Positions 1 through 64,000 of a stretch of DNA of 64,000 bases are shown here, piece by piece. Source of the DNA: a virus. Taxonomy: Duplodnaviria; Caudoviricetes. Positions within the stretch are counted from its first letter, which is position 1; the number at the start of each line of letters is the position of its first letter. The stretch is from positions 1 to 64,000 of IMG/VR virus record IMGVR_UViG_3300009111_000005; one strand, given 5' to 3'. The notes under the pieces were generated by a model, which saw nothing but the letters and a program-made list of their open reading frames with translations, ran no database searches and was not told where the DNA came from. A program made the translations under genes and the position numbers.

Positions 1-24
1 ACGAGTAGAAAGGAGACTCAGACC

Positions 25-567
25 GTGAAGACTTACCAAGGCCGTCGCATCCCCGGAAAGTGCATCGTGACCATCGCACCTGGCGGAAGAACGATCAGCG
101 CGCGTCTCGATCTCGTGGCGCACAGCTCTCATGGCCTCGACTGGGGCGAGAAGGGCAAACCAGAAGGCCGGATGCAGCTCGCGCTCGCGATCCTCGCAGA
201 CCACTTCGACAAGGACGCGCTCGCGGTTGACCTACACAACGCGTTTGCGCGGGATGTGGTCTCCGCATTCGAACGCGATGGCTTCTCGTTGACGACGCTC
301 CAGGTCGACGCTTGGCTAGGCAAACGCCGCGGGGAAGACCCCAAGGTGCGCTGTCCGGACTGCGGTGCGTCTGAGGCACTGAACATCGCGAGCTACACGG
401 TGCTCGATGCGAACACGCCGCTGCGTCTCCTGTTCGACGGAAATGGGATTGCGATAGGGTTCGATATCACAAGCCCTACCGATCCCAGCTACGGTGACGT
501 GGTGTGCCAATGCACACGTTGCCAGCATACGATGCCCCTCACGCGTGTGATGGAGGCACACCAATAA
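25..567 (+). CDS. DUF6166-like phage protein with C-terminal Zn ribbon
   Basis: RLDLVAHSSHGLDWG...QLALAILADH resembles DUF6166; CPDC...CTRC; AGGAG RBS. Confidence 0.6.
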   Translation: MKTYQGRRIPGKCIVTIAPGGRTISARLDLVAHSSHGLDWGEKGKPEGRMQLALAILADHFDKDALAVDLHNAFARDVVSAFERDGFSLTTLQVDAWLGKRRGEDPKVRCPDCGASEALNIASYTVLDANTPLRLLFDGNGIAIGFDITSPTDPSYGDVVCQCTRCQHTMPLTRVMEAHQ

Positions 568-578
568 AGGAGTGTTTC

Positions 579-896
579 ATGAAACGTCGCTACAAGCTCT
601 GCCTCAGCTTCGATATCTGTGTCACCGCCCAAACAACCGATCTCACACCTGACGAAGAAGCGCTTCTGCGCTTGCAGAGTGTCTTCGACCTCGATGATCA
701 CGGACGCGCCGACATGCATGGCGAAAGCGTCATGCATCACCTCGAGCAGGCCCTCGCGTGGGCGCTCACGACGCGGACCACGCACGAGTCTGCCAGGATC
801 AAGGCGCGTCTCCAACCCATGCCCGCGCAAGGCAAGTGCATCGAACCCCTCGTCACGGTGGACTGCTTCCTCACCACGGGCGAAGGGGAGAAGTGA
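579..896 (+). CDS. hypothetical protein
   Basis: AAGGAG RBS before ATG 579; stop overlaps next start. Confidence 0.6.
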   Translation: MKRRYKLCLSFDICVTAQTTDLTPDEEALLRLQSVFDLDDHGRADMHGESVMHHLEQALAWALTTRTTHESARIKARLQPMPAQGKCIEPLVTVDCFLTTGEGEK

Positions 897-1285
897 TGGC
901 CACCCGCACCAAGAAGCCTAAGCCAACACCGGGTAGCTGGGGCATGAAGGGTAGAATTCGTACGGGTAAAGGTACCCGCATGGACTACGAAGCCCCTGAC
1001 CTTTGCGAAGACGTAGGCAGTGCCGCTCTCAGGGCCATCACCCAAGCTATGATGAGCCGTCCCACACAGAACTTCGCAACGGTCGCCATTCTCGAGGAGA
1101 ACTGGCTGAAGAAGTACAGTGCGATAGACCTCGATCTTCTTCGCCAAGGTGACGAACCGCCCGAGTTCGATTTGACGGTGTTCCACCACGGCAAAGTCTA
1201 TTTGTGGCGTGTGCAGATTCGCGCGGAGAAAGAGGAAGAGAATCCGCAAGCACTGTCCACAAACATCGAGATCAAGCGGTCATGA
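896..1285 (+). CDS. hypothetical protein
   Basis: TGATG coupling upstream, ATGA coupling downstream. Confidence 0.6.
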   Translation: MATRTKKPKPTPGSWGMKGRIRTGKGTRMDYEAPDLCEDVGSAALRAITQAMMSRPTQNFATVAILEENWLKKYSAIDLDLLRQGDEPPEFDLTVFHHGKVYLWRVQIRAEKEEENPQALSTNIEIKRS

Positions 1286-1854
1286 CCGAAGAAGAACTTC
1301 GACAAGATGACTGGGCGCTGCACCAGTTGATCTACAGCATCATCGTCGCGGGCAAGTCTGCGGAGTTCGCGCGAGCGTCGATTCAGCGCTTGTTTCAGCA
1401 CATCGGAACGTACAACCTGCGGGCGTCAATCGCACACTGGATAACCGAAGGTGTGCTCCGCATGAACCTCGAGCACGGACGCACGGGGAACTACACCAAG
1501 CTCGAGCGCGCGATACGGCACATCATCGACACAGAACTGGACCCCGTGCACTGCACCCTCAGTGACCTCGAAGCGGTCCCTGGCATTGGGCCAAAGACCG
1601 CACGGTTCTTCCTGCTGTGGACGCGTCCCACGGAATCTCGCTACGCCGCACTGGACGTGCACGTCCTCCGTTGGCTCCGTTCGCTGGGCTATGCTGCGCC
1701 TCGCCAAACGCCTGCGAACCGAAAGAAGTACGCAGAACTCGAGACCATTGTTCTCAAAGAAGCAGAGAAGCGTGGTTTGACCCCCGCACAGCTCGATGCG
1801 GAAATCTGGGAGGCTGGACGTCGTGCCTACGAAGAAAAAAGAACGGGCACCTGA
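1282..1854 (+). CDS. HhH-GPD DNA glycosylase/lyase (Ogg-like)
   Basis: HhH motif LEAVPGIGPKTA, catalytic ALDVHV, C-terminal LDAEIW. Confidence 0.8.
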   Translation: MTEEELRQDDWALHQLIYSIIVAGKSAEFARASIQRLFQHIGTYNLRASIAHWITEGVLRMNLEHGRTGNYTKLERAIRHIIDTELDPVHCTLSDLEAVPGIGPKTARFFLLWTRPTESRYAALDVHVLRWLRSLGYAAPRQTPANRKKYAELETIVLKEAEKRGLTPAQLDAEIWEAGRRAYEEKRTGT

Positions 1855-1876
1855 AGTACTCACCTGTCTCAAGCAC

Positions 1877-2296
1877 ATGGAAGAATACGATCCGGAGGGG
1901 GCCCGACTCGCAACGGAGCGCGTGTGGAGTGAATTCGCTGAGGCCGCGGGCGTCACCGTCGCGCGTCTGAAGCTCGCCTACCGCCGCGTCGCCTGGGATG
2001 GCTACTATGGCCCCGTGGACGACGAAGCGTGGGAAGCGTGTGACGGCGAAGGCATGCCGATGGTGGACGCGAAGAAGATCCTACACGCCGCACTAGACCA
2101 TCAGCCCGACGTACGCTACACGCATCCCGATGTGGGATGTCTCTGCGAGGGTATCACGCACTGTTCGCACCCAGACCACCGTGAGTTCAACGATAACGGT
2201 CCACTCTTCCACGAGGAAGAGATCACCATGGACCCGGAGATCATCAAGCGAGATTGCTTCAGAGCGATTCGCGAGATCTACGGAGGATGGATTTAA
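1877..2296 (+). CDS. hypothetical protein
   Basis: ORF tiles between neighbours; start uncertain. Confidence 0.55.
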   Translation: MEEYDPEGARLATERVWSEFAEAAGVTVARLKLAYRRVAWDGYYGPVDDEAWEACDGEGMPMVDAKKILHAALDHQPDVRYTHPDVGCLCEGITHCSHPDHREFNDNGPLFHEEEITMDPEIIKRDCFRAIREIYGGWI

Positions 2297-2298
2297 CC

Positions 2299-3057
2299 AT
2301 GCCGATGACGAGAGCAGAAGCAGTTTGCGCCCTGAACAACATCCTGACGCTCGTCGAAGAACTCGATGAGCTTCTCACTGAGAAAGGTCGCAGCGACTAC
2401 GCAACCAGTGTCACCGATCGCATGACCTCAATGCGCACGTTCGTGCTCAACGAATGGCGCGGGAACACGATCACGGAGAAAATGGACGCAGCCATACGCA
2501 ACACCTGGGAAGGCCTCCGCAAGTGGGACCACGACCACATGCACACCGATGAGCTGTTCGGTGGGCTCGCGGACGTGATGATGGAGCTGCAAGCGAGTGC
2601 TCCTGCTGCGGAGAGTGCGCAGGAGCCCACGGGCGCTGAACGCCCCGTGATGAAGAAGCAGAAGGGTCGCGAGGCGACGGACGAGACCATGCCGGGCGGC
2701 GCGATGCAGCTCCCCGAACAAACGACCGCACCTGCTGCCCCGAAGGGCACGACAGCACCGAGCGCTTCTGCGCCCCGTCAGAGCAAGGGCGACGCCAAGC
2801 TTCCCTCGACGGATGACGTACAGCTCCTTGATCGTGAACTCGTGGTGCGTGCTCGCGAGAAGGTGCTAGGGCTTGTACGCGGCCAAGTCGAAGAGAAGAA
2901 GCTCTCCCTCGTAGACACCAAGATCATCGCCCACGCAGACTTGGCGTGGCTGCTCAACCAAACGACGAGCGATCGGACCCGGCAGCTCATCACAGCGGCA
3001 TTTTACGCGGGAAAGACCGCGGGAGTGCACGCTCTGTCGCAGAACCTACTCGAATAA
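2299..3057 (+). CDS. hypothetical protein
   Basis: GGAGG RBS; long ORF with Pro/Ala-rich linker. Confidence 0.65.
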   Translation: MPMTRAEAVCALNNILTLVEELDELLTEKGRSDYATSVTDRMTSMRTFVLNEWRGNTITEKMDAAIRNTWEGLRKWDHDHMHTDELFGGLADVMMELQASAPAAESAQEPTGAERPVMKKQKGREATDETMPGGAMQLPEQTTAPAAPKGTTAPSASAPRQSKGDAKLPSTDDVQLLDRELVVRAREKVLGLVRGQVEEKKLSLVDTKIIAHADLAWLLNQTTSDRTRQLITAAFYAGKTAGVHALSQNLLE

Positions 3058-3067
3058 GTATTCGATC

Positions 3068-3520
3068 ATGACGTGCAAGCAGTGTCCCTTTCACCTCGTG
3101 TGCGCGATGGGTCGTCTCGGGCTTCCCTATCCTGTTCGTCTCTGCCCCAAGTGCAAAGACATGTGCTTCGTGGTGGAAGTGCCCACAGGCAACTCGCATC
3201 CACCCGACGCACATGTCTTTCACTTTCAGTGCGAGAAGCGGCAGATACCTTCGCCCTGTCAGCGCGACTACGATCACATCCTATCGCAAGGTCCCTCGAA
3301 GTTCCTGTCCGTGACCAATGTGCCCATGGAGACAGGGCCGCATCGATTCTCGATGAACATCGAAGATCCCGTGGGTACACAGCGGCTGCTACAAGTCCGG
3401 CTCTGCATCGCGTGTCTAGGCCAGATGCCCGAAGGTCACGTATACTCGAAGGTGTACATGCATCAGCTCGACAACGAGCCTGATACGTGGGGACGCGGAT
3501 GGTTCGATGCTGTGCCGTGA
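3068..3520 (+). CDS. Cys-rich protein (CxxCPxxLxC family)
   Basis: CKQCPFHLVC...CPKC. Confidence 0.65.
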   Translation: MTCKQCPFHLVCAMGRLGLPYPVRLCPKCKDMCFVVEVPTGNSHPPDAHVFHFQCEKRQIPSPCQRDYDHILSQGPSKFLSVTNVPMETGPHRFSMNIEDPVGTQRLLQVRLCIACLGQMPEGHVYSKVYMHQLDNEPDTWGRGWFDAVP

Positions 3521-3941
3521 TTGTCGCTTCAGTCTCGTCTGTGTCGCAGGCCGGTTGGGTTACGGTCAACGCGAGCCTGGTAGCGTTACGCTTTGTCCCA
3601 CGTGCCGGCGTCTCATCGTGACGCTCGCATCAGACATCGAAGAAGAGGAGAACACCATCTTCGCGTTTCAGTGTGAGAAGCGCACGGTCACGCCCGAAAT
3701 CAAGCTTCGATGGGCAAAACAAAAAGAGGCAGCTGCGAAGGCCGAACATCAGCGAGTGATGAGCTTCCTCATTCCCGACCCAGGACCAGGACTGCGTGTA
3801 TCACAAAACCGCCTGCTCATCAGTGAGTGTGTCCTTTGTTCTCACTTCATGTCACGGTTGCCGGGAGTCCAGTTTCGTGATCTCGACGAAGAAGCCCAGC
3901 TCCGGGACGAGTCCGCGGAGCATGCATTCAAGCTCCGATGA
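3507..3941 (+). CDS. Cys-rich protein (CxxCPxxLxC family)
   Basis: CRDCRFSLVC...CPTC. Confidence 0.65.
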   Translation: MLCRDCRFSLVCVAGRLGYGQREPGSVTLCPTCRRLIVTLASDIEEEENTIFAFQCEKRTVTPEIKLRWAKQKEAAAKAEHQRVMSFLIPDPGPGLRVSQNRLLISECVLCSHFMSRLPGVQFRDLDEEAQLRDESAEHAFKLR

Positions 3942-4266
3942 GTACCTCGCGAAAGTAAAGCATTCGCTCTGTCGGCACTGTCCCCTCTCGCTCGTGTGCA
4001 TGATGAGCGAACCCTTTCGAACGACCGAGATGTACTGGTGCAAAAAGTGTCAGGGCTGGTGGTTCCCGGAGAATGATCTGCTCATTCGGTGCACAGAGCT
4101 GCGCGTAGGCCCTGCGCGCATGGTTCCTGTTGGTCCAAGAGCGCAACATCGCCAAATCCACATTCGCAAGATGCAACCAAGTGTTGATGACTGCCCAAAC
4201 TGCAACTCGAAAGGCGAAGACCCGCTCACGGTCTTCGAAGGGTACAACGAAGCGCACGAAGCGTGA
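3922..4266 (+). CDS. Cys-rich protein (CxxCPxxLxC family)
   Basis: CRHCPLSLVC...CKKC; GGAG RBS before ATG 3922. Confidence 0.6.
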   Translation: MHSSSDEYLAKVKHSLCRHCPLSLVCMMSEPFRTTEMYWCKKCQGWWFPENDLLIRCTELRVGPARMVPVGPRAQHRQIHIRKMQPSVDDCPNCNSKGEDPLTVFEGYNEAHEA

Positions 4267-4690
4267 TTCTTCGAAGAGGAAACCCGATTGTCGCACCTGT
4301 GGCCTCTGCTGCATCTGCACGCAGAACCAAGATCGGTTCTGCGATGTAACTGCGGACGATGAAAAACGTCTCGGTGCACAACTTAGCCGTAAGTATGTCA
4401 TCCACACGTCCATCTTCGAGCAGGCCTGCTGCATGCTCGATGGCCGCAGATTCCCTGATGGGGCGCTCGCGACGAAGGGGGTCACAATGAAAAGAGGTCC
4501 CGCAAAGGACTTCGCCTTCTGCGCGTGCGTGTTCCTCGACGGCACACTACTTGAAAAAGTGAAGTGCCGGGTCTACGATCGCCGTCCCGCTGTGTGCCGT
4601 ACGGCTATGATACCTGGTGAGAAAGCGTGTCTCAATCTACGGAAACTCTATGAGCGAGGTCTCCTGGACGCTGAGAAAAACGTTGGCTGA
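4187..4690 (+). CDS. YkgJ-family cysteine-cluster protein
   Basis: CRTCGLCC...CVFL...CRVYDRRPAVCR; start uncertain. Confidence 0.75.
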   Translation: MTAQTATRKAKTRSRSSKGTTKRTKRDSSKRKPDCRTCGLCCICTQNQDRFCDVTADDEKRLGAQLSRKYVIHTSIFEQACCMLDGRRFPDGALATKGVTMKRGPAKDFAFCACVFLDGTLLEKVKCRVYDRRPAVCRTAMIPGEKACLNLRKLYERGLLDAEKNVG

Positions 4691-4991
4691 TCTGCGGGCA
4701 ACTCTCTACGAACGCCGAGGTGAACATCTTCTTTGCCACGGCTGTGCACTACAACTGGTCTGCTTCATGAAGCGCGTTCCTACGCATCGCGAACGACCTT
4801 GGTGTGACACGTGCGCAGGCGTAGTCTACGAAGAAGAGAAACTCATCGTGCGCTGTCGCATCTTTTTTCCAAGTACGTTGACCAAGCGGCACTTGGTGCG
4901 ATGTCCAAACTGCTACAAAGCAAGTTCGGACTTCAAAACCTATCGCATCGTGCAGAACAACTTTCACAAACTGGACCACACCGTCGGATGA
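4650..4991 (+). CDS. Cys-rich protein (CxxCPxxLxC family)
   Basis: CHGCALQLVC...CDTC; start may be TTG 4683. Confidence 0.6.
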   Translation: MSEVSWTLRKTLADLRATLYERRGEHLLCHGCALQLVCFMKRVPTHRERPWCDTCAGVVYEEEKLIVRCRIFFPSTLTKRHLVRCPNCYKASSDFKTYRIVQNNFHKLDHTVG

Positions 4992-5950
4992 CACTCTACG
5001 CGGCTCACAAAATCACGTTGCGATTGCTTGAAGAGCACGACCTGTGCGTGTTGCAGCGCCCCACGTACGAAGAGGTGTGGAAGAGAACGCGACCCTGGGC
5101 ACGCGCGTATGGCGTCGTCATTGAGTGCAGGACGCCGCTCGAGTACTGGGATGCGCTGCCCGACGATGTCGCCCAGGCAAAGATCAACGCGCTGCGTGCG
5201 AGGTGGCTGTGTAAACGGACGAACGCATTCGACAAACCGCTGTGGCTCGAGTGGGATAAGACGCGGAAGCTCTTCTGCGCCCCGGAGCATATCGAAGCGT
5301 GCAAGAACGAGAGCTGGCCGCACATCGGTATCGACTTCGTCCGAGAACATCTTCAAGTCCAGGCCACAGACTGGATGACCTTTGAAAAGCCCCCCGTCGG
5401 GATCATGCCGACGTGGGGCAAGCCTCGCTTCATGCCCACCACGTACGAACTGCAAGCTGAGATGCCACGAGAAGAACCTCCCGCGCTACCTACGCGGGTC
5501 ATCATCTACACGAACGAGCGCGGTTGTGGGCACTGCCCCGCGTCCCTCGCGTGCATCCGTGGACACGCGCTTGCGTACCCATCCTCGTTCTATTTCACGA
5601 TGTGCCCGCGCTGCCATTGTCTGCATTTCACCGCGAACGAACACCGCGGTGGCCCTATCTACCTCTGTGCAATTCTGCGCTCGCGTGGCAACGATGCGGA
5701 GTACGCCGTGCGTCGCGCCGTCTTTGGTCCCGAGACACGCGGGTTACTCACGTCGGATCGATCATGCATCACGCGTTGGCAGACCGTCGCAGACTTCGAG
5801 GCGCGCGGGCCCAACAAGGTCATGCCGATGCACTGGTCGATGCGTCGCGGCAACAGAGAGCAAGCTGGTTATCTCATTGCATCCTACGACTGCGTGGACC
5901 TTCTCCAAGAGCTGTCCGCAACCGAAGACATTCCTCTTGTGGTGTACTGA
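4988..5950 (+). CDS. two-domain protein with C-terminal CxxCPxxLxC module
   Basis: CGHCPASLAC...CPRC; ATGA overlap. Confidence 0.65.
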   Translation: MTLYAAHKITLRLLEEHDLCVLQRPTYEEVWKRTRPWARAYGVVIECRTPLEYWDALPDDVAQAKINALRARWLCKRTNAFDKPLWLEWDKTRKLFCAPEHIEACKNESWPHIGIDFVREHLQVQATDWMTFEKPPVGIMPTWGKPRFMPTTYELQAEMPREEPPALPTRVIIYTNERGCGHCPASLACIRGHALAYPSSFYFTMCPRCHCLHFTANEHRGGPIYLCAILRSRGNDAEYAVRRAVFGPETRGLLTSDRSCITRWQTVADFEARGPNKVMPMHWSMRRGNREQAGYLIASYDCVDLLQELSATEDIPLVVY

Positions 5951-6249
5951 TGAAGATGAAAGCGCTCGTTGAAAACATCGACGAGATACGCGAGAAACGT
6001 GGCTTTCTCCCTGAGTGCATGCAGTGCCCTTTGCAGCTCACGTGTGCTACGCGACGGACACCCAACGTGCTGTGGTGTCCCACGTGCAAGATGTACTGGA
6101 GCACCGTTCTGGGCAGCCGGATTGACTGTGATGCACTAGAACCTCGTGTGGCGCTCGACATGGGCGCGTGTCCGTGCACATGGAAAGGAACGCCATGCCG
6201 AACGGACATCGTTCGCGGAGTACAGCTTTTTGATCGCGCTAAAGACTGA
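5950..6249 (+). CDS. Cys-rich protein (CxxCPxxLxC family)
   Basis: CMQCPLQLTC...CPTC; TGATG overlap. Confidence 0.65.
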   Translation: MKMKALVENIDEIREKRGFLPECMQCPLQLTCATRRTPNVLWCPTCKMYWSTVLGSRIDCDALEPRVALDMGACPCTWKGTPCRTDIVRGVQLFDRAKD

Positions 6250-6658
6250 GGCTGCGTGTGGCCACTGTCCGCTCTCGTTTCATTGTCTGCGAGGGAAATC
6301 CATCATTGTCGAGTGCGCCACATCGAACGGCGTCCGGCGCAACTTCTTTGGCATAGCTGTGTGTCGACGCTGCTACTGCGTGTTCTTCCGCTGGCAAAGC
6401 GAACGATTTGTGTGCGGATTACTGCGTAAAGGACAGCACGCCCTCGCCGCTGCGGTAGGCGCACGCGGTCCTGCGGCGGTGAAGTATGCGTTGGGCGGAG
6501 AACGCATCAACTTGATGACGGGAAGCTGCGCAAAGCAGTTTCCGCGACCCCACCTCTACACTCCAGGTGCTGCTGCACAATTCGCGGTTTCGATCGGAGG
6601 TGGGGATGCACACGACTGTTTCGACGTTTTCGAGAACTCCATTGATGCCGCCTACTAA
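6230..6658 (+). CDS. Cys-rich protein (CxxCPxxLxC family)
   Basis: CGHCPLSFHC...CRRC; start uncertain. Confidence 0.55.
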   Translation: MIALKTEAACGHCPLSFHCLRGKSIIVECATSNGVRRNFFGIAVCRRCYCVFFRWQSERFVCGLLRKGQHALAAAVGARGPAAVKYALGGERINLMTGSCAKQFPRPHLYTPGAAAQFAVSIGGGDAHDCFDVFENSIDAAY

Positions 6659-6690
6659 CTTATGCGAGCATAGCGCACCAACAGAAAGGC

Positions 6691-6993
6691 ATGAACATGG
6701 ACAAGAAGGAAGAGAAGAAGGAAGAGCGCCCACTGGACACGACCACCAACGAGCAAGCCCGCGAACGCGGTGTCGAGATCGTGGGTCACCAGCTGTGGCG
6801 CACCGTCGTCAAGGCCTGGGACAAGAAAGCCGGCTGGATGAAGAGCACCAAGGCGCTCGAGATCCCTGGGCTCGGTGTGCTCGTACAGGTCACCACGAAA
6901 GAAGGTTCCTCTCTCGCCGAAGCGACGTGCTTCGTCATCGGTGCCACGCTTCAGGACATGGGCGACGGTACCTACTCCATCACGAGGCCCTAG
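6691..6993 (+). CDS. conserved phage hypothetical protein
   Basis: GWMKSTKALEIPGLGVLVQVTT motif recognised from phage hypotheticals. Confidence 0.65.
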   Translation: MNMDKKEEKKEERPLDTTTNEQARERGVEIVGHQLWRTVVKAWDKKAGWMKSTKALEIPGLGVLVQVTTKEGSSLAEATCFVIGATLQDMGDGTYSITRP

Positions 6994-6999
6994 CGCCGA

Positions 7000-7248
7000 A
7001 TGGGCGTGTTCGCCTACGACCCAGACTGTCTGCGGGGTAGAGCTGTCCCTGGGACCTGGCGACACTGGGTGTACATGCAGGACCAGAAGACCGTCGCCAT
7101 CATCTGTCCTGCGTGTCAACGCGCGTTGTGCTTGCCCACGCACACGGTATCCAACACTGGCGCAGTGTCGCCTTCCGTCGTCTGTACTCATCCCGGTTGC
7201 ACCTTTCATGCGTTCATCACGCTGAAGGACTACTCTCCTCATGGCTGA
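7000..7248 (+). CDS. small Zn-finger protein
   Basis: CPAC...H...PSVVC...CTFH. Confidence 0.6.
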   Translation: MGVFAYDPDCLRGRAVPGTWRHWVYMQDQKTVAIICPACQRALCLPTHTVSNTGAVSPSVVCTHPGCTFHAFITLKDYSPHG

Positions 7249-7606
7249 ACCCAAAGCTGACTGGCCTCAGGGTTCGTGGGTTGAGATCAACCTGCGCTCC
7301 AACGAAGAGACCTGGGGCCACGATCCCAATCGGTACATCGCACGCTGCATGACTGGCGGCACGTGGCCCATGCTCGAGGTGGTGTGCGACGATGACCTCA
7401 CCGCACGGCATCCCAAATTCCAAGAACCTCTCTTCGAAGGCGACTACGTGATTTGGCGCATCGTGCGCAACGCGGATGGTTCAGTGCCTCCACCACCCAC
7501 GTACAAGTACGTCGCCCACACGCCACGCGAACCTGAACAGATCGTTGTTCGCCCCGAAGACCTGCGCAGGCGTCGTCGGAAGCGCAAGTCTTCACGTAAA
7601 AAATAA
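7241..7606 (+). CDS. hypothetical protein with basic C-terminus
   Basis: overlaps upstream stop; ends RRRRRKRKSSRKK. Confidence 0.6.
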   Translation: MAEPKADWPQGSWVEINLRSNEETWGHDPNRYIARCMTGGTWPMLEVVCDDDLTARHPKFQEPLFEGDYVIWRIVRNADGSVPPPPTYKYVAHTPREPEQIVVRPEDLRRRRRKRKSSRKK

Positions 7607-7625
7607 GCACATTTCTTGGTACAAG
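7598..7625 (+). promoter_or_regulatory. putative phage promoter AAAAA-N14-GGTACAAG
   Basis: same spacing at 25201, 25554, 28288, 33481 and 57784, all intergenic. Confidence 0.65.
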
Positions 7626-7630
7626 TAATT

Positions 7631-8207
7631 GGTCCAGAAGATACGCAAGTATCATCTGGCCTCGTATAACGCGGGCTGCGCCGAAGCCCACGCTATGCGG
7701 TGATAGCACCGGACCTCCGGGTCGTAGCCGGAGCGGCACATGATTCTGGGCACGCGCCCTCAGTGCCCCTGGGATGTACAGCGCCCCCGACGTTATTCGG
7801 GGAGGGTAGTGCTCTGCACTAGGCAGGGGCTTCGCACGGGATACCACCTCCACCCGATGCGGAGTTTCACCAGGCTGATAGAAAAGCAGGACCACGTCGC
7901 CTGGCGTGGGGAGGTAGGGTGCGGCCCACGGCAGACCTCTAGCCGGGCCGTGACGTCGCACCCGGGGCTTCTCCGAGCCCGCCCAACCGGCCTTCGCTAG
8001 AGGGTGCCAAGGATCGCAGTCGCTCCCAAAGGGAGATGACCGATGTTGCGAGAACCTGGCGCAATGAGCACGAGGGCAAAGAGGAGATAGGACGTCGCGC
8101 CCGAAAGCGTCGACCGCATTGGGACACCACGTACGGGTCCTCGCCATCCCTGGTAAGGCGTGAACCGGGAAACAACAGAGGAACTGAGAATCGTTCTCTG
8201 TTGTTTT
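7631..8207 (+). ncRNA. candidate large structured ncRNA (~575 nt)
   Basis: no credible ORF; promoter upstream; more than 10 hairpins including GATAC-GCAA-GTATC; terminator at end. Confidence 0.55.
8170..8207 (+). terminator. intrinsic terminator-like hairpin
   Basis: AACAACAGAGGAAC / GTTCTCTGTTGTT followed by T residues. Confidence 0.55.
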
Positions 8208-8259
8208 GCTTCGACGTCAGAAACGGATACCCAAAACCGTCTCAATGAAAGGAGACACC

Positions 8260-18255: not shown

Positions 18256-18621
18256 ATGCCCCGTGGAAAGAAATCTACACCCACCAAATCACCTTCCGCG
18301 TCCTTTCTCGGTGACGATCCTGTCTTCGAGGAGGACGACGAAGTAGAAACACCTGTTCCCGTGGAAAAGCCGGCGCCTGTTGTGCGCGCTGTGCCGCCTC
18401 CGTTGCCGCCTTCGCCACCTGTGCCCACGTGGGACGTGCCTGTGCGTGTCCACGAGGTGGATCATCCTCTTCTCAACAAGCCGATGGTGCTCTTCAGCAA
18501 TGCGCAGTATGCCGCGCTTCTCGACTACCTCGTGGAGTCGCGGGCAGGTCTTCCGCACGAGAAGCAACGTGCGTTCGATGAAGGGCACATGGGGCAGATC
18601 ATGAAGAACCTGCGGGGATGA
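18256..18621 (+). CDS. hypothetical protein (Pro-rich linker)
   Basis: GGAGG RBS. Confidence 0.6.
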   Translation: MPRGKKSTPTKSPSASFLGDDPVFEEDDEVETPVPVEKPAPVVRAVPPPLPPSPPVPTWDVPVRVHEVDHPLLNKPMVLFSNAQYAALLDYLVESRAGLPHEKQRAFDEGHMGQIMKNLRG

Positions 18622-18627
18622 GTCATC

Positions 18628-18816
18628 ATGCGGGTGAAGAAGGACATCACGAAGGTGAAATCTTTGCCTTTGAACGATGACCCTCGGCGGATGACGCTCG
18701 AGGACCTCGCGGACATGAACGAGTTGCTCAACCGCATCGAAAAAGAAACGCACCCCCAGACAACGAACGAGGTCGGCGACTGGGACGACTACCCGGACAT
18801 TCGTTACGACCGGTGA
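18628..18816 (+). CDS. hypothetical protein
   Basis: tiles. Confidence 0.5.
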   Translation: MRVKKDITKVKSLPLNDDPRRMTLEDLADMNELLNRIEKETHPQTTNEVGDWDDYPDIRYDR

Positions 18817-18824
18817 GGAGTTGC

Positions 18825-19031
18825 ATGCGCTACAAATTCGAAGTCATCATGGACTTTCCTGCTGAGGTGAGTTCGAACGATGCGCAAGAGTACGTGGAGT
18901 CTGCGCTCAAGAGCGAGATGGGCTCGCACGTCGCGTTCAGCGATGACCCGGAGACGGATGAAGAGGTCTTCGATCCCATCACAGCCATCGACCGAGACAG
19001 CATCAAGGTCACCATCGTGGAGATTCGGTGA
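18825..19031 (+). CDS. hypothetical protein
   Basis: GAGGAG RBS. Confidence 0.55.
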   Translation: MRYKFEVIMDFPAEVSSNDAQEYVESALKSEMGSHVAFSDDPETDEEVFDPITAIDRDSIKVTIVEIR

Positions 19032-19720
19032 TGCCACTCATCAAGCAGCGTTGGAAGGCGCAACACAACTGTACAGTCATCGAGAAGTTCTACTACACCG
19101 ATGATGGGCACTGGCACGCTTACGTAGATGTCGTGCAGAAGCAGCACCCGAAAGCAGATGTGCACGAAGGTCGCATCATGCTCTGTCGTGACCGTGAAGG
19201 GAAATTCTTTGTCGATTGGTCGACGAGAAACATGCTCGAGATCAAAAGTGAGCTTCTTGGCCAAGTGCGTGAGTCGCTCAAGGACTATCTCGACAGCGTA
19301 CGCACCAAGACGATGGTCTCAGACATGGAGAGCTGGACGCCGATCATCGCCTGGACGTACGAACGTGCGACCAAAGGTCTTGTTCTCACGGACGACAACG
19401 ATAAGGTCGTGCGCTTTGCGCGCTGGGATGACGCGAAGAAGCAGTATGTGCCTGTCGAGAGGCACTCCTACGAGATCTCAGTGTTGAAGCGTGAACCCTA
19501 CGGCGATGAACGCTGGAAGCAGATTCAGGCTGACCAGAAAACCCAAGAAGCGTACGCACAGGCGCACACTGAGTTCGAGCGCGCTCTGGGACACTTCCAT
19601 CTTCAAGACCATAACTTGACGTGGCTGAAGGTGCTGACTGCCATGCGCAACACGTACAAGCAGTGCGCCAAGACGCTTCTTGCCGCCGCAGGGAAGCGTA
19701 AAAATGACATACCTATGTGA
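19031..19720 (+). CDS. hypothetical protein
   Basis: TGATG overlap. Confidence 0.65.
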   Translation: MPLIKQRWKAQHNCTVIEKFYYTDDGHWHAYVDVVQKQHPKADVHEGRIMLCRDREGKFFVDWSTRNMLEIKSELLGQVRESLKDYLDSVRTKTMVSDMESWTPIIAWTYERATKGLVLTDDNDKVVRFARWDDAKKQYVPVERHSYEISVLKREPYGDERWKQIQADQKTQEAYAQAHTEFERALGHFHLQDHNLTWLKVLTAMRNTYKQCAKTLLAAAGKRKNDIPM

Positions 19721-19886
19721 TTCGGATGAGCACTTCGAGCGCTGGCTCGAGTCCGAGAAGCAAGCGGGCCGTATCACACGATGGAAGAAGCTCTGGGAGG
19801 GCTACTACATCGTGGAGCACGTACTTCCCAACTACAACGAACAATTCGCGAGAGCAGCGGGGTATTTCGAATGGCCCTTCTCATAA
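19704..19886 (+). CDS. hypothetical protein
   Basis: tiles. Confidence 0.5.
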   Translation: MTYLCDSDEHFERWLESEKQAGRITRWKKLWEGYYIVEHVLPNYNEQFARAAGYFEWPFS

Positions 19887-20158
19887 AGGTCGATGGAACA
19901 CGTCAAGAAGTCAAAGGCAGCAAGCCCAATGGTGGGCTGACCTGGGACGAGATTCGTGCGCTTCTTCAGTGCCAGATGCTTCAACCGGTCACATGCGACT
20001 CGAAGGTCACGGGCGGCTACACGCTCTTCTACTGTGACGAGGAAGGCAAGCTTCAGGGCAAGCCGGTGAATCACGCCGCGACCAAACTCTCGACGCATAC
20101 GATGGTTGGTGACTACCTCGTCGGAGATGTGCTGTTCTGCAAGCGCGGGGACAAGTAG
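19871..20158 (+). CDS. DUF3846-like protein
   Basis: YCDEEGKLQGKPVNHAAT...LVGDVLF. Confidence 0.7.
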   Translation: MALLIKVDGTRQEVKGSKPNGGLTWDEIRALLQCQMLQPVTCDSKVTGGYTLFYCDEEGKLQGKPVNHAATKLSTHTMVGDYLVGDVLFCKRGDK

Positions 20159-20692
20159 ATGGACAAGAAGGTTGTGGTGTCCACAGACCAGGCGCTCAGC
20201 AAGGAGATCGTGCTTCAGCTCGCCATCGCTACGCTCTATCGTGCACGCATCGTGAAGAGTGCAGCAGATGCGTTCATCAAATCCGAAGACTTCTCCCGTG
20301 AGACGCTGGCCGAAGATGCGGAACTCGCATTCACTGAACTCGACGATGTGTGGAAGGCACTGCCGCTGGTCGAAAAGTGCTTGCGCATGGAGATACCGCA
20401 CATCTTTAACGAGATGCAGGATCGTCTCGATGAGCAGTTCCGTCTCGGGAAGATTGCGGGTCTGGAGCACGCTACGAAGCTCGTCATGGAAGAGGCTTTG
20501 CAGGTCTTCATGCGTGGGGGCAAGGATTCGAATGCAGTAGCGCTGCGCGAAGCAGCGAGTCACCTTCAAGAGCTGCTCGATGCGTGGCGAACAGCGCTGG
20601 GCCTGCACTGGAACACGGAGTTGGCAGAGAGCATCGAGGAGACAGAAGCGCGACTCGCGGGCAAAGAAAAGGGCGATACGCATGATGACTGA
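20159..20692 (+). CDS. helical hypothetical protein
   Basis: abuts upstream stop. Confidence 0.6.
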   Translation: MDKKVVVSTDQALSKEIVLQLAIATLYRARIVKSAADAFIKSEDFSRETLAEDAELAFTELDDVWKALPLVEKCLRMEIPHIFNEMQDRLDEQFRLGKIAGLEHATKLVMEEALQVFMRGGKDSNAVALREAASHLQELLDAWRTALGLHWNTELAESIEETEARLAGKEKGDTHDD

Positions 20693-20966
20693 GCAGGAAT
20701 ATCCTGTGCGTCCCTGCGTCGGCTGTGGTTTCTGTTGCAAGAAAGCGCCCTGTGCGCTCGGGTACACGCACTTTGGACACGAGATACCCTGTCCTGCGCT
20801 CGTCGAGCAGGGTGGCCGTTACTGGTGCAAGTTCGTGCTCGAAACGCCCGTCATCTATCTTGCACAGCTGAAGGACAACCTCGCCATCGGTGCAGGATGT
20901 TCGTCGAGTTTGAACTCAGATAGACAGGCGATCATTCGTAAGCAGCGGGAGGAGCAGCAACGATGA
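20682..20966 (+). CDS. YkgJ-like cysteine-cluster protein
   Basis: CVGCGFCC...CPAL...YWC. Confidence 0.6.
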   Translation: MMTEQEYPVRPCVGCGFCCKKAPCALGYTHFGHEIPCPALVEQGGRYWCKFVLETPVIYLAQLKDNLAIGAGCSSSLNSDRQAIIRKQREEQQR

Positions 20967-21160
20967 CGCTCAAGAAGATCAAAGAGGGGCACTGGTACGA
21001 GACCAAAGCAGGCATCGGCAAGGTGGAACGTGTGGGCGGGTGCTTTCCGGTTTCGTGTCGCATCAACATCGTGGGGCCGTATCCTCGGGGTATCTGCAAC
21101 GTGGTGCCTCGGGACTTCATCCGAGAGATCGATGCTCCGGAAGGCTACGAGGAGACGTAG
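20963..21160 (+). CDS. hypothetical protein
   Basis: ATGA overlap. Confidence 0.55.
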   Translation: MTLKKIKEGHWYETKAGIGKVERVGGCFPVSCRINIVGPYPRGICNVVPRDFIREIDAPEGYEET

Positions 21161-21391
21161 ATGGCTCACGGTTCAAAGCGTCTCTTCTTCGTCATGCTTG
21201 AGAACCACACCGATGTGCGTGACAACGACTGCTTGAAGATTCGTGCCAAGACCAAGCCTGAAGCCAAGCGCATCGCCGAGGCGCACTGCCGCAGCAACTT
21301 CTCAGTGGGCACGGTCTTCACGCGCAAGGGACTCAAGCGATACGACCCAGAGTGGCATGCACTACTTTGGGGCTTGCCGCCCATCAGCTAG
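21161..21391 (+). CDS. hypothetical protein
   Basis: AGGAG RBS. Confidence 0.55.
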   Translation: MAHGSKRLFFVMLENHTDVRDNDCLKIRAKTKPEAKRIAEAHCRSNFSVGTVFTRKGLKRYDPEWHALLWGLPPIS

Positions 21392-21426
21392 GTATGTTTA
21401 TCTAGCAAACATCACCGGAGTTCATC

Positions 21427-21792
21427 ATGCCGCGCATGCCGACGTTCAAGCAGAAGTTCTACCTGTCGTCAGATGACCACCCCAAAGCAACGAGCATCAA
21501 GAGCGCCGAGGTGAAGGACTTCCTTCGGTGTGCGTACGCGGTTGCGCTGCGAGAAGGCAACGTTCGGCGCGATTCGTACTGGTATGAGGACGAGCGTGTG
21601 ACCATCGAGATGAATCGCACCGAAGGTTCGATGGAGATCACGTGGAAAGGCACCGACCGTCGCAAGTATGGGCTCGAGGGTGGTGACAATCCCGTGGTGA
21701 TGGTGGTCAAAGGATGGGTGCTCATTCGCCGACATGGCGAGACCAACCTCATCCAGGACCACATCATCGATCTTGGAAGGATTAGGCCGTGA
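21427..21792 (+). CDS. hypothetical protein
   Basis: GGAG RBS. Confidence 0.6.
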   Translation: MPRMPTFKQKFYLSSDDHPKATSIKSAEVKDFLRCAYAVALREGNVRRDSYWYEDERVTIEMNRTEGSMEITWKGTDRRKYGLEGGDNPVVMVVKGWVLIRRHGETNLIQDHIIDLGRIRP

Positions 21793-21964
21793 GCATTGGC
21801 GACCGTCTTCGTGCAGATCGCAAACGCAAACGGGACAAGAAGCGTCGCAACTGGCCTACGAAGCGTTTTGCGGATGGGAGTCTGTGGCGCCTTTACCCTG
21901 ATACCTACGAGCCCTGTGAACAGCTCGAGCCGCCTGACCCGGCCAAAGGTTGGAAGGAGCCGAT

Positions 21965-22555
21965 GTGAGCTACAAAGCAGTGTCACACCTCGAGCATGCA
22001 GATTATCTCGAGGTAGCGACGTACCGAAAGAATCGAGACACGCGTGAGCCCATCGACAGCATCACTGTCGAATGCACGAAGTGTGGTGAAGTCGTCGAAG
22101 AGATTTACAATGCGGACGAGGACAATACACCACCACTCGATTGCGAGTTCCCGGAGCCCGATCGCCGTACCTGGGAAGAAGGCGTCAAGGATGCGGCGCG
22201 CATCGTTCAGAACGAGATGCGCCACAAGAAAGCGATAGACCATCCGAACACACGTGTGCATCCTGCGGTCTTCGAGACGCTCAACGAGGTGGAGCTGCAT
22301 CTGGCAGCGATGCTGAGCAGGGGCAGCTACGAGAGCCATGACACAGTGATGCAGGGGGAGAACCCGCGGTGGCTCAACAACGAAGTGCAATTCGCGCGGC
22401 TGCTCTGTGAATTGATTGCAACGCAAGACCGAATCGACTACCAAGCACTATCTGCGTCGATGAACCTCTCAGCTATCGATGTGGATGAACTCTTCAGTCG
22501 TGCACACGAAGTGTGGGAGAAAGCGAAGGCATCTGCGTGCCCCCCAAAACCGTAA
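21965..22555 (+). CDS. hypothetical protein
   Basis: AAGGAG RBS before GTG 21965. Confidence 0.6.
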   Translation: MSYKAVSHLEHADYLEVATYRKNRDTREPIDSITVECTKCGEVVEEIYNADEDNTPPLDCEFPEPDRRTWEEGVKDAARIVQNEMRHKKAIDHPNTRVHPAVFETLNEVELHLAAMLSRGSYESHDTVMQGENPRWLNNEVQFARLLCELIATQDRIDYQALSASMNLSAIDVDELFSRAHEVWEKAKASACPPKP

Positions 22556-23229
22556 CCTGCGTTCTCTGTGGCAAGACCGTGCTCAAGGCGCACACGTACG
22601 CGTGGGATGGGGGACAGCGTGCGTGTAGAGAGCATCCGATGGCGCAAGCGCGTGCGGCTGCCGAAGAGAAGAACGACAAGGAACGACGCGCGCAAGAGGT
22701 AGTGGCGAGCCAAGCAGCGCTCGATGCGAAGATGCGACGTGCATTCCGTCCTGACTTCACCGCGCGCATGGAGCAGGGGATAAGGGACGCGGCAGAGTTC
22801 CGTGAGCGGATGTACACGCACTGCTGGACGTGCAGCCAGGAGGGCATCACGCTTCGCGAGTACTTCGCACAGTGCCTCATCACTCACAAGCGTCTCCAGC
22901 TTCGTGGCGAATGGAACTTCCTGACGCTCCCCCACGACATGGCAGAACTGATGGGACATCCGCGCGTGCTGGCGTGCATCCCATACGATGAACAGAAGGA
23001 CCGTACCATCTATCGCGCCATCACCAATCGGTCCATCAAGGACATTCTCCATCTTCTGCGGTTCGTGAACATGTGCGTCGAGTGCATCGATAAGCATGGG
23101 GTGCGGGATCGTTTCGAAGCGCTGATGCCGAAGCCCACGTGGGAGCAACTCGAGGCGATCATGCCCGCAGTGATGGCGATTGACCCGTTGCTCGAGGCGA
23201 TGGCAGAGAAGAAGGAGCAAGAGAACTGA
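22513..23229 (+). CDS. Zn-finger-containing hypothetical protein
   Basis: CVLC...C..H; CWTC; CVEC. Confidence 0.6.
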   Translation: MGESEGICVPPKTVTCVLCGKTVLKAHTYAWDGGQRACREHPMAQARAAAEEKNDKERRAQEVVASQAALDAKMRRAFRPDFTARMEQGIRDAAEFRERMYTHCWTCSQEGITLREYFAQCLITHKRLQLRGEWNFLTLPHDMAELMGHPRVLACIPYDEQKDRTIYRAITNRSIKDILHLLRFVNMCVECIDKHGVRDRFEALMPKPTWEQLEAIMPAVMAIDPLLEAMAEKKEQEN

Positions 23230-23492
23230 TGGCGTCGAGAACACGACGGAAACGTATCGTTTGGTTCGCGAAGGGTGGAGGCATTGCCAAGTGCGGACCG
23301 TTCGATACGCAGATCGAAGCGACCAACGCAATGCGCCTCGTGAAGAACGACTCACGCACGCGCATCGCCTACGACTTTCGCAAGGGCGGGGCACACGTGG
23401 GACTCGTGCATGAACTTGAACAAAACGCAGAGTTCCCTCCTGATGTGTTCGTGTGGCCCGAAGAAGCGAAGGAGAGCAAACATGCCCGATGA
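23229..23492 (+). CDS. hypothetical protein
   Basis: TGATG overlap. Confidence 0.55.
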   Translation: MASRTRRKRIVWFAKGGGIAKCGPFDTQIEATNAMRLVKNDSRTRIAYDFRKGGAHVGLVHELEQNAEFPPDVFVWPEEAKESKHAR

Positions 23493-23931
23493 GAAGTACG
23501 GCTGGTCTCGTCGTCACGAAGAGTGCGCGCACGGTCCGTTCGATTCGCCTGAGCTGGCGCTCGAGGACGCGGCTGATAATCTTCGAGACGAGGATGGTGA
23601 AGATCGCATCGTGGAAATCGAACTCGGTCGATGCGACTTCATTCAGCCCATAAGCTACGTCAACGCGGACATCGATAGCGTCATCGACGCTATGGAAGAC
23701 CGCGTGCACGACGATGTGGGCATCTTTTACGACGACGCGGTCTTCTCACTGAAGACGCCCGTAGACGTAGCCGAGAAAGCGCTCGAAGAGGCCCTCGAGA
23801 AGTGGGCCGAAGAACACGTGAAGGCTGAAGAAGTGTGGATGCTCATGTCCACGAGAACCGTTCGCTTGCACACACGCACAGGAGTCGTGGATGGCTATCA
23901 AGGCAACGTGCCCAACGAACCCGGAGCATAA
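23482..23931 (+). CDS. hypothetical protein
   Basis: AAGGAG RBS. Confidence 0.6.
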   Translation: MPDEKYGWSRRHEECAHGPFDSPELALEDAADNLRDEDGEDRIVEIELGRCDFIQPISYVNADIDSVIDAMEDRVHDDVGIFYDDAVFSLKTPVDVAEKALEEALEKWAEEHVKAEEVWMLMSTRTVRLHTRTGVVDGYQGNVPNEPGA

Positions 23932-24100
23932 GCGCTTCATCACGACAGCGCATGTGATGGAGGAATGGATAGTAGACGAGCGCGGCAACTTCATCGATCT
24001 CATTCGCGCGCTCGAGACCGTGCACAGCCCCAGTGAAGGCAACACGTGGGTGTGCAAGGAGTGCGGCGCTGACGCCAAGCTCGAGAGAGTTCCTCGGTGA
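23891..24100 (+). CDS. small Zn-ribbon protein
   Basis: CP...H; CKEC. Confidence 0.55.
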   Translation: MAIKATCPTNPEHKRFITTAHVMEEWIVDERGNFIDLIRALETVHSPSEGNTWVCKECGADAKLERVPR

Positions 24101-24822
24101 ACATTCAGGTCACAACGCGCTGTAACATGCGCTGCATCCATTGCTGCTTCGATTGCACGGCCAAGGGCGACGACATGCCTTGGGACTTGTTCGTGCATGC
24201 AGTCGACCTAGCGCATCGTGCGAATGACGACATCTGCATCGGAGGGGGAGAACCAACTCTTCATCCTCGCATCGTGCAGATGGTGCAGCACGCTGTTTCG
24301 GTTCGTGGTTTGTCCATTCGCGGCTACGACCACGTCATGATCATCACCAATGGGACGTGTTCGAGGCGCACCTGGAGGAAGCTCATCGAGATTCCACACG
24401 TCGATATCTCGGTGTCCAACGACATCTTCCACAATCCTCGTCGCGTGCAGCCGTGGGTGCGTCGTTGGGCCGATGAGCATCATGCGTGGTGGAATCAAGA
24501 CGACTTCTACCAGATTGACATGATTGGCCGGGCGGCGCGGAACAAGCGTGCGATGAAGAAAGTAGCCCGCAAGCACAACGTCGACATCGAGTTCGACGCG
24601 TGGACCTGTCCTGAAGTACGGGTGACGCCGACGGGACAGTTGTTCGCTGAGCGCTACGACGTTCTTGATTGTGGACCATTCAGTCTCGCTGCACTGATAC
24701 ATGGGTACCACCACATTGACCGGAAGGACCTTGCGCAAACGCTGGAACTCTACGAGGAGAGGTGGCGCTATGCCTCAACAAGAAAAGACCGGACTGCCGA
24801 CATTGGCTGCTGCGCTGGGTAA
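24097..24822 (+). CDS. radical SAM protein
   Basis: CNMRCIHC (CxxxCxxC), GGGEPTLHP, ITNG. Confidence 0.85.
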   Translation: MNIQVTTRCNMRCIHCCFDCTAKGDDMPWDLFVHAVDLAHRANDDICIGGGEPTLHPRIVQMVQHAVSVRGLSIRGYDHVMIITNGTCSRRTWRKLIEIPHVDISVSNDIFHNPRRVQPWVRRWADEHHAWWNQDDFYQIDMIGRAARNKRAMKKVARKHNVDIEFDAWTCPEVRVTPTGQLFAERYDVLDCGPFSLAALIHGYHHIDRKDLAQTLELYEERWRYASTRKDRTADIGCCAG

Positions 24823-24991
24823 ACCCGACGAATGTCCCGCATGCGGTCAGAACTGGCGTGAGCGCAGTTGTTCGCATCAGGCGATGTACGCGGAAGACCT
24901 CTCCGTTCCAACGCAGGCACGCATCTACCGGCAACTGTGTGCGCTCGATAGGGCGCAGAAGAAAGAAAGCGATGCCGAATCGTCTGGGTGA
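24770..24991 (+). CDS. small Cys-containing protein
   Basis: GAGG RBS; CPAC. Confidence 0.5.
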   Translation: MPQQEKTGLPTLAAALGKPDECPACGQNWRERSCSHQAMYAEDLSVPTQARIYRQLCALDRAQKKESDAESSG

Positions 24992-25199
24992 ACAGCTCGA
25001 CCGAGCCCGCTGGGTTCGCTACGACGCTGAACGCGATCTGTTGCTCGTCTGGAAGGGCGGGCATGGGATTCACGTGCTCAACATGGAAGGTGTCGAGGTA
25101 TCGTTCTGGAGCACAGGCAACTTCCAACTCAGCGATGCTGATGAGGATGTCGTCTGGGCTTCGATGGAGCAGCGGATGCTTGCAGGAGATTATCCGTAG
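24972..25199 (+). CDS. hypothetical protein
   Basis: tiles. Confidence 0.55.
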   Translation: MPNRLGEQLDRARWVRYDAERDLLLVWKGGHGIHVLNMEGVEVSFWSTGNFQLSDADEDVVWASMEQRMLAGDYP

Positions 25200-25200
25200 C

Positions 25201-25227
25201 GAAAGTGCCTTCTTTTTGGGGTACAAG
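25201..25227 (+). promoter_or_regulatory. putative phage promoter GAAAG-N14-GGTACAAG
   Basis: motif copy. Confidence 0.55.
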
Positions 25228-25269
25228 CTTGTGTAGTACCGTTTCATTAACCCCGTCCAGGAGGCCACC

Positions 25270-25494
25270 ATGGAGCGTTTCCAGCGCGCCATCGAAGTTG
25301 GCAAGCTTCGCATTCTGGTTCAGAACCATCCCGACCTGCGCGGGAAGGTTCTTTGGACCGGATGGTGCGAGCACTGCCAGCGGCGCATCGTGGAGACCAT
25401 CGAGCAGGCGGTGGCGCGCATGGAGACGGCGCAGCCGCAGCAGTTCTGCTCGGTGCCCACGCGGTGCGAGGCGTGTCTCGCGAACGTCAACTAA
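25270..25494 (+). CDS. small Zn-finger protein
   Basis: AGGAGG RBS; CEHC, CEAC. Confidence 0.6.
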   Translation: MERFQRAIEVGKLRILVQNHPDLRGKVLWTGWCEHCQRRIVETIEQAVARMETAQPQQFCSVPTRCEACLANVN

Positions 25495-25553
25495 GTTTCC
25501 TCTGCCCACGGGCAGAGCGCAGCGCATACGAGGTGTGTCGCTGCTTTTTAGTC

Positions 25554-25580
25554 AAAAATAGGGTTCTTTGCAGGTACAAG
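25554..25580 (+). promoter_or_regulatory. putative phage promoter AAAAA-N14-GGTACAAG
   Basis: motif copy. Confidence 0.65.
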
Positions 25581-25616
25581 AATATGTTCCAAAAACCCAC
25601 GCAAGGAGACCCTCCT

Positions 25617-25910
25617 ATGACGAAGAAGCAGGAAGTGTTGGCGACGATGATCGGCGGCGCTCTCGGCGGTCTCGTGGTGGCCCTGACGAAGCCGGTGCGT
25701 CCGGTGGTGGTCGTCAAGCGCTACGAGGTCACCACGGAGACCGAGGAGCCGAACATGACGAAGGTGACCGCGCTCCAGACGGAGCGGGCCCTCCTCGAGC
25801 TGCGGCTCGCGGGGCTTACCGAGGACACGTTCAGCGACCGCTTCGACCGGATGCAGCTCCAGCGGCGCATCAACGACCTCGACCGGCAGATTCGCCGTGA
25901 GCTGTACTAA
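25617..25910 (+). CDS. small protein with N-terminal TM/glycine-rich segment and coiled coil
   Basis: AAGGAG RBS; MIGGALGGLVVAL; strong GC3 bias. Confidence 0.7.
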   Translation: MTKKQEVLATMIGGALGGLVVALTKPVRPVVVVKRYEVTTETEEPNMTKVTALQTERALLELRLAGLTEDTFSDRFDRMQLQRRINDLDRQIRRELY

Positions 25911-26127
25911 CCTCTTTCCTCTGCCTGCATGGGCAGAGCGCAGCCGCACAGCGTGTGCGCGCTGCTTTTTAGGAGTTACTTTGACTGAGGGTCTTACTGT
26001 TCTCGGCGTGATGCTCGTTGTGTTCCTTCTTGGCTTCTCGTTCGGCTTCGTGTGGGCCCGTCACAAGTATCGCAAGCCGCCACCGATGCGCCTCGAGTTT
26101 GCGGACAAGTTGCGTCGGCAGTTGTGA
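25897..26127 (+). CDS. small membrane protein
   Basis: hydrophobic LTVLGVMLVVFLLGFSFGFVW. Confidence 0.5.
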   Translation: MSCTNLFPLPAWAERSRTACARCFLGVTLTEGLTVLGVMLVVFLLGFSFGFVWARHKYRKPPPMRLEFADKLRRQL

Positions 26128-26537
26128 TGGACACCTACGAGGTTGACCCCACCAACCCGTTCATAGTTCCTGCACTTGCGTTGTCAGGGCGCTTGAAGGA
26201 CCACAAGACACCGTGCGAAGAGTGCAACGGAACAGGTTGCTCCGAACATGGCTACGAGGAGGCGTGCAAGGAGTGCGATGGGTTCGATCACGCATGTGAC
26301 CAAAGTGCTGAGTGTTCCTACTGTGACCAGGGCGAGGTCTTCTGGGGCTCCTGGTACGCCACCGAGAAGGTACTTTGCCACTGGTGCGACACGCATGATG
26401 CCTGGTGCGCAGAGATGTACGAGTGCAATGACGACGATCGCAACTGGATCTGTCTGCCATGCTACATCAAGCATCACAAGGAAAGATGTGGTTGCGGACG
26501 CTGGAAGAAGTACGAGAGGATGCTTGGGATTCACTGA
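26127..26537 (+). CDS. Cys-rich multi-Zn-finger protein
   Basis: CEECNGTG and several further CxxC. Confidence 0.6.
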   Translation: MDTYEVDPTNPFIVPALALSGRLKDHKTPCEECNGTGCSEHGYEEACKECDGFDHACDQSAECSYCDQGEVFWGSWYATEKVLCHWCDTHDAWCAEMYECNDDDRNWICLPCYIKHHKERCGCGRWKKYERMLGIH

Positions 26538-26817
26538 AAGCGAGGCCACCTTGGGGTACCCGCATCGCAACGTAGAAGAGGCACTCGTGTGGTTGACGGA
26601 CTGCCACATCGCAACCTACGCTTACCTGGCTGGCATGAAGAAGACTGCAAAGTGCGAGCTTCGGCGTCAACGGGACATCTGCCGGAACGCAGAAGCAACG
26701 TGTCGTCAGTTCGGGGTGTCAGCTGACGCAACAGCGCGTCTGCGTGAACGCCGCATGCAAGCCAAGCGTATCGAACTCGAAATTCATGGAACCGCTGCCA
26801 CGGAGAAAGAGGACTGA
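26524..26817 (+). CDS. hypothetical protein
   Basis: GAGAGGA before TTG; start uncertain. Confidence 0.45.
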   Translation: MGFTESEATLGYPHRNVEEALVWLTDCHIATYAYLAGMKKTAKCELRRQRDICRNAEATCRQFGVSADATARLRERRMQAKRIELEIHGTAATEKED

Positions 26818-26818
26818 G

Positions 26819-27064
26819 ATGTTCGAGAGTCTGCGTCTGGAAGAGCCGAAGCCGCGTCGCAAAGCCAAAGACGAGGATGAGATCCTTGTCGATGGACCCG
26901 AGGACGAAGAAGACCTCGATGAAGAAGACCTCGACGATGAGGACCTCGACGATGAGGAGGACCTGGAAGCAGACCTCATCGACGATGACTTCGATGCTGA
27001 CGAGGATCTCGAAGACGACGAAGATGATGACGAGCTGGACGACGAAACCGAGTTGGACGACTAG
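26819..27064 (+). CDS. extremely acidic small protein
   Basis: C-terminal two-thirds almost all D/E. Confidence 0.65.
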   Translation: MFESLRLEEPKPRRKAKDEDEILVDGPEDEEDLDEEDLDDEDLDDEEDLEADLIDDDFDADEDLEDDEDDDELDDETELDD

Positions 27065-27175
27065 GCTGGGTCAGCGCCTCGATTACCATGTGCTTCAGCC
27101 GCTGTTTGCGATGCTGATCGTTCCTCCGTTTTTGGTCTACGAGTGGTGGACTTCTTTACGGAGTAAAGCGAAGCG

Positions 27176-27565
27176 CTAGACGGGCGCCCAGTTCACTTGC
27201 ATGTTGGTGATCATCTCCACGGCATTCGGAATCTGTTGCTGGGTCGTGCGCAACACTTCAGTGAGTGTGCCGAGAGGACCAAAGGGAAAGACCAGGGCAT
27301 TGATCACGCGCTGTCGAACATAGCGTTTCTGACCCAGGCCCCAGTCATAGGTGTCCATCACCGACCAGCTCAAACCAGAAAAATGAGCCAACGTCATGTT
27401 GGGGATGAACAACTCGTAGTCGAGGATGGGGATGGTTTGACCACCCACGGTGAGCGTGGCCAACGCGTTGAAGATGATTCCGTTCCCGATGGCATAACCG
27501 CGATACGTGCGTGTTTGCCCACCAGGAAGGCTTTCGGTGAGAAACGTCGTGTACGTGATGGACAT
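27176..27565 (-). CDS. hypothetical protein
   Basis: isolated minus-strand ORF filling a gap. Confidence 0.55.
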   Translation of the reverse strand: MSITYTTFLTESLPGGQTRTYRGYAIGNGIIFNALATLTVGGQTIPILDYELFIPNMTLAHFSGLSWSVMDTYDWGLGQKRYVRQRVINALVFPFGPLGTLTEVLRTTQQQIPNAVEMITNMQVNWAPV

Positions 27566-27579
27566 GGAAGGACTCTAAC

Positions 27580-34990: not shown

Positions 34991-35144
34991 GAGACCAAAT
35001 TATCAAGCTGCGTAGACAAAGTCGAGTTGTGACTAGCGAGCGTAACGCTCGCATAGAGAACTCATAGGAGTTCACTGCTAGTTGGCATCTTCGCCTCGAG
35101 CCAGGCTCCGATGCCCAACAAAGTACGCAGCGGAAGGATGGCAG

Positions 35145-35417
35145 ATGCGCTTTTTTTGTTTACATCGCGTAGAAGACGAGACGGGGGTGTCGGGTAACGG
35201 TGTTGTTGCGTGGGGTACACAGTGGCCCGACGGTTCTGTGTCGATGCGATGGCTCGGCAAAACACCCAGCTTCGTGAGCTACGAAGGGGGTATTGAGCAC
35301 GTTCAAACAGTGCATGGACATCACGGCAAGACGATCATCATCTGGCAGGAATCATGTCGTTGCAAGGATCAGCATGACAGCTCTTCAAGTGGTTCAGGAT
35401 CTTCCGTTCCCGGATGA
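35145..35417 (+). CDS. conserved phage hypothetical protein
   Basis: DETGVSGNGVVAWG...DG.V..RW...VHGH.GKT motif. Confidence 0.7.
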   Translation: MRFFCLHRVEDETGVSGNGVVAWGTQWPDGSVSMRWLGKTPSFVSYEGGIEHVQTVHGHHGKTIIIWQESCRCKDQHDSSSSGSGSSVPG

Positions 35418-37122
35418 CGCAGTCACGGAGACATTCGCGTTCATCGGACGGAAGGGTGCGGGTAAGACGTACGGGGCAGGACGGTTCGTAGAAGAGCTAC
35501 TCGAGATCAAAGCGCAGGTTGTGGTTGTCGATACGGTCGGTAACTGGTATGGGTTGCGCCTCAGCAAGACAGGCAAACGCCAGGGCTACGACCTTCCTGT
35601 GTTCGGAGGCGAGCACGGGGATGTTCCTCTTGAGCGCACTGGCGGCGCACTCGTCGCGGATGTGCTCGTAGACCGGAACGTCTCTGTGGTGCTTGATCTG
35701 ACTCTGTTCAATCAGTCTGCCCGTCAGCAGTTCATGGTGGACTTCGCGGAGCGTCTCTTTCATCGGAAGACGCGTCAGCGTTCACCTATGCACCTTGTGC
35801 TCGAGGAAGCGCAGCGCTTGATCCCGCAGCAGACGCAAGGCAAAGGTGGGCTCATTCCTCGCCTCAAGGGCGCCATGGAAGAGATCGTCCGCATCGGCCG
35901 GAACTATGGCATCGGTTGTTCAATGCTTACCCAGCGGCCTCAGTCGGTCGACAAAGAGGTGCTCAATCAGACTGAGTGTCTTGTGGTGTTCCAGACCGTG
36001 GGCACGCATGAGCGCCGGGCCATCAAGGAGTGGATCGTTGACAAGGGGCTCGATGTAGACCTCATCGATGAACTGCCTTCGCTTCCGGTGGGCACAGCGT
36101 ACGTCTGGTCACCGCAGTGGCTCTCAACGCTGGGCAAGCACAAAGTGCTGCCGAAGCGCACCTACGACACGTCTGCGACGCCAAAACTCGGAATGAAGCG
36201 GCTGCCGCCAAGGCCTCTTTCCCGTGGAGACCTATCAGAGCTTCAAACCGCGATGTCCGAGTCCATCACCAAGGCTGAAGAACACGACCCGAGTGCATTA
36301 CGCCGTAAAGTACAAACGCTCACTGCGGAACTCGCAAAGCTTCGGGCACAAACGCCGGCCGAACCGAAGGTCGAGACACGCGTCAAAGAGAAGTCGGTGC
36401 TCACGGCCAGAGATAGAACGTTGCTTTCACGTTTGTGCAACGTCTTCATGTCTGAAGGAAACCGTCTCGAGCACCTGGTCGAAGGTATGCGTGGTGATGC
36501 GTTGGCTGCATCCAACATTGTGACACACGTACAGCAACTTTTGATTCCTGCATCGCCTACAGCGCTTGCTTCTCTTTCAGTGAAACCGCCTGTTCAACCT
36601 CCGATGAAACAGCCTCGTGCAGTGAAACCGGTGAAGCCTGACGGTGATGTGCAGCTCATCGGTAAGATGCGCGACATGCTTGCTGCTCTCGCAGCTACCA
36701 CAGGTCACACGCTCAGCCGCAAGCAACTGGCCGTCCAAGTGGGCATGAGCGTGAAGTCGGGCGGCTTCAATAACTACGTCGGCATGCTCTCTCGACAGGG
36801 GCTCGTCACGACTGCCAACGGAAACGTCGCGCTCACAGACACGGGGGCGTACCACGCAGAGGGCATCGAGATCGCGCACACGCCTGACGAGGTTTTCGCG
36901 CTGTGGTTGCCCAAGCTCGTGGGCAAGACCAAGGACATTTTGACGTTGCTCTTCAAACACCCAACGCGAATCTTCACACGCGCACAGGTGGCGGAAGAGG
37001 TCGGAATGAGCGTATCCTCGGGTGGCTTCAACAACTACGTGGGGATGCTCAGTAGACTCAATCTCATCGTCACAGGACACGGGTCGATGCGCCTCAACTG
37101 TGACGTGTTCAATCTTTCATGA
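35374..37122 (+). CDS. HerA/FtsK-like (DUF87-type) P-loop ATPase with tandem C-terminal winged-helix repeats
   Basis: Walker A GRKGAGKT, Walker B LVLEEAQ, GRNYG, TQRPQ; repeated GMS..SGGFNNYVGMLSR. Confidence 0.85.
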   Translation: MTALQVVQDLPFPDDAVTETFAFIGRKGAGKTYGAGRFVEELLEIKAQVVVVDTVGNWYGLRLSKTGKRQGYDLPVFGGEHGDVPLERTGGALVADVLVDRNVSVVLDLTLFNQSARQQFMVDFAERLFHRKTRQRSPMHLVLEEAQRLIPQQTQGKGGLIPRLKGAMEEIVRIGRNYGIGCSMLTQRPQSVDKEVLNQTECLVVFQTVGTHERRAIKEWIVDKGLDVDLIDELPSLPVGTAYVWSPQWLSTLGKHKVLPKRTYDTSATPKLGMKRLPPRPLSRGDLSELQTAMSESITKAEEHDPSALRRKVQTLTAELAKLRAQTPAEPKVETRVKEKSVLTARDRTLLSRLCNVFMSEGNRLEHLVEGMRGDALAASNIVTHVQQLLIPASPTALASLSVKPPVQPPMKQPRAVKPVKPDGDVQLIGKMRDMLAALAATTGHTLSRKQLAVQVGMSVKSGGFNNYVGMLSRQGLVTTANGNVALTDTGAYHAEGIEIAHTPDEVFALWLPKLVGKTKDILTLLFKHPTRIFTRAQVAEEVGMSVSSGGFNNYVGMLSRLNLIVTGHGSMRLNCDVFNLS

Positions 37123-37135
37123 CAAGGAGAAAACG

Positions 37136-37372
37136 ATGAGTGAAGCACCCGAGACCCAGGAAGAGACCACCCCGGTGGAGAACAACGAATCGGCTGACGT
37201 GCTGGTCATCGCTTCGAAGGTGAAGGCCTACGTCAAGACACTGGAGCCCACAATGCGTGTGGCCGGTGACTTCGCAGAAGGTCTGACGAGCGAAGTGCAG
37301 TACCTCATCCGACGAGCCATCAGTCGCGCTCGGTTGAACGGACGTGGCACGGTGCAGGCGCGGGACGTGTAG
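37136..37372 (+). CDS. bacterial-type histone-fold protein (Bd0055/HBb-like)
   Basis: VLVIASKVKAYVK...RAISRARLNGRGTVQARDV matches the LVVxSKVK...A..xGRxTVxARD signature; AAGGAG RBS. Confidence 0.85.
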   Translation: MSEAPETQEETTPVENNESADVLVIASKVKAYVKTLEPTMRVAGDFAEGLTSEVQYLIRRAISRARLNGRGTVQARDV

Positions 37373-37373
37373 T

Positions 37374-37886
37374 ATGCCGCTCAAGCATCCTGCACTTCAG
37401 CAGCTCAGCTTGTTGCCCTACGTCACGCTCGATGATGCACGGCAGACTGTCGCGAAAGCTGCGTACGGGAAGAAGGGCACGGTGTGCCCGTGCTGTGCCC
37501 AGATCGCCAAGGTATATACGCGCAAGCTCAATTCAGCGCTCGCACAGTTCCTCATCTGGATCGTGCGTTCCTATGAGGACAATCCTCGCTGGATTCACAT
37601 CCGCGAGTTCCCGATGATTCAGAATCGTCGCGGCGGTGGGGACTTTGCGAAGCTCGTGCACTACGGGCTGCTCGAGCAGCGACCGAACGAAGACGACAAG
37701 AGCAAACGCACGTCTGGGCAATGGAAACCTACCCAGAAGGCGAACGACTTCGTGCACAAGCGCATCAAGTTGCCCGAGTACGTGCAGCTCTACGACAACT
37801 ATGTGCAGGGCTTCGCTACGAAAGAGATCGACATCGAGGCAGCGCTCGGGCAGCAGTTCGACTATCAGGAGCTGATGAGCCGATGA
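37374..37886 (+). CDS. conserved phage protein (CPCC motif, probable winged helix)
   Basis: CPCC; KL.HYGLLE...SG.WKPT. Confidence 0.6.
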   Translation: MPLKHPALQQLSLLPYVTLDDARQTVAKAAYGKKGTVCPCCAQIAKVYTRKLNSALAQFLIWIVRSYEDNPRWIHIREFPMIQNRRGGGDFAKLVHYGLLEQRPNEDDKSKRTSGQWKPTQKANDFVHKRIKLPEYVQLYDNYVQGFATKEIDIEAALGQQFDYQELMSR

Positions 37887-38203
37887 CCGCTCAGTTTGAC
37901 CGTAAACGAGTAGACCGTTTCGTGTCGCGCGTGAAGAACGCGTTTCAGGGCAACGATGTCGATCTGGTGAAGTTCTGGATCTACATCACCTACAACATCA
38001 CGGACGATGCTGGTGTACCGCTCGCAGCGCGTCTCACGCCCGAGGACGAGTCCGGTGATGCGCCCTTGCGTGACACCTGGTTCGGGATGTCCTTGTGGGA
38101 GAAACAGGCGGTGCTCTTCGGTATGGTGCCGCTCATCGAGAGGTGCGCTGCTGTAGCTGCCGAAGCTGTAGCACAGCGTGCACGGAAAGAAGAACCGCTA
38201 TGA
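37883..38203 (+). CDS. hypothetical protein
   Basis: ATGA overlaps at both ends. Confidence 0.6.
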   Translation: MTAQFDRKRVDRFVSRVKNAFQGNDVDLVKFWIYITYNITDDAGVPLAARLTPEDESGDAPLRDTWFGMSLWEKQAVLFGMVPLIERCAAVAAEAVAQRARKEEPL

Positions 38204-38790
38204 AGGCAGAGCAACACGAAGTATCAGACGTGGGCGTCATCGAGACCTTCACCAACAAGTATGTTCCGCCCTTTGATGTCAAACCGGAACACATCTGTAT
38301 TGAAGACATTGCCCACGCGCTCTCGAATCAGTGTCGGTTCTCGGGGCACACGAAGCGCTTCTACTCGGTCGCTGAGCACGCCTGGCTCTGTTCGTACTAC
38401 GCACCGGCGCATCTCGCAGCCGAGGCGCTCATGCATGATGCCGCAGAGGCGTACCTCATCGACATCCCTCGGCCGCTCAAGCTCTACGTGAACTTCTTCA
38501 TCAGCGATGTGCGTCAGTTCAGCTACTACCAGGCTGAAGAGTACGTGCTCAAGGTGATCGGCGCCAAGTACGAGCTGAAGCTGCATCCTCAGTTGGAGAC
38601 GATCACCAAGCTGGACAACGCCCTTCTCGTGCGTGAGTATCTCACCCTCATCAATGAGAACTTGCCACCAGGACTCGTAGGGATGCCCCCACTGGACCTG
38701 ACTACGCAGACGATCGTGGGACATCTTCCGTCGGTAGCGAAAGGCCTCTTCATGGCACGCGCTATCGAGTTGGGCATCGGCCGAAAGTGA
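38200..38790 (+). CDS. HD-domain 5'-deoxynucleotidase (YfbR-like)
   Basis: IEDIAHALS..CRF.GH...FYSVAEH; LMHDAAEAY..DIP.PLK. Confidence 0.85.
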   Translation: MKAEQHEVSDVGVIETFTNKYVPPFDVKPEHICIEDIAHALSNQCRFSGHTKRFYSVAEHAWLCSYYAPAHLAAEALMHDAAEAYLIDIPRPLKLYVNFFISDVRQFSYYQAEEYVLKVIGAKYELKLHPQLETITKLDNALLVREYLTLINENLPPGLVGMPPLDLTTQTIVGHLPSVAKGLFMARAIELGIGRK

Positions 38791-38793
38791 GCC

Positions 38794-39399
38794 ATGAGCG
38801 CAACGAACCGCAAGCAGTCCGCGAAGGCCCACGACAAGTACCCCACGGACATTCGCTTGGTGCAGGCGGCGTTTGACCTGCTTACGGAGCACCATCCGCA
38901 GTTCGTTTCAAACGCGACACTGTTCCTGGAAGCGGGTGCGGGTCGTGGTCCATTCTGTGAGGTCGCGCGCACGTACTGTCGCAATCTTCAGTGTCGTCCG
39001 CTCGGTGTGGAACTGCATCCGGACGTGAAGCGGTTCGACTATCAGCTCATGCAACAGGATTTCTTATGCTGGAAGTCGCCTATACGTTTTGATTTTCAAG
39101 CAACGAATCCTCCTTTCACCTACGCTGAAGACTTCATCCGCAAGGGTCTTGAGATGCTTCAACCGCAGGGCATGATGCTCTACCTCATGCGCATCGGTGT
39201 CGCTGCCAGTGTGGGACGTACCGAACTCTGGGAAGAGGTCATCAAGCTCAAGGAGCTGTGGCTGATTCGGCGAAGGCCAAATTTCAACACGACACGCTCG
39301 GGAAGCTCAGATGCGACCGAGTATGCCTACTTCCTCATGACACATCGCACTCGCGAGAACGCAAAAGTGCCCACCATCTTTCGCTGGCTCGATTGGTGA
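38794..39399 (+). CDS. SAM-dependent amino (N6-adenine-type) DNA methyltransferase
   Basis: LEAGAGRG, DFL, NPPF. Confidence 0.75.
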   Translation: MSATNRKQSAKAHDKYPTDIRLVQAAFDLLTEHHPQFVSNATLFLEAGAGRGPFCEVARTYCRNLQCRPLGVELHPDVKRFDYQLMQQDFLCWKSPIRFDFQATNPPFTYAEDFIRKGLEMLQPQGMMLYLMRIGVAASVGRTELWEEVIKLKELWLIRRRPNFNTTRSGSSDATEYAYFLMTHRTRENAKVPTIFRWLDW

Positions 39400-39402
39400 C
39401 GC

Positions 39403-39588
39403 GTGCCGAAGACAACGCTCGTGTATGCGCAGTCCCTCGAAGACTTCGTGAAAGAGCTTCGCGCTGATGCCAACCGCTTCGAGCGCCACTGGGTGCAACA
39501 GCATAAGACGAAGCCCGATCAGTACCCCATGAAGATGGGCGGCGGGGACTGGTGGGAGCAGTTCTTGGCGTGGCTTGAGACCTCATGA
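39403..39588 (+). CDS. small hypothetical protein
   Basis: tiles. Confidence 0.5.
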   Translation: MPKTTLVYAQSLEDFVKELRADANRFERHWVQQHKTKPDQYPMKMGGGDWWEQFLAWLETS

Positions 39589-39735
39589 TACGGGACTTTG
39601 TCCCGTCCACCCCCAGGTTCAGCGACAGTTTACAAGTTGCATTTCTGCTTGACAGGCCGTCTCTTCTTTTCGATCATGTCCTATCGATAAACATCGAAAA
39701 CCAAGTTTCAGAGACGCCACAAGAAGGAGGCAACC

Positions 39736-40041
39736 ATGAGTGAAACACACACTGAGACGACCCCTGAGTCCACGTCTGCGGCGGCTACTAAACCCACACT
39801 TACTCCCGGAAAAAAGAAGCCAGCGCCTCCCAACGTCGTCAACGCGAAAGACCTCGTGGCTACACGCAGGACAATAGAGCGCCTTTTCAAACACCACAGC
39901 GAGGCCGCGAAAGTTTGGCAGAACGCGCTTCGCGAGCTTCAGCGTCTCGATTCTTCTGTTCAGCGTCTAGCGGGAGGAAACGGAAACACCAATGTTCCTC
40001 TTTCCGATCTGGATGAAGAGAACGTTGAGGTGCCGACATGA
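39736..40041 (+). CDS. hypothetical protein
   Basis: AAGGAGG RBS; TTGACA promoter-like site at about 39646. Confidence 0.65.
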   Translation: MSETHTETTPESTSAAATKPTLTPGKKKPAPPNVVNAKDLVATRRTIERLFKHHSEAAKVWQNALRELQRLDSSVQRLAGGNGNTNVPLSDLDEENVEVPT

Positions 40042-40676
40042 CCGGATACAAAGATCCAAATCTGACGCGCGAACAACGCATCATCATGGACCTGTTCTTT
40101 GATAGACGGCGTTACGCGCGGGCGGCTGAAACGGTGATCGTCAACGGATACATCCCTGCTCAGAGCACCAAGGGTTACATCACATCAGAACAGGAAGTGG
40201 CGTTAGCTCAAGCGGACCTTGTACGCTTGGGTACTTGGTCAGCCAAAACGCTTCACAAAGAAGTCACACGTATGTCCGACGACGTCTACAACCGCGGAAT
40301 GCTTTTGGGTGGTCCGGGCAAAGGATGGCGGTGGTCTCAGCGTGCACGTGATGAGCAACTCGCATCCGAACGTGCTCTGATGGTGTTGCTTGGTTGGTTG
40401 AAACGGATTCGTAATGCGTTTCATCGCATGAGCAATGGAGGTCGTTACGGACCTAAAACAGTGCTGGAACGAGACGCGTACGCGGAGATTCATTCGTTGA
40501 TCTGCCAGTTGATCGACGTCACAAGTGACTTGAAAGAGAAGGCGCGTGCGCGCAAGGCTGCTTTGTTTGGCGAAGTCACCTACGCCGAGGCGCTTGCTGG
40601 CACTTTTGTCCAGGGGATGAGCCAAGCAGAGTGCCAGGTCTACGCGCGCCAGACCAAACAGGAATACCAGCCATGA
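40038..40676 (+). CDS. hypothetical protein
   Basis: ATGA overlap. Confidence 0.6.
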   Translation: MTGYKDPNLTREQRIIMDLFFDRRRYARAAETVIVNGYIPAQSTKGYITSEQEVALAQADLVRLGTWSAKTLHKEVTRMSDDVYNRGMLLGGPGKGWRWSQRARDEQLASERALMVLLGWLKRIRNAFHRMSNGGRYGPKTVLERDAYAEIHSLICQLIDVTSDLKEKARARKAALFGEVTYAEALAGTFVQGMSQAECQVYARQTKQEYQP

Positions 40677-40996
40677 GTGCGCGTCAACGTATCGGTCAGC
40701 GCTACGAAATTCTTCCACCCGTCGGTTTTTTCGAGGCTCAGAGTGTACGCCTTGGGCCTTGGTGGGACTTCCTCAAGAAGTACTATGGTAGTGTGTGTTG
40801 GGAAGAGAAGCGCGGGCTATTCTTGGCTCGCTATCCCAAGTGCAATCGTTGTCCTGCTCCTGCGACGACGGTACATCATCTGAACTACCTTCGTATCGGG
40901 AATGAATACTGGGAGGACCTCGAGTCGCTCTGTTTGCCCTGTCATGAACTGCACCATGGACGGGAGTTCACGTTCTATGTCGCATGCCCTACGTAA
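40673..40996 (+). CDS. HNH endonuclease
   Basis: CNRC...VHHLNY...LESLCLPCHELHH. Confidence 0.8.
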   Translation: MSARQRIGQRYEILPPVGFFEAQSVRLGPWWDFLKKYYGSVCWEEKRGLFLARYPKCNRCPAPATTVHHLNYLRIGNEYWEDLESLCLPCHELHHGREFTFYVACPT

Positions 40997-41423
40997 ACCC
41001 TGTCCAAGATGTGGTCACACGGATGGGTACATTGTAGTCAAGGGAGGACAAGACACCGTTCGGTGTGGACGATGTCATAGTTATCAATATTGCGCACCGA
41101 AGACAGAGACAGGGCGTGCGGTACGGTCCATCGTGACGGTGCATGATGCTGTTGATCGTGACTTGCGTTTGAAGATTCTTTTTCGAGCGACCGGCAAGTG
41201 TGAAATTTGCGGTTGGCGTCCTGCTGAAGAAGAAGGGCTTTGTGTAGGCCATTTGCTAAGCGTCAAAGTGGGCTTTCAGGCGGGTTTGCCGGATGACCTT
41301 CTTAACTCTGAAGAAAATCTAGCTGCAATGTGTTACGCCTGCAACGCTGCAATTGGCGACGGGGTACTCCCTCTTCGTTTGGCAATCGCCATCCTTCAGC
41401 ATCGACGAGAGGAATCTACATGA
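40977..41423 (+). CDS. HNH endonuclease with N-terminal Zn ribbon
   Basis: CPRC, CGRC; CEICG...GH...ENLAAMCYACN. Confidence 0.75.
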   Translation: MSHALRKPCPRCGHTDGYIVVKGGQDTVRCGRCHSYQYCAPKTETGRAVRSIVTVHDAVDRDLRLKILFRATGKCEICGWRPAEEEGLCVGHLLSVKVGFQAGLPDDLLNSEENLAAMCYACNAAIGDGVLPLRLAIAILQHRREEST

Positions 41424-42052
41424 GCGCACGAGACCGAACGCAACTTGCTTCACTAGGTTTTGCCGATCCTGACAAAAAGAATCCTGTGCACGACCTTGCG
41501 TGTCAATACATACATGAAAAGGATACACGGATACGGGTGTGTCAGAAACTCTTCGATAAGGATATGGGGGTGTATTCTTGGGTTCAGACTGAGTATCCGC
41601 TGTCCAAAGGGCAAGGTAGGTATAAAACAACCATTGGATTCCTAGATGTTGTTTTTCCATGGGGTATGGTTGCGTCGCCGGCACTCATGCGAAAAACAAT
41701 TGCAGGACAATCCTGTGGTCTCATCGTTGTTGAAGTGAAAACAACGAAACCGTTAGTCATGGGGGATACCATTCGTCAATTGCGTCTGTATCAAGAGTAT
41801 TGGGTACCTGAGGACCTTGTCCGTAAATTCTGGGAAGAGACACGCCAGTGGGACGTGGGTGCACGTCGTCTTTGTGAGGCAACGTACTGGGTGCTCGCAA
41901 CTACATTTCCTATTTCAAACGCTGAACGCGACTTTCTTTCCAAAGAAGGATTCCACCATGTATTTCTAGGTGATGGTTTTCAACATTGGATCGAAGCGCG
42001 TGAAGACAAGGCCTGCGCAGAAGAAAAGGAAAACTCGTGCGTATCAATCTAG
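41420..42052 (+). CDS. PD-(D/E)XK nuclease-like protein
   Basis: E...GFLDVV...VVEVKT...RQL..Y. Confidence 0.7.
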   Translation: MSARDRTQLASLGFADPDKKNPVHDLACQYIHEKDTRIRVCQKLFDKDMGVYSWVQTEYPLSKGQGRYKTTIGFLDVVFPWGMVASPALMRKTIAGQSCGLIVVEVKTTKPLVMGDTIRQLRLYQEYWVPEDLVRKFWEETRQWDVGARRLCEATYWVLATTFPISNAERDFLSKEGFHHVFLGDGFQHWIEAREDKACAEEKENSCVSI

Positions 42053-43488
42053 CCGGCTTCAACATCGACCGTGACGTCCTCCAGCAACACGTGCCCGCAA
42101 ATGACCCTCGGGCCTTCAATGCGCTGACTCCCGAAACTCTCTCCGCCGCCTACGCCCGCATCAGCCGGGCTCCTGAGCCCGTCGATGAATTACGGCGTAA
42201 AGCCGCGGAGGATGTGGCAGCGGCGAGGACATCGAACGAGAAGATCGTCTTCGGCTACGGGCACGCTTCCGTGGCTGAACACGCGGTCTTCAACTTCGAT
42301 CTCATCGACGTGTCGCGTCTCGCGATTGAAGCTGTTGAGCACGCACGCTTGTGCTCGTACACGGAGAAGTCGCAGCGCTACGTCACCTTCGATCGAGACA
42401 AGGTCGAGTACGTGGTCCCTGAAGAGATCATCGAGGTGGGTCTTCGGAACGAGTTCATGGACTTCATCAAGGAGACCCACGACCAGTACCACTTCATTCT
42501 TGGACGCATCAAGGATCAGGAGCGCCCACAGGGAGGCACTGCGCAAGAAGACGCGAGGTACGTGTCTACGCTCGCGGTAGCTGGTCAGCTCGGGATGACG
42601 TGCAATGCACGCAACCTCGAGACACTCATTCGTCGCTTGGTCGCGCATCCCCTCGAAGAAGTGCGCGGTATCGGTCAGACGCTGTATGTGCGCGCCAAAG
42701 ACGTGGCTCCGTCCTTGCTCAAATACGCTACGCCGGAACCCTTGCGGTTGGCACAGACCAGCAAAGTGCAGGAGGCATTGCGGCTTCAGTGTGCGGGACT
42801 CTTCGCAGCCCCCGCAGAACGAGTCGAGTTGCTCGCGGCCACGGGCAACATGGAGGGCGGGAGCGGGGGAGACCACATCATCTTATCGGCTCTGGTGCAC
42901 CAGGTCTCGCGCGTGCCCTTCGACATGTGCTTTGCGACTGTCGCACGTCTTTCTCCCGAACAGCGCAAGGGACTCATGCTGAACGTCCTCTCCACGATGG
43001 ACGTCTACAGCGCCGCACCGCGCTGCTTCGAAATGTGCGATCTGACCTTTGAGCTGATCGTGTCCGCGAGCTGTTTCGCGCAGCTCAAACGGCATCGGAT
43101 GCTCACACTGCTTCCTCAGATGTACGACCCCTCACTGGGCTACACGATCCCTGCGTCTGTTGCGCAGGACGAGCCTGCCCTCGAACGGTTCAAGGCGGTG
43201 ATGAGGACAGCGGAGGCGTTCTACAAGAAGCTGGCCCGGGTGTGCAACGAATCTCTCGCCGAGTATGTGCTCACCCAGGCGCATCGTCGCCGAGCGCTCG
43301 TGAAGATGAATGCGCGCGAAGCCTACGCGTTCAGCCGCCTCCGCGAAGACAAGCACGCTCAGTGGGAAATTCGTGAAATTGCACAACAAGTGATGGGATT
43401 GGCGCGACGCGTGATGCCTCTGACGATGGCGCTGGCGTGTGGAAAGGACGCCTTCGAAGAATGGCGTAAACAAGTACTTTCCTGTTGA
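42037..43488 (+). CDS. thyX: FAD-dependent thymidylate synthase (tandem-domain ThyX)
   Basis: GHASVAEH, SRLA..., SYTEKSQRYV; second domain QLKRHR...REDKHAQWEIR. Confidence 0.9.
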   Translation: MRINLAGFNIDRDVLQQHVPANDPRAFNALTPETLSAAYARISRAPEPVDELRRKAAEDVAAARTSNEKIVFGYGHASVAEHAVFNFDLIDVSRLAIEAVEHARLCSYTEKSQRYVTFDRDKVEYVVPEEIIEVGLRNEFMDFIKETHDQYHFILGRIKDQERPQGGTAQEDARYVSTLAVAGQLGMTCNARNLETLIRRLVAHPLEEVRGIGQTLYVRAKDVAPSLLKYATPEPLRLAQTSKVQEALRLQCAGLFAAPAERVELLAATGNMEGGSGGDHIILSALVHQVSRVPFDMCFATVARLSPEQRKGLMLNVLSTMDVYSAAPRCFEMCDLTFELIVSASCFAQLKRHRMLTLLPQMYDPSLGYTIPASVAQDEPALERFKAVMRTAEAFYKKLARVCNESLAEYVLTQAHRRRALVKMNAREAYAFSRLREDKHAQWEIREIAQQVMGLARRVMPLTMALACGKDAFEEWRKQVLSC

Positions 43489-43555
43489 CTTGTTCAAGTT
43501 CGAACATCAAAATGGTCATGTTTTTGCCACTAACATGGCAAACTGGACAAGGAGA

Positions 43556-43843
43556 ATGAACATGGCCAAGAACGGACGCGTCAAGAACAAGGATCGCGTG
43601 CTGAAGGCCTGGAAGTCCGCTTCCTGGCCGCCCGCACTCGGAGCGAAGGTTCGTCTCTTCGCCCCCAAGGACTTCCGTGGCAAGGTGGCAAAGGTCATCG
43701 CCGTGGGGGACGAGAAGGCGAAGAACAGCACGCGCAGAGCGCCGAAGGGCAAGATTCGCATCATGTGCGAGTCCTACCAGTTCAGCGTGTCGAAGGAACA
43801 GGTCTTCCCGGCCGATGTCACGCTGAAGCAACTCCAGGGCTAA
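43556..43843 (+). CDS. basic hypothetical protein (KOW/SH3-like)
   Basis: AAGGAG RBS; G.KV......FRGKVAKV. Confidence 0.55.
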   Translation: MNMAKNGRVKNKDRVLKAWKSASWPPALGAKVRLFAPKDFRGKVAKVIAVGDEKAKNSTRRAPKGKIRIMCESYQFSVSKEQVFPADVTLKQLQG

Positions 43844-43883
43844 CGAGTAACGCCACTAGCCCATCGTTTCCAGGAGAGCATCG

Positions 43884-44222
43884 ATGAAACGGCTGTACGT
43901 AGGGAATCTCCCCTACGCGACCACGAAAGAGGATCTCGAGGACCGCTTCGGACAGCATGGTGAACTGACCGACGTGAAGGTCATCACCGATCGTGAGACT
44001 GGGCGCAGCAAGGGTTTCGCCTTCGTGGAGTTCAAGAACGAAGGGGATGCCGAAGCCGCGCTCAGCGAGGATGGGATGGACTTCAACGGACGTCCCATGC
44101 GCGTGAAAGAAGCGGAACAGAAGGAACGTCGCAACAACGATAACGGGCACCGTCAGGAAGGACGTGGTGGGCGGCCCGGAAGTCGTGAAGGTCGTGGTGG
44201 GCGGAGAGACGCACGAGAATAG
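43884..44222 (+). CDS. RRM RNA-binding protein
   Basis: RNP2 LYVGNL, RNP1 KGFAFVEF, Gly/Arg-rich tail. Confidence 0.95.
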   Translation: MKRLYVGNLPYATTKEDLEDRFGQHGELTDVKVITDRETGRSKGFAFVEFKNEGDAEAALSEDGMDFNGRPMRVKEAEQKERRNNDNGHRQEGRGGRPGSREGRGGRRDARE

Positions 44223-44249
44223 CGGCCGGAGCGTACGGTCGTTCGCGAG

Positions 44250-44285
44250 AGCCCGTCATCTCAGTTGAGGTGACGGGCTTTTTTT
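44250..44285 (+). terminator. intrinsic terminator
   Basis: AGCCCGTCATCTCA/TGAGGTGACGGGCT then T run. Confidence 0.85.
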
Positions 44286-44309
44286 ACATTCAACGAAAGG
44301 AAACAGACG

Positions 44310-45119
44310 ATGATCTATACGTTTGGTTGGAGACGAGATCTGCCTGACCATAGGGACTACACGCAAGAACACGCAGCGGTGAAGCTTATCCTGGGTTCGT
44401 CCAAACCCTTGCAGGCAGCAAAGAGCACGCGACCGGCCACCAAGGACTTGCGTGAGTACTGTTCGCCCATCGAGAACCAGGATGTGCTGGGATCATGCAC
44501 GGCACACGCAGGCGTGGGGCTCATGGAGTGGTTCCAGCGTCGTGCGTATGGCAAGCACCTCAACATGAGTCGTCTCTTCCTCTACAAGGTTGCACGTCGG
44601 CTGGTTGGCATCAAAGGCGATGAAGGATGCTATCTGCGAACGACAATGCAGGCCATGCTCATGCTCGGAGTTCCTCCGGAGAATTTCTGGCCCTACAAGG
44701 TCGCTGACTTCGAGAAAGAACCCGACGCATTCATCTATTCCCTGGCGCACAAGTTCGAAGCGTACAGCTACTACAAGCTGTACCCCACCAGGGATAAGAG
44801 CCTGATTGACGTTCTACGTGATCATCTCGCAGGTGGATTGCCGTTCATGTTTGGATTCACCGTCTACTCCAGTATCTCGAATGACGGTTGGATTCCCATT
44901 CCAGGTCCTGCTGATCGCGTGGAGGGGGGCCATGCCGTCATGGCCGTGGGATACGACGATACCAAGAAGGCCTTCCTGATCCGCAATTCGTGGGGTACGA
45001 GCTGGGGCCACAGCGGCTATGGCTGGCTACCGTATTGGTACTTCGAAAACGGTCAGGCCGAGGATTGCTGGTCGCTGGTGCGAGCGAACTTCATCGATAC
45101 CGACCTGTTCAAGGTTTGA
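44310..45119 (+). CDS. papain-like C1 family cysteine peptidase
   Basis: NQ..LGSCTAH, GGHAV.AVGYDD, IRNSWG. Confidence 0.92.
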   Translation: MIYTFGWRRDLPDHRDYTQEHAAVKLILGSSKPLQAAKSTRPATKDLREYCSPIENQDVLGSCTAHAGVGLMEWFQRRAYGKHLNMSRLFLYKVARRLVGIKGDEGCYLRTTMQAMLMLGVPPENFWPYKVADFEKEPDAFIYSLAHKFEAYSYYKLYPTRDKSLIDVLRDHLAGGLPFMFGFTVYSSISNDGWIPIPGPADRVEGGHAVMAVGYDDTKKAFLIRNSWGTSWGHSGYGWLPYWYFENGQAEDCWSLVRANFIDTDLFKV

Positions 45120-45256
45120 AGTACTTGACAGACTACGTGCATTCCTTCATCCTGTAGCTCTGATGCACTCCATGCCCTTCCAGTACTTGTATTACCTACC
45201 TCGGCTCTTAGGTTAAGAGCCTTCGCGCACTCAACTCGACAACTGAATACGTACGC

Positions 45257-45331
45257 GGGTCGGTAGCCCAACTGGAAGCTGGCGCCAGCCTCAGGAGCTG
45301 GTTGTTGTGGGTTCGAATCCCTCCCGACCCA
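45257..45331 (+). tRNA. tRNA-Leu(CAG), short variable loop
   Basis: GGGTCGG/CCGACCC; CCAGC-CTCAGGA-GCTGG; V-loop TTGTT; A73. Confidence 0.85.
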
Positions 45332-45335
45332 CCGC

Positions 45336-45422
45336 GGAAGGTGCCCATAAGGCAGGCCGGGCCTGCGGCTGACTGTAGATCAGCTCCCGCACGGGCGAGT
45401 GGTTCGACTCCATCACCTTCCA
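45336..45422 (+). tRNA. tRNA-Tyr(GTA)
   Basis: GCTGA-CTGTAGA-TCAGC; long variable arm. Confidence 0.9.
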
Positions 45423-45428
45423 CCGTGT

Positions 45429-45503
45429 GCCGCGGTAGCCCAAATGGAAGCTGGCGCCAGGCTAAGGACCTGGAGGTTGCGGGTTCGAATCCCGCCCGCG
45501 GTA
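45429..45503 (+). tRNA. tRNA-Leu(AAG), short variable loop
   Basis: CCAGG-CTAAGGA-CCTGG; V-loop AGGTT; A73. Confidence 0.85.
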
Positions 45504-45507
45504 CTTC

Positions 45508-45581
45508 GGGTCGGTAGCCCAACCGGAAGTGGCCCCCGTCTCAAAAGCGGGCATATGCGGGTTCGAATCCCGTCCGACCCA
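45508..45581 (+). tRNA. tRNA-Leu(CAA), short variable loop
   Basis: CCCGT-CTCAAAA-GCGGG; V-loop CATAT; A73. Confidence 0.85.
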
Positions 45582-45973
45582 CTGAAGGGGATAAGGAACG
45601 GCGCCGCCTGCGCGAGAACGTTGCAGGTCCCCGTCTGACTGAAACAGTCGTTGAGTAGCCTCTCGGCCGGCGCCATCACGATTATAGCTTGCCGGCAGGA
45701 TCTCATCTTCGCTGGTGACGCTGATCATCTGGCTGTACCCGTACCCACCATAGAAAAAAGGCGCTGTGACCGTTTCCGATCAGAGCGCCTACCTTCGCCT
45801 CACGTTTCCGTTCAGCGAACAGACTACATGGTACAAGAAGGGTTCTGAGACGTCAACACTTTTCTTTAGGCCCATAGGGAAAGACCCAGGAGGGCCGTCC
45901 TGGGTCTTTCGAGAAGCTCGACAACAGGGAAAGAATGGCGACAGTCAAAGCGTATCGTAACGGCCCTTATTGG

Positions 45974-46942
45974 TCAAGCAGCCTTTCGGAAGTATCCCAG
46001 GATGGCGAGGAGGGCACGTCCATGGACTTTGCCCTCCGTGATGGACAGCTCCGTGGTGGACCGGTTGGGGACGATGATGAACGTGAAGGTGCCCATCCCT
46101 TGTGCGTGCAGTACACGTTCCATCGTTTTGCTGCATCGATCGAGGTACCACTCGGTGATGTTCTGGAGCGTGTAGAGCACGCTCGTTTGAACATCATCGG
46201 TGATGAGGTTGATGTGGTCGCCTGAATCGAGAATGAAGAGCGGTGCCCCATCGATGGGCGTATTCACGCTCTCCGGGGTGAGTCCCAGGGGCATGACCTC
46301 GCCCATTTCTTTCAGCTCATTGAGGTCGTAGCACAGCGTGTCGTCCGGTTGCAGATGCAGGGCTTTGTCCGTGAGAAACTTCGTCTCGGTGGACACCGCG
46401 GGAAGTTTCCGCAGTCGTTCGTAGAGTGCTTCGAGGATGCTCGTTCGATACGCCGCATTCGCGTCCTGGGACTGGTCAGCGAGCAGGTAGCTCCCGATGA
46501 GTTCGATGGGAGTGCCCCGGGTACGAAGCTGGTCGATCGTGCCATCATCGTCTTCGCGCAACATTTGGGGCGGCACGGGAATGTTGATAGAGATCTCGGC
46601 GCATCCGTGTTCTGCGGCTTTTGCGAACGCGGCTGCGATGCCTTTGCCATCTACTTCCACGACTGTCTTCGTCGTCATCTTGAGTTTCCTTCGATACGTC
46701 TTGGTTTCGTCTCCGGCGTACTTTTCACACAGTTCGGTCTCCGTGGGCGTCATGTCTTCCTTGCAGGTCTTGAGCAGGAAGTTTCGGATGTACCCCGACG
46801 GAACTGTATCGAGGTAGCCCCCCTTGAAGCGCCCTCGAAGCAGGATGTACCGGCCATTGGCCATACGCTGGATGTAGTCGCCCATGGCGGCGGGTCCAGC
46901 GTCATTCATTTCTTCGCGACCTTTTTTACTCGGTAAAGTCAT
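45974..46942 (-). CDS. hypothetical protein
   Basis: long ORF with biased codons; start uncertain. Confidence 0.55.
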   Translation of the reverse strand: MTLPSKKGREEMNDAGPAAMGDYIQRMANGRYILLRGRFKGGYLDTVPSGYIRNFLLKTCKEDMTPTETELCEKYAGDETKTYRRKLKMTTKTVVEVDGKGIAAAFAKAAEHGCAEISINIPVPPQMLREDDDGTIDQLRTRGTPIELIGSYLLADQSQDANAAYRTSILEALYERLRKLPAVSTETKFLTDKALHLQPDDTLCYDLNELKEMGEVMPLGLTPESVNTPIDGAPLFILDSGDHINLITDDVQTSVLYTLQNITEWYLDRCSKTMERVLHAQGMGTFTFIIVPNRSTTELSITEGKVHGRALLAILGYFRKAA

Positions 46943-47188
46943 GTCTTCAGCGTCCACTCTGGTACGTGGTAGACCTGGCAAGGTACAGGCTTCGTAGCAC
47001 AGATTGAACGGTCCACGCATGGGGGCCAGATCGCACCGCCAGTGCAGAGCAAGCTGACGAAGATGTTAGGTTGTTGATTGTAGAACAGGCACCAACCGTT
47101 GTGCTTGTTCCGGCCCCCATGCTTTGCAGAGAGTATGTCGGCACCCTCTGTGAACGGACGGGGAATTGTGTCGAGATCACCCTCATCC

Positions 47189-47851
47189 TTAGCAGTACGA
47201 GTCTCTGATGGTTGCGGCAACGCGGTCCCAGTCGGGCATGTCGTTGATGGGGTCCCAGATGAGCCGCGTGACCTTGACCGCGTGTGCCCAGGGAAGGAGG
47301 CCGGTTTCCGCTTCATGGAGTAGCTCCTGGTAGCCAGTCCGAAGATCCCGCAGATAGGACAGCGGAACTTTGACCTCCGCTTCACGGTTGCGAGCTTTCA
47401 TTCGTTCGTAGGCCGTCTCAGGTTGCACATCGAGGAAGATGAGCTTGGTGGGCGGCATGAGTGACGTGCAAGCGTCGAGGTAACTGTCTTCGTAGATCTG
47501 CCAGAAGTCGGGATCGATGTTGCCCGCTTTCATGTGCAGCTTTGCGAAGACCCTGTCTCCACTGATAGAACGGTCAAGAATCGCTCCTTTGTTGCCCCCG
47601 ATACCAGTGGCTTCAACAGCGGCGAGTTGTTGCATGAGCTTGCGTTTGTTGAGCAGGTGCATCTGCATCGGGAAGGCGTAGTACTTGGGATCGTCATAGA
47701 ACTTCTTGAGGTAGGGGTTGTCATCGGCGGGTTCTTCGACGACACGGAGGCCTAGTCTTTGGCCGATTTCACGACAGAACGTTGTCTTACCTGCACCAAT
47801 GATGGCTTCGACCCAGAGAAGCGGTAGGCGGCGCGCGTTGGGATTGATCAC
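47189..47851 (-). CDS. deoxynucleoside kinase (dNK family)
   Basis: EAIIGAGKTT, NPYL.KFY.DP..YAF.MQ, LDRSI.GD.VF. Confidence 0.9.
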   Translation of the reverse strand: MINPNARRLPLLWVEAIIGAGKTTFCREIGQRLGLRVVEEPADDNPYLKKFYDDPKYYAFPMQMHLLNKRKLMQQLAAVEATGIGGNKGAILDRSISGDRVFAKLHMKAGNIDPDFWQIYEDSYLDACTSLMPPTKLIFLDVQPETAYERMKARNREAEVKVPLSYLRDLRTGYQELLHEAETGLLPWAHAVKVTRLIWDPINDMPDWDRVAATIRDSYC

Positions 47852-48132
47852 TTCTCTTCTCCCTTGGAGATCCCGCCACCAACGCCTACTTGGGTTTTGG
47901 TGGCGGGACGGTTGACGTATTTGTGCTGATAGCCTGCTTTGCGACGTGCAGATCCAGGATAGGTAGGAATAGTCACAGTCGGGATGCTTGAACCGGTGGA
48001 GATGCCCAGACAGACCACCAAGTTGAAGCTACCGCACTTCGGACAATCGCTCGTTACGGGATTTTCGCTGTCCACGAGATCTTCTTTCGTGGCTCCACAA
48101 TCTTGACACTGAAACTCACACATCTTGAGCAT
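47848..48132 (-). CDS. FmdB-family Zn-ribbon protein
   Basis: EFQCQDCG...CPKCGS. Confidence 0.75.
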   Translation of the reverse strand: MLKMCEFQCQDCGATKEDLVDSENPVTSDCPKCGSFNLVVCLGISTGSSIPTVTIPTYPGSARRKAGYQHKYVNRPATKTQVGVGGGISKGEEK

Positions 48133-48578
48133 CAGGCTTCTCCTAGTACTTCGACTTCTGCACCAAGAGAGACGAGTCCTTCGAGGAGTTCAGGGTGCGG
48201 ACGCTGTACGAAGACGAAACGGAGTTGACGTTTCTCGAGGGGATTCACATCCCACTCCACATGCACTGTTTGCAGCAGGCCAAACGGACGACCCTTGTAG
48301 GTGGTGAACAAGGATCCTTTGATATCTTGTTGACGGGCGTAGATGCGTAGAGGGTAGGCGTCGTTGTGATTGAGACTGTCGGGCGGCAGGCTGTACGGGT
48401 TGTCTTCCTTGATGTACTTGAAGAATACTTCGTTTTGGTCCGTGTTCAGTCGAAAGTGTTCAAGGCAGATCAGGTTGCCCTGTTCGTTGATAGCGACATG
48501 TTCGTGGGGGCCAATCTGCACGCAGAGGTCATGTTGTGGCATGTCGGCTAGATAAACATTGAATGGAGGGTAAGTCAA
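48132..48578 (-). CDS. hypothetical protein
   Basis: coupled ORF. Confidence 0.6.
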   Translation of the reverse strand: MTYPPFNVYLADMPQHDLCVQIGPHEHVAINEQGNLICLEHFRLNTDQNEVFFKYIKEDNPYSLPPDSLNHNDAYPLRIYARQQDIKGSLFTTYKGRPFGLLQTVHVEWDVNPLEKRQLRFVFVQRPHPELLEGLVSLGAEVEVLGEA

Positions 48579-48600
48579 GCGAAACGAGGAGATGGGAGAT

Positions 48601-48864
48601 CTAACTGATCGCTTCAGCGCCTGACGTCATGATGTCAGGAAGCCAACCGATGGTGGTTCCAATACCGAGTCCACCGAGAACGTTCTTGAGGAGTGTGCCA
48701 GGGTGTTTTCGGGCACGAAGTAGCCCCGCACCTGTTCCGATGATAGCTCCAGCTGCTGTGCCTCCCTTGCGAATACGTTCTTCGGTTGTGCGTGCAGGCG
48801 TGAACGCAGTCTTGGTTAAGCCAAGGTCACGAAGTGCAGTCGCATGTCCGAGCTGGTGAAACAT
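48601..48864 (-). CDS. glycine-zipper protein with LGLxKxA N-terminus
   Basis: FHQLGHATALRDLGLTKTA; GAAIIG-like repeats. Confidence 0.6.
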   Translation of the reverse strand: MFHQLGHATALRDLGLTKTAFTPARTTEERIRKGGTAAGAIIGTGAGLLRARKHPGTLLKNVLGGLGIGTTIGWLPDIMTSGAEAIS

Positions 48865-49883
48865 CAGTAGGGCCTCGTGACCCCTTTGGCGGGGCTGATG
48901 TTCTTCAGTACTTGCTGAAGACGCCAGGCGAGGTTGTTTGTCTCAGGGACATCACGCATCAATGCGCCCGCGTCAGCCGTCTTGATGCGCGCCACACCGA
49001 GCTTCGGGGGCATTGCGCCCTCGGGAGGCATCGTGCCCTCCGGGGGCATGCCTGCGCCTTCGGGGCCACCGGGGGACGCTACCTGCGTGCCCGGGACGGC
49101 TTCTTCGGGATTCGAGACTTCTACTTTCGCGCCGGGCTCCGCGGCGAAGATGCTGTTGAGCCCGGTGGGATCCTGAGTCGCTTCGGGGGTCACCTTCACG
49201 GTAGTCGAGCGTTGACCATCCGGGGTGATCTTCATCTGAAGCCCCTGAAACGTGCCACCGGGCAGCAGCTGAATCGCTTCTTCCGCGCTCGCGGGTTGCG
49301 GTGGCGCTTGCTGTGCTTGGCTGCCTCCACTCCAGTAGTTCGGGTCGCCGAGGGCGGCGTCGGCCTGCTTGCGGAACTCTTCGAAGGCCATACGCGCGCC
49401 CAGGTCACGGGCGTACTTCAAGTATGTGCTGCTCATCGCTTCCTCCGCGATCTTCTTCGGCGTTTCAAACGTCGCCTTGACCTTCTTCTCGAACTCTTCG
49501 AACGGCATTGTCGTCATCGAGCCGAAGAAGCCGGGTTTGTTGTAGTGTGCGAGGTATGCGCTTTTGGCTGCATCGGCAGACATGAACCCCAGCATGCACT
49601 TGTCTTCATCATACACCTTGAAGTCAGGTGCTTTCATCTGGTGCACGACGTAGACGTTGGGAGCCCGTGTGTTGGGACCGACGTAGCAGTCTACATGATC
49701 CCCGTCGACACCTTCAGTGCGACGGATGTAGCCATACGGCACGCGCATCTTGGTGGTGCCACGCTTGTTTTCGTGGGGATCGAACCAGTGGCGCAGTTCG
49801 CCTTTGTCCGTCTCGACAGAGATGGGCAGGCCGCGAAAGGTGAGGCGGCGAGAGAGTTGACGGCGTGCGAACTTCAGGTTCAT
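48864..49883 (-). CDS. inorganic-pyrophosphatase-like (InPase) domain protein
   Basis: GLPISVE...YGYIRRTEGVDGDHVDCYVG...DEDKCMLGF. Confidence 0.75.
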   Translation of the reverse strand: MNLKFARRQLSRRLTFRGLPISVETDKGELRHWFDPHENKRGTTKMRVPYGYIRRTEGVDGDHVDCYVGPNTRAPNVYVVHQMKAPDFKVYDEDKCMLGFMSADAAKSAYLAHYNKPGFFGSMTTMPFEEFEKKVKATFETPKKIAEEAMSSTYLKYARDLGARMAFEEFRKQADAALGDPNYWSGGSQAQQAPPQPASAEEAIQLLPGGTFQGLQMKITPDGQRSTTVKVTPEATQDPTGLNSIFAAEPGAKVEVSNPEEAVPGTQVASPGGPEGAGMPPEGTMPPEGAMPPKLGVARIKTADAGALMRDVPETNNLAWRLQQVLKNISPAKGVTRPY

Positions 49884-49887
49884 CAGG

Positions 49888-50463
49888 TCACTGAAACAAG
49901 TTGCTGCTTGCGTTTTGTGCTTGGGACGTTCCGGTATTCGCGTATTCTTTTTTCGGTCCTACGGTTCCTCCAGGTACCGACCCTGGTACGCTGCCTGTGC
50001 CGAGGGGAACCATCTGCACGTCCACTGGCTGTGTTGGACCTTTGTTCGTTGCCAAGGGATTCGGTGATGCTTTGAACGAGGGAGACGTACTCGGAGCGCC
50101 CAGCTGACCCGCGCTCTTGGTGACAGGTGTCGGGAGTAGTTCAGCGGGTGTCCGTGTAGTCGTGGTGATAGGCGTTACGCCCAGAGCTTCATCCAGTGCT
50201 CGCGAACTTACCGTGATGGGTTGTCCGTTAGGGCCCATGAGGCGAACTGACCCTGCGACAGGTCCGGGTTGGGCTGTGGGTAGTGCTTTTCGAAGTTGGT
50301 CCAATCCCTGTCGAAGTTCTCGTTGTTCGAGACGCCGTGTGATGGGTGCAAGAACACGTCGGCTCAACGCAGGGATATCGACAAGCGCGGGCCACGCGGC
50401 ATCTTTTTCGAGGCCGAGATCAACGAGTGCGCGATGCGCGCCCTGTGCGTAGAACGGGTTCAC
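49888..50463 (-). CDS. LGLxKxA-family virion-region protein
   Basis: FYAQGAHRALVDLGLEKDA. Confidence 0.6.
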   Translation of the reverse strand: MNPFYAQGAHRALVDLGLEKDAAWPALVDIPALSRRVLAPITRRLEQRELRQGLDQLRKALPTAQPGPVAGSVRLMGPNGQPITVSSRALDEALGVTPITTTTRTPAELLPTPVTKSAGQLGAPSTSPSFKASPNPLATNKGPTQPVDVQMVPLGTGSVPGSVPGGTVGPKKEYANTGTSQAQNASSNLFQ

Positions 50464-50900
50464 TTTGTTGGGTCTCCACCGGGTACTGGGCCAGGACTTG
50501 CGCTGGGAACTTGACTCGCTTGGAGTCCACCCGGGAAGTCACTCGCCTTGGGCGGTGCAGCTGGTGCAGCGGGCTTTGGCATCTGCGCAGGTGGTGTTGC
50601 GCCGGGCATGCTTCCTGGTTTCGAACCGGGGATGCTTCCTGGTCCTGATGGTGCTGTGGACGGTCCCGGCATCGAAGGTGTTGGTTGCGCTTTCGGAGGC
50701 TGCATAGGCGCAGAAGAGGGCGTCTGCGGTGCGCGGAACTGGCCACCACCCACCATCTGACCCGCGTTGAGCTTGGCTCCGAGACTGCCCGGAGGTGGCG
50801 CACCCATCGGACCTGGCGCACTCAGCAGAGGCGCAGCTTGTTTGATGAGCCCGAGGGCTGTCAGGGCGTGGTACCAGCCGAGCTTGACGAAGGTCATCAT
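50460..50900 (-). CDS. Pro-rich LGLxKxA-family protein
   Basis: FVKLGWYHALTALGLIKQA. Confidence 0.6.
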   Translation of the reverse strand: MMTFVKLGWYHALTALGLIKQAAPLLSAPGPMGAPPPGSLGAKLNAGQMVGGGQFRAPQTPSSAPMQPPKAQPTPSMPGPSTAPSGPGSIPGSKPGSMPGATPPAQMPKPAAPAAPPKASDFPGGLQASQVPSASPGPVPGGDPTK

Positions 50901-50906
50901 GGGCTC

Positions 50907-51071
50907 CTAGAGCATCACGCCTTCACGACGAAGCGCATCGACGGTGCTGCTCTTCCCACCTGTGATCGGTGGTTTGGGTGGCGGAGGCGGTGGTACAGGG
51001 GGCGGTGCAGCGGTCTTGAACAGCCCCAGTGTGCGAAGTGCTTCCATCTGGCCTTGTTTGTAGAACTGCAT
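50907..51071 (-). CDS. small LGLxKxA-family protein (54 aa, not in ORF track)
   Basis: MQFYKQGQMEALRTLGLFKTAAPPP...; AGGAG RBS. Confidence 0.6.
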   Translation of the reverse strand: MQFYKQGQMEALRTLGLFKTAAPPPVPPPPPPKPPITGGKSSTVDALRREGVML

Positions 51072-51080
51072 CAGTTGCTC

Positions 51081-51554
51081 CTAGTAAGGCACGCGCGGTG
51101 CGGCTACTGTTTGTGCATGGCCGAGATGCCATGCAGGCAGATCGGCGCGGGTGACAGAGGTTACGGGATTGCTCGCAGACATGGAGGACAATACGGTAGG
51201 TCCGCGCAGACTCGCCGTTCCTGAATCAGTGCCGTACACTTTTCCCTGTTCACCGAGTACACGCTCGTAGTGCTGCTTGGCCTGCGACTTGGCGGCTTGT
51301 TCGGCTGCGTTGAGCCCTGGTTCCAGGTGCATTTCGGTCATGAGTTCGGGGGTGCCGGGGCGCGTCAGCGCTTGGCGAAGGCGACGCGCGCCCGTGACTT
51401 GCGGAACCTCAGCGCGGCCAGAGAACTCGGTCAAGCGTTGCATGAAACTCTTGGCCGCAGGAGTCAGCTCTTTCATGATCGCGGTCGCGGCTTCTTTGCT
51501 GAGACCCAGCGAAGCGAACGCGTACCCCTGTCCCTGTGTGTAGAAGATCGTCAT
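51081..51554 (-). CDS. LGLxKxA-family protein
   Basis: FYTQGQGYAFASLGLSKEA. Confidence 0.6.
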   Translation of the reverse strand: MTIFYTQGQGYAFASLGLSKEAATAIMKELTPAAKSFMQRLTEFSGRAEVPQVTGARRLRQALTRPGTPELMTEMHLEPGLNAAEQAAKSQAKQHYERVLGEQGKVYGTDSGTASLRGPTVLSSMSASNPVTSVTRADLPAWHLGHAQTVAAPRVPY

Positions 51555-51557
51555 GTT

Positions 51558-51818
51558 CTACATCTTGAGTGGCGGCATTTTGCCGCTGAGCTGACGTTGA
51601 GGAATGCGGAACGGGTTGCGAAACATTCGACTGAGCAACTTGTTCATGTCGAATTTCGGCATCTTCAGTTTGAAGAGTCGTTTGATCTTCCGGTGAATCT
51701 CCATGAAGGGGTTTTTGCGCGCCTTGACGAGGAGCGGCAGCACTTTGGCTTCCTTCACGTAGTGAAGGAGACCTAGGTCTGCGAGCGCTTGCTCACGTCC
51801 TGCGTCATAGAACGGCAT
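51558..51818 (-). CDS. LGLxKxA-family protein
   Basis: FYDAGREQALADLGLLHYVKEA; TGATG overlap. Confidence 0.6.
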   Translation of the reverse strand: MPFYDAGREQALADLGLLHYVKEAKVLPLLVKARKNPFMEIHRKIKRLFKLKMPKFDMNKLLSRMFRNPFRIPQRQLSGKMPPLKM

Positions 51819-52114
51819 CAGTGTGCTCGTTTGAGCGCGTTGATGAGCGCATTGCGAATCGTTGGAGCCCCCGCGACGGCGAGTCCTGTACCCGCGCCCA
51901 TGAGCCCACCCCACGCTGACTGTTCCCCAGGATGCTCTGCACCCATGATGAGTCCGGTACCGAGACCTCCAAGTGCGCCCATGCCTGCTTGAACCGGCAT
52001 ACGTGTCAGGTATTCACCTGCGGGCCCCTCGAGCGTCTTGAGTACACGCGCTTGCATGGCCGGTGGAAGACCCAGCGCAGCGAATGCGGTGCGTTGACCA
52101 AGCTTGAACATCAT
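51818..52114 (-). CDS. glycine-zipper protein, LGL family
   Basis: FKLGQRTAFAALGL; GMGALGGLGTG. Confidence 0.6.
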   Translation of the reverse strand: MMFKLGQRTAFAALGLPPAMQARVLKTLEGPAGEYLTRMPVQAGMGALGGLGTGLIMGAEHPGEQSAWGGLMGAGTGLAVAGAPTIRNALINALKRAH

Positions 52115-52683
52115 CAGAGTCCTAGACGACCTCGAAGGTCATCCACAGGAGACTTCTTTTCAGTGGTCAAGCCAGCAGCGCCTCCACCTGCGAGTCCTCC
52201 GAGTGCACCAGAGGCGTATGCAGGGTTGCTCAGAACTTTCATGCGTGGGTTGGCCACGTTTTGTGCAGCTTGACGGCCAATCGCAACTTCTGCGGCACGG
52301 TCGGCGGGAGCGCCGGTGATGCGTTGTACTTCACCCAGATTTTGCCCGATCTGCCGTTCTATCGTCTGATTGGCGCGAGAGATGTAGTTCGGGTTGGCGC
52401 GTTGGAAAGCCTTTGCTTTGAGACCGCTGTGGGCTCCACCGACGAGGCCACCCGTGAGCGCACCGCCGGCCATCCCTCGAAGGAATCCCGACCCACCTTC
52501 ACCTTCGGGTGCCGCAGCGAGGCCGCCCACACCACCCGTTACTGCGCCGGTGATAGCACCTTTGGCAGCGCCACGTCCCATGGTGCCTACGAGCTGGCGT
52601 CCTGCGGTGAGGAGATCGGCATGTTTGATCAGTCCGAGCGCCTCGCACGCGACCTTGACACCTCTTGCGTAAAACGAAGACAT
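52114..52683 (-). CDS. glycine-zipper protein, LGLxKxA family
   Basis: FYARGVKVACEALGLIKHA; GAITGAVTGGVGG. Confidence 0.65.
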   Translation of the reverse strand: MSSFYARGVKVACEALGLIKHADLLTAGRQLVGTMGRGAAKGAITGAVTGGVGGLAAAPEGEGGSGFLRGMAGGALTGGLVGGAHSGLKAKAFQRANPNYISRANQTIERQIGQNLGEVQRITGAPADRAAEVAIGRQAAQNVANPRMKVLSNPAYASGALGGLAGGGAAGLTTEKKSPVDDLRGRLGL

Positions 52684-52685
52684 CG

Positions 52686-53435
52686 TTATCTCCTCATGAT
52701 GACGTGTTTGAGCGCGCTAGGTACTCCACGCATCTTGCTCATTGCAGCTGCGAACCCTGGTCGCGTTGCTTCCAGATGATGGACAACATCGGGAAGTTGA
52801 CTCGCTGCGAGGATGGGTATATCCGCTAGTCCACTGAGGACGGCTGTGCGGGGTCGATCTTCGGGACGTGGAGCGATGAGCCAACCGATGCCTGCACCTG
52901 TACCGACACCGACGGCCATACGCTTGAGCATCTGTGCCGCACCGGGGCTGAGTGCGGTTTTGACCGAACTTTCCTTCTTGCGTGCAAGAAGGCCCGCGCC
53001 CGCGCCAGTGAGCCCTGCGATACCTGCGGCTTCACCGAAAATGCGCTTGAACTGTTCCGCACGGTCCGGGTTCAACTTTTCGATGACTTTTCCAGCCATC
53101 GGCGAATGCACAGAGACACGTGCGGGAATTCTTGAAAGACCACCGCGAATGGCACCGTGTGTTCCCGCTGCGAGTCCTCCGACGGTGCCTCCGAGAAGAG
53201 CGCCACGCAAGAATCCTTTGCCGCGTTGTCCTTCATCGCTGGTTGCAGCGCCAGTGACGCCCCCAGTGAGAGCCCCAAGAGGTGCAAGGAACGGTGCTGT
53301 GCCCAAAAAGTGCGCTGCCGCAGCAGGATTCTTTTTGGTGATGGCCATGATCGCTCGCCGGATAGGACCCGGTGTCGCGGTCTTTTCGAGACCGAGCACG
53401 GTCAAGGCACAGCGTTGTCCTTGCTCGTACATCAC
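52686..53435 (-). CDS. glycine-zipper protein, LGLxKxA family
   Basis: YEQGQRCALTVLGLEKTA; multiple GxxxG. Confidence 0.65.
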   Translation of the reverse strand: MMYEQGQRCALTVLGLEKTATPGPIRRAIMAITKKNPAAAAHFLGTAPFLAPLGALTGGVTGAATSDEGQRGKGFLRGALLGGTVGGLAAGTHGAIRGGLSRIPARVSVHSPMAGKVIEKLNPDRAEQFKRIFGEAAGIAGLTGAGAGLLARKKESSVKTALSPGAAQMLKRMAVGVGTGAGIGWLIAPRPEDRPRTAVLSGLADIPILAASQLPDVVHHLEATRPGFAAAMSKMRGVPSALKHVIMRR

Positions 53436-53788
53436 GCGAACGCCATTCCCTTCAGTGTGGCGGGTACGGTTCCCGTGGAGACTTTGAGCGCTGTGATGAC
53501 ACCATCACCGAAGATGAGCACGAAGCCGGTGCCCGCTTTGATGGTGAGGGCATCGGTGCTCGCGTTGAGCTTCACCGTGATGTCATTGGTGAGCGCTTGG
53601 AGCAGCAAGAACTTTGCACTCGCCATGGGAAGCGCGACGACTTCGTCGGTGACCACACCCGAGTAGACCTTCTCGATGTGTAGCGCCGAGGCGTACACGA
53701 GCGAGGCGGCGAGATTGATCTTTGCCGCTTGCTTGCCGTCTTCGAGAGGCCACTGAATCTCGCCAGTGAAAGAAAGTGTGCGTGCCAT
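53432..53788 (-). CDS. beta-rich putative structural protein
   Basis: AGGAG RBS; alternating hydrophobic pattern. Confidence 0.55.
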   Translation of the reverse strand: MARTLSFTGEIQWPLEDGKQAAKINLAASLVYASALHIEKVYSGVVTDEVVALPMASAKFLLLQALTNDITVKLNASTDALTIKAGTGFVLIFGDGVITALKVSTGTVPATLKGMAFA

Positions 53789-53797
53789 CGAGGTCTC

Positions 53798-54646
53798 CTA
53801 CTCCGCGGCGGTTTGGTAGCCGAGGCGCTCCAGTGCATCGCCAAGGTCTTCATCAGTGGTGGCGCGTCGTCCCTTGTACGCACCGTATGCACCCCCACCG
53901 AGCGTGCCTGCGAGTCCACCGAGACCAAGGCCAAGTGCGCCACCGGTCTCTGCACGGCTTCCACCGTGGTGCAGACGGCTGAAGAAGCCACGCTCACCCT
54001 TGATGGCATCGATGAGCTTGCCGATGCCTGCACCGGTTAGGCCACCGAGCGCGGCGCCACCGAGTCCACCGCCGATCTGTCCGAGAAGTGCACCACCGCC
54101 TGCGCCTGCGCCGCCTGCGAAGCCTTGACCTTCGGGAGAGGAAAGACCCCCGACGAGAGCTGCGGGGATGGGCCCGAGTGCGCCTGCGATGGGCGTGGCG
54201 ATGTCAGCGCCTGCGGCGTGTTTGGCGCTGCCTTGTTTTGGCACATCCTCGAGAGCCATCTGTCGGCCCTTGTGTGCACCGTATGCACCACCACCCAGCG
54301 TACCGATGCCACCACCGAGGAGCGTACCCAGGAGCAGCGCTTTCTCGGGATCGACGTCAGCACCGAGTGCTTTGGCAAGTCGTCCGATTCCGTAGCCTGC
54401 GCCCGCGCCAAGACCTGCTCCACCGATTAGACCGCCCCAACCACCTGCGAGACTTCCAATGCCTGCGGCAGTGCCCGCTTCTGCGCGGTGACCTTTGGGT
54501 GCAGTGAGTCCACCCACTACGCCTGCACCCAAGGGCGTGACAGAACCAAGGAGCGGTGTGAGGATTTCGCCCTTCGCCATCTTCATGAAGTCCGCGTGTG
54601 CCGTGCGAGCGCCCATGTCGTAGGCCGTCTTGAGTTGGGGGTGCAT
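53798..54646 (-). CDS. two-module glycine-zipper protein
   Basis: two repeats ending GGGAYGA(H/Y)KGR, each preceded by KxA. Confidence 0.7.
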   Translation of the reverse strand: MHPQLKTAYDMGARTAHADFMKMAKGEILTPLLGSVTPLGAGVVGGLTAPKGHRAEAGTAAGIGSLAGGWGGLIGGAGLGAGAGYGIGRLAKALGADVDPEKALLLGTLLGGGIGTLGGGAYGAHKGRQMALEDVPKQGSAKHAAGADIATPIAGALGPIPAALVGGLSSPEGQGFAGGAGAGGGALLGQIGGGLGGAALGGLTGAGIGKLIDAIKGERGFFSRLHHGGSRAETGGALGLGLGGLAGTLGGGAYGAYKGRRATTDEDLGDALERLGYQTAAE

Positions 54647-54660
54647 GCGACTCTTTCCTT

Positions 54661-55317
54661 TCACGAAACGTTTGCGAGCCGTGCGATAGCGTTCGCTGGT
54701 GCAATGCTCGGTGCATCAAAGAACGCGTAGGGCACGACGCGGGGTCCGTCAATGTGGTTGAGTGCGGTAAGCACGTCATCTTGGAGATGGTCTGCGACGC
54801 GCATCAGGGATCGTTTATCCCACGTACCGAAACGTTGGGTATTGCTCATGCGTGTGCGTACCCACGCCATGGACCCCATCGCAGATGCGAATTCAGTTCC
54901 GCTCGCCGCAGCCGCATTGAAGAGGTTCGTGGTGTTGGTCAAACCGAGAATCCAGACGAGGCGCACAGCGCACCAGAAGTCCCACGAAGGTGAAGTCCAC
55001 CATGAAGAAAACGCGGTCTTGATTTGCTGTGCGTGCTGATTCGTGATGAGCGTCCACACGTAGATGTTGGTCGTAGGATCTTTGAGTGCTGTTTCGTTGT
55101 ACTTGACACGTGTCGCGTCACGAAGAGGTACTTGCATCAAACCGACAGGTCGGCGACGCAGATCGCGAGTACGGGGGTCAATGTCTCCATTCGACTCGGC
55201 GACCATGTGCACGATGGCCAGTCCCATCGGAATGGGTCCACGGAAGCGATTGATCACTTCCCGCCACTTGGCCTCGAGCAGGCGCAGACGCGCCAATGTT
55301 ACCTGGTAAAACGTCAT
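54661..55317 (-). CDS. lytic transglycosylase (SLT/lysozyme-like)
   Basis: AESNG (catalytic Glu)...GLMQV. Confidence 0.75.
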   Translation of the reverse strand: MTFYQVTLARLRLLEAKWREVINRFRGPIPMGLAIVHMVAESNGDIDPRTRDLRRRPVGLMQVPLRDATRVKYNETALKDPTTNIYVWTLITNQHAQQIKTAFSSWWTSPSWDFWCAVRLVWILGLTNTTNLFNAAAASGTEFASAMGSMAWVRTRMSNTQRFGTWDKRSLMRVADHLQDDVLTALNHIDGPRVVPYAFFDAPSIAPANAIARLANVS

Positions 55318-55739
55318 TTGCTGCGCGCGATTTGTCCCAGCGTGCGGATGATGCTGACGCTGCTCGTTTTCACTGCTTCTTCGACGCCTGGAACGTATCC
55401 GTGCCCAACAGTTTCGCCGGGGTGCAACAGCGATTCGTAGCGTTTGCCTTTTCGTCCCAGCATGTCGAGTTCCCAACTTCCTGCGGGAGCTACGAATGGT
55501 TTGGGACCAGCACCACGTAGTGCTTGGCCTATGCGTCGGCCAGCACCTCGAAGCAGCATCGCACCGGTAAGGCCGCCAGCAACCAGTCCAGCTGGCAGCA
55601 ACCAGTTCGAAGACTGGGATGTGGGTTCCGTAGGCGTGACGCCTGGCAGATACCCGAGTTGCCCGAGGTCCGGGTTGTCGAGGGCCTGTTCGTAGCCCCC
55701 GTAATCGTATTGCGACGGCATCTGTGCGGTCTTGGTCAT
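55314..55739 (-). CDS. glycine-zipper-containing protein
   Basis: begins MTKTA; GLVAGGLTGA. Confidence 0.55.
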   Translation of the reverse strand: MTKTAQMPSQYDYGGYEQALDNPDLGQLGYLPGVTPTEPTSQSSNWLLPAGLVAGGLTGAMLLRGAGRRIGQALRGAGPKPFVAPAGSWELDMLGRKGKRYESLLHPGETVGHGYVPGVEEAVKTSSVSIIRTLGQIARSK

Positions 55740-55756
55740 CCCGAATTTCCTGCTGC

Positions 55757-55765
55757 AATTATAGG
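55757..55765 (-). promoter_or_regulatory. putative late promoter CCTATAATT
   Basis: identical 9-mer also at 61763-61771, both just upstream of minus-strand structural genes. Confidence 0.45.
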
Positions 55766-55773
55766 CGATTACC

Positions 55774-57543
55774 CTACGGATCGAAAGGCACGTTGGCTGT
55801 GCTATTCGAGGCGTCGACAGGGTTCATCTGATCGTCGAAGGTCTTCTTGCTGACGGTGCTTTCAGGGGGTGTCCCTGGTTTCATGTCGTCGCCAAAGACA
55901 GTGTCTTCCAGAGAACTCAACAGGTTGTCGATGCTGTCGAGAGCGTCTTCGAAGGGTGTATTCCCTGAGCCCGCACCGAAGATGAGTTCGAGTAGTGCTT
56001 TGGTGGATGCGAACTCTGCGGGGTTGGGTGCACCGAGCAGTAGCACGATGCCAGCGGTAAAGCCCGTACGGAAGAAGGGTGGTGCGGTGTCGTCGCTGGT
56101 GTCCGTGAGGCGAGTAGTCAGTGTGCGCAGAAAGGTGTCTACGCCACCGCTCGCTTCATCGATGGATGTCACATAAATACCCGCGGCAGGCAACGATAGA
56201 AGCGTGGAGAGCTTCGCGACTTTTGCATTGATCTCGTCTGCGAAATCTTGATAGCGCGTGAGTTCAGCGGTGAGAAATTTGATGTAGCTCTGGAGAGCTG
56301 CGTTGGCACCCAACGTGAAATCACCGAGGGAAGCAATACGCGCTTGTAACATGGCCATGAAGAACTTCAGATCAGGAATGAGATCGAGCACACTGGGGTG
56401 AGAAATCCAGTCGGGCTTCACGCCCCCGCGCGTCGAAGGTAACGTGGTTTCTATCCGTGCACTGACAACGTTGCTGATCTGCGTGTACTTTTGAAGCGTG
56501 TACTCCGGTTCCTTTTTGCCTTGTGGGTCTTCTGCAAGCGAATACCGAAACGCGACGGTGTAGTAGTACGTGGTGTCTTTGACCAGTGAAGCGTCGTCGT
56601 CGATATACGCGTTGATCACACCGTTGAAGCGAAACTGTTTGATGAGTACGGTCTTCTTATCCGCAGATGTGAGGGCGTTGCTGACTTCCGTTTGTTCACG
56701 GGTCAACTCGGCGGGTTGAGAGCCCCCAAAGATTGCCGTCCAGTCTTTCGCATTCATGATCTCGTCATTCGTAGATCGAATGACCGCAACTTCTTCAAGA
56801 CGAATGCGTGCACCGTCAAATTCAGCAAGGACTTGCAGCGTCGGTGGATTGCCCCACTTCAACTGCATCCCTACACGTACCGAGTTTGGTGCTGCGATGG
56901 GTGTTACGCTCAAATCTTGTGGTGTTTTGGTGATGGTGTTGGGGATGAGTGGATTGCCCTTCAGAGCGGTTCCGAGCAGGCCTTGGATGGCACGCAAGAG
57001 GTCGTAGACACCCACGACCGATTGGGCACCACAGAGAATGACTGTGGCGTGTATAGCTTCGGTTTCACCATACCTGGGTGCGTTGGGATCATCGGGATCG
57101 TAGGTTGCTTCGATGACTGTACGTCCGAAACCTTCGTTGCCTTGGTCGTAGTGCCCTACACGTTCGAGCGCCTGTTGAAGCGCGGTCTTGGTTTCGTCAC
57201 TGATCGTTTCATCGATGACCCATGAGTCTTCTTCATGAGGCATCGTGAGAGGATCCGCCATGTTGTCAGGCAACCGTTTGCGCAACGGCACCACGAGCAT
57301 ATGCAGCCGGGCATCGACCTTGATGTACTTGTTGAGCAGTTCTTCGAGAATGGCCAAGGCAGCCTTGATCGCGAGCGCTTGAGGGTTCAACAGGTCGATG
57401 GCAAGCGCAGAAATGATCTGAAGGATGCTTTTTTGAATGCTGATGAGTGTGGCGATGGTGCTCGTGACAGTAGCGATCCCCGACGCAACTTGTTTGAGGG
57501 GTTCCAGGGGGGCTTTGATCGAAAGGTTTGTCCAGTTGCCCAT
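55774..57543 (-). CDS. putative baseplate/tail-associated protein
   Basis: 589-aa ORF in structural region; FN3-like YYYTVA segment. Confidence 0.55.
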   Translation of the reverse strand: MGNWTNLSIKAPLEPLKQVASGIATVTSTIATLISIQKSILQIISALAIDLLNPQALAIKAALAILEELLNKYIKVDARLHMLVVPLRKRLPDNMADPLTMPHEEDSWVIDETISDETKTALQQALERVGHYDQGNEGFGRTVIEATYDPDDPNAPRYGETEAIHATVILCGAQSVVGVYDLLRAIQGLLGTALKGNPLIPNTITKTPQDLSVTPIAAPNSVRVGMQLKWGNPPTLQVLAEFDGARIRLEEVAVIRSTNDEIMNAKDWTAIFGGSQPAELTREQTEVSNALTSADKKTVLIKQFRFNGVINAYIDDDASLVKDTTYYYTVAFRYSLAEDPQGKKEPEYTLQKYTQISNVVSARIETTLPSTRGGVKPDWISHPSVLDLIPDLKFFMAMLQARIASLGDFTLGANAALQSYIKFLTAELTRYQDFADEINAKVAKLSTLLSLPAAGIYVTSIDEASGGVDTFLRTLTTRLTDTSDDTAPPFFRTGFTAGIVLLLGAPNPAEFASTKALLELIFGAGSGNTPFEDALDSIDNLLSSLEDTVFGDDMKPGTPPESTVSKKTFDDQMNPVDASNSTANVPFDP

Positions 57544-57767
57544 CAGAGGTCCTTCAGCGCCTTACGCGCTTCGCTGAATACGCTTTTCATTTGTTCAAGT
57601 TGGGCTTTTCCGTCGGGGTGTTTTTGCAGTGCGGGTACATGGATTTGTACCATGCGTTCCAAACCCGCGAGACGTTGCGCTACAACGAGTCGTTGGGCTC
57701 GCAATACGAGCTTGGAAAGGCGTTCAACGAGTCGATGTGCCCCCTCGAGTGGCTGCCATTGTCCCAT
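57543..57767 (-). CDS. small hypothetical protein
   Basis: TGATG coupling to the next gene. Confidence 0.55.
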   Translation of the reverse strand: MGQWQPLEGAHRLVERLSKLVLRAQRLVVAQRLAGLERMVQIHVPALQKHPDGKAQLEQMKSVFSEARKALKDL

Positions 57768-57783
57768 GGCCCAGTCTACCTTA

Positions 57784-57810
57784 AAAAAAGGGCGTTCGTC
57801 CTGGTATAAG
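57784..57810 (+). promoter_or_regulatory. putative phage promoter AAAAA-N14-GGTATAAG
   Basis: motif copy. Confidence 0.6.
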
Positions 57811-57930
57811 AATATGTTCCCCTAGAGCCATAGTTCCAAGAAACGTCTTGTGGCGTGACTTGGAGGCTACGCGAGCCAGCGCGTGGGAGCAAACCTGGTA
57901 GTGGCCTCTTCCACGCAAGGAGGATACCCA

Positions 57931-58134
57931 ATGCTGTTCAAGAAGAAGCCGCCGCGCTATGCCGGTCTCCGCGCTGCCGCGGGGACGGTGGCAGTTGGGG
58001 CGCTTCTCGAGGTGGGTGCGCTGTTCGTGCGCGCCGTCTCGGAGGCGTACCACAACTGGTCGGAGCGGAAGGCGCTCGAGCGCGCCAGCCGCAAGGCCGC
58101 CACCGCGCAGCCGCAGTACCGCGCCAACGTGTAG
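57931..58134 (+). CDS. small membrane-segment protein
   Basis: AAGGAGG RBS; strong GC3 bias. Confidence 0.65.
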   Translation: MLFKKKPPRYAGLRAAAGTVAVGALLEVGALFVRAVSEAYHNWSERKALERASRKAATAQPQYRANV

Positions 58135-58234
58135 TTCCACGGCGCAGTCCCCGCCCGTTCTGGGCAAAGCAGTACAACTCCAAACTAAAAGCCCGGGGGT
58201 TCTCCCTGTGCTTTTACGTGAAAGGAGGTTCGTG

Positions 58235-58705
58235 ATGCGTTGGGGGTACGTATTGGGGGCGCTTGGACTCGCTGTCGGTGCAGCCATCTTGAGTGCATTG
58301 GCACAAGGCGAGGAAGAGCGCCGAGAAGAACGTAAGGTCCGACGGCAGAAGCGTTGGGAAGAAAAACGATCCGCTGTTGTACTTGCGGAGAAGCGTGCGT
58401 ATGACGCGCAGATGCGTGTGTACGACGAGGGCCAGAAAGAACAGGCTCTCATCGAGAAGTACGCGTCGGCGAGGTCGTACTGGCAGGCGGCAGTGGGTGA
58501 TGGGAAGTATTACAACTTCACTCCTGTCGGCACACCGGCGGATGACGTCATTGCCGCAGAAGTACTCGAAGTCCTCGACAAAGGTTTGCGTGTTGAGGAT
58601 GAGAACGGTGTGCGACACTTCATCTCCTTCGAGGGCACGAAGATGGCCCTGGAAGAAGTGGAAGAGTCCGAAGAAGAAGGTCCTCCCGCCCCACCAGTTC
58701 CCTGA
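58235..58705 (+). CDS. single-TM protein
   Basis: AAAGGAGG RBS; N-terminal hydrophobic helix. Confidence 0.65.
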   Translation: MRWGYVLGALGLAVGAAILSALAQGEEERREERKVRRQKRWEEKRSAVVLAEKRAYDAQMRVYDEGQKEQALIEKYASARSYWQAAVGDGKYYNFTPVGTPADDVIAAEVLEVLDKGLRVEDENGVRHFISFEGTKMALEEVEESEEEGPPAPPVP

Positions 58706-58781
58706 CGCTTCGGCGTCGGCTTCGTCAGTCCTTGACGAAGCCTTTCCCTTTAGGGTCAGATAGACCCATTAACCAGGAGTC

Positions 58782-59198
58782 GTGTTGGACGACATCGATA
58801 TTCGACCAGTGATGGTCGATCAACTTACGCAGTTCGCGTCCCAGGATCTCGCAGCACGTTTAACGCGCATCGAGACCCTTCTTCAGACCTATCTTCTGCG
58901 TCGTGCAGACGCAGATGAGAATCTTCGACGTCTCAACGAACTCTGTTCGTTCCTCGAAGCCGAGAAGGCAAAGGTGGAGCTTGCCCAGCGGCTTCAGACC
59001 GGCGATGTTGTACGGGTCGTGTGCCCGGACTGTCGGGGTAGCGGGCTCAAACCGACGGATGTCACGAGTGGCCGCATACAGACAGGTTCAGCATTCGAAT
59101 CAGTACGCGCACCGGTACAGCCCGAGAATGATCCACGGCTCCAATGCGGGAAGTGTGAGGGTAAAAAGTGGATCATCATGGAGCGTTATCGAGGATAA
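58782..59198 (+). CDS. coiled-coil plus DnaJ-type Zn-finger protein
   Basis: CPDCRGSG...CGKCEG. Confidence 0.65.
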   Translation: MLDDIDIRPVMVDQLTQFASQDLAARLTRIETLLQTYLLRRADADENLRRLNELCSFLEAEKAKVELAQRLQTGDVVRVVCPDCRGSGLKPTDVTSGRIQTGSAFESVRAPVQPENDPRLQCGKCEGKKWIIMERYRG

Positions 59199-59320
59199 CA
59201 CCCTCATGCTCCCGCATATATTACCCGGTAAAGTGAGGGGCGGTGTGCCCGGGGACGAGCCCCGCCTTATTTAGCCAAGACAACCTCTTTTTCTGGTATC
59301 AGAAAATAGGAGGTATTTCT

Positions 59321-59644
59321 ATGTTCAAGGTTCTACTACAACAGTTAGGCCTTGAGTACTGTGGACGCATCAAAGGTATCCCCACCTTTGTTGCTAAAAC
59401 ACCGAAAGCTCGTCGTGTTCTTTTCGGGGATGGTACGCTCGCATTTGTGCTGAATCACGCTATTTTCTACCGATCTACGTATGTCATGAAAAATCGAAAG
59501 GTGCGGGCGCACGAGCGAGAGCACATCGAACAACGTCGGATATGTGGTCCGATTCTGTTCGAATTGCTCTACCTGATGATGCATTGTTTGAAGGGTTATG
59601 ACGAGAATCCCTTCGAGAAGGCCGCTTGCGATGCAGAGATTTAG
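59321..59644 (+). CDS. small HExxH zinc-metallopeptidase-like protein
   Basis: AHEREH..Q...NPFEK.A; AGGAGG RBS. Confidence 0.6.
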   Translation: MFKVLLQQLGLEYCGRIKGIPTFVAKTPKARRVLFGDGTLAFVLNHAIFYRSTYVMKNRKVRAHEREHIEQRRICGPILFELLYLMMHCLKGYDENPFEKAACDAEI

Positions 59645-60858
59645 TCTTGCTTAATCAGACGTTCGATACCCTTTGCTCCCAGATAGGTGGCTGCGCCACC
59701 AGCGAGAGCAAGGGGTATCGTACGTCTGGTAATGTTACGGAACTTTTTTAAGTCCGCAGGTTCTTTCGCGCCGAGATATTCTACAAACTGTTTGAAGGGA
59801 CGGAAGGCATTGTAACCTTCTCGTTTTGCAGTTTGCAGAGCAGGTGTACTCAGCGTTTTTCCTTGTTGTGTAGCTTGTTGTTGTGCACGTCGTATCGCCA
59901 GACGCTGGCTGATTGTACGTCCTAGAGCTGGTGCTGCAATAGCGCCTATGGGCACTGCTGCAAGAGCCGGATCTTCCGAAATGCCATAGGCAGCAGCACC
60001 GAGGCCAAGACCTAGTCCTGCACGTGCACCTAGACCCAGCAGTTTAGTTGTTCGTGGAGAAAAACGTGGTTTGGATGCGACACGTGCTGCAATTGCTTCG
60101 TAGGGTGATCCCTCACGCAGGTAATCAGCCGTGAGCACATGTTTGGCGGGTTTGCCTTTGACAACATCCGTGCCTGTCACGAGTTTTTGTGATTGTGCGG
60201 GAAGTGTAGAGCAAACATTGCCACTACACACGGGTTGACCAAGATTCTCCAGACCTGGAATCTTTGGGACGAAGATATCGCGAAGGAGTGCTTCAACACC
60301 TCGACGAGGCGCATAGGGAGTTTTAGCACGTTCCAGTAAGGTCTGTTGTAACTCTCGTATTTGTTCGGGTGACATTCCTTCACGAGGACGAAGGAGTACT
60401 ACGTCACGATAGCCCTCACGAATGAGACCGCCACGCAATTCTTCCAGTTTGCGTTTGAGTCCTGTCGTGGTCATCCGTTGGTATTCCGGCTCAGCTAATT
60501 CTCCCGCTGTTACGGCTGTTGCAGCATTTCCCCGACGAGCTACAACGGGAAAGGAGTGATAGAACTCTGTACCGGTGACAGGTGATTGAAAGAGTTTCCA
60601 ACCGGACCAACGAGGTTCTGTGGTGGCGATGACATCTCCCGGACGTGCCATTTGAGAGATGTCTCTTAGATTTCTGCGGGGGATTGTTTCGTTGGTGAAA
60701 GGATCTTGCGTGATCGCTTTTTGTCCGATAAGCCCTGCAAAGGGAGAGACGGCTGCTGCACCTACACCTACGTTGCGTAGTGTGTGGTCTTCTTCGGGGG
60801 CAAGACCCAGTGTTTTAAGGGTCTGGGATACACCCAGTTTGTAGAAGACACCGGGCAT
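59641..60858 (-). CDS. permuted papain-like (YiiX/YaeF-type) amidase domain with glycine-zipper segments
   Basis: PGDVI...H...LLRP...Y...VCS order; N-terminal FYKLG...TLGL. Confidence 0.6.
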   Translation of the reverse strand: MPGVFYKLGVSQTLKTLGLAPEEDHTLRNVGVGAAAVSPFAGLIGQKAITQDPFTNETIPRRNLRDISQMARPGDVIATTEPRWSGWKLFQSPVTGTEFYHSFPVVARRGNAATAVTAGELAEPEYQRMTTTGLKRKLEELRGGLIREGYRDVVLLRPREGMSPEQIRELQQTLLERAKTPYAPRRGVEALLRDIFVPKIPGLENLGQPVCSGNVCSTLPAQSQKLVTGTDVVKGKPAKHVLTADYLREGSPYEAIAARVASKPRFSPRTTKLLGLGARAGLGLGLGAAAYGISEDPALAAVPIGAIAAPALGRTISQRLAIRRAQQQATQQGKTLSTPALQTAKREGYNAFRPFKQFVEYLGAKEPADLKKFRNITRRTIPLALAGGAATYLGAKGIERLIKQD

Positions 60859-60873
60859 GTCCCTCACGCTGAA

Positions 60874-61722
60874 TTACGCGACGACAGGCACCGCCAGCCG
60901 GGTGATGTGCGGTCCATTGCGGTACTCGAGCGGCACGATACGGCTGGCCGCCGAGATCCCGGTCGGGATGTCGAAGGTGAGCTGCGTGTTGGTGACTTCG
61001 CTCAGCACACACGCGGTGCCATCGAGGACCAGGCTGACGCCGGGGCCAACGCCGCCTGCGAGCTTCACAGCCGGAACCGCCGCGGTGAAGCTGCCTGCGG
61101 TGACCACGGTGGCCTGGACCAGAAGCTTGGCGCTCGGATCGGCGTTGATGACACCGATGATGTTGGCGGCGGTATCACCACCAGCCAGCGGCGTCACGGT
61201 GATGGCGCTGCCCACGACGGCGACGACAGTTGCACCACCTGCGGGAGTCGCGATGGCGAGAGTGATGTCGTTGCCCGGTGCGCCTGGCAGCGTGGCTGCG
61301 AGGCCGATCTTCGCGGTGCCAGCTGCGTTCTGAATCGAACCCGTGGCCGCGACCTGGTTGCCCAGCAGTCCGGTGCCGGTGGCGACAACGTTTGTGCCAC
61401 CACCCCCAGTGCTGTAGCTGGCTGCACGAAGCTCGTTCAGCGCGGGCAGTCCTGCGAGACCTTCGGGCATCCCGCGACCATCGAGCGTGGCGTCGGTCAG
61501 TACGGTCCAACGTACTCCGATGACGACGGTGGTGCCGAGGGAATCCATGACCGGTGTCTCGTAGGCTTTGAGCTGTGGCTCGATGCGCTCGAGGAGGTCA
61601 CGTGAGATGTTCTTGGTTGCGGTGACACCAGAAGCCACATCCATCACGAAGTCGGTATACCCTTGCGGGTCTTTGATGGTGATGCTGGCCTGACCGATGT
61701 TCTGCACTTGAAGCTTCAACAT
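60874..61722 (-). CDS. putative virion structural protein (beta-rich, Ig-like C-terminus)
   Basis: GGAGG RBS; Ala/Thr/Gly/Val-rich. Confidence 0.6.
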   Translation of the reverse strand: MLKLQVQNIGQASITIKDPQGYTDFVMDVASGVTATKNISRDLLERIEPQLKAYETPVMDSLGTTVVIGVRWTVLTDATLDGRGMPEGLAGLPALNELRAASYSTGGGGTNVVATGTGLLGNQVAATGSIQNAAGTAKIGLAATLPGAPGNDITLAIATPAGGATVVAVVGSAITVTPLAGGDTAANIIGVINADPSAKLLVQATVVTAGSFTAAVPAVKLAGGVGPGVSLVLDGTACVLSEVTNTQLTFDIPTGISAASRIVPLEYRNGPHITRLAVPVVA

Positions 61723-61762
61723 TGCATCCTCCACAGAAGTGGGAGTCCTTGATTTCCAGACG

Positions 61763-61792
61763 AATTATAGGGTAGGTGACTGGTTCTCACAA
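61763..61792 (-). promoter_or_regulatory. promoter TTGTGA-N17-TATAAT (CCTATAATT motif)
   Basis: minus-strand -35/-10 with 17-nt spacer upstream of 61722. Confidence 0.5.
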
Positions 61793-62030
61793 GGCCGTTG
61801 ACGAGCCTTGCGCGGGCATTGCAAAATGGGTGTACCTGGGACGACTGGGACCAGGGGCGGTTCAAAGACCACGAAGACAGCCTGCGGCGAACCTTCGGGA
61901 TCAAGGCACGTTGTCACCCAGCCCCGGAGGACACGGGTGAGACGCGTAGCGACTCATGCGTGTTCGACACTGGTTCCAATGCGTGGTCTGGGGACGCGGA
62001 ACCGGGTCAATGCCCACGAGGCAGGCCTTT
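61790..62030. ncRNA. candidate structured ncRNA (~240 nt)
   Basis: terminal pairing AAGGCC/GGCCTT and GGGCATTG/CAATGCCC; internal hairpins; no credible ORF. Confidence 0.4.
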
Positions 62031-62036
62031 GGCCAG

Positions 62037-62065
62037 GAAAAGCCCTCCAGTCCGGGGGGCTTTTC
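62037..62065. terminator. bidirectional intrinsic terminator
   Basis: GAAAAGCCCTCC/GGGGGGCTTTTC. Confidence 0.7.
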
Positions 62066-62070
62066 ACTAT

Positions 62071-63771
62071 CTAGGCTGTGAAGCTCTTCGTCGACAACGT
62101 GGATGGAATCACACCTGCGAGCGCCGAGTTTGCGGCGAGCTGCGTGGTGAGACACGCCATCACCGCAGTGACCCAGGCGAACATCGCATTTGCCATGATC
62201 GGACTGACCATCCAGAAGACCATGCCGAGAGGGGGTGCGAGAACTCCAAGAAGTGCAGCAGTAGCCGCGATGGCTGCGGACAAGCCTCCGATGTTTGTGC
62301 CGGTGTATGCCCCAAAAGCAGTGGCATACAGCGTACCTTTGACCAGGGGATTGGCCATGCTCGCCGCCACAGGTCCCAGGTTCACAGTGGTGCCGTCGAC
62401 GTTCGCTACACCTAGACTCGTTTTGAGCGTGGCAATGCCTGCCGTTGTTTCGAGGGTCGCATTACCGAGTAATGTCGAGTAGAGCAGGTTGCCTTTGGTG
62501 GTGACTTTGTTTTCGATGTCACCCATGAAGGTGCTCAATTTGAAACCAGCGAGCGCTGCGGGATTGGCTCCAGAGAGCGGGTTGCCGATGTCGATCTTCC
62601 AACCGGCGTTGAGTGTTGTTTCGCGTGCGAGGTCACCTGGCTTCATGAGGGCGACGTTGCCCCCTACGACCTTCTCTTCATGTTTGCCCCCGATGGTCTC
62701 CGTGAGGTGACGCTGGATGCTGGTGGTTCGGTCGTTACCAACGTTGAGCGTGTCGCTCATGGCGACAACGGTTTCACGCGTACCATCCACACGTTCAGTT
62801 TGGGTACCGCGTACCGTGAGGTTTTCATCTCCTTTGGTATCTTGAAGACGATTCCCGATGGTGACTTCGCGACGGTCGGCTCCGCAATTCTCTTCGATCC
62901 CTTGTGCAGCGTAGACAGTGAGTTTTCCCTCGTTGTTGACGTGGAATTTGAAGTTCGTGCTTCCATCGGCTTGGGTCAACTCGAAGCGAAAGATGTCGCC
63001 CTCTGCGCCCAGGTCCATGCGTATGGTCCAGTTCTCCTGATCCGCGCCTGCTTCGGTGAGTTGGTCTGCGCCACCACGGAAGGACCATGTGATGCGTCCA
63101 CCGTCATTCTTCACTTCGGATACACCCATATCCGTGACGTGACGGAAGTTACGCGAGATCACTTCAATGAGGTCATTGATCAGGTGGGTACGGATTTGCG
63201 CCAAGGATGATGATTTCATCACGTTGACGCCACCGCCGAGAACAGCGAGTAGGTTTCCTTCTTCCCCAATTTGTGCCCAATCGTTGGCACCCATGTCGCG
63301 AGGGGTGTTCTTGGTGCGATAGTTGGCACCACTTTCACGTTGTTCCGTCGGGTCGTTGCCGCCTGTGTTGCTTTCTCCGCTGATGCTTAGACGGTTTTCG
63401 TTATCTTCGCGTCCACTGGTAAAGGGAAGTACTCCGACGATGATGGTGGGGCCATACTCATCGGAAAGTGCGACCACGGTTCCGATGGGTAACATTTGTT
63501 TGTCACCCGGGTTCTGCGTCATGCGTCCGATGTCTTTACGGATGGCAACACCATCCCCGATGGCAACTTCTATGTCGTAGGTGTGCGTGTCGGGATTGCG
63601 ATCGGCGATGACGCCTGTGTAGCCCTGACCACGCGCTTTCATTGCGCCCTGGCCAGAGGCATCTTCACGTAGCGCTTTCCCTTTTTTTAGGGTTTGCGCG
63701 TCATGAGGAATGCTGACGGTGCGTTCGAAGAAAGGACGAAAAGGATTACCGCTGATGGGGGTGTCAGACAT
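62071..63771 (-). CDS. gp5/VgrG-like baseplate central spike
   Basis: N-terminal OB-fold-like segment; beta-helix repeats (VRGTQTERVDG, VGNDRTTSI, IGGKHEEKVVG). Confidence 0.75.
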   Translation of the reverse strand: MSDTPISGNPFRPFFERTVSIPHDAQTLKKGKALREDASGQGAMKARGQGYTGVIADRNPDTHTYDIEVAIGDGVAIRKDIGRMTQNPGDKQMLPIGTVVALSDEYGPTIIVGVLPFTSGREDNENRLSISGESNTGGNDPTEQRESGANYRTKNTPRDMGANDWAQIGEEGNLLAVLGGGVNVMKSSSLAQIRTHLINDLIEVISRNFRHVTDMGVSEVKNDGGRITWSFRGGADQLTEAGADQENWTIRMDLGAEGDIFRFELTQADGSTNFKFHVNNEGKLTVYAAQGIEENCGADRREVTIGNRLQDTKGDENLTVRGTQTERVDGTRETVVAMSDTLNVGNDRTTSIQRHLTETIGGKHEEKVVGGNVALMKPGDLARETTLNAGWKIDIGNPLSGANPAALAGFKLSTFMGDIENKVTTKGNLLYSTLLGNATLETTAGIATLKTSLGVANVDGTTVNLGPVAASMANPLVKGTLYATAFGAYTGTNIGGLSAAIAATAALLGVLAPPLGMVFWMVSPIMANAMFAWVTAVMACLTTQLAANSALAGVIPSTLSTKSFTA

Positions 63772-63819
63772 TCCGTTCTCCTGTTAGGAGAATAGATGTC
63801 TGCGAGGATCAAAACAAGC

Positions 63820-64000
63820 TTAGGTGCTCTTCTTGGTGGGGAATGCACCGCCTTGCACACCGTCTTGTTTCTGTGCATCCGCAGTGACTTCATCGACGAA
63901 GCCCATGACGGTGTCAAGCGTGGCGAGATCGCTGGTTGTCAGACCGTACTTCACGACGTAGTTCTCGAAGAACGGCAGAAGCCGATCGAAGACCACGTTG
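63820..64000 (-). CDS. C-terminal end of a gene starting beyond the window
   Basis: open frame ...GAFPTKKST* running to the window edge. Confidence 0.5.
   Translation of the reverse strand, partial: NVVFDRLLPFFENYVVKYGLTTSDLATLDTVMGFVDEVTADAQKQDGVQGGAFPTKKST

What the first reader, a model, noticed from the sequence alone, without database searches (positions are those of the whole stretch)
37136..37372. Phage-encoded bacterial histone (Bd0055-like)
Seen: after an acidic 20-aa leader, VLVIASKVKAYVK...LIRRAISRARLNGRGTVQARDV gives a single histone fold with the R-x-T-V-x2-R-D terminus. Known: Bdellovibrio Bd0055 (HBb) and Leptospira histones have this signature and bind or coat DNA. Inference: the phage may coat its DNA for protection from nucleases or remodel host chromatin. 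It also hints at a histone-bearing host lineage. The acidic N-tail is atypical.
Basis: partly seen in the sequence, partly recalled or inferred. Interest (0 to 1): 0.75.

Follow-up and report, generated by a model that had tools for sequence, protein, structure and literature searches.

The report
Phage face-to-face histone, acidic tail
A large uncultured wetland and freshwater phage carries a real gene for a miniature bacterial/archaeal-type histone, of the four-subunit "face-to-face" kind and not the Bdellovibrio kind; such phage histones are already catalogued, and the only unusual feature is a strongly acidic front tail instead of the lysine-rich one described.

Summary
Window 37136-37372 (+) is a 78-codon gene with a strong ribosome-binding site. 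It encodes a disordered 21-residue tail (net charge -7, no Lys or Arg) followed by a 57-residue alpha3-truncated histone fold (net +5).

The best sequence and fold matches are HTkC (PDB 9F2C), HLp (9QT0) and then HBb/Bd0055. The protein keeps the face-to-face (FtF) tetramer residues R64, N68 and R70, which Bd0055-type dimers lack. It ends at the same C-terminal position as HTkC. A four-copy model rebuilds the FtF dimer-dimer interface, and a tree places the protein outside the bacterial-dimer clade. It is therefore FtF-type, not Bd0055-like.

Phage FtF histones are already catalogued from IMG/VR (Liu et al., hLife 2025), with Lys-rich tails. This scan has also found phage FtF histones several times on other DNA. 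What is new here is a small phage clade of 9 clusters with a conserved acidic tail that makes the whole protein net negative.

The most likely mechanism is a tetramer that wraps DNA in the infected cell, with the tail acting as an electrostatic damper. This is inference and was not tested. Neither nuclease protection nor a histone-bearing host is supported by any evidence. The upstream ATPase is absent from a related phage. Interest is modest.

The parts
37124..37129 (+). Shine-Dalgarno sequence AAGGAG, 6 nt before the ATG
   Evidence: Read directly. It is conserved in the related phage L003.
37136..37372 (+). Histone gene: 78 codons plus TAG stop (protein P0001)
37136..37198 (+). Codons 1-21: disordered acidic N-terminal tail (net -7, no Lys or Arg, rich in Glu, Thr, Asn and Pro)
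   Evidence: pLDDT is below 50 for residues 2-17. In 8 of 9 family clusters the tail is 20-21 aa with charge -6 or -7, although two different tail sequences exist. Against L003 there are 6 non-synonymous changes and 1 synonymous change.
37199..37369 (+). Codons 22-78: alpha3-truncated histone fold. Elements are alpha1 (26-36), L1, alpha2 (46-67), L2 and alpha3 (75-77). It holds the tetramer triad R64/N68/R70, the RD clamp R70-D77, and DNA-contact equivalents A26, S27, K28, K30, K34, G44 and T72.
   Evidence: Omega is 0.27 against L003.
37374..37886 (+). Downstream gene of 170 aa (phage-only family phrog_2693, weakly winged-helix-like). Its ATG lies 1 nt after the histone stop, so it is probably co-transcribed. 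It is a conserved neighbour in L003 (about 96-97% aa identity).
35374..37122 (+). Upstream HerA/FtsK-like P-loop ATPase with C-terminal winged-helix repeats. It ends 13 nt before the histone ATG. It is a variable neighbour and not a fixed partner.
   Evidence: Pfam and PHROG matches. It is absent from the otherwise syntenic phage L002/L003. A 27%-identical homologue lies 2 kb upstream of a divergent histone on a 199,919-bp contig.

Best explanation
The gene encodes a face-to-face (FtF) type alpha3-truncated histone made by a large tailed phage. Two chains should form the usual histone handshake dimer. Two dimers should then close into a ring-shaped tetramer through R64, N68 and R70 on one dimer and the last residues (R76-D77-V78 and the C-terminal carboxylate) on the other. 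DNA should wrap non-specifically around that ring through the start of alpha1 (A26, S27, K28, K30, K34) and the L1/L2 loops (G44, T72), as shown for HLp (about 60 bp) and HTkC.

The gene sits among nucleotide-metabolism and DNA-modification genes, not among virion genes. The protein therefore most likely compacts or organises DNA inside the infected cell: the phage's own replicating DNA, or the host nucleoid.

The four acidic tails (-28 against +20 for the four cores) leave the fold right at the DNA-binding end of alpha1. They most likely act as an in-built electrostatic shield that lowers and tunes non-specific DNA binding, as the acidic tail of phage phi29 protein p6 does.

Shown here: the gene, the fold and the FtF signature. 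Modelled only: the tetramer. Inferred: DNA wrapping, the target DNA and the role of the tail.
For: - **Sequence:** HTkC E 1e-10, then HLp 5e-7, then HBb 1e-4.
- **Fold:** core pLDDT above 90 and a 3-residue alpha3. TM is 0.90-0.93 to HTkC and HLp at rmsd 1.0 A.
- **FtF residues:** R64, N68 and R70 correspond to HLp R49, N53 and R55 and to R48/N52 of the FtF logo. R64 corresponds to HTkC R45, whose R45A mutant is a dimer. The protein ends at the same position as HTkC.
- **Nearest sequence space:** 75 of 91 singlet homologues from an exhaustive search carry the full R..N.R.T....D signature.
- **DNA contacts:** the residues that contact DNA in HLp are kept.
- **Four-copy model:** ipSAE 0.89 against 0.00 for the best of 3 controls; runs agree in at least 97% of contacts; partner pLDDT at least 92. 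In the tool's calibration the mark was reached by 20 of 30 proteins solved as pairs and 1 of 23 solved as single chains. That calibration used two copies and its own alignments, so it holds only roughly here. The partner touches its dimer mate and also a second dimer through residues 63-64, 67-68 and 76-78, which is the FtF interface. Similar tetramers are solved, so this pass shows likeness and may come from memory.
- **Tree:** the family lies in the half dominated by the FtF signature, apart from the dimer clade of Chlamydiota, Myxococcota, Bdellovibrionota and Spirochaetota.
- **Context:** the same strand carries an HD dNMP phosphatase, a DNA methyltransferase and a tandem ThyX. Baseplate and virion genes lie elsewhere.
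- **Tail:** length, charge and absence of Lys/Arg are kept across two different tail sequences. The core is more basic than the median homologue (+5 against +3), while the whole protein is net -2; only 1 of 82 other clusters is that low.
- **phi29 p6 precedent:** its acidic tail lowers DNA affinity (PMC10899789).
Against: - No experiment exists on any phage FtF histone.
- Pfam and PHROGs do not recognise the protein.
- The tetramer is only a model and resembles solved structures.
- HLp S52, T56 and T61 are replaced here by L67, G71 and R76.
- Deep nodes of the tree are weak.
- Protein-level selection on the tail is not shown by the one DNA pair available: 6 non-synonymous against 1 synonymous change, from tiny counts.
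- A net-negative tetramer might bind DNA poorly.
- Which DNA is bound, and when the gene is expressed, are unknown.
Confidence: 0.6

Rival explanations
1. Bd0055/HBb-like bacterial dimer histone. It stays a dimer and bends DNA, or coats it end-on as a filament, protecting phage DNA from nucleases.
For: HBb is a significant sequence and fold match (E 1e-4, TM 0.83). The N-terminal VLVIASKVK motif is shared with many dimer-type proteins of Chlamydiota and Myxococcota, at 45-48% identity.
Against: Dimer-type histones lack R48 and N52, whereas this protein has both. It scores lower against HBb than against HTkC and HLp. It lies outside the dimer clade. Dimer-type proteins mostly run 1-3 residues beyond the alpha3 turn, whereas this one ends like HTkC. 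The four-copy model gives confident dimer-dimer contacts. There is no evidence on nuclease protection.
Confidence: 0.1
2. It is not a DNA organiser but a decoy. The acidic-tailed histone fold binds basic host proteins, or co-assembles with a host histone or nucleoid protein, and so disturbs host chromatin or a defence system. The tail would act as a DNA mimic.
For: The whole protein is net negative, at the extreme of the family. The tail is kept in composition. Long acidic tails recur in 7 other homologue clusters.
Against: The DNA-contact residues and a +5 core are kept. No host is known and no host histone is shown. No partner is conserved: the ATPase is dispensable and the downstream gene belongs to a broad phage family.
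Confidence: 0.1
3. A gene-specific regulator: a histone-fold protein that binds particular phage promoters or the replication origin, not DNA in general. Phage-encoded HU-type proteins such as SPO1 TF1 do this (own knowledge).
For: It lies in an early/middle-type gene block next to probable winged-helix proteins. Lowered non-specific affinity from the tail would fit a need for selectivity.
Against: The solved relatives bind DNA non-specifically through the backbone. No base-reading element or repeated site was found. This was not specifically searched for.
Confidence: 0.1
4. A packaged internal virion protein that travels with the DNA. The acidic tail would be a propeptide or capsid-targeting segment removed by the head protease.
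For: Many phage internal proteins carry cleaved N-terminal segments (own knowledge). A weak head-protease-like match exists elsewhere in the record.
Against: The gene lies among nucleotide-metabolism genes on the opposite strand from the virion block. A net -2 protein would not neutralise DNA charge.
Confidence: 0.06

Closest known systems
HTkC, face-to-face alpha3 histone of Thermococcus kodakarensis (PDB 9F2C; PMC11390915; bioRxiv 10.64898/2025.12.06.692711)
   Same: It is the best sequence and fold match (E 1e-10, 44% identity, TM 0.90, rmsd 1.0 A). It has the same length of fold and the same C-terminal end. R64 here corresponds to its tetramer-critical R45. It has the RxTxxxxD clamp.
   Different: It is archaeal and chromosomal and has no N-terminal tail. 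At the N52 position HTkC has Glu, whereas this protein has the consensus Asn.
HLp, face-to-face histone of Leptospira perolatii (PDB 9QT0-9QT2; PMC12701072)
   Same: 40% identity and TM 0.93. The ASKVKAY(I/V)K DNA-contact stretch matches almost residue for residue. R49, N53 and R55 correspond to R64, N68 and R70, and the RD clamp is present. HLp is a tetramer that wraps about 60 bp.
   Different: HLp is a cellular, apparently principal nucleoid protein with a short neutral N-terminus. This protein has a 2-residue longer L1 loop. HLp S52, T56 and T61 are L67, G71 and R76 here.
[quoted passage not shown]
   Same: It is phage-encoded, FtF-like, has a predicted tetramer and has an N-terminal tail within the stated 5-40 aa range. 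This is the category it belongs to.
   Different: The described tails are enriched in lysine. This tail has no Lys or Arg and carries -7. None of the class has been tested experimentally.
HBb / Bd0055 of Bdellovibrio bacteriovorus, 'bacterial dimer' alpha3 histone (PDB 8CMP, 8FVX, 9EZZ)
   Same: It has an alpha3-truncated fold, the RD clamp and alpha1 lysines; 33% identity, TM 0.83.
   Different: HBb lacks the R48/N52 tetramer residues and is a dimer. This protein has them and lies outside the dimer clade.
Protein p6 of Bacillus phage phi29 (PMC10899789): a functional analogue, not a homologue
   Same: It is a small, phage-encoded genome-organising protein around which DNA wraps. Its disordered acidic tail lowers DNA affinity by shielding the basic surface.
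   Different: It has an unrelated fold, its tail is C-terminal, and it forms filaments rather than closed tetramers.

Membership tests
alpha3-truncated prokaryotic histones (Schwab et al. 2024) | Histone fold: alpha1-L1-alpha2-L2-alpha3 | tested here: met
   AF2 model with core pLDDT above 90. The nine best Foldseek PDB hits are all HTkC, HLp or HBb.
alpha3-truncated prokaryotic histones (Schwab et al. 2024) | alpha3 cut to 3-4 residues and a shortened alpha2 | tested here: met
   alpha3 spans residues 75-77 and alpha2 spans 46-67 (22 residues); the protein ends at residue 78.
alpha3-truncated prokaryotic histones (Schwab et al. 2024) | RxTxxxxD motif (RD clamp) | tested here: met
   R70, T72 and D77. 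T72 is invariant, and R70 and D77 are kept in at least 95% of 91 homologues.
Face-to-face (FtF) histones | Conserved tetramerisation residues: R48 and N52 in the FtF logo; R49, N53 and R55 in HLp; R45 in HTkC | tested here: met
   R64, N68 and R70 by alignment to 9F2C and 9QT0.
Face-to-face (FtF) histones | Closed torus-shaped homotetramer | tested here: inconclusive
   The four-copy model scores ipSAE 0.89 against 0.00 for the best control and has contacts at 63-64, 67-68 and 76-78 between dimers. This is a model only and resembles solved tetramers, so it may come from memory. The oligomer was not measured.
Face-to-face (FtF) histones | Conserved solvent-exposed alpha1 lysines for DNA binding | tested here: met
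   K28, K30 and K34 correspond to HLp K15, K17 and K21. Each is Lys or Arg in 76-91 of 91 homologues.
Face-to-face (FtF) histones | Non-specific DNA wrapping (about 60 bp per tetramer) | not testable with these tools
   Needs EMSA, MNase or tethered-particle assays.
Bacterial dimer histones (Bd0055/HBb type) | Absence of R48 and N52; dimer only | tested here: not met
   Both residues are present. The protein lies outside the dimer clade, which has 93/85 support.
[quoted passage not shown] 2025) | Encoded by a tailed phage | tested here: met
   IMG/VR virus record. It has a baseplate hub / tail lysozyme match, 9 tRNAs plus a tmRNA, and phage-only neighbour families.
[quoted passage not shown] 2025) | N-terminal tail of 5-40 aa enriched in lysine | tested here: not met
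   The length fits (21 aa), but the tail has 0 Lys/Arg and 7 Asp/Glu. The paper describes Lys-rich tails only.
'Phage histones' of Schwab et al. 2024 (A0A2E7QIQ9 type) | C-terminal tetramerisation helix; no RxTxxxD motif | tested here: not met
   There is no C-terminal extension and the motif is present.
DUF1931 pseudodimeric histones and tandem doublets | Two histone folds in one chain | tested here: not met
   It has a single fold of 57 residues. The nearest clusters outside its own family are 118-128 aa doublets at 43-45% identity. Pfam DUF1931 gives no hit.

The most novel reading that the evidence does not exclude
The acidic tail may turn a DNA-wrapping histone into something new: either a switchable histone whose DNA binding is held off until a partner or signal displaces the tail, or an anti-chromatin factor whose DNA-mimicking tails capture host nucleoid or defence proteins, or which poisons a host histone by co-assembling with it. 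Acidic Glu/Thr-rich tails recur in 7 other homologue clusters, one of them on a 180-kb contig. This could therefore be an unrecognised functional subclass of viral histones.
Probability: 0.12. Interest if true: 0.75.

Novelty: new variant of a known kind. Interest (0 to 1): 0.38.

Why it matters
Miniature histones of bacteria, archaea and now phages are a young field. Only HBb, HLp and HTkC have been studied at the bench, and no phage copy has. This gene adds a well-supported phage FtF histone whose tail has the opposite charge to the tails described. It therefore offers a natural test of how a disordered tail tunes histone-DNA wrapping, by comparing the full-length protein with residues 22-78. 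It also corrects the filing from Bd0055-like to FtF. Finally, it shows that the neighbouring ATPase is not an obligatory partner.

Tried and rejected
- **Family libraries:** Pfam and PHROGs gave no usable match for the protein. Its relatives only graze PF00808.
- **Phage records:** tblastn against 50,697 GenBank phage records found no match. Two scans of viral contigs found no relative other than the own record, which may be left out of that search.
- The contigs of relatives P0003, P0007-P0009 and P0119 could therefore not be read.
- **Failed scan:** alignment A3 was too diverse for a genome scan.
- **Discarded model:** single-sequence AlphaFold2 gave one long helix. It was replaced by the alignment-based model.
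- **BFVD fold search:** only weak matches, namely giant-virus histones and one uncharacterised 64-aa phage protein.
- **Expression:** no RNA holder was listed among the sequencing runs, so nothing can be said about expression. The runs laid were contigs only.
- **Host inference:** megablast matched only a tRNA-Gln of Stenotrophomonas phages. The virion-side ORFs are too divergent for PHROGs.
- **Opposite-strand ORF 37109-37384 (91 aa):** rejected, because the + frame has the homology.
- **Overprinted gene in the tail region:** rejected. The alternative frame is open for only 17 codons and has no start codon.
- **ATPase and histone as a fixed module:** rejected as obligatory, because the ATPase is missing in the syntenic phage L002/L003.
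- **Other nucleoid proteins:** no HU/IHF gene and no second histone were found in the 87-kb record, which is only about half the genome.

Full report
**What is there.** Window 37136-37372 (+) is an ORF of 78 codons. AAGGAG at 37124-37129 lies 6 nt before the ATG. The stop codon of the upstream gene is 13 nt before the ATG. The ATG of the downstream gene is 1 nt after the histone's TAG. The window is the first 64 kb of an IMG/VR virus record of 87,370 bp that CheckV rates 49% complete. The record carries 9 tRNAs and a tmRNA. It has a baseplate hub / tail lysozyme match at 62071-63771, and most of its ORFs are unknown to PHROGs. The phage reading is sound. The start codon is supported in three ways:
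- the ribosome-binding site;
- the fact that all nine family members start at the same Met;
- the different sequence upstream of the site in a related phage, while the protein is conserved from Met1 onwards.

**Is it a histone?** Yes.
- phmmer against all PDB chains gives HTkC of Thermococcus kodakarensis (9F2C) at E 1e-10, HLp of Leptospira perolatii (9QT0) at 5e-7, and HBb/Bd0055 (8CMP, 8FVX) at 1e-4. The entries were identified from the papers.
- A single-sequence fold was useless.
- With a 91-row alignment, AlphaFold2 gives core pLDDT above 90, helices at 26-36, 46-67 and 75-77, and a disordered tail at residues 2-17.
- Foldseek returns HTkC (TM 0.90, rmsd 1.0 A, 44% identity), HLp (TM 0.93) and HBb (TM 0.83) ahead of eukaryotic histone-fold proteins.
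- Pfam and PHROGs miss the protein. JGI names two relatives 'histone H3/H4'.

**Which kind of histone?** Schwab et al. define face-to-face (FtF) histones by a closed tetramer held by R48 and N52 of their logo, next to the RxTxxxxD motif. Bacterial dimers such as Bd0055 lack R48 and N52. In HLp the tetramer residues are R49, N53 and R55. In HTkC, R45 binds the C-terminal carboxylate of the opposing dimer, and the R45A mutant is a dimer. Five lines of evidence place the phage protein in the FtF class:
- By the alignments it has R64, N68 and R70 at these places, the RD clamp R70-D77, and the same last residue position as HTkC.
- The HLp DNA contacts A13, S14, K15, K17, K21, G29 and T57 correspond to A26, S27, K28, K30, K34, G44 and T72.
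- Of 91 singlet homologues from an exhaustive HMMER search of 1.8 billion representatives, 75 carry the full R..N.R.T....D signature.
- In a maximum-likelihood tree (57 columns, weak deep nodes) the nine-member family is one clade. It sits in the half dominated by that signature, which includes an HTkC-like sequence. The dimer-type proteins of Chlamydiota, Myxococcota, Bdellovibrionota and Spirochaetota form a separate clade with 93/85 support.
- A four-copy model of residues 19-78 scores ipSAE 0.89 against 0.00 for the best of three controls. Runs agree in at least 97% of contacts and partner pLDDT is at least 92. In the tool's calibration the mark was reached by 20 of 30 proteins solved as pairs and 1 of 23 solved as single chains; that calibration used two copies and other alignments, so it holds only roughly. 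Besides the handshake dimer, the scored copy touches a second dimer through residues 63-64, 67-68 and 76-78, which is the FtF interface. Similar tetramers are solved, so this shows likeness and not proof.

The filing is therefore FtF, not Bd0055-like.

**The tail.** Residues 1-21 hold 7 Asp/Glu and no Lys/Arg. The core is +5 and the whole protein is -2, with pI about 5.1 against 10.5 for the core alone. Among 82 other homologue clusters the median core charge is +3 and the median total is +3, and only one cluster has a total of -2 or lower. In the family, 8 of 9 clusters keep a 20-21 aa tail of charge -6 or -7 without any basic residue, although two quite different tail sequences exist. One member has a short 8-aa tail. 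Composition is thus conserved while sequence is not, as is usual for a functional disordered segment.

The single DNA comparison available gives 6 non-synonymous changes and 1 synonymous change in the tail. The core gives dS 0.78 and omega 0.27. Neighbouring genes have dS of 0.15-1.2. The low synonymous rate of the first 63 nt may reflect the known constraint on mRNA near start codons (own knowledge), or recombination. An overprinted frame was excluded. Long acidic tails also occur in 7 other clusters, against 6 with long basic tails. Acidic tails are therefore not unique in sequence space, although the literature describes only Lys-rich ones.

**Context.** A related phage from JGI metagenomes (L002/L003; histone 72% identical) keeps the following order:
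- a 205-aa gene;
- a small ORF;
- the histone;
- the 170-aa phrog_2693 gene (about 96-97% identical);
- a small ORF;
- an HD dNMP phosphatase (90%);
- a DNA methyltransferase (80%);
- a tandem ThyX (86%).

It lacks the 1.75-kb HerA/FtsK-like ATPase gene that precedes the histone in the window. The alignment shows a clean presence/absence boundary. The ATPase is therefore not an obligatory partner. However, a 27%-identical homologue lies 2 kb upstream of a divergent histone on a 199,919-bp contig. The downstream gene belongs to a broad phage-only family with a weak winged-helix resemblance. The block is nucleotide metabolism and DNA modification. Probable virion genes are on the other strand from about 46 kb onwards. 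No HU/IHF gene and no second histone is present in the 87 kb held.

**Distribution.**
- The exact protein is on 10 contigs, the longest 93,472 bp.
- Runs from wetland and freshwater metagenomes of several studies hold the stretch. Contigs covering the histone gene and its flanks were laid from two studies other than the likely source, with 0 and 1 differing letters.
- The pattern-limited scan of the genome collection found no relative above 48% identity; those found come from Myxococcota, Chlamydiota, Bdellovibrionota, Spirochaetota and Pseudomonadota MAGs, and most are dimer-type.
- Nothing points to a recent host donor or identifies the host.

**Mechanism.** By homology with HLp (tetramer, about 60 bp wrapped, reorganises the E. 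coli nucleoid) and HTkC (DNA encircles the torus, strong compaction), the core should wrap DNA non-specifically. The tails leave the fold at the N-terminal end of alpha1, which is a DNA-contact point in HLp. Together they outweigh the positive charge of the core. The best-supported idea is an electrostatic shield that lowers non-specific binding. This was measured for the acidic tail of phi29 p6, where tail deletion lowers Kd from 2.46 to 1.47 uM and simulations place the tail on the basic patch. Which DNA is bound, and to what end (phage DNA organisation, host shut-off or nuclease protection), cannot be decided here.

**What is known.** Phage-encoded FtF-like histone-fold proteins were catalogued from IMG/VR by Liu et al. 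(bioRxiv 2024; hLife 2025). They are described with 5-40 aa Lys-rich tails and are characterised only by prediction. The 'phage histones' of Schwab et al. are a different type, with a C-terminal helix and no RxTxxxD motif. Earlier notes of this scan report phage FtF histones on several other large uncultured phages, and one acidic histone-fold protein. These are unchecked AI notes and I did not rely on them, but my own tests reach the same class. This is therefore a new variant (acidic tail, net-negative protein) of a known kind.

**Verdict.** The protein is FtF-type, not Bd0055-like. The function is inferred. Interest is modest.

Noticed in passing
window 35374-37122: A HerA/FtsK-like P-loop ATPase with two C-terminal winged-helix repeats is present here but cleanly absent from the otherwise syntenic related phage L002/L003. 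A 27%-identical homologue lies 2 kb upstream of a divergent histone on a 199,919-bp contig (L022). It may be a mobile accessory gene or a loose functional link.
   Followed up: partly
window 37136-37198 against L003 8001-8063: The first 21 codons of the histone gene have 1 synonymous and 6 non-synonymous differences (dS 0.08), whereas the core has dS 0.78. Tails are near-identical in P0005, whose core is only 67% identical, but are replaced in P0007 and P0009, whose cores are 79% identical. This suggests nucleotide-level constraint or recombination inside the gene.
   Followed up: partly
window 37884-38203: The small ORF after the phrog_2693 gene gives omega about 1.6 with dS 0.15 against L003. 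The called frame or the gene itself may be wrong; a 160-aa ORF at 37721-38203 overlaps it.
   Followed up: no
window 42037-43488: A 483-aa protein with two Thy1 (ThyX, flavin-dependent thymidylate synthase) domains in tandem (Pfam E 7e-60). It lies downstream of the HD dNMP phosphatase (38095-38790) and the DNA methyltransferase (38794-39399).
   Followed up: partly
window 43884-44222: A 112-aa protein with a clear RNA-recognition motif (RRM_1, E 5e-25) encoded by a phage. It is conserved in L003 (81%).
   Followed up: no
window 44310-45119: A papain-family (Peptidase_C1) cysteine protease homologue (E 6e-14) in the same gene block.
   Followed up: no
window 33028-34464 and 45257-45582: Two tRNA clusters (9 tRNAs) and a tmRNA at 33104-33481 with an 18-residue tag ending in ALAA. 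A tRNA nucleotidyltransferase homologue lies at 8206-9609.
   Followed up: no
L021 and L022 (both ends of contig Ga0265292_1000080, 199,919 bp): A divergent 63-aa histone-fold gene that lacks the R/N triad appears at both ends of the contig with one residue different. This suggests a terminal repeat or a circular assembly of a roughly 200-kb phage.
   Followed up: no
proteins P0010-P0015: The nearest clusters outside the family are 118-128 aa tandem doublets in which both halves carry the FtF signature. They appear to be pseudodimeric FtF histones and match Pfam DUF1931 only below its threshold.
   Followed up: partly

What the first reader, a model, noticed from the sequence alone, without database searches (positions are those of the whole stretch)
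45257..45581. Three tRNA-Leu genes without the long variable arm, one with a rare A34 (AAG) anticodon
Seen: Leu(CAG), Leu(AAG) and Leu(CAA) have 5-nt variable loops and share an unusual D-arm GCCCAA-N2-GGAAG(C)TGGC and A73, while the neighbouring Tyr keeps its long arm. Known: bacterial tRNA-Leu is class II (long arm), and A34 anticodons other than Arg(ACG) are rare in bacteria and usually need TadA-type deamination to inosine. Inference: a distinct tRNA body that may evade host tRNA nucleases, need a phage synthetase or modifier, or be charged with a non-Leu amino acid, causing codon-specific recoding.
Basis: partly seen in the sequence, partly recalled or inferred. Interest (0 to 1): 0.7.

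Follow-up and report, generated by a model that had tools for sequence, protein, structure and literature searches.

The report
Phage-type short-arm leucine tRNAs
Three real phage tRNA genes read leucine codons but lack the long extra arm of bacterial leucine tRNAs; this build is common in phages and keeps the marks that the leucine-charging enzyme reads in E. coli, so it is an ordinary member of a little-described family, not a sign of recoding.

Summary
Window 45257-45581 holds tRNA genes with anticodons CAG, AAG and CAA. Each has a 5-nt variable loop, the shared D-arm and A73.

The same body recurs in over 100 viral contigs and over 100 bacterial genome loci, almost only with Leu anticodons, all six of them. 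In a viral sample chosen by an unrelated tRNA motif, 15 of 46 tRNA-Leu are short. Cultured phages (E. coli phage wV8, Vibrio phage KVP40, mycobacteriophages, Streptomyces phages) carry such genes annotated as tRNA-Leu.

The three tRNAs keep the published E. coli LeuRS identity set: A73, U8:A14, A15:U48, G18G19 and A20a. A chromosomal short-arm tRNA-Leu of Streptomyces coelicolor is leucylated by a normal LeuRS (Fan 2019). The held 87 kb, about half the genome, encodes no LeuRS-type synthetase and no deaminase.

AAG replaces GAG: the two never co-occur in 70 loci. Whether A34 becomes inosine is open; G37 argues against an E. coli-type TadA.

Best reading: ordinary phage leucine tRNAs charged by host LeuRS, a new member of a known kind. 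This scan noted the same design before on other DNA.

Side findings: the neighbouring "Tyr" gene has an unusual 8/4 fold, and a Tyr/Leu-rich mini-ORF precedes the block.

The parts
45257..45331 (+). tRNA-Leu(CAG), type I (5-nt variable loop UUGUU), G37, A73, no encoded CCA
   Evidence: Positive for the Leu feature set.
45336..45422 (+). Non-canonical tRNA-Tyr(GUA)-like gene: 8-bp acceptor stem, 4-bp T stem, 8-nt connector, 6-bp D stem with 3-nt loop, 6-bp anticodon stem, long variable arm, A73, G37
   Evidence: Missed by ARAGORN and the Rfam tRNA model; tRNA-Sec-like hit of 25.6 bits. Fold. Four-member family with 100% pairing and 7 compensatory pairs.
45429..45503 (+). tRNA-Leu(AAG), type I (variable loop AGGUU), A34, G37, G1.U72, A73
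   Evidence: AAG and GAG are mutually exclusive across loci.
45508..45581 (+). tRNA-Leu(CAA), type I (variable loop CAUAU), A36A37A38, A73; acceptor stem identical to that of Leu(CAG)
45163..45216 (+). Candidate leader mini-ORF MHSMPFQYLYYLPRLLG* just upstream of the Leu/Tyr block (inferred, not shown)
   Evidence: It holds the only 9-residue window with at least 3 Tyr and at least 3 Leu in all six frames of the 87-kb record. A parallel leader lies before the related array in L361.
45125..45153 (+). Promoter-like TTGACA-N17-CATCCT, below the scan threshold
   Evidence: Read from the sequence. The same TTGAC(A/T)-N17-CATC(C/A)T arrangement lies before the L361 leader, where the scan called TTGACT-17-CATCAT. 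Not called in the window.
45203..45221 (+). 8-bp hairpin (GGCUCUUA / UAAGAGCC, loop GGU) that contains the mini-ORF stop codon; no U-tract follows
   Evidence: Fold. No terminator-like site.
33028..34464 (+). First tRNA cluster of the phage: Glu(UUC), tmRNA, Thr(UGU), Ala(UGC), Gln(UUG), Lys(UUU), Val(UAC). All have canonical class I bodies and none has the Leu feature set.
8206..9609 (+). tRNA nucleotidyltransferase (CCA-adding enzyme)-like protein with an HD domain; fits tRNA genes that lack encoded CCA

Best explanation
The three genes are genuine leucine isoacceptors of a widespread phage and mobile-array lineage of type I (short-variable-loop) tRNA-Leu. They lack the class II arm but keep the D-arm and core of class II tRNA-Leu: a 3-bp D stem with a 13:22 mismatch, A14, A15 paired with U48, G18G19 preceded by 4 nt and followed by at least 3 nt, A20a, and A73. 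These are the elements that E. coli LeuRS is reported to read, whereas the arm and the anticodon are dispensable for it.

The tRNAs are transcribed as one block with an unusual tRNA-Tyr. They receive CCA post-transcriptionally, and the phage encodes a CCA-adding-type enzyme. Host LeuRS charges them with leucine.

They decode CUG (CAG), UUG (CAA) and CUU plus some CUC (AAG). Together these make up about 93% of the phage's Leu codons. AAG takes the place of the usual GAG tRNA.

Shown: the gene structure, the family, its Leu-specific features, its distribution, and the absence of a phage LeuRS or deaminase in the held half of the genome. Inferred: expression, charging with Leu, and the modification state of A34.
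For: - **Structure.**
- **Family.** The D-arm pattern gives 96 Leu of 98 tRNAs in viral contigs and 76 of 79 in bacterial genomes. All six Leu anticodons occur, at lengths of 74-79 nt in the viral set.
- **Frequency in a sample not selected on Leu.** 15 of 46 tRNA-Leu are 80 nt or shorter, against 1 of 33 Ser.
- **Leu-specific feature set.** U8, A14A15, GG spacing, non-Watson-Crick 13:22, U48 and A73 together are met by 12 of 15 short Leu and only 4 of 465 other short tRNAs in that sample. In this phage it is met by 3 of 3 Leu and 0 of 6 others. Long-arm Leu tRNAs in the same loci share A73, A15:U48, the 13:22 mismatch and the 4/3 GG spacing.
- **Direct biochemistry on a relative.** S. coelicolor type I tRNA-Leu(CAA) is leucylated by its single LeuRS (PMC6614811).
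- **Complete phage sets.** L075 and L031, with about 41 tRNAs each, have only short Leu tRNAs.
- **Cultured phages.** 257 records match, including wV8 Leu(UAG) of 77 nt and Leu(CAA) of 78 nt, and KVP40 tRNA-Leu-3 of 78 nt. Most listed matches are annotated tRNA-Leu.
- **Anticodon loops.** They keep G36G37 (CUN readers) or A36A37A38 (UUG reader), as expected for decoding Leu tRNAs.
- **Codon use.** CTC .36, CTG .23, CTT .22, TTG .12.
- **AAG versus GAG.** 0 co-occurrences in 70 loci with three or more Leu tRNAs: 8 have AAG only and 41 GAG only. My hypergeometric estimate is p of about 5e-4.
- **No phage synthetase or deaminase.** No PF00133, PF13603, PF00383 or PF14437 match in the 87-kb record.
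- **CCA-adding enzyme.** A CCA-adding-type enzyme is present.
Against: - Nothing here shows expression or charging.
- Fan et al. report that E. coli LeuRS and one Streptomyces LeuRS do not charge the S. coelicolor type I tRNA-Leu. Acceptance therefore depends on the host enzyme, and the host of this phage is unknown.
- The record is only about 49% complete, so a phage LeuRS or deaminase could lie in the missing half.
- Leu(CAG) has a U50.U64 mismatch in the T stem.
- With unmodified A34 the AAG tRNA would read CUC poorly, although CUC is 36% of the phage's Leu codons.
Confidence: 0.8

Rival explanations
1. Defence evasion. The short-arm design, together with the odd 8/4 Tyr tRNA, evolved so that phage Leu/Tyr tRNAs escape a host nuclease or toxin that recognises the class II shape. 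The phage would then restore decoding after the host Leu/Tyr tRNAs are destroyed. This concerns why the design exists and is compatible with Leu charging.
For: Short arms are much more frequent in phage and mobile-array Leu tRNAs than in bacterial core sets (PMC6614811 says almost all bacterial tRNA-Leu are type II). Leu and Tyr tRNAs sit in their own block behind a Tyr/Leu-rich mini-ORF. Related giant phages show the same block logic. The phage carries its own CCA-adding/HD enzyme.
Against: I found no nuclease known to read the variable arm of tRNA-Leu. The anticodon loops are canonical. Ser tRNAs in the same phages keep long arms. The same short-arm Leu genes occur as stand-alone chromosomal genes in Actinomycetota, where evasion is not an obvious need.
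Confidence: 0.12
2. Recoding. The tRNAs are charged with an amino acid other than leucine, so that CUG, CUU and UUG are partly reassigned in phage proteins.
For: The anticodon is not read by LeuRS, SerRS or AlaRS, so a body change could in principle switch identity. Allo-tRNAs with Leu anticodons insert Ser in E. coli (PMC5389517).
Against: There is no long arm for SerRS and no G3:U70 for AlaRS (3:70 is G-C or C-G). A73 and the full E. coli-type LeuRS set are present. The body is tied to Leu anticodons in about 97% of cases and covers all six. It is the only Leu tRNA type in phages with complete sets. A relative is leucylated in vitro (PMC6614811).
Confidence: 0.03
3. Dependence on a phage enzyme. 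The tRNAs need a phage-encoded LeuRS, or a phage TadA-like deaminase for A34, that lies in the unsequenced half of the genome.
For: The record is about 49% complete. Some LeuRS do not charge a type I tRNA-Leu (PMC6614811). E. coli TadA did not modify an AAG anticodon followed by G37 (PMC11066159).
Against: None was found in the held 87 kb. Phages of about 85-90 kb such as wV8 carry short-arm Leu tRNAs. I did not search them for a synthetase; I know of no LeuRS in that group, from my own knowledge only.
Confidence: 0.04
4. Non-functional or non-decoding genes: decaying copies, or decoys that bind a host factor without being used in translation.
For: There is one T-stem mismatch in Leu(CAG). No CCA is encoded. 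No close syntenic relative keeps this exact cluster.
Against: All three have intact cloverleaves, canonical T loops and canonical anticodon loops, and score 52-57 bits. The family is conserved across hundreds of phages. The anticodon choice matches phage codon use.
Confidence: 0.05

Closest known systems
Type I tRNA-Leu(CAA) of Streptomyces coelicolor (Fan et al. 2019, NAR, PMC6614811)
   Same: It is a bacterial-type tRNA with a Leu anticodon and a 5-nt variable loop, and the U8:A14 pair matters for charging. A normal LeuRS leucylates it, with no second synthetase.
   Different: It is chromosomal and a single isoacceptor. Its variable loop is ACAGC, so position 48 is C, whereas here it is U. 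In that system C74 rather than A73 was the critical 3'-end element. The window has three isoacceptors in a phage block, one with A34.
Short tRNA-Leu genes annotated in cultured phages, for example Escherichia phage wV8 (Felixounavirus; Leu-UAG 77 nt, Leu-CAA 78 nt) and Vibrio phage KVP40 tRNA-Leu-3 (78 nt)
   Same: The architecture matches: U8 A9, D-arm GCCC-AA-(2-3 nt)-GG-(3-4 nt)-GGC (UCCC...GGA in wV8 Leu-CAA), a short variable loop ending in U (5 nt in wV8 Leu-UAG) and A73. wV8 Leu-UAG and KVP40 have G1.U72, as does the window's Leu(AAG).
   Different: Their anticodons are UAG and CAA; none is AAG. They are AT-richer. I know of no biochemical work on them. Their hosts are Enterobacteria and Vibrio, whereas the window comes from an uncultured phage that earlier notes of this scan call a wetland phage.
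Canonical bacterial class II tRNA-Leu (E. coli, T. thermophilus)
   Same: A73, A14, A15:U48, G18G19 position, A20a, 3-bp D stem, and G37 or A37 according to the codon box.
   Different: The long variable arm of 10 nt or more is missing. Position 9 is A rather than G, and 13:22 is mostly C.A or C.U rather than G.A.
Bacterial A34 Leu tRNAs and TadA. PMC11066159 reports that Oenococcus oeni encodes four A34 tRNAs, two of them inosine-modified. PMC8266599 states that bacterial TadA generates I34 in tRNA-Arg and tRNA-Leu.
   Same: An AAG anticodon in a bacterial-type tRNA. Some bacterial TadA enzymes make I34 in tRNA-Leu.
   Different: No tadA was found in the phage record. The loop has A35 and G37. 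An AAG tRNA with the A37G change was not deaminated by E. coli TadA (PMC11066159). The modification state here is unknown.
Allo-tRNAs and (8/4) tRNA-Ser / tRNA-His of bacteria and phages (Mukai et al. 2017, PMC5389517)
   Same: This applies to the neighbouring Tyr gene only: an 8/4 acceptor branch, a Sec-like long D stem with a small loop, a 6-bp anticodon stem and a long variable arm, found in phage tRNA clusters.
   Different: The three Leu tRNAs are 7/5 with no arm, so they are not allo-tRNAs. The Tyr gene has A73 and GUA, which suits Tyr identity, plus a 7-8-nt connector. In my term searches of that paper, 8/4 structures in phages were named for Ser and His only.

Membership tests
Type I (short-variable-loop) tRNA-Leu | Leu anticodon (NAG or YAA) in a 7-nt loop with U33 | tested here: met
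   The loops are CUCAGGA, CUAAGGA and CUCAAAA.
Type I (short-variable-loop) tRNA-Leu | Variable region of 4-5 nt with no helix | tested here: met
   UUGUU, AGGUU and CAUAU. The Rfam alignments show class I geometry.
Type I (short-variable-loop) tRNA-Leu | E. coli-type LeuRS identity and core elements: A73, U8:A14, A15:U48, G18G19 spacing, A20a | tested here: met
   All are present in all three. The feature set is 80% sensitive and about 99% specific for short Leu in a viral sample not selected on Leu. The elements are those listed in PMC9976931.
Type I (short-variable-loop) tRNA-Leu | Leucylation by LeuRS | not testable with these tools
   Shown only for the S. coelicolor member (PMC6614811). 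E. coli LeuRS did not charge that member.
Type I (short-variable-loop) tRNA-Leu | Sequence kinship with other members (shared D-arm GCCCAA..GGAAG..GGC) | tested here: met
   The pattern gives 96 Leu of 98 tRNAs in viral contigs and 76 of 79 in genomes. With the anticodon masked, 34-48 of the top 50 neighbours are short Leu, though that database is enriched for the pattern.
Canonical bacterial class II tRNA-Leu | Long variable arm of 10 nt or more forming a stem-loop | tested here: not met
   The variable loops are 5 nt and the genes are 74-75 nt without CCA.
Allo-tRNA / Ser-inserting missense suppressor (Mukai 2017) | 12-bp acceptor branch in an 8/4 or 9/3 arrangement, plus a long V-arm and Ser identity | tested here: not met
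   The three Leu tRNAs are 7/5, have no V-arm and have A73. The neighbouring Tyr gene does show 8/4 and a V-arm, but its anticodon and A73 agree with each other.
Ala-inserting tRNAs with foreign anticodons | G3:U70 pair | tested here: not met
   3:70 is G-C, C-G and G-C.
I34 tRNA (TadA substrate) | A34 in a tRNA-Arg2-like loop (C32 U33 A34 C35 G36 A37 A38), and a deaminase available | tested here: inconclusive
   A34 is present, but positions 35 and 37 differ (A35, G37). No PF00383 or PF14437 match in the 87-kb record. An AAG tRNA with A37G was not modified by E. coli TadA. The host enzyme is unknown.

The most novel reading that the evidence does not exclude
The short-arm Leu tRNAs, the 8/4 tRNA-Tyr and the Tyr/Leu-rich mini-ORF could form one module. 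A leader-sensed spare set of nuclease-resistant class II-substitute tRNAs would be switched on when a host defence depletes Leu and Tyr tRNAs. Loss or remodelling of the class II shape would be what confers resistance.
Probability: 0.1. Interest if true: 0.7.

Novelty: new member of a known kind. Interest (0 to 1): 0.3.

Why it matters
For this window, the result removes a false alarm. Short-arm Leu tRNAs in a phage should not be read as evidence of codon reassignment or of a private synthetase.

More broadly, roughly a third of phage tRNA-Leu genes in a sample not selected on Leu lack the class II arm. Yet the only paper I could find on bacterial type I tRNA-Leu treats it as a rarity of Streptomyces and reports that E. 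coli LeuRS does not charge it. E. coli and Salmonella phages nevertheless carry such genes. Testing whether and how ordinary LeuRS enzymes charge them is a cheap experiment. It would refine the leucine identity rules and could yield compact Leu tRNA scaffolds.

Tried and rejected
- **Syntenic relatives.** I searched with the upstream C1 peptidase. Two relatives (71-76% identity) lack any tRNA downstream, so the cluster and its mini-ORF could not be checked by synteny.
- **Host inference.** BLAST of the phage tmRNA against five genomes of different phyla gave only short chance-level matches. The host stays unknown.
- **Whole-sequence neighbours in the control sample.** With the anticodon masked this did not separate isotypes, because GC-rich stems dominate. 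I replaced it with the D-arm and core feature test.
- **Terminator or attenuator after the mini-ORF.** No terminator-like site was found, and the leader region does not fold better than shuffles (z = 0.22). The attenuator reading is therefore left as a candidate.
- **Weak Rfam hits.** YrlA (22.8 bits), Plastid-ycf2 and others lie far below their gathering scores. They arise from tandem tRNA parts and were rejected.
- **Literature.** Eight full-text searches found no paper on short-arm tRNA-Leu in phages. The tRNA-array papers PMC4758250 and PMC8421152 returned no mention of it in my term searches.
- **tRNAscan-SE isotype models.** These are not available here.

Full report
**1. What is there**

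The window is the first 64 kb of an 87,370-bp IMG/VR viral record that CheckV rates about 49% complete.

ARAGORN finds nine tRNAs and a tmRNA. One cluster lies at 33.0-34.5 kb: Glu-UUC, tmRNA, Thr-UGU, Ala-UGC, Gln-UUG, Lys-UUU, Val-UAC. The other is the block in question: 45257-45331 Leu(CAG), 45429-45503 Leu(AAG) and 45508-45581 Leu(CAA). Rfam's tRNA model scores these three at 54.3, 57.1 and 52.6 bits, against a gathering score of 29.

My positional parse gives the following for all three:
- a 7-bp acceptor stem, U8 and A9;
- D stem GCC/GGC with a C13.U22 mismatch;
- a D loop beginning A14 A15, then 2 nt, G18G19, then AAG(C);
- a 5-bp anticodon stem and a 5-nt variable loop ending in U48;
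- a canonical T arm and A73, with no encoded CCA.

The surrounding genes are phage-like nucleotide-metabolism genes (ThyX, a deoxynucleoside kinase) and a papain-family protease.

**2. The body is a family, and it is specific for leucine**

The shared D-arm, written as a pattern, matched at least 119 viral contigs and at least 120 bacterial genome loci.
- Of 98 viral tRNAs that contain the pattern, 96 carry Leu anticodons. All six occur, at 74-79 nt.
- Of 79 in bacterial genomes, 76 are Leu.
- Most of the bacterial cases sit in dense tRNA arrays, with up to 34 tRNAs in 8 kb, in Cyanobacteria, Acidobacteriota, Planctomycetota and others.
- A few are stand-alone chromosomal genes in Actinomycetota.

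To avoid selecting on the Leu body, I fetched viral loci with an unrelated, generic D-arm motif. There, 15 of 46 tRNA-Leu are 80 nt or shorter (11 of 32 loci). The figures are 1 of 33 for Ser and 3 of 15 for Tyr.

Phages with complete tRNA sets (L075 and L031, about 41 tRNAs each) have only short Leu tRNAs.

In cultured phages, a 76-nt short Leu tRNA finds 257 INPHARED records. By organism name: Mycobacterium 71, Escherichia 41, Streptomyces 39, Vibrio 32, Salmonella 27. I checked two:
- Escherichia phage wV8 has Leu(UAG) of 77 nt and Leu(CAA) of 78 nt.
- Vibrio phage KVP40 tRNA-Leu-3 is 78 nt.

Both records annotate them as tRNA-Leu, and they have the same architecture as the window's genes.

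**3. Whom they would be charged by**

The review of tRNA identity (PMC9976931) states the following for E. coli tRNA-Leu:
- A73 is crucial, but the anticodon and the long arm are not.
- A15-U48, G18G19 and A20a are essential.
- Variants lacking the anticodon arm and the variable arm remain active.

All these elements are present in the three genes.

Across 347 short Leu tRNAs, position 15 is A in 345, and 15:48 is A:U in 275. Position 73 is A in 289; most of the rest look like one-base start offsets in the ARAGORN call. The 13:22 pair is non-Watson-Crick, and G18G19 is preceded by 4 nt and followed by 3 nt. The long-arm Leu tRNAs of the same loci show the same values, and other class I tRNAs do not.

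Taken together, these features are met by 12 of 15 short Leu and by 4 of 465 other short tRNAs in the control sample. In this phage they are met by 3 of 3 Leu and 0 of 6 others.

There is no G3:U70 and no arm for SerRS. The anticodon loops keep G36G37 in the two CUN readers and A36A37A38 in the UUG reader, as normal decoding Leu tRNAs do.

The one biochemical precedent is S. coelicolor type I tRNA-Leu(CAA). Its single LeuRS leucylates it. E. coli LeuRS and one other Streptomyces LeuRS do not (PMC6614811). Charging with leucine is thus the well-supported inference, but acceptance by the unknown host's LeuRS is not shown.

The held 87 kb has no match to class Ia synthetase cores (PF00133), the LeuRS domain PF13603, or deaminase folds PF00383 and PF14437. 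It does encode a CCA-adding-type nucleotidyltransferase with an HD domain at 8206-9609, which fits tRNA genes without CCA.

**4. The A34 anticodon**

A34 outside Arg(ACG) is rare but recurrent in phage tRNA sets. The pattern-selected viral loci hold 16 Leu(AAG) and 13 Thr(AGU) among 1,195 tRNAs. The tRNA-array survey also singled out these two anticodons (PMC4758250).

In 70 loci with three or more Leu tRNAs, AAG and GAG never co-occur: 8 have AAG only and 41 have GAG only. The hypergeometric p is about 5e-4. AAG therefore stands in for GAG as the CUY reader, as it does in this window.

From a crude ORF set, the phage uses CTC .36, CTG .23, CTT .22, TTG .12, CTA .05 and TTA .02. The three tRNAs address about 93% of Leu codons if AAG also reads CUC.

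In E. coli, an orthogonal tRNA with an AAG anticodon was about 15% converted to inosine. With the A37G change no inosine was detected, and the U:C reading ratio was 87:13 (PMC11066159). The window's loop has G37. Under an E. coli-like TadA, A34 would therefore stay unmodified and favour CUU. Other bacterial TadA enzymes do make I34 in tRNA-Leu (PMC8266599 abstract). This point stays open.

**5. The neighbour is not a plain Tyr tRNA**

The stretch 45336-45422 has a GUA anticodon and a long arm, but neither ARAGORN nor the Rfam tRNA model calls it. Its best hit is tRNA-Sec at 25.6 bits.

A pattern from its D-arm found three more distinct copies in large phage contigs: L359 (identical to L364), L075 and L361. 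All four are 87 nt and fit one structure:
- an 8-bp acceptor stem and a 7-8-nt connector ending in UAAG;
- a 6-bp D stem with a 3-nt loop;
- a 6-bp anticodon stem and a long variable arm;
- a 4-bp T stem and A73.

Every cell pairs (100%), 7 pairs show changes on both sides, and 0 of 500 shuffles reach these values. The eighth acceptor pair and the D stem never vary, so the choice of 8/4 over 7/5 rests on one further point: the alternative 49:65 pair would be A.C in all four copies.

In L075 this gene is the only Tyr tRNA of a 42-tRNA set, so it probably works as tRNA-Tyr. In L361 and L364 it directly follows Leu(CAG), as in the window. Mukai et al. described 8/4 tRNA-Ser and tRNA-His in phages, and allo-tRNAs (PMC5389517). 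This looks like the Tyr counterpart. The window's copy has G37 where the other three have A37.

**6. A candidate leader**

A mini-ORF, MHSMPFQYLYYLPRLLG, ends forty bases upstream of the first Leu tRNA (45163-45216). Its QYLYYLPRL stretch is the only 9-residue window with at least 3 Tyr and at least 3 Leu in all six frames of the 87-kb record. This test was chosen after seeing the ORF.

Two features flank it:
- It follows a TTGACA-N17-CATCCT promoter-like site.
- Its stop codon lies inside an 8-bp hairpin.

There is no U-tract, and the region does not fold better than shuffles.

In the related array of L361 (Ser, His, Cys, Trp, Leu, Phe, Tyr), a TTGACT-N17-CATCAT site is followed by a 39-codon ORF. 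That ORF ends in LWCSSLHLYSSLLFS and stops 17 nt before the first tRNA.

In L075 a 25-codon ORF and a strong terminator precede the 42-tRNA array.

Earlier notes of this scan describe such leaders in front of phage Leu/Tyr/Ser tRNA blocks in other genomes. Here it is a candidate only.

**7. Verdict**

The genes are ordinary members of a widespread, under-described phage and array lineage of type I tRNA-Leu that keeps leucine identity.

Recoding and dependence on a phage synthetase are unsupported. Defence evasion cannot be excluded but has no evidence here.

The scan has noted the same design before on other DNA.

Novelty: new member of a known kind. Interest: low to moderate.

Noticed in passing
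window 45336-45422; L359:25-111, L075:9244-9330 (-), L361:12882-12968: A tRNA-Tyr(GUA) with an 8-bp acceptor stem, 4-bp T stem, 7-8-nt connector, Sec-like 6-bp D stem and long arm. Four distinct copies occur in large phage contigs, with 100% pairing and 7 compensatory pairs. Standard tRNA finders miss it or place its ends wrongly. It may be an (8/4) tRNA-Tyr, a type that my term searches of the allo-tRNA paper did not find.
   Followed up: partly
window 45125-45221: A promoter-like TTGACA-N17-CATCCT is followed by the mini-ORF MHSMPFQYLYYLPRLLG*. This ORF holds the only Tyr/Leu-dense peptide window in the whole 87 kb, in all six frames. Its stop codon lies in an 8-bp hairpin just before the Leu/Tyr tRNA block, and no U-tract follows. 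It is a candidate codon-sensing leader.
   Followed up: partly
L361:11181-11362 and L075:9330-9600 (-): Related phage arrays also have leader-like ORFs. In L361, a TTGACT-N17-CATCAT site precedes a 39-codon ORF that ends in LWCSSLHLYSSLLFS, 17 nt before a Ser/His/Cys/Trp/Leu/Phe/Tyr array. In L075, a 25-codon ORF and a strong hairpin with a U6 terminator lie right before a 42-tRNA array.
   Followed up: partly
window 8206-9609 (+): A 467-aa protein has a PolyA_pol head domain and an HD domain, plus a sub-threshold match to tRNA nucleotidyltransferase domain 2 (PF13735). This makes it a phage CCA-adding/repair-type enzyme. None of the phage's nine tRNA genes encodes CCA.
   Followed up: partly
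L001-L239 (family survey): G1.U72 is the commonest first pair in short Leu tRNAs: 155 of 347, against 154 of 1,568 other class I tRNAs. The window's Leu(AAG), wV8 Leu(UAG) and the KVP40 Leu all have it. Its meaning is unknown.
   Followed up: no
L031:3942-4015 and control loci L242-L358: Some phage tRNA-Tyr genes are also short: 74 nt in L031, and 3 of 15 in the control sample. Loss of the class II arm is therefore not confined to Leu. Ser almost always keeps its arm (1 of 33 short).
   Followed up: no
window 33028-34464: All six tRNAs of the first cluster have U34 anticodons, which read A- and G-ending codons, and they sit beside a phage tmRNA with the tag ANDNVGKPLGFAPVALAA. This fits a phage that supplements A/U-ending codons.
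   Followed up: no
window 45759-45795 and 45881-45912: Two hairpins lie between the tRNA block and the converging minus-strand genes. One is followed by a T-run on the minus strand. They are likely terminators that close both transcription units. The scan did not call them.
   Followed up: no
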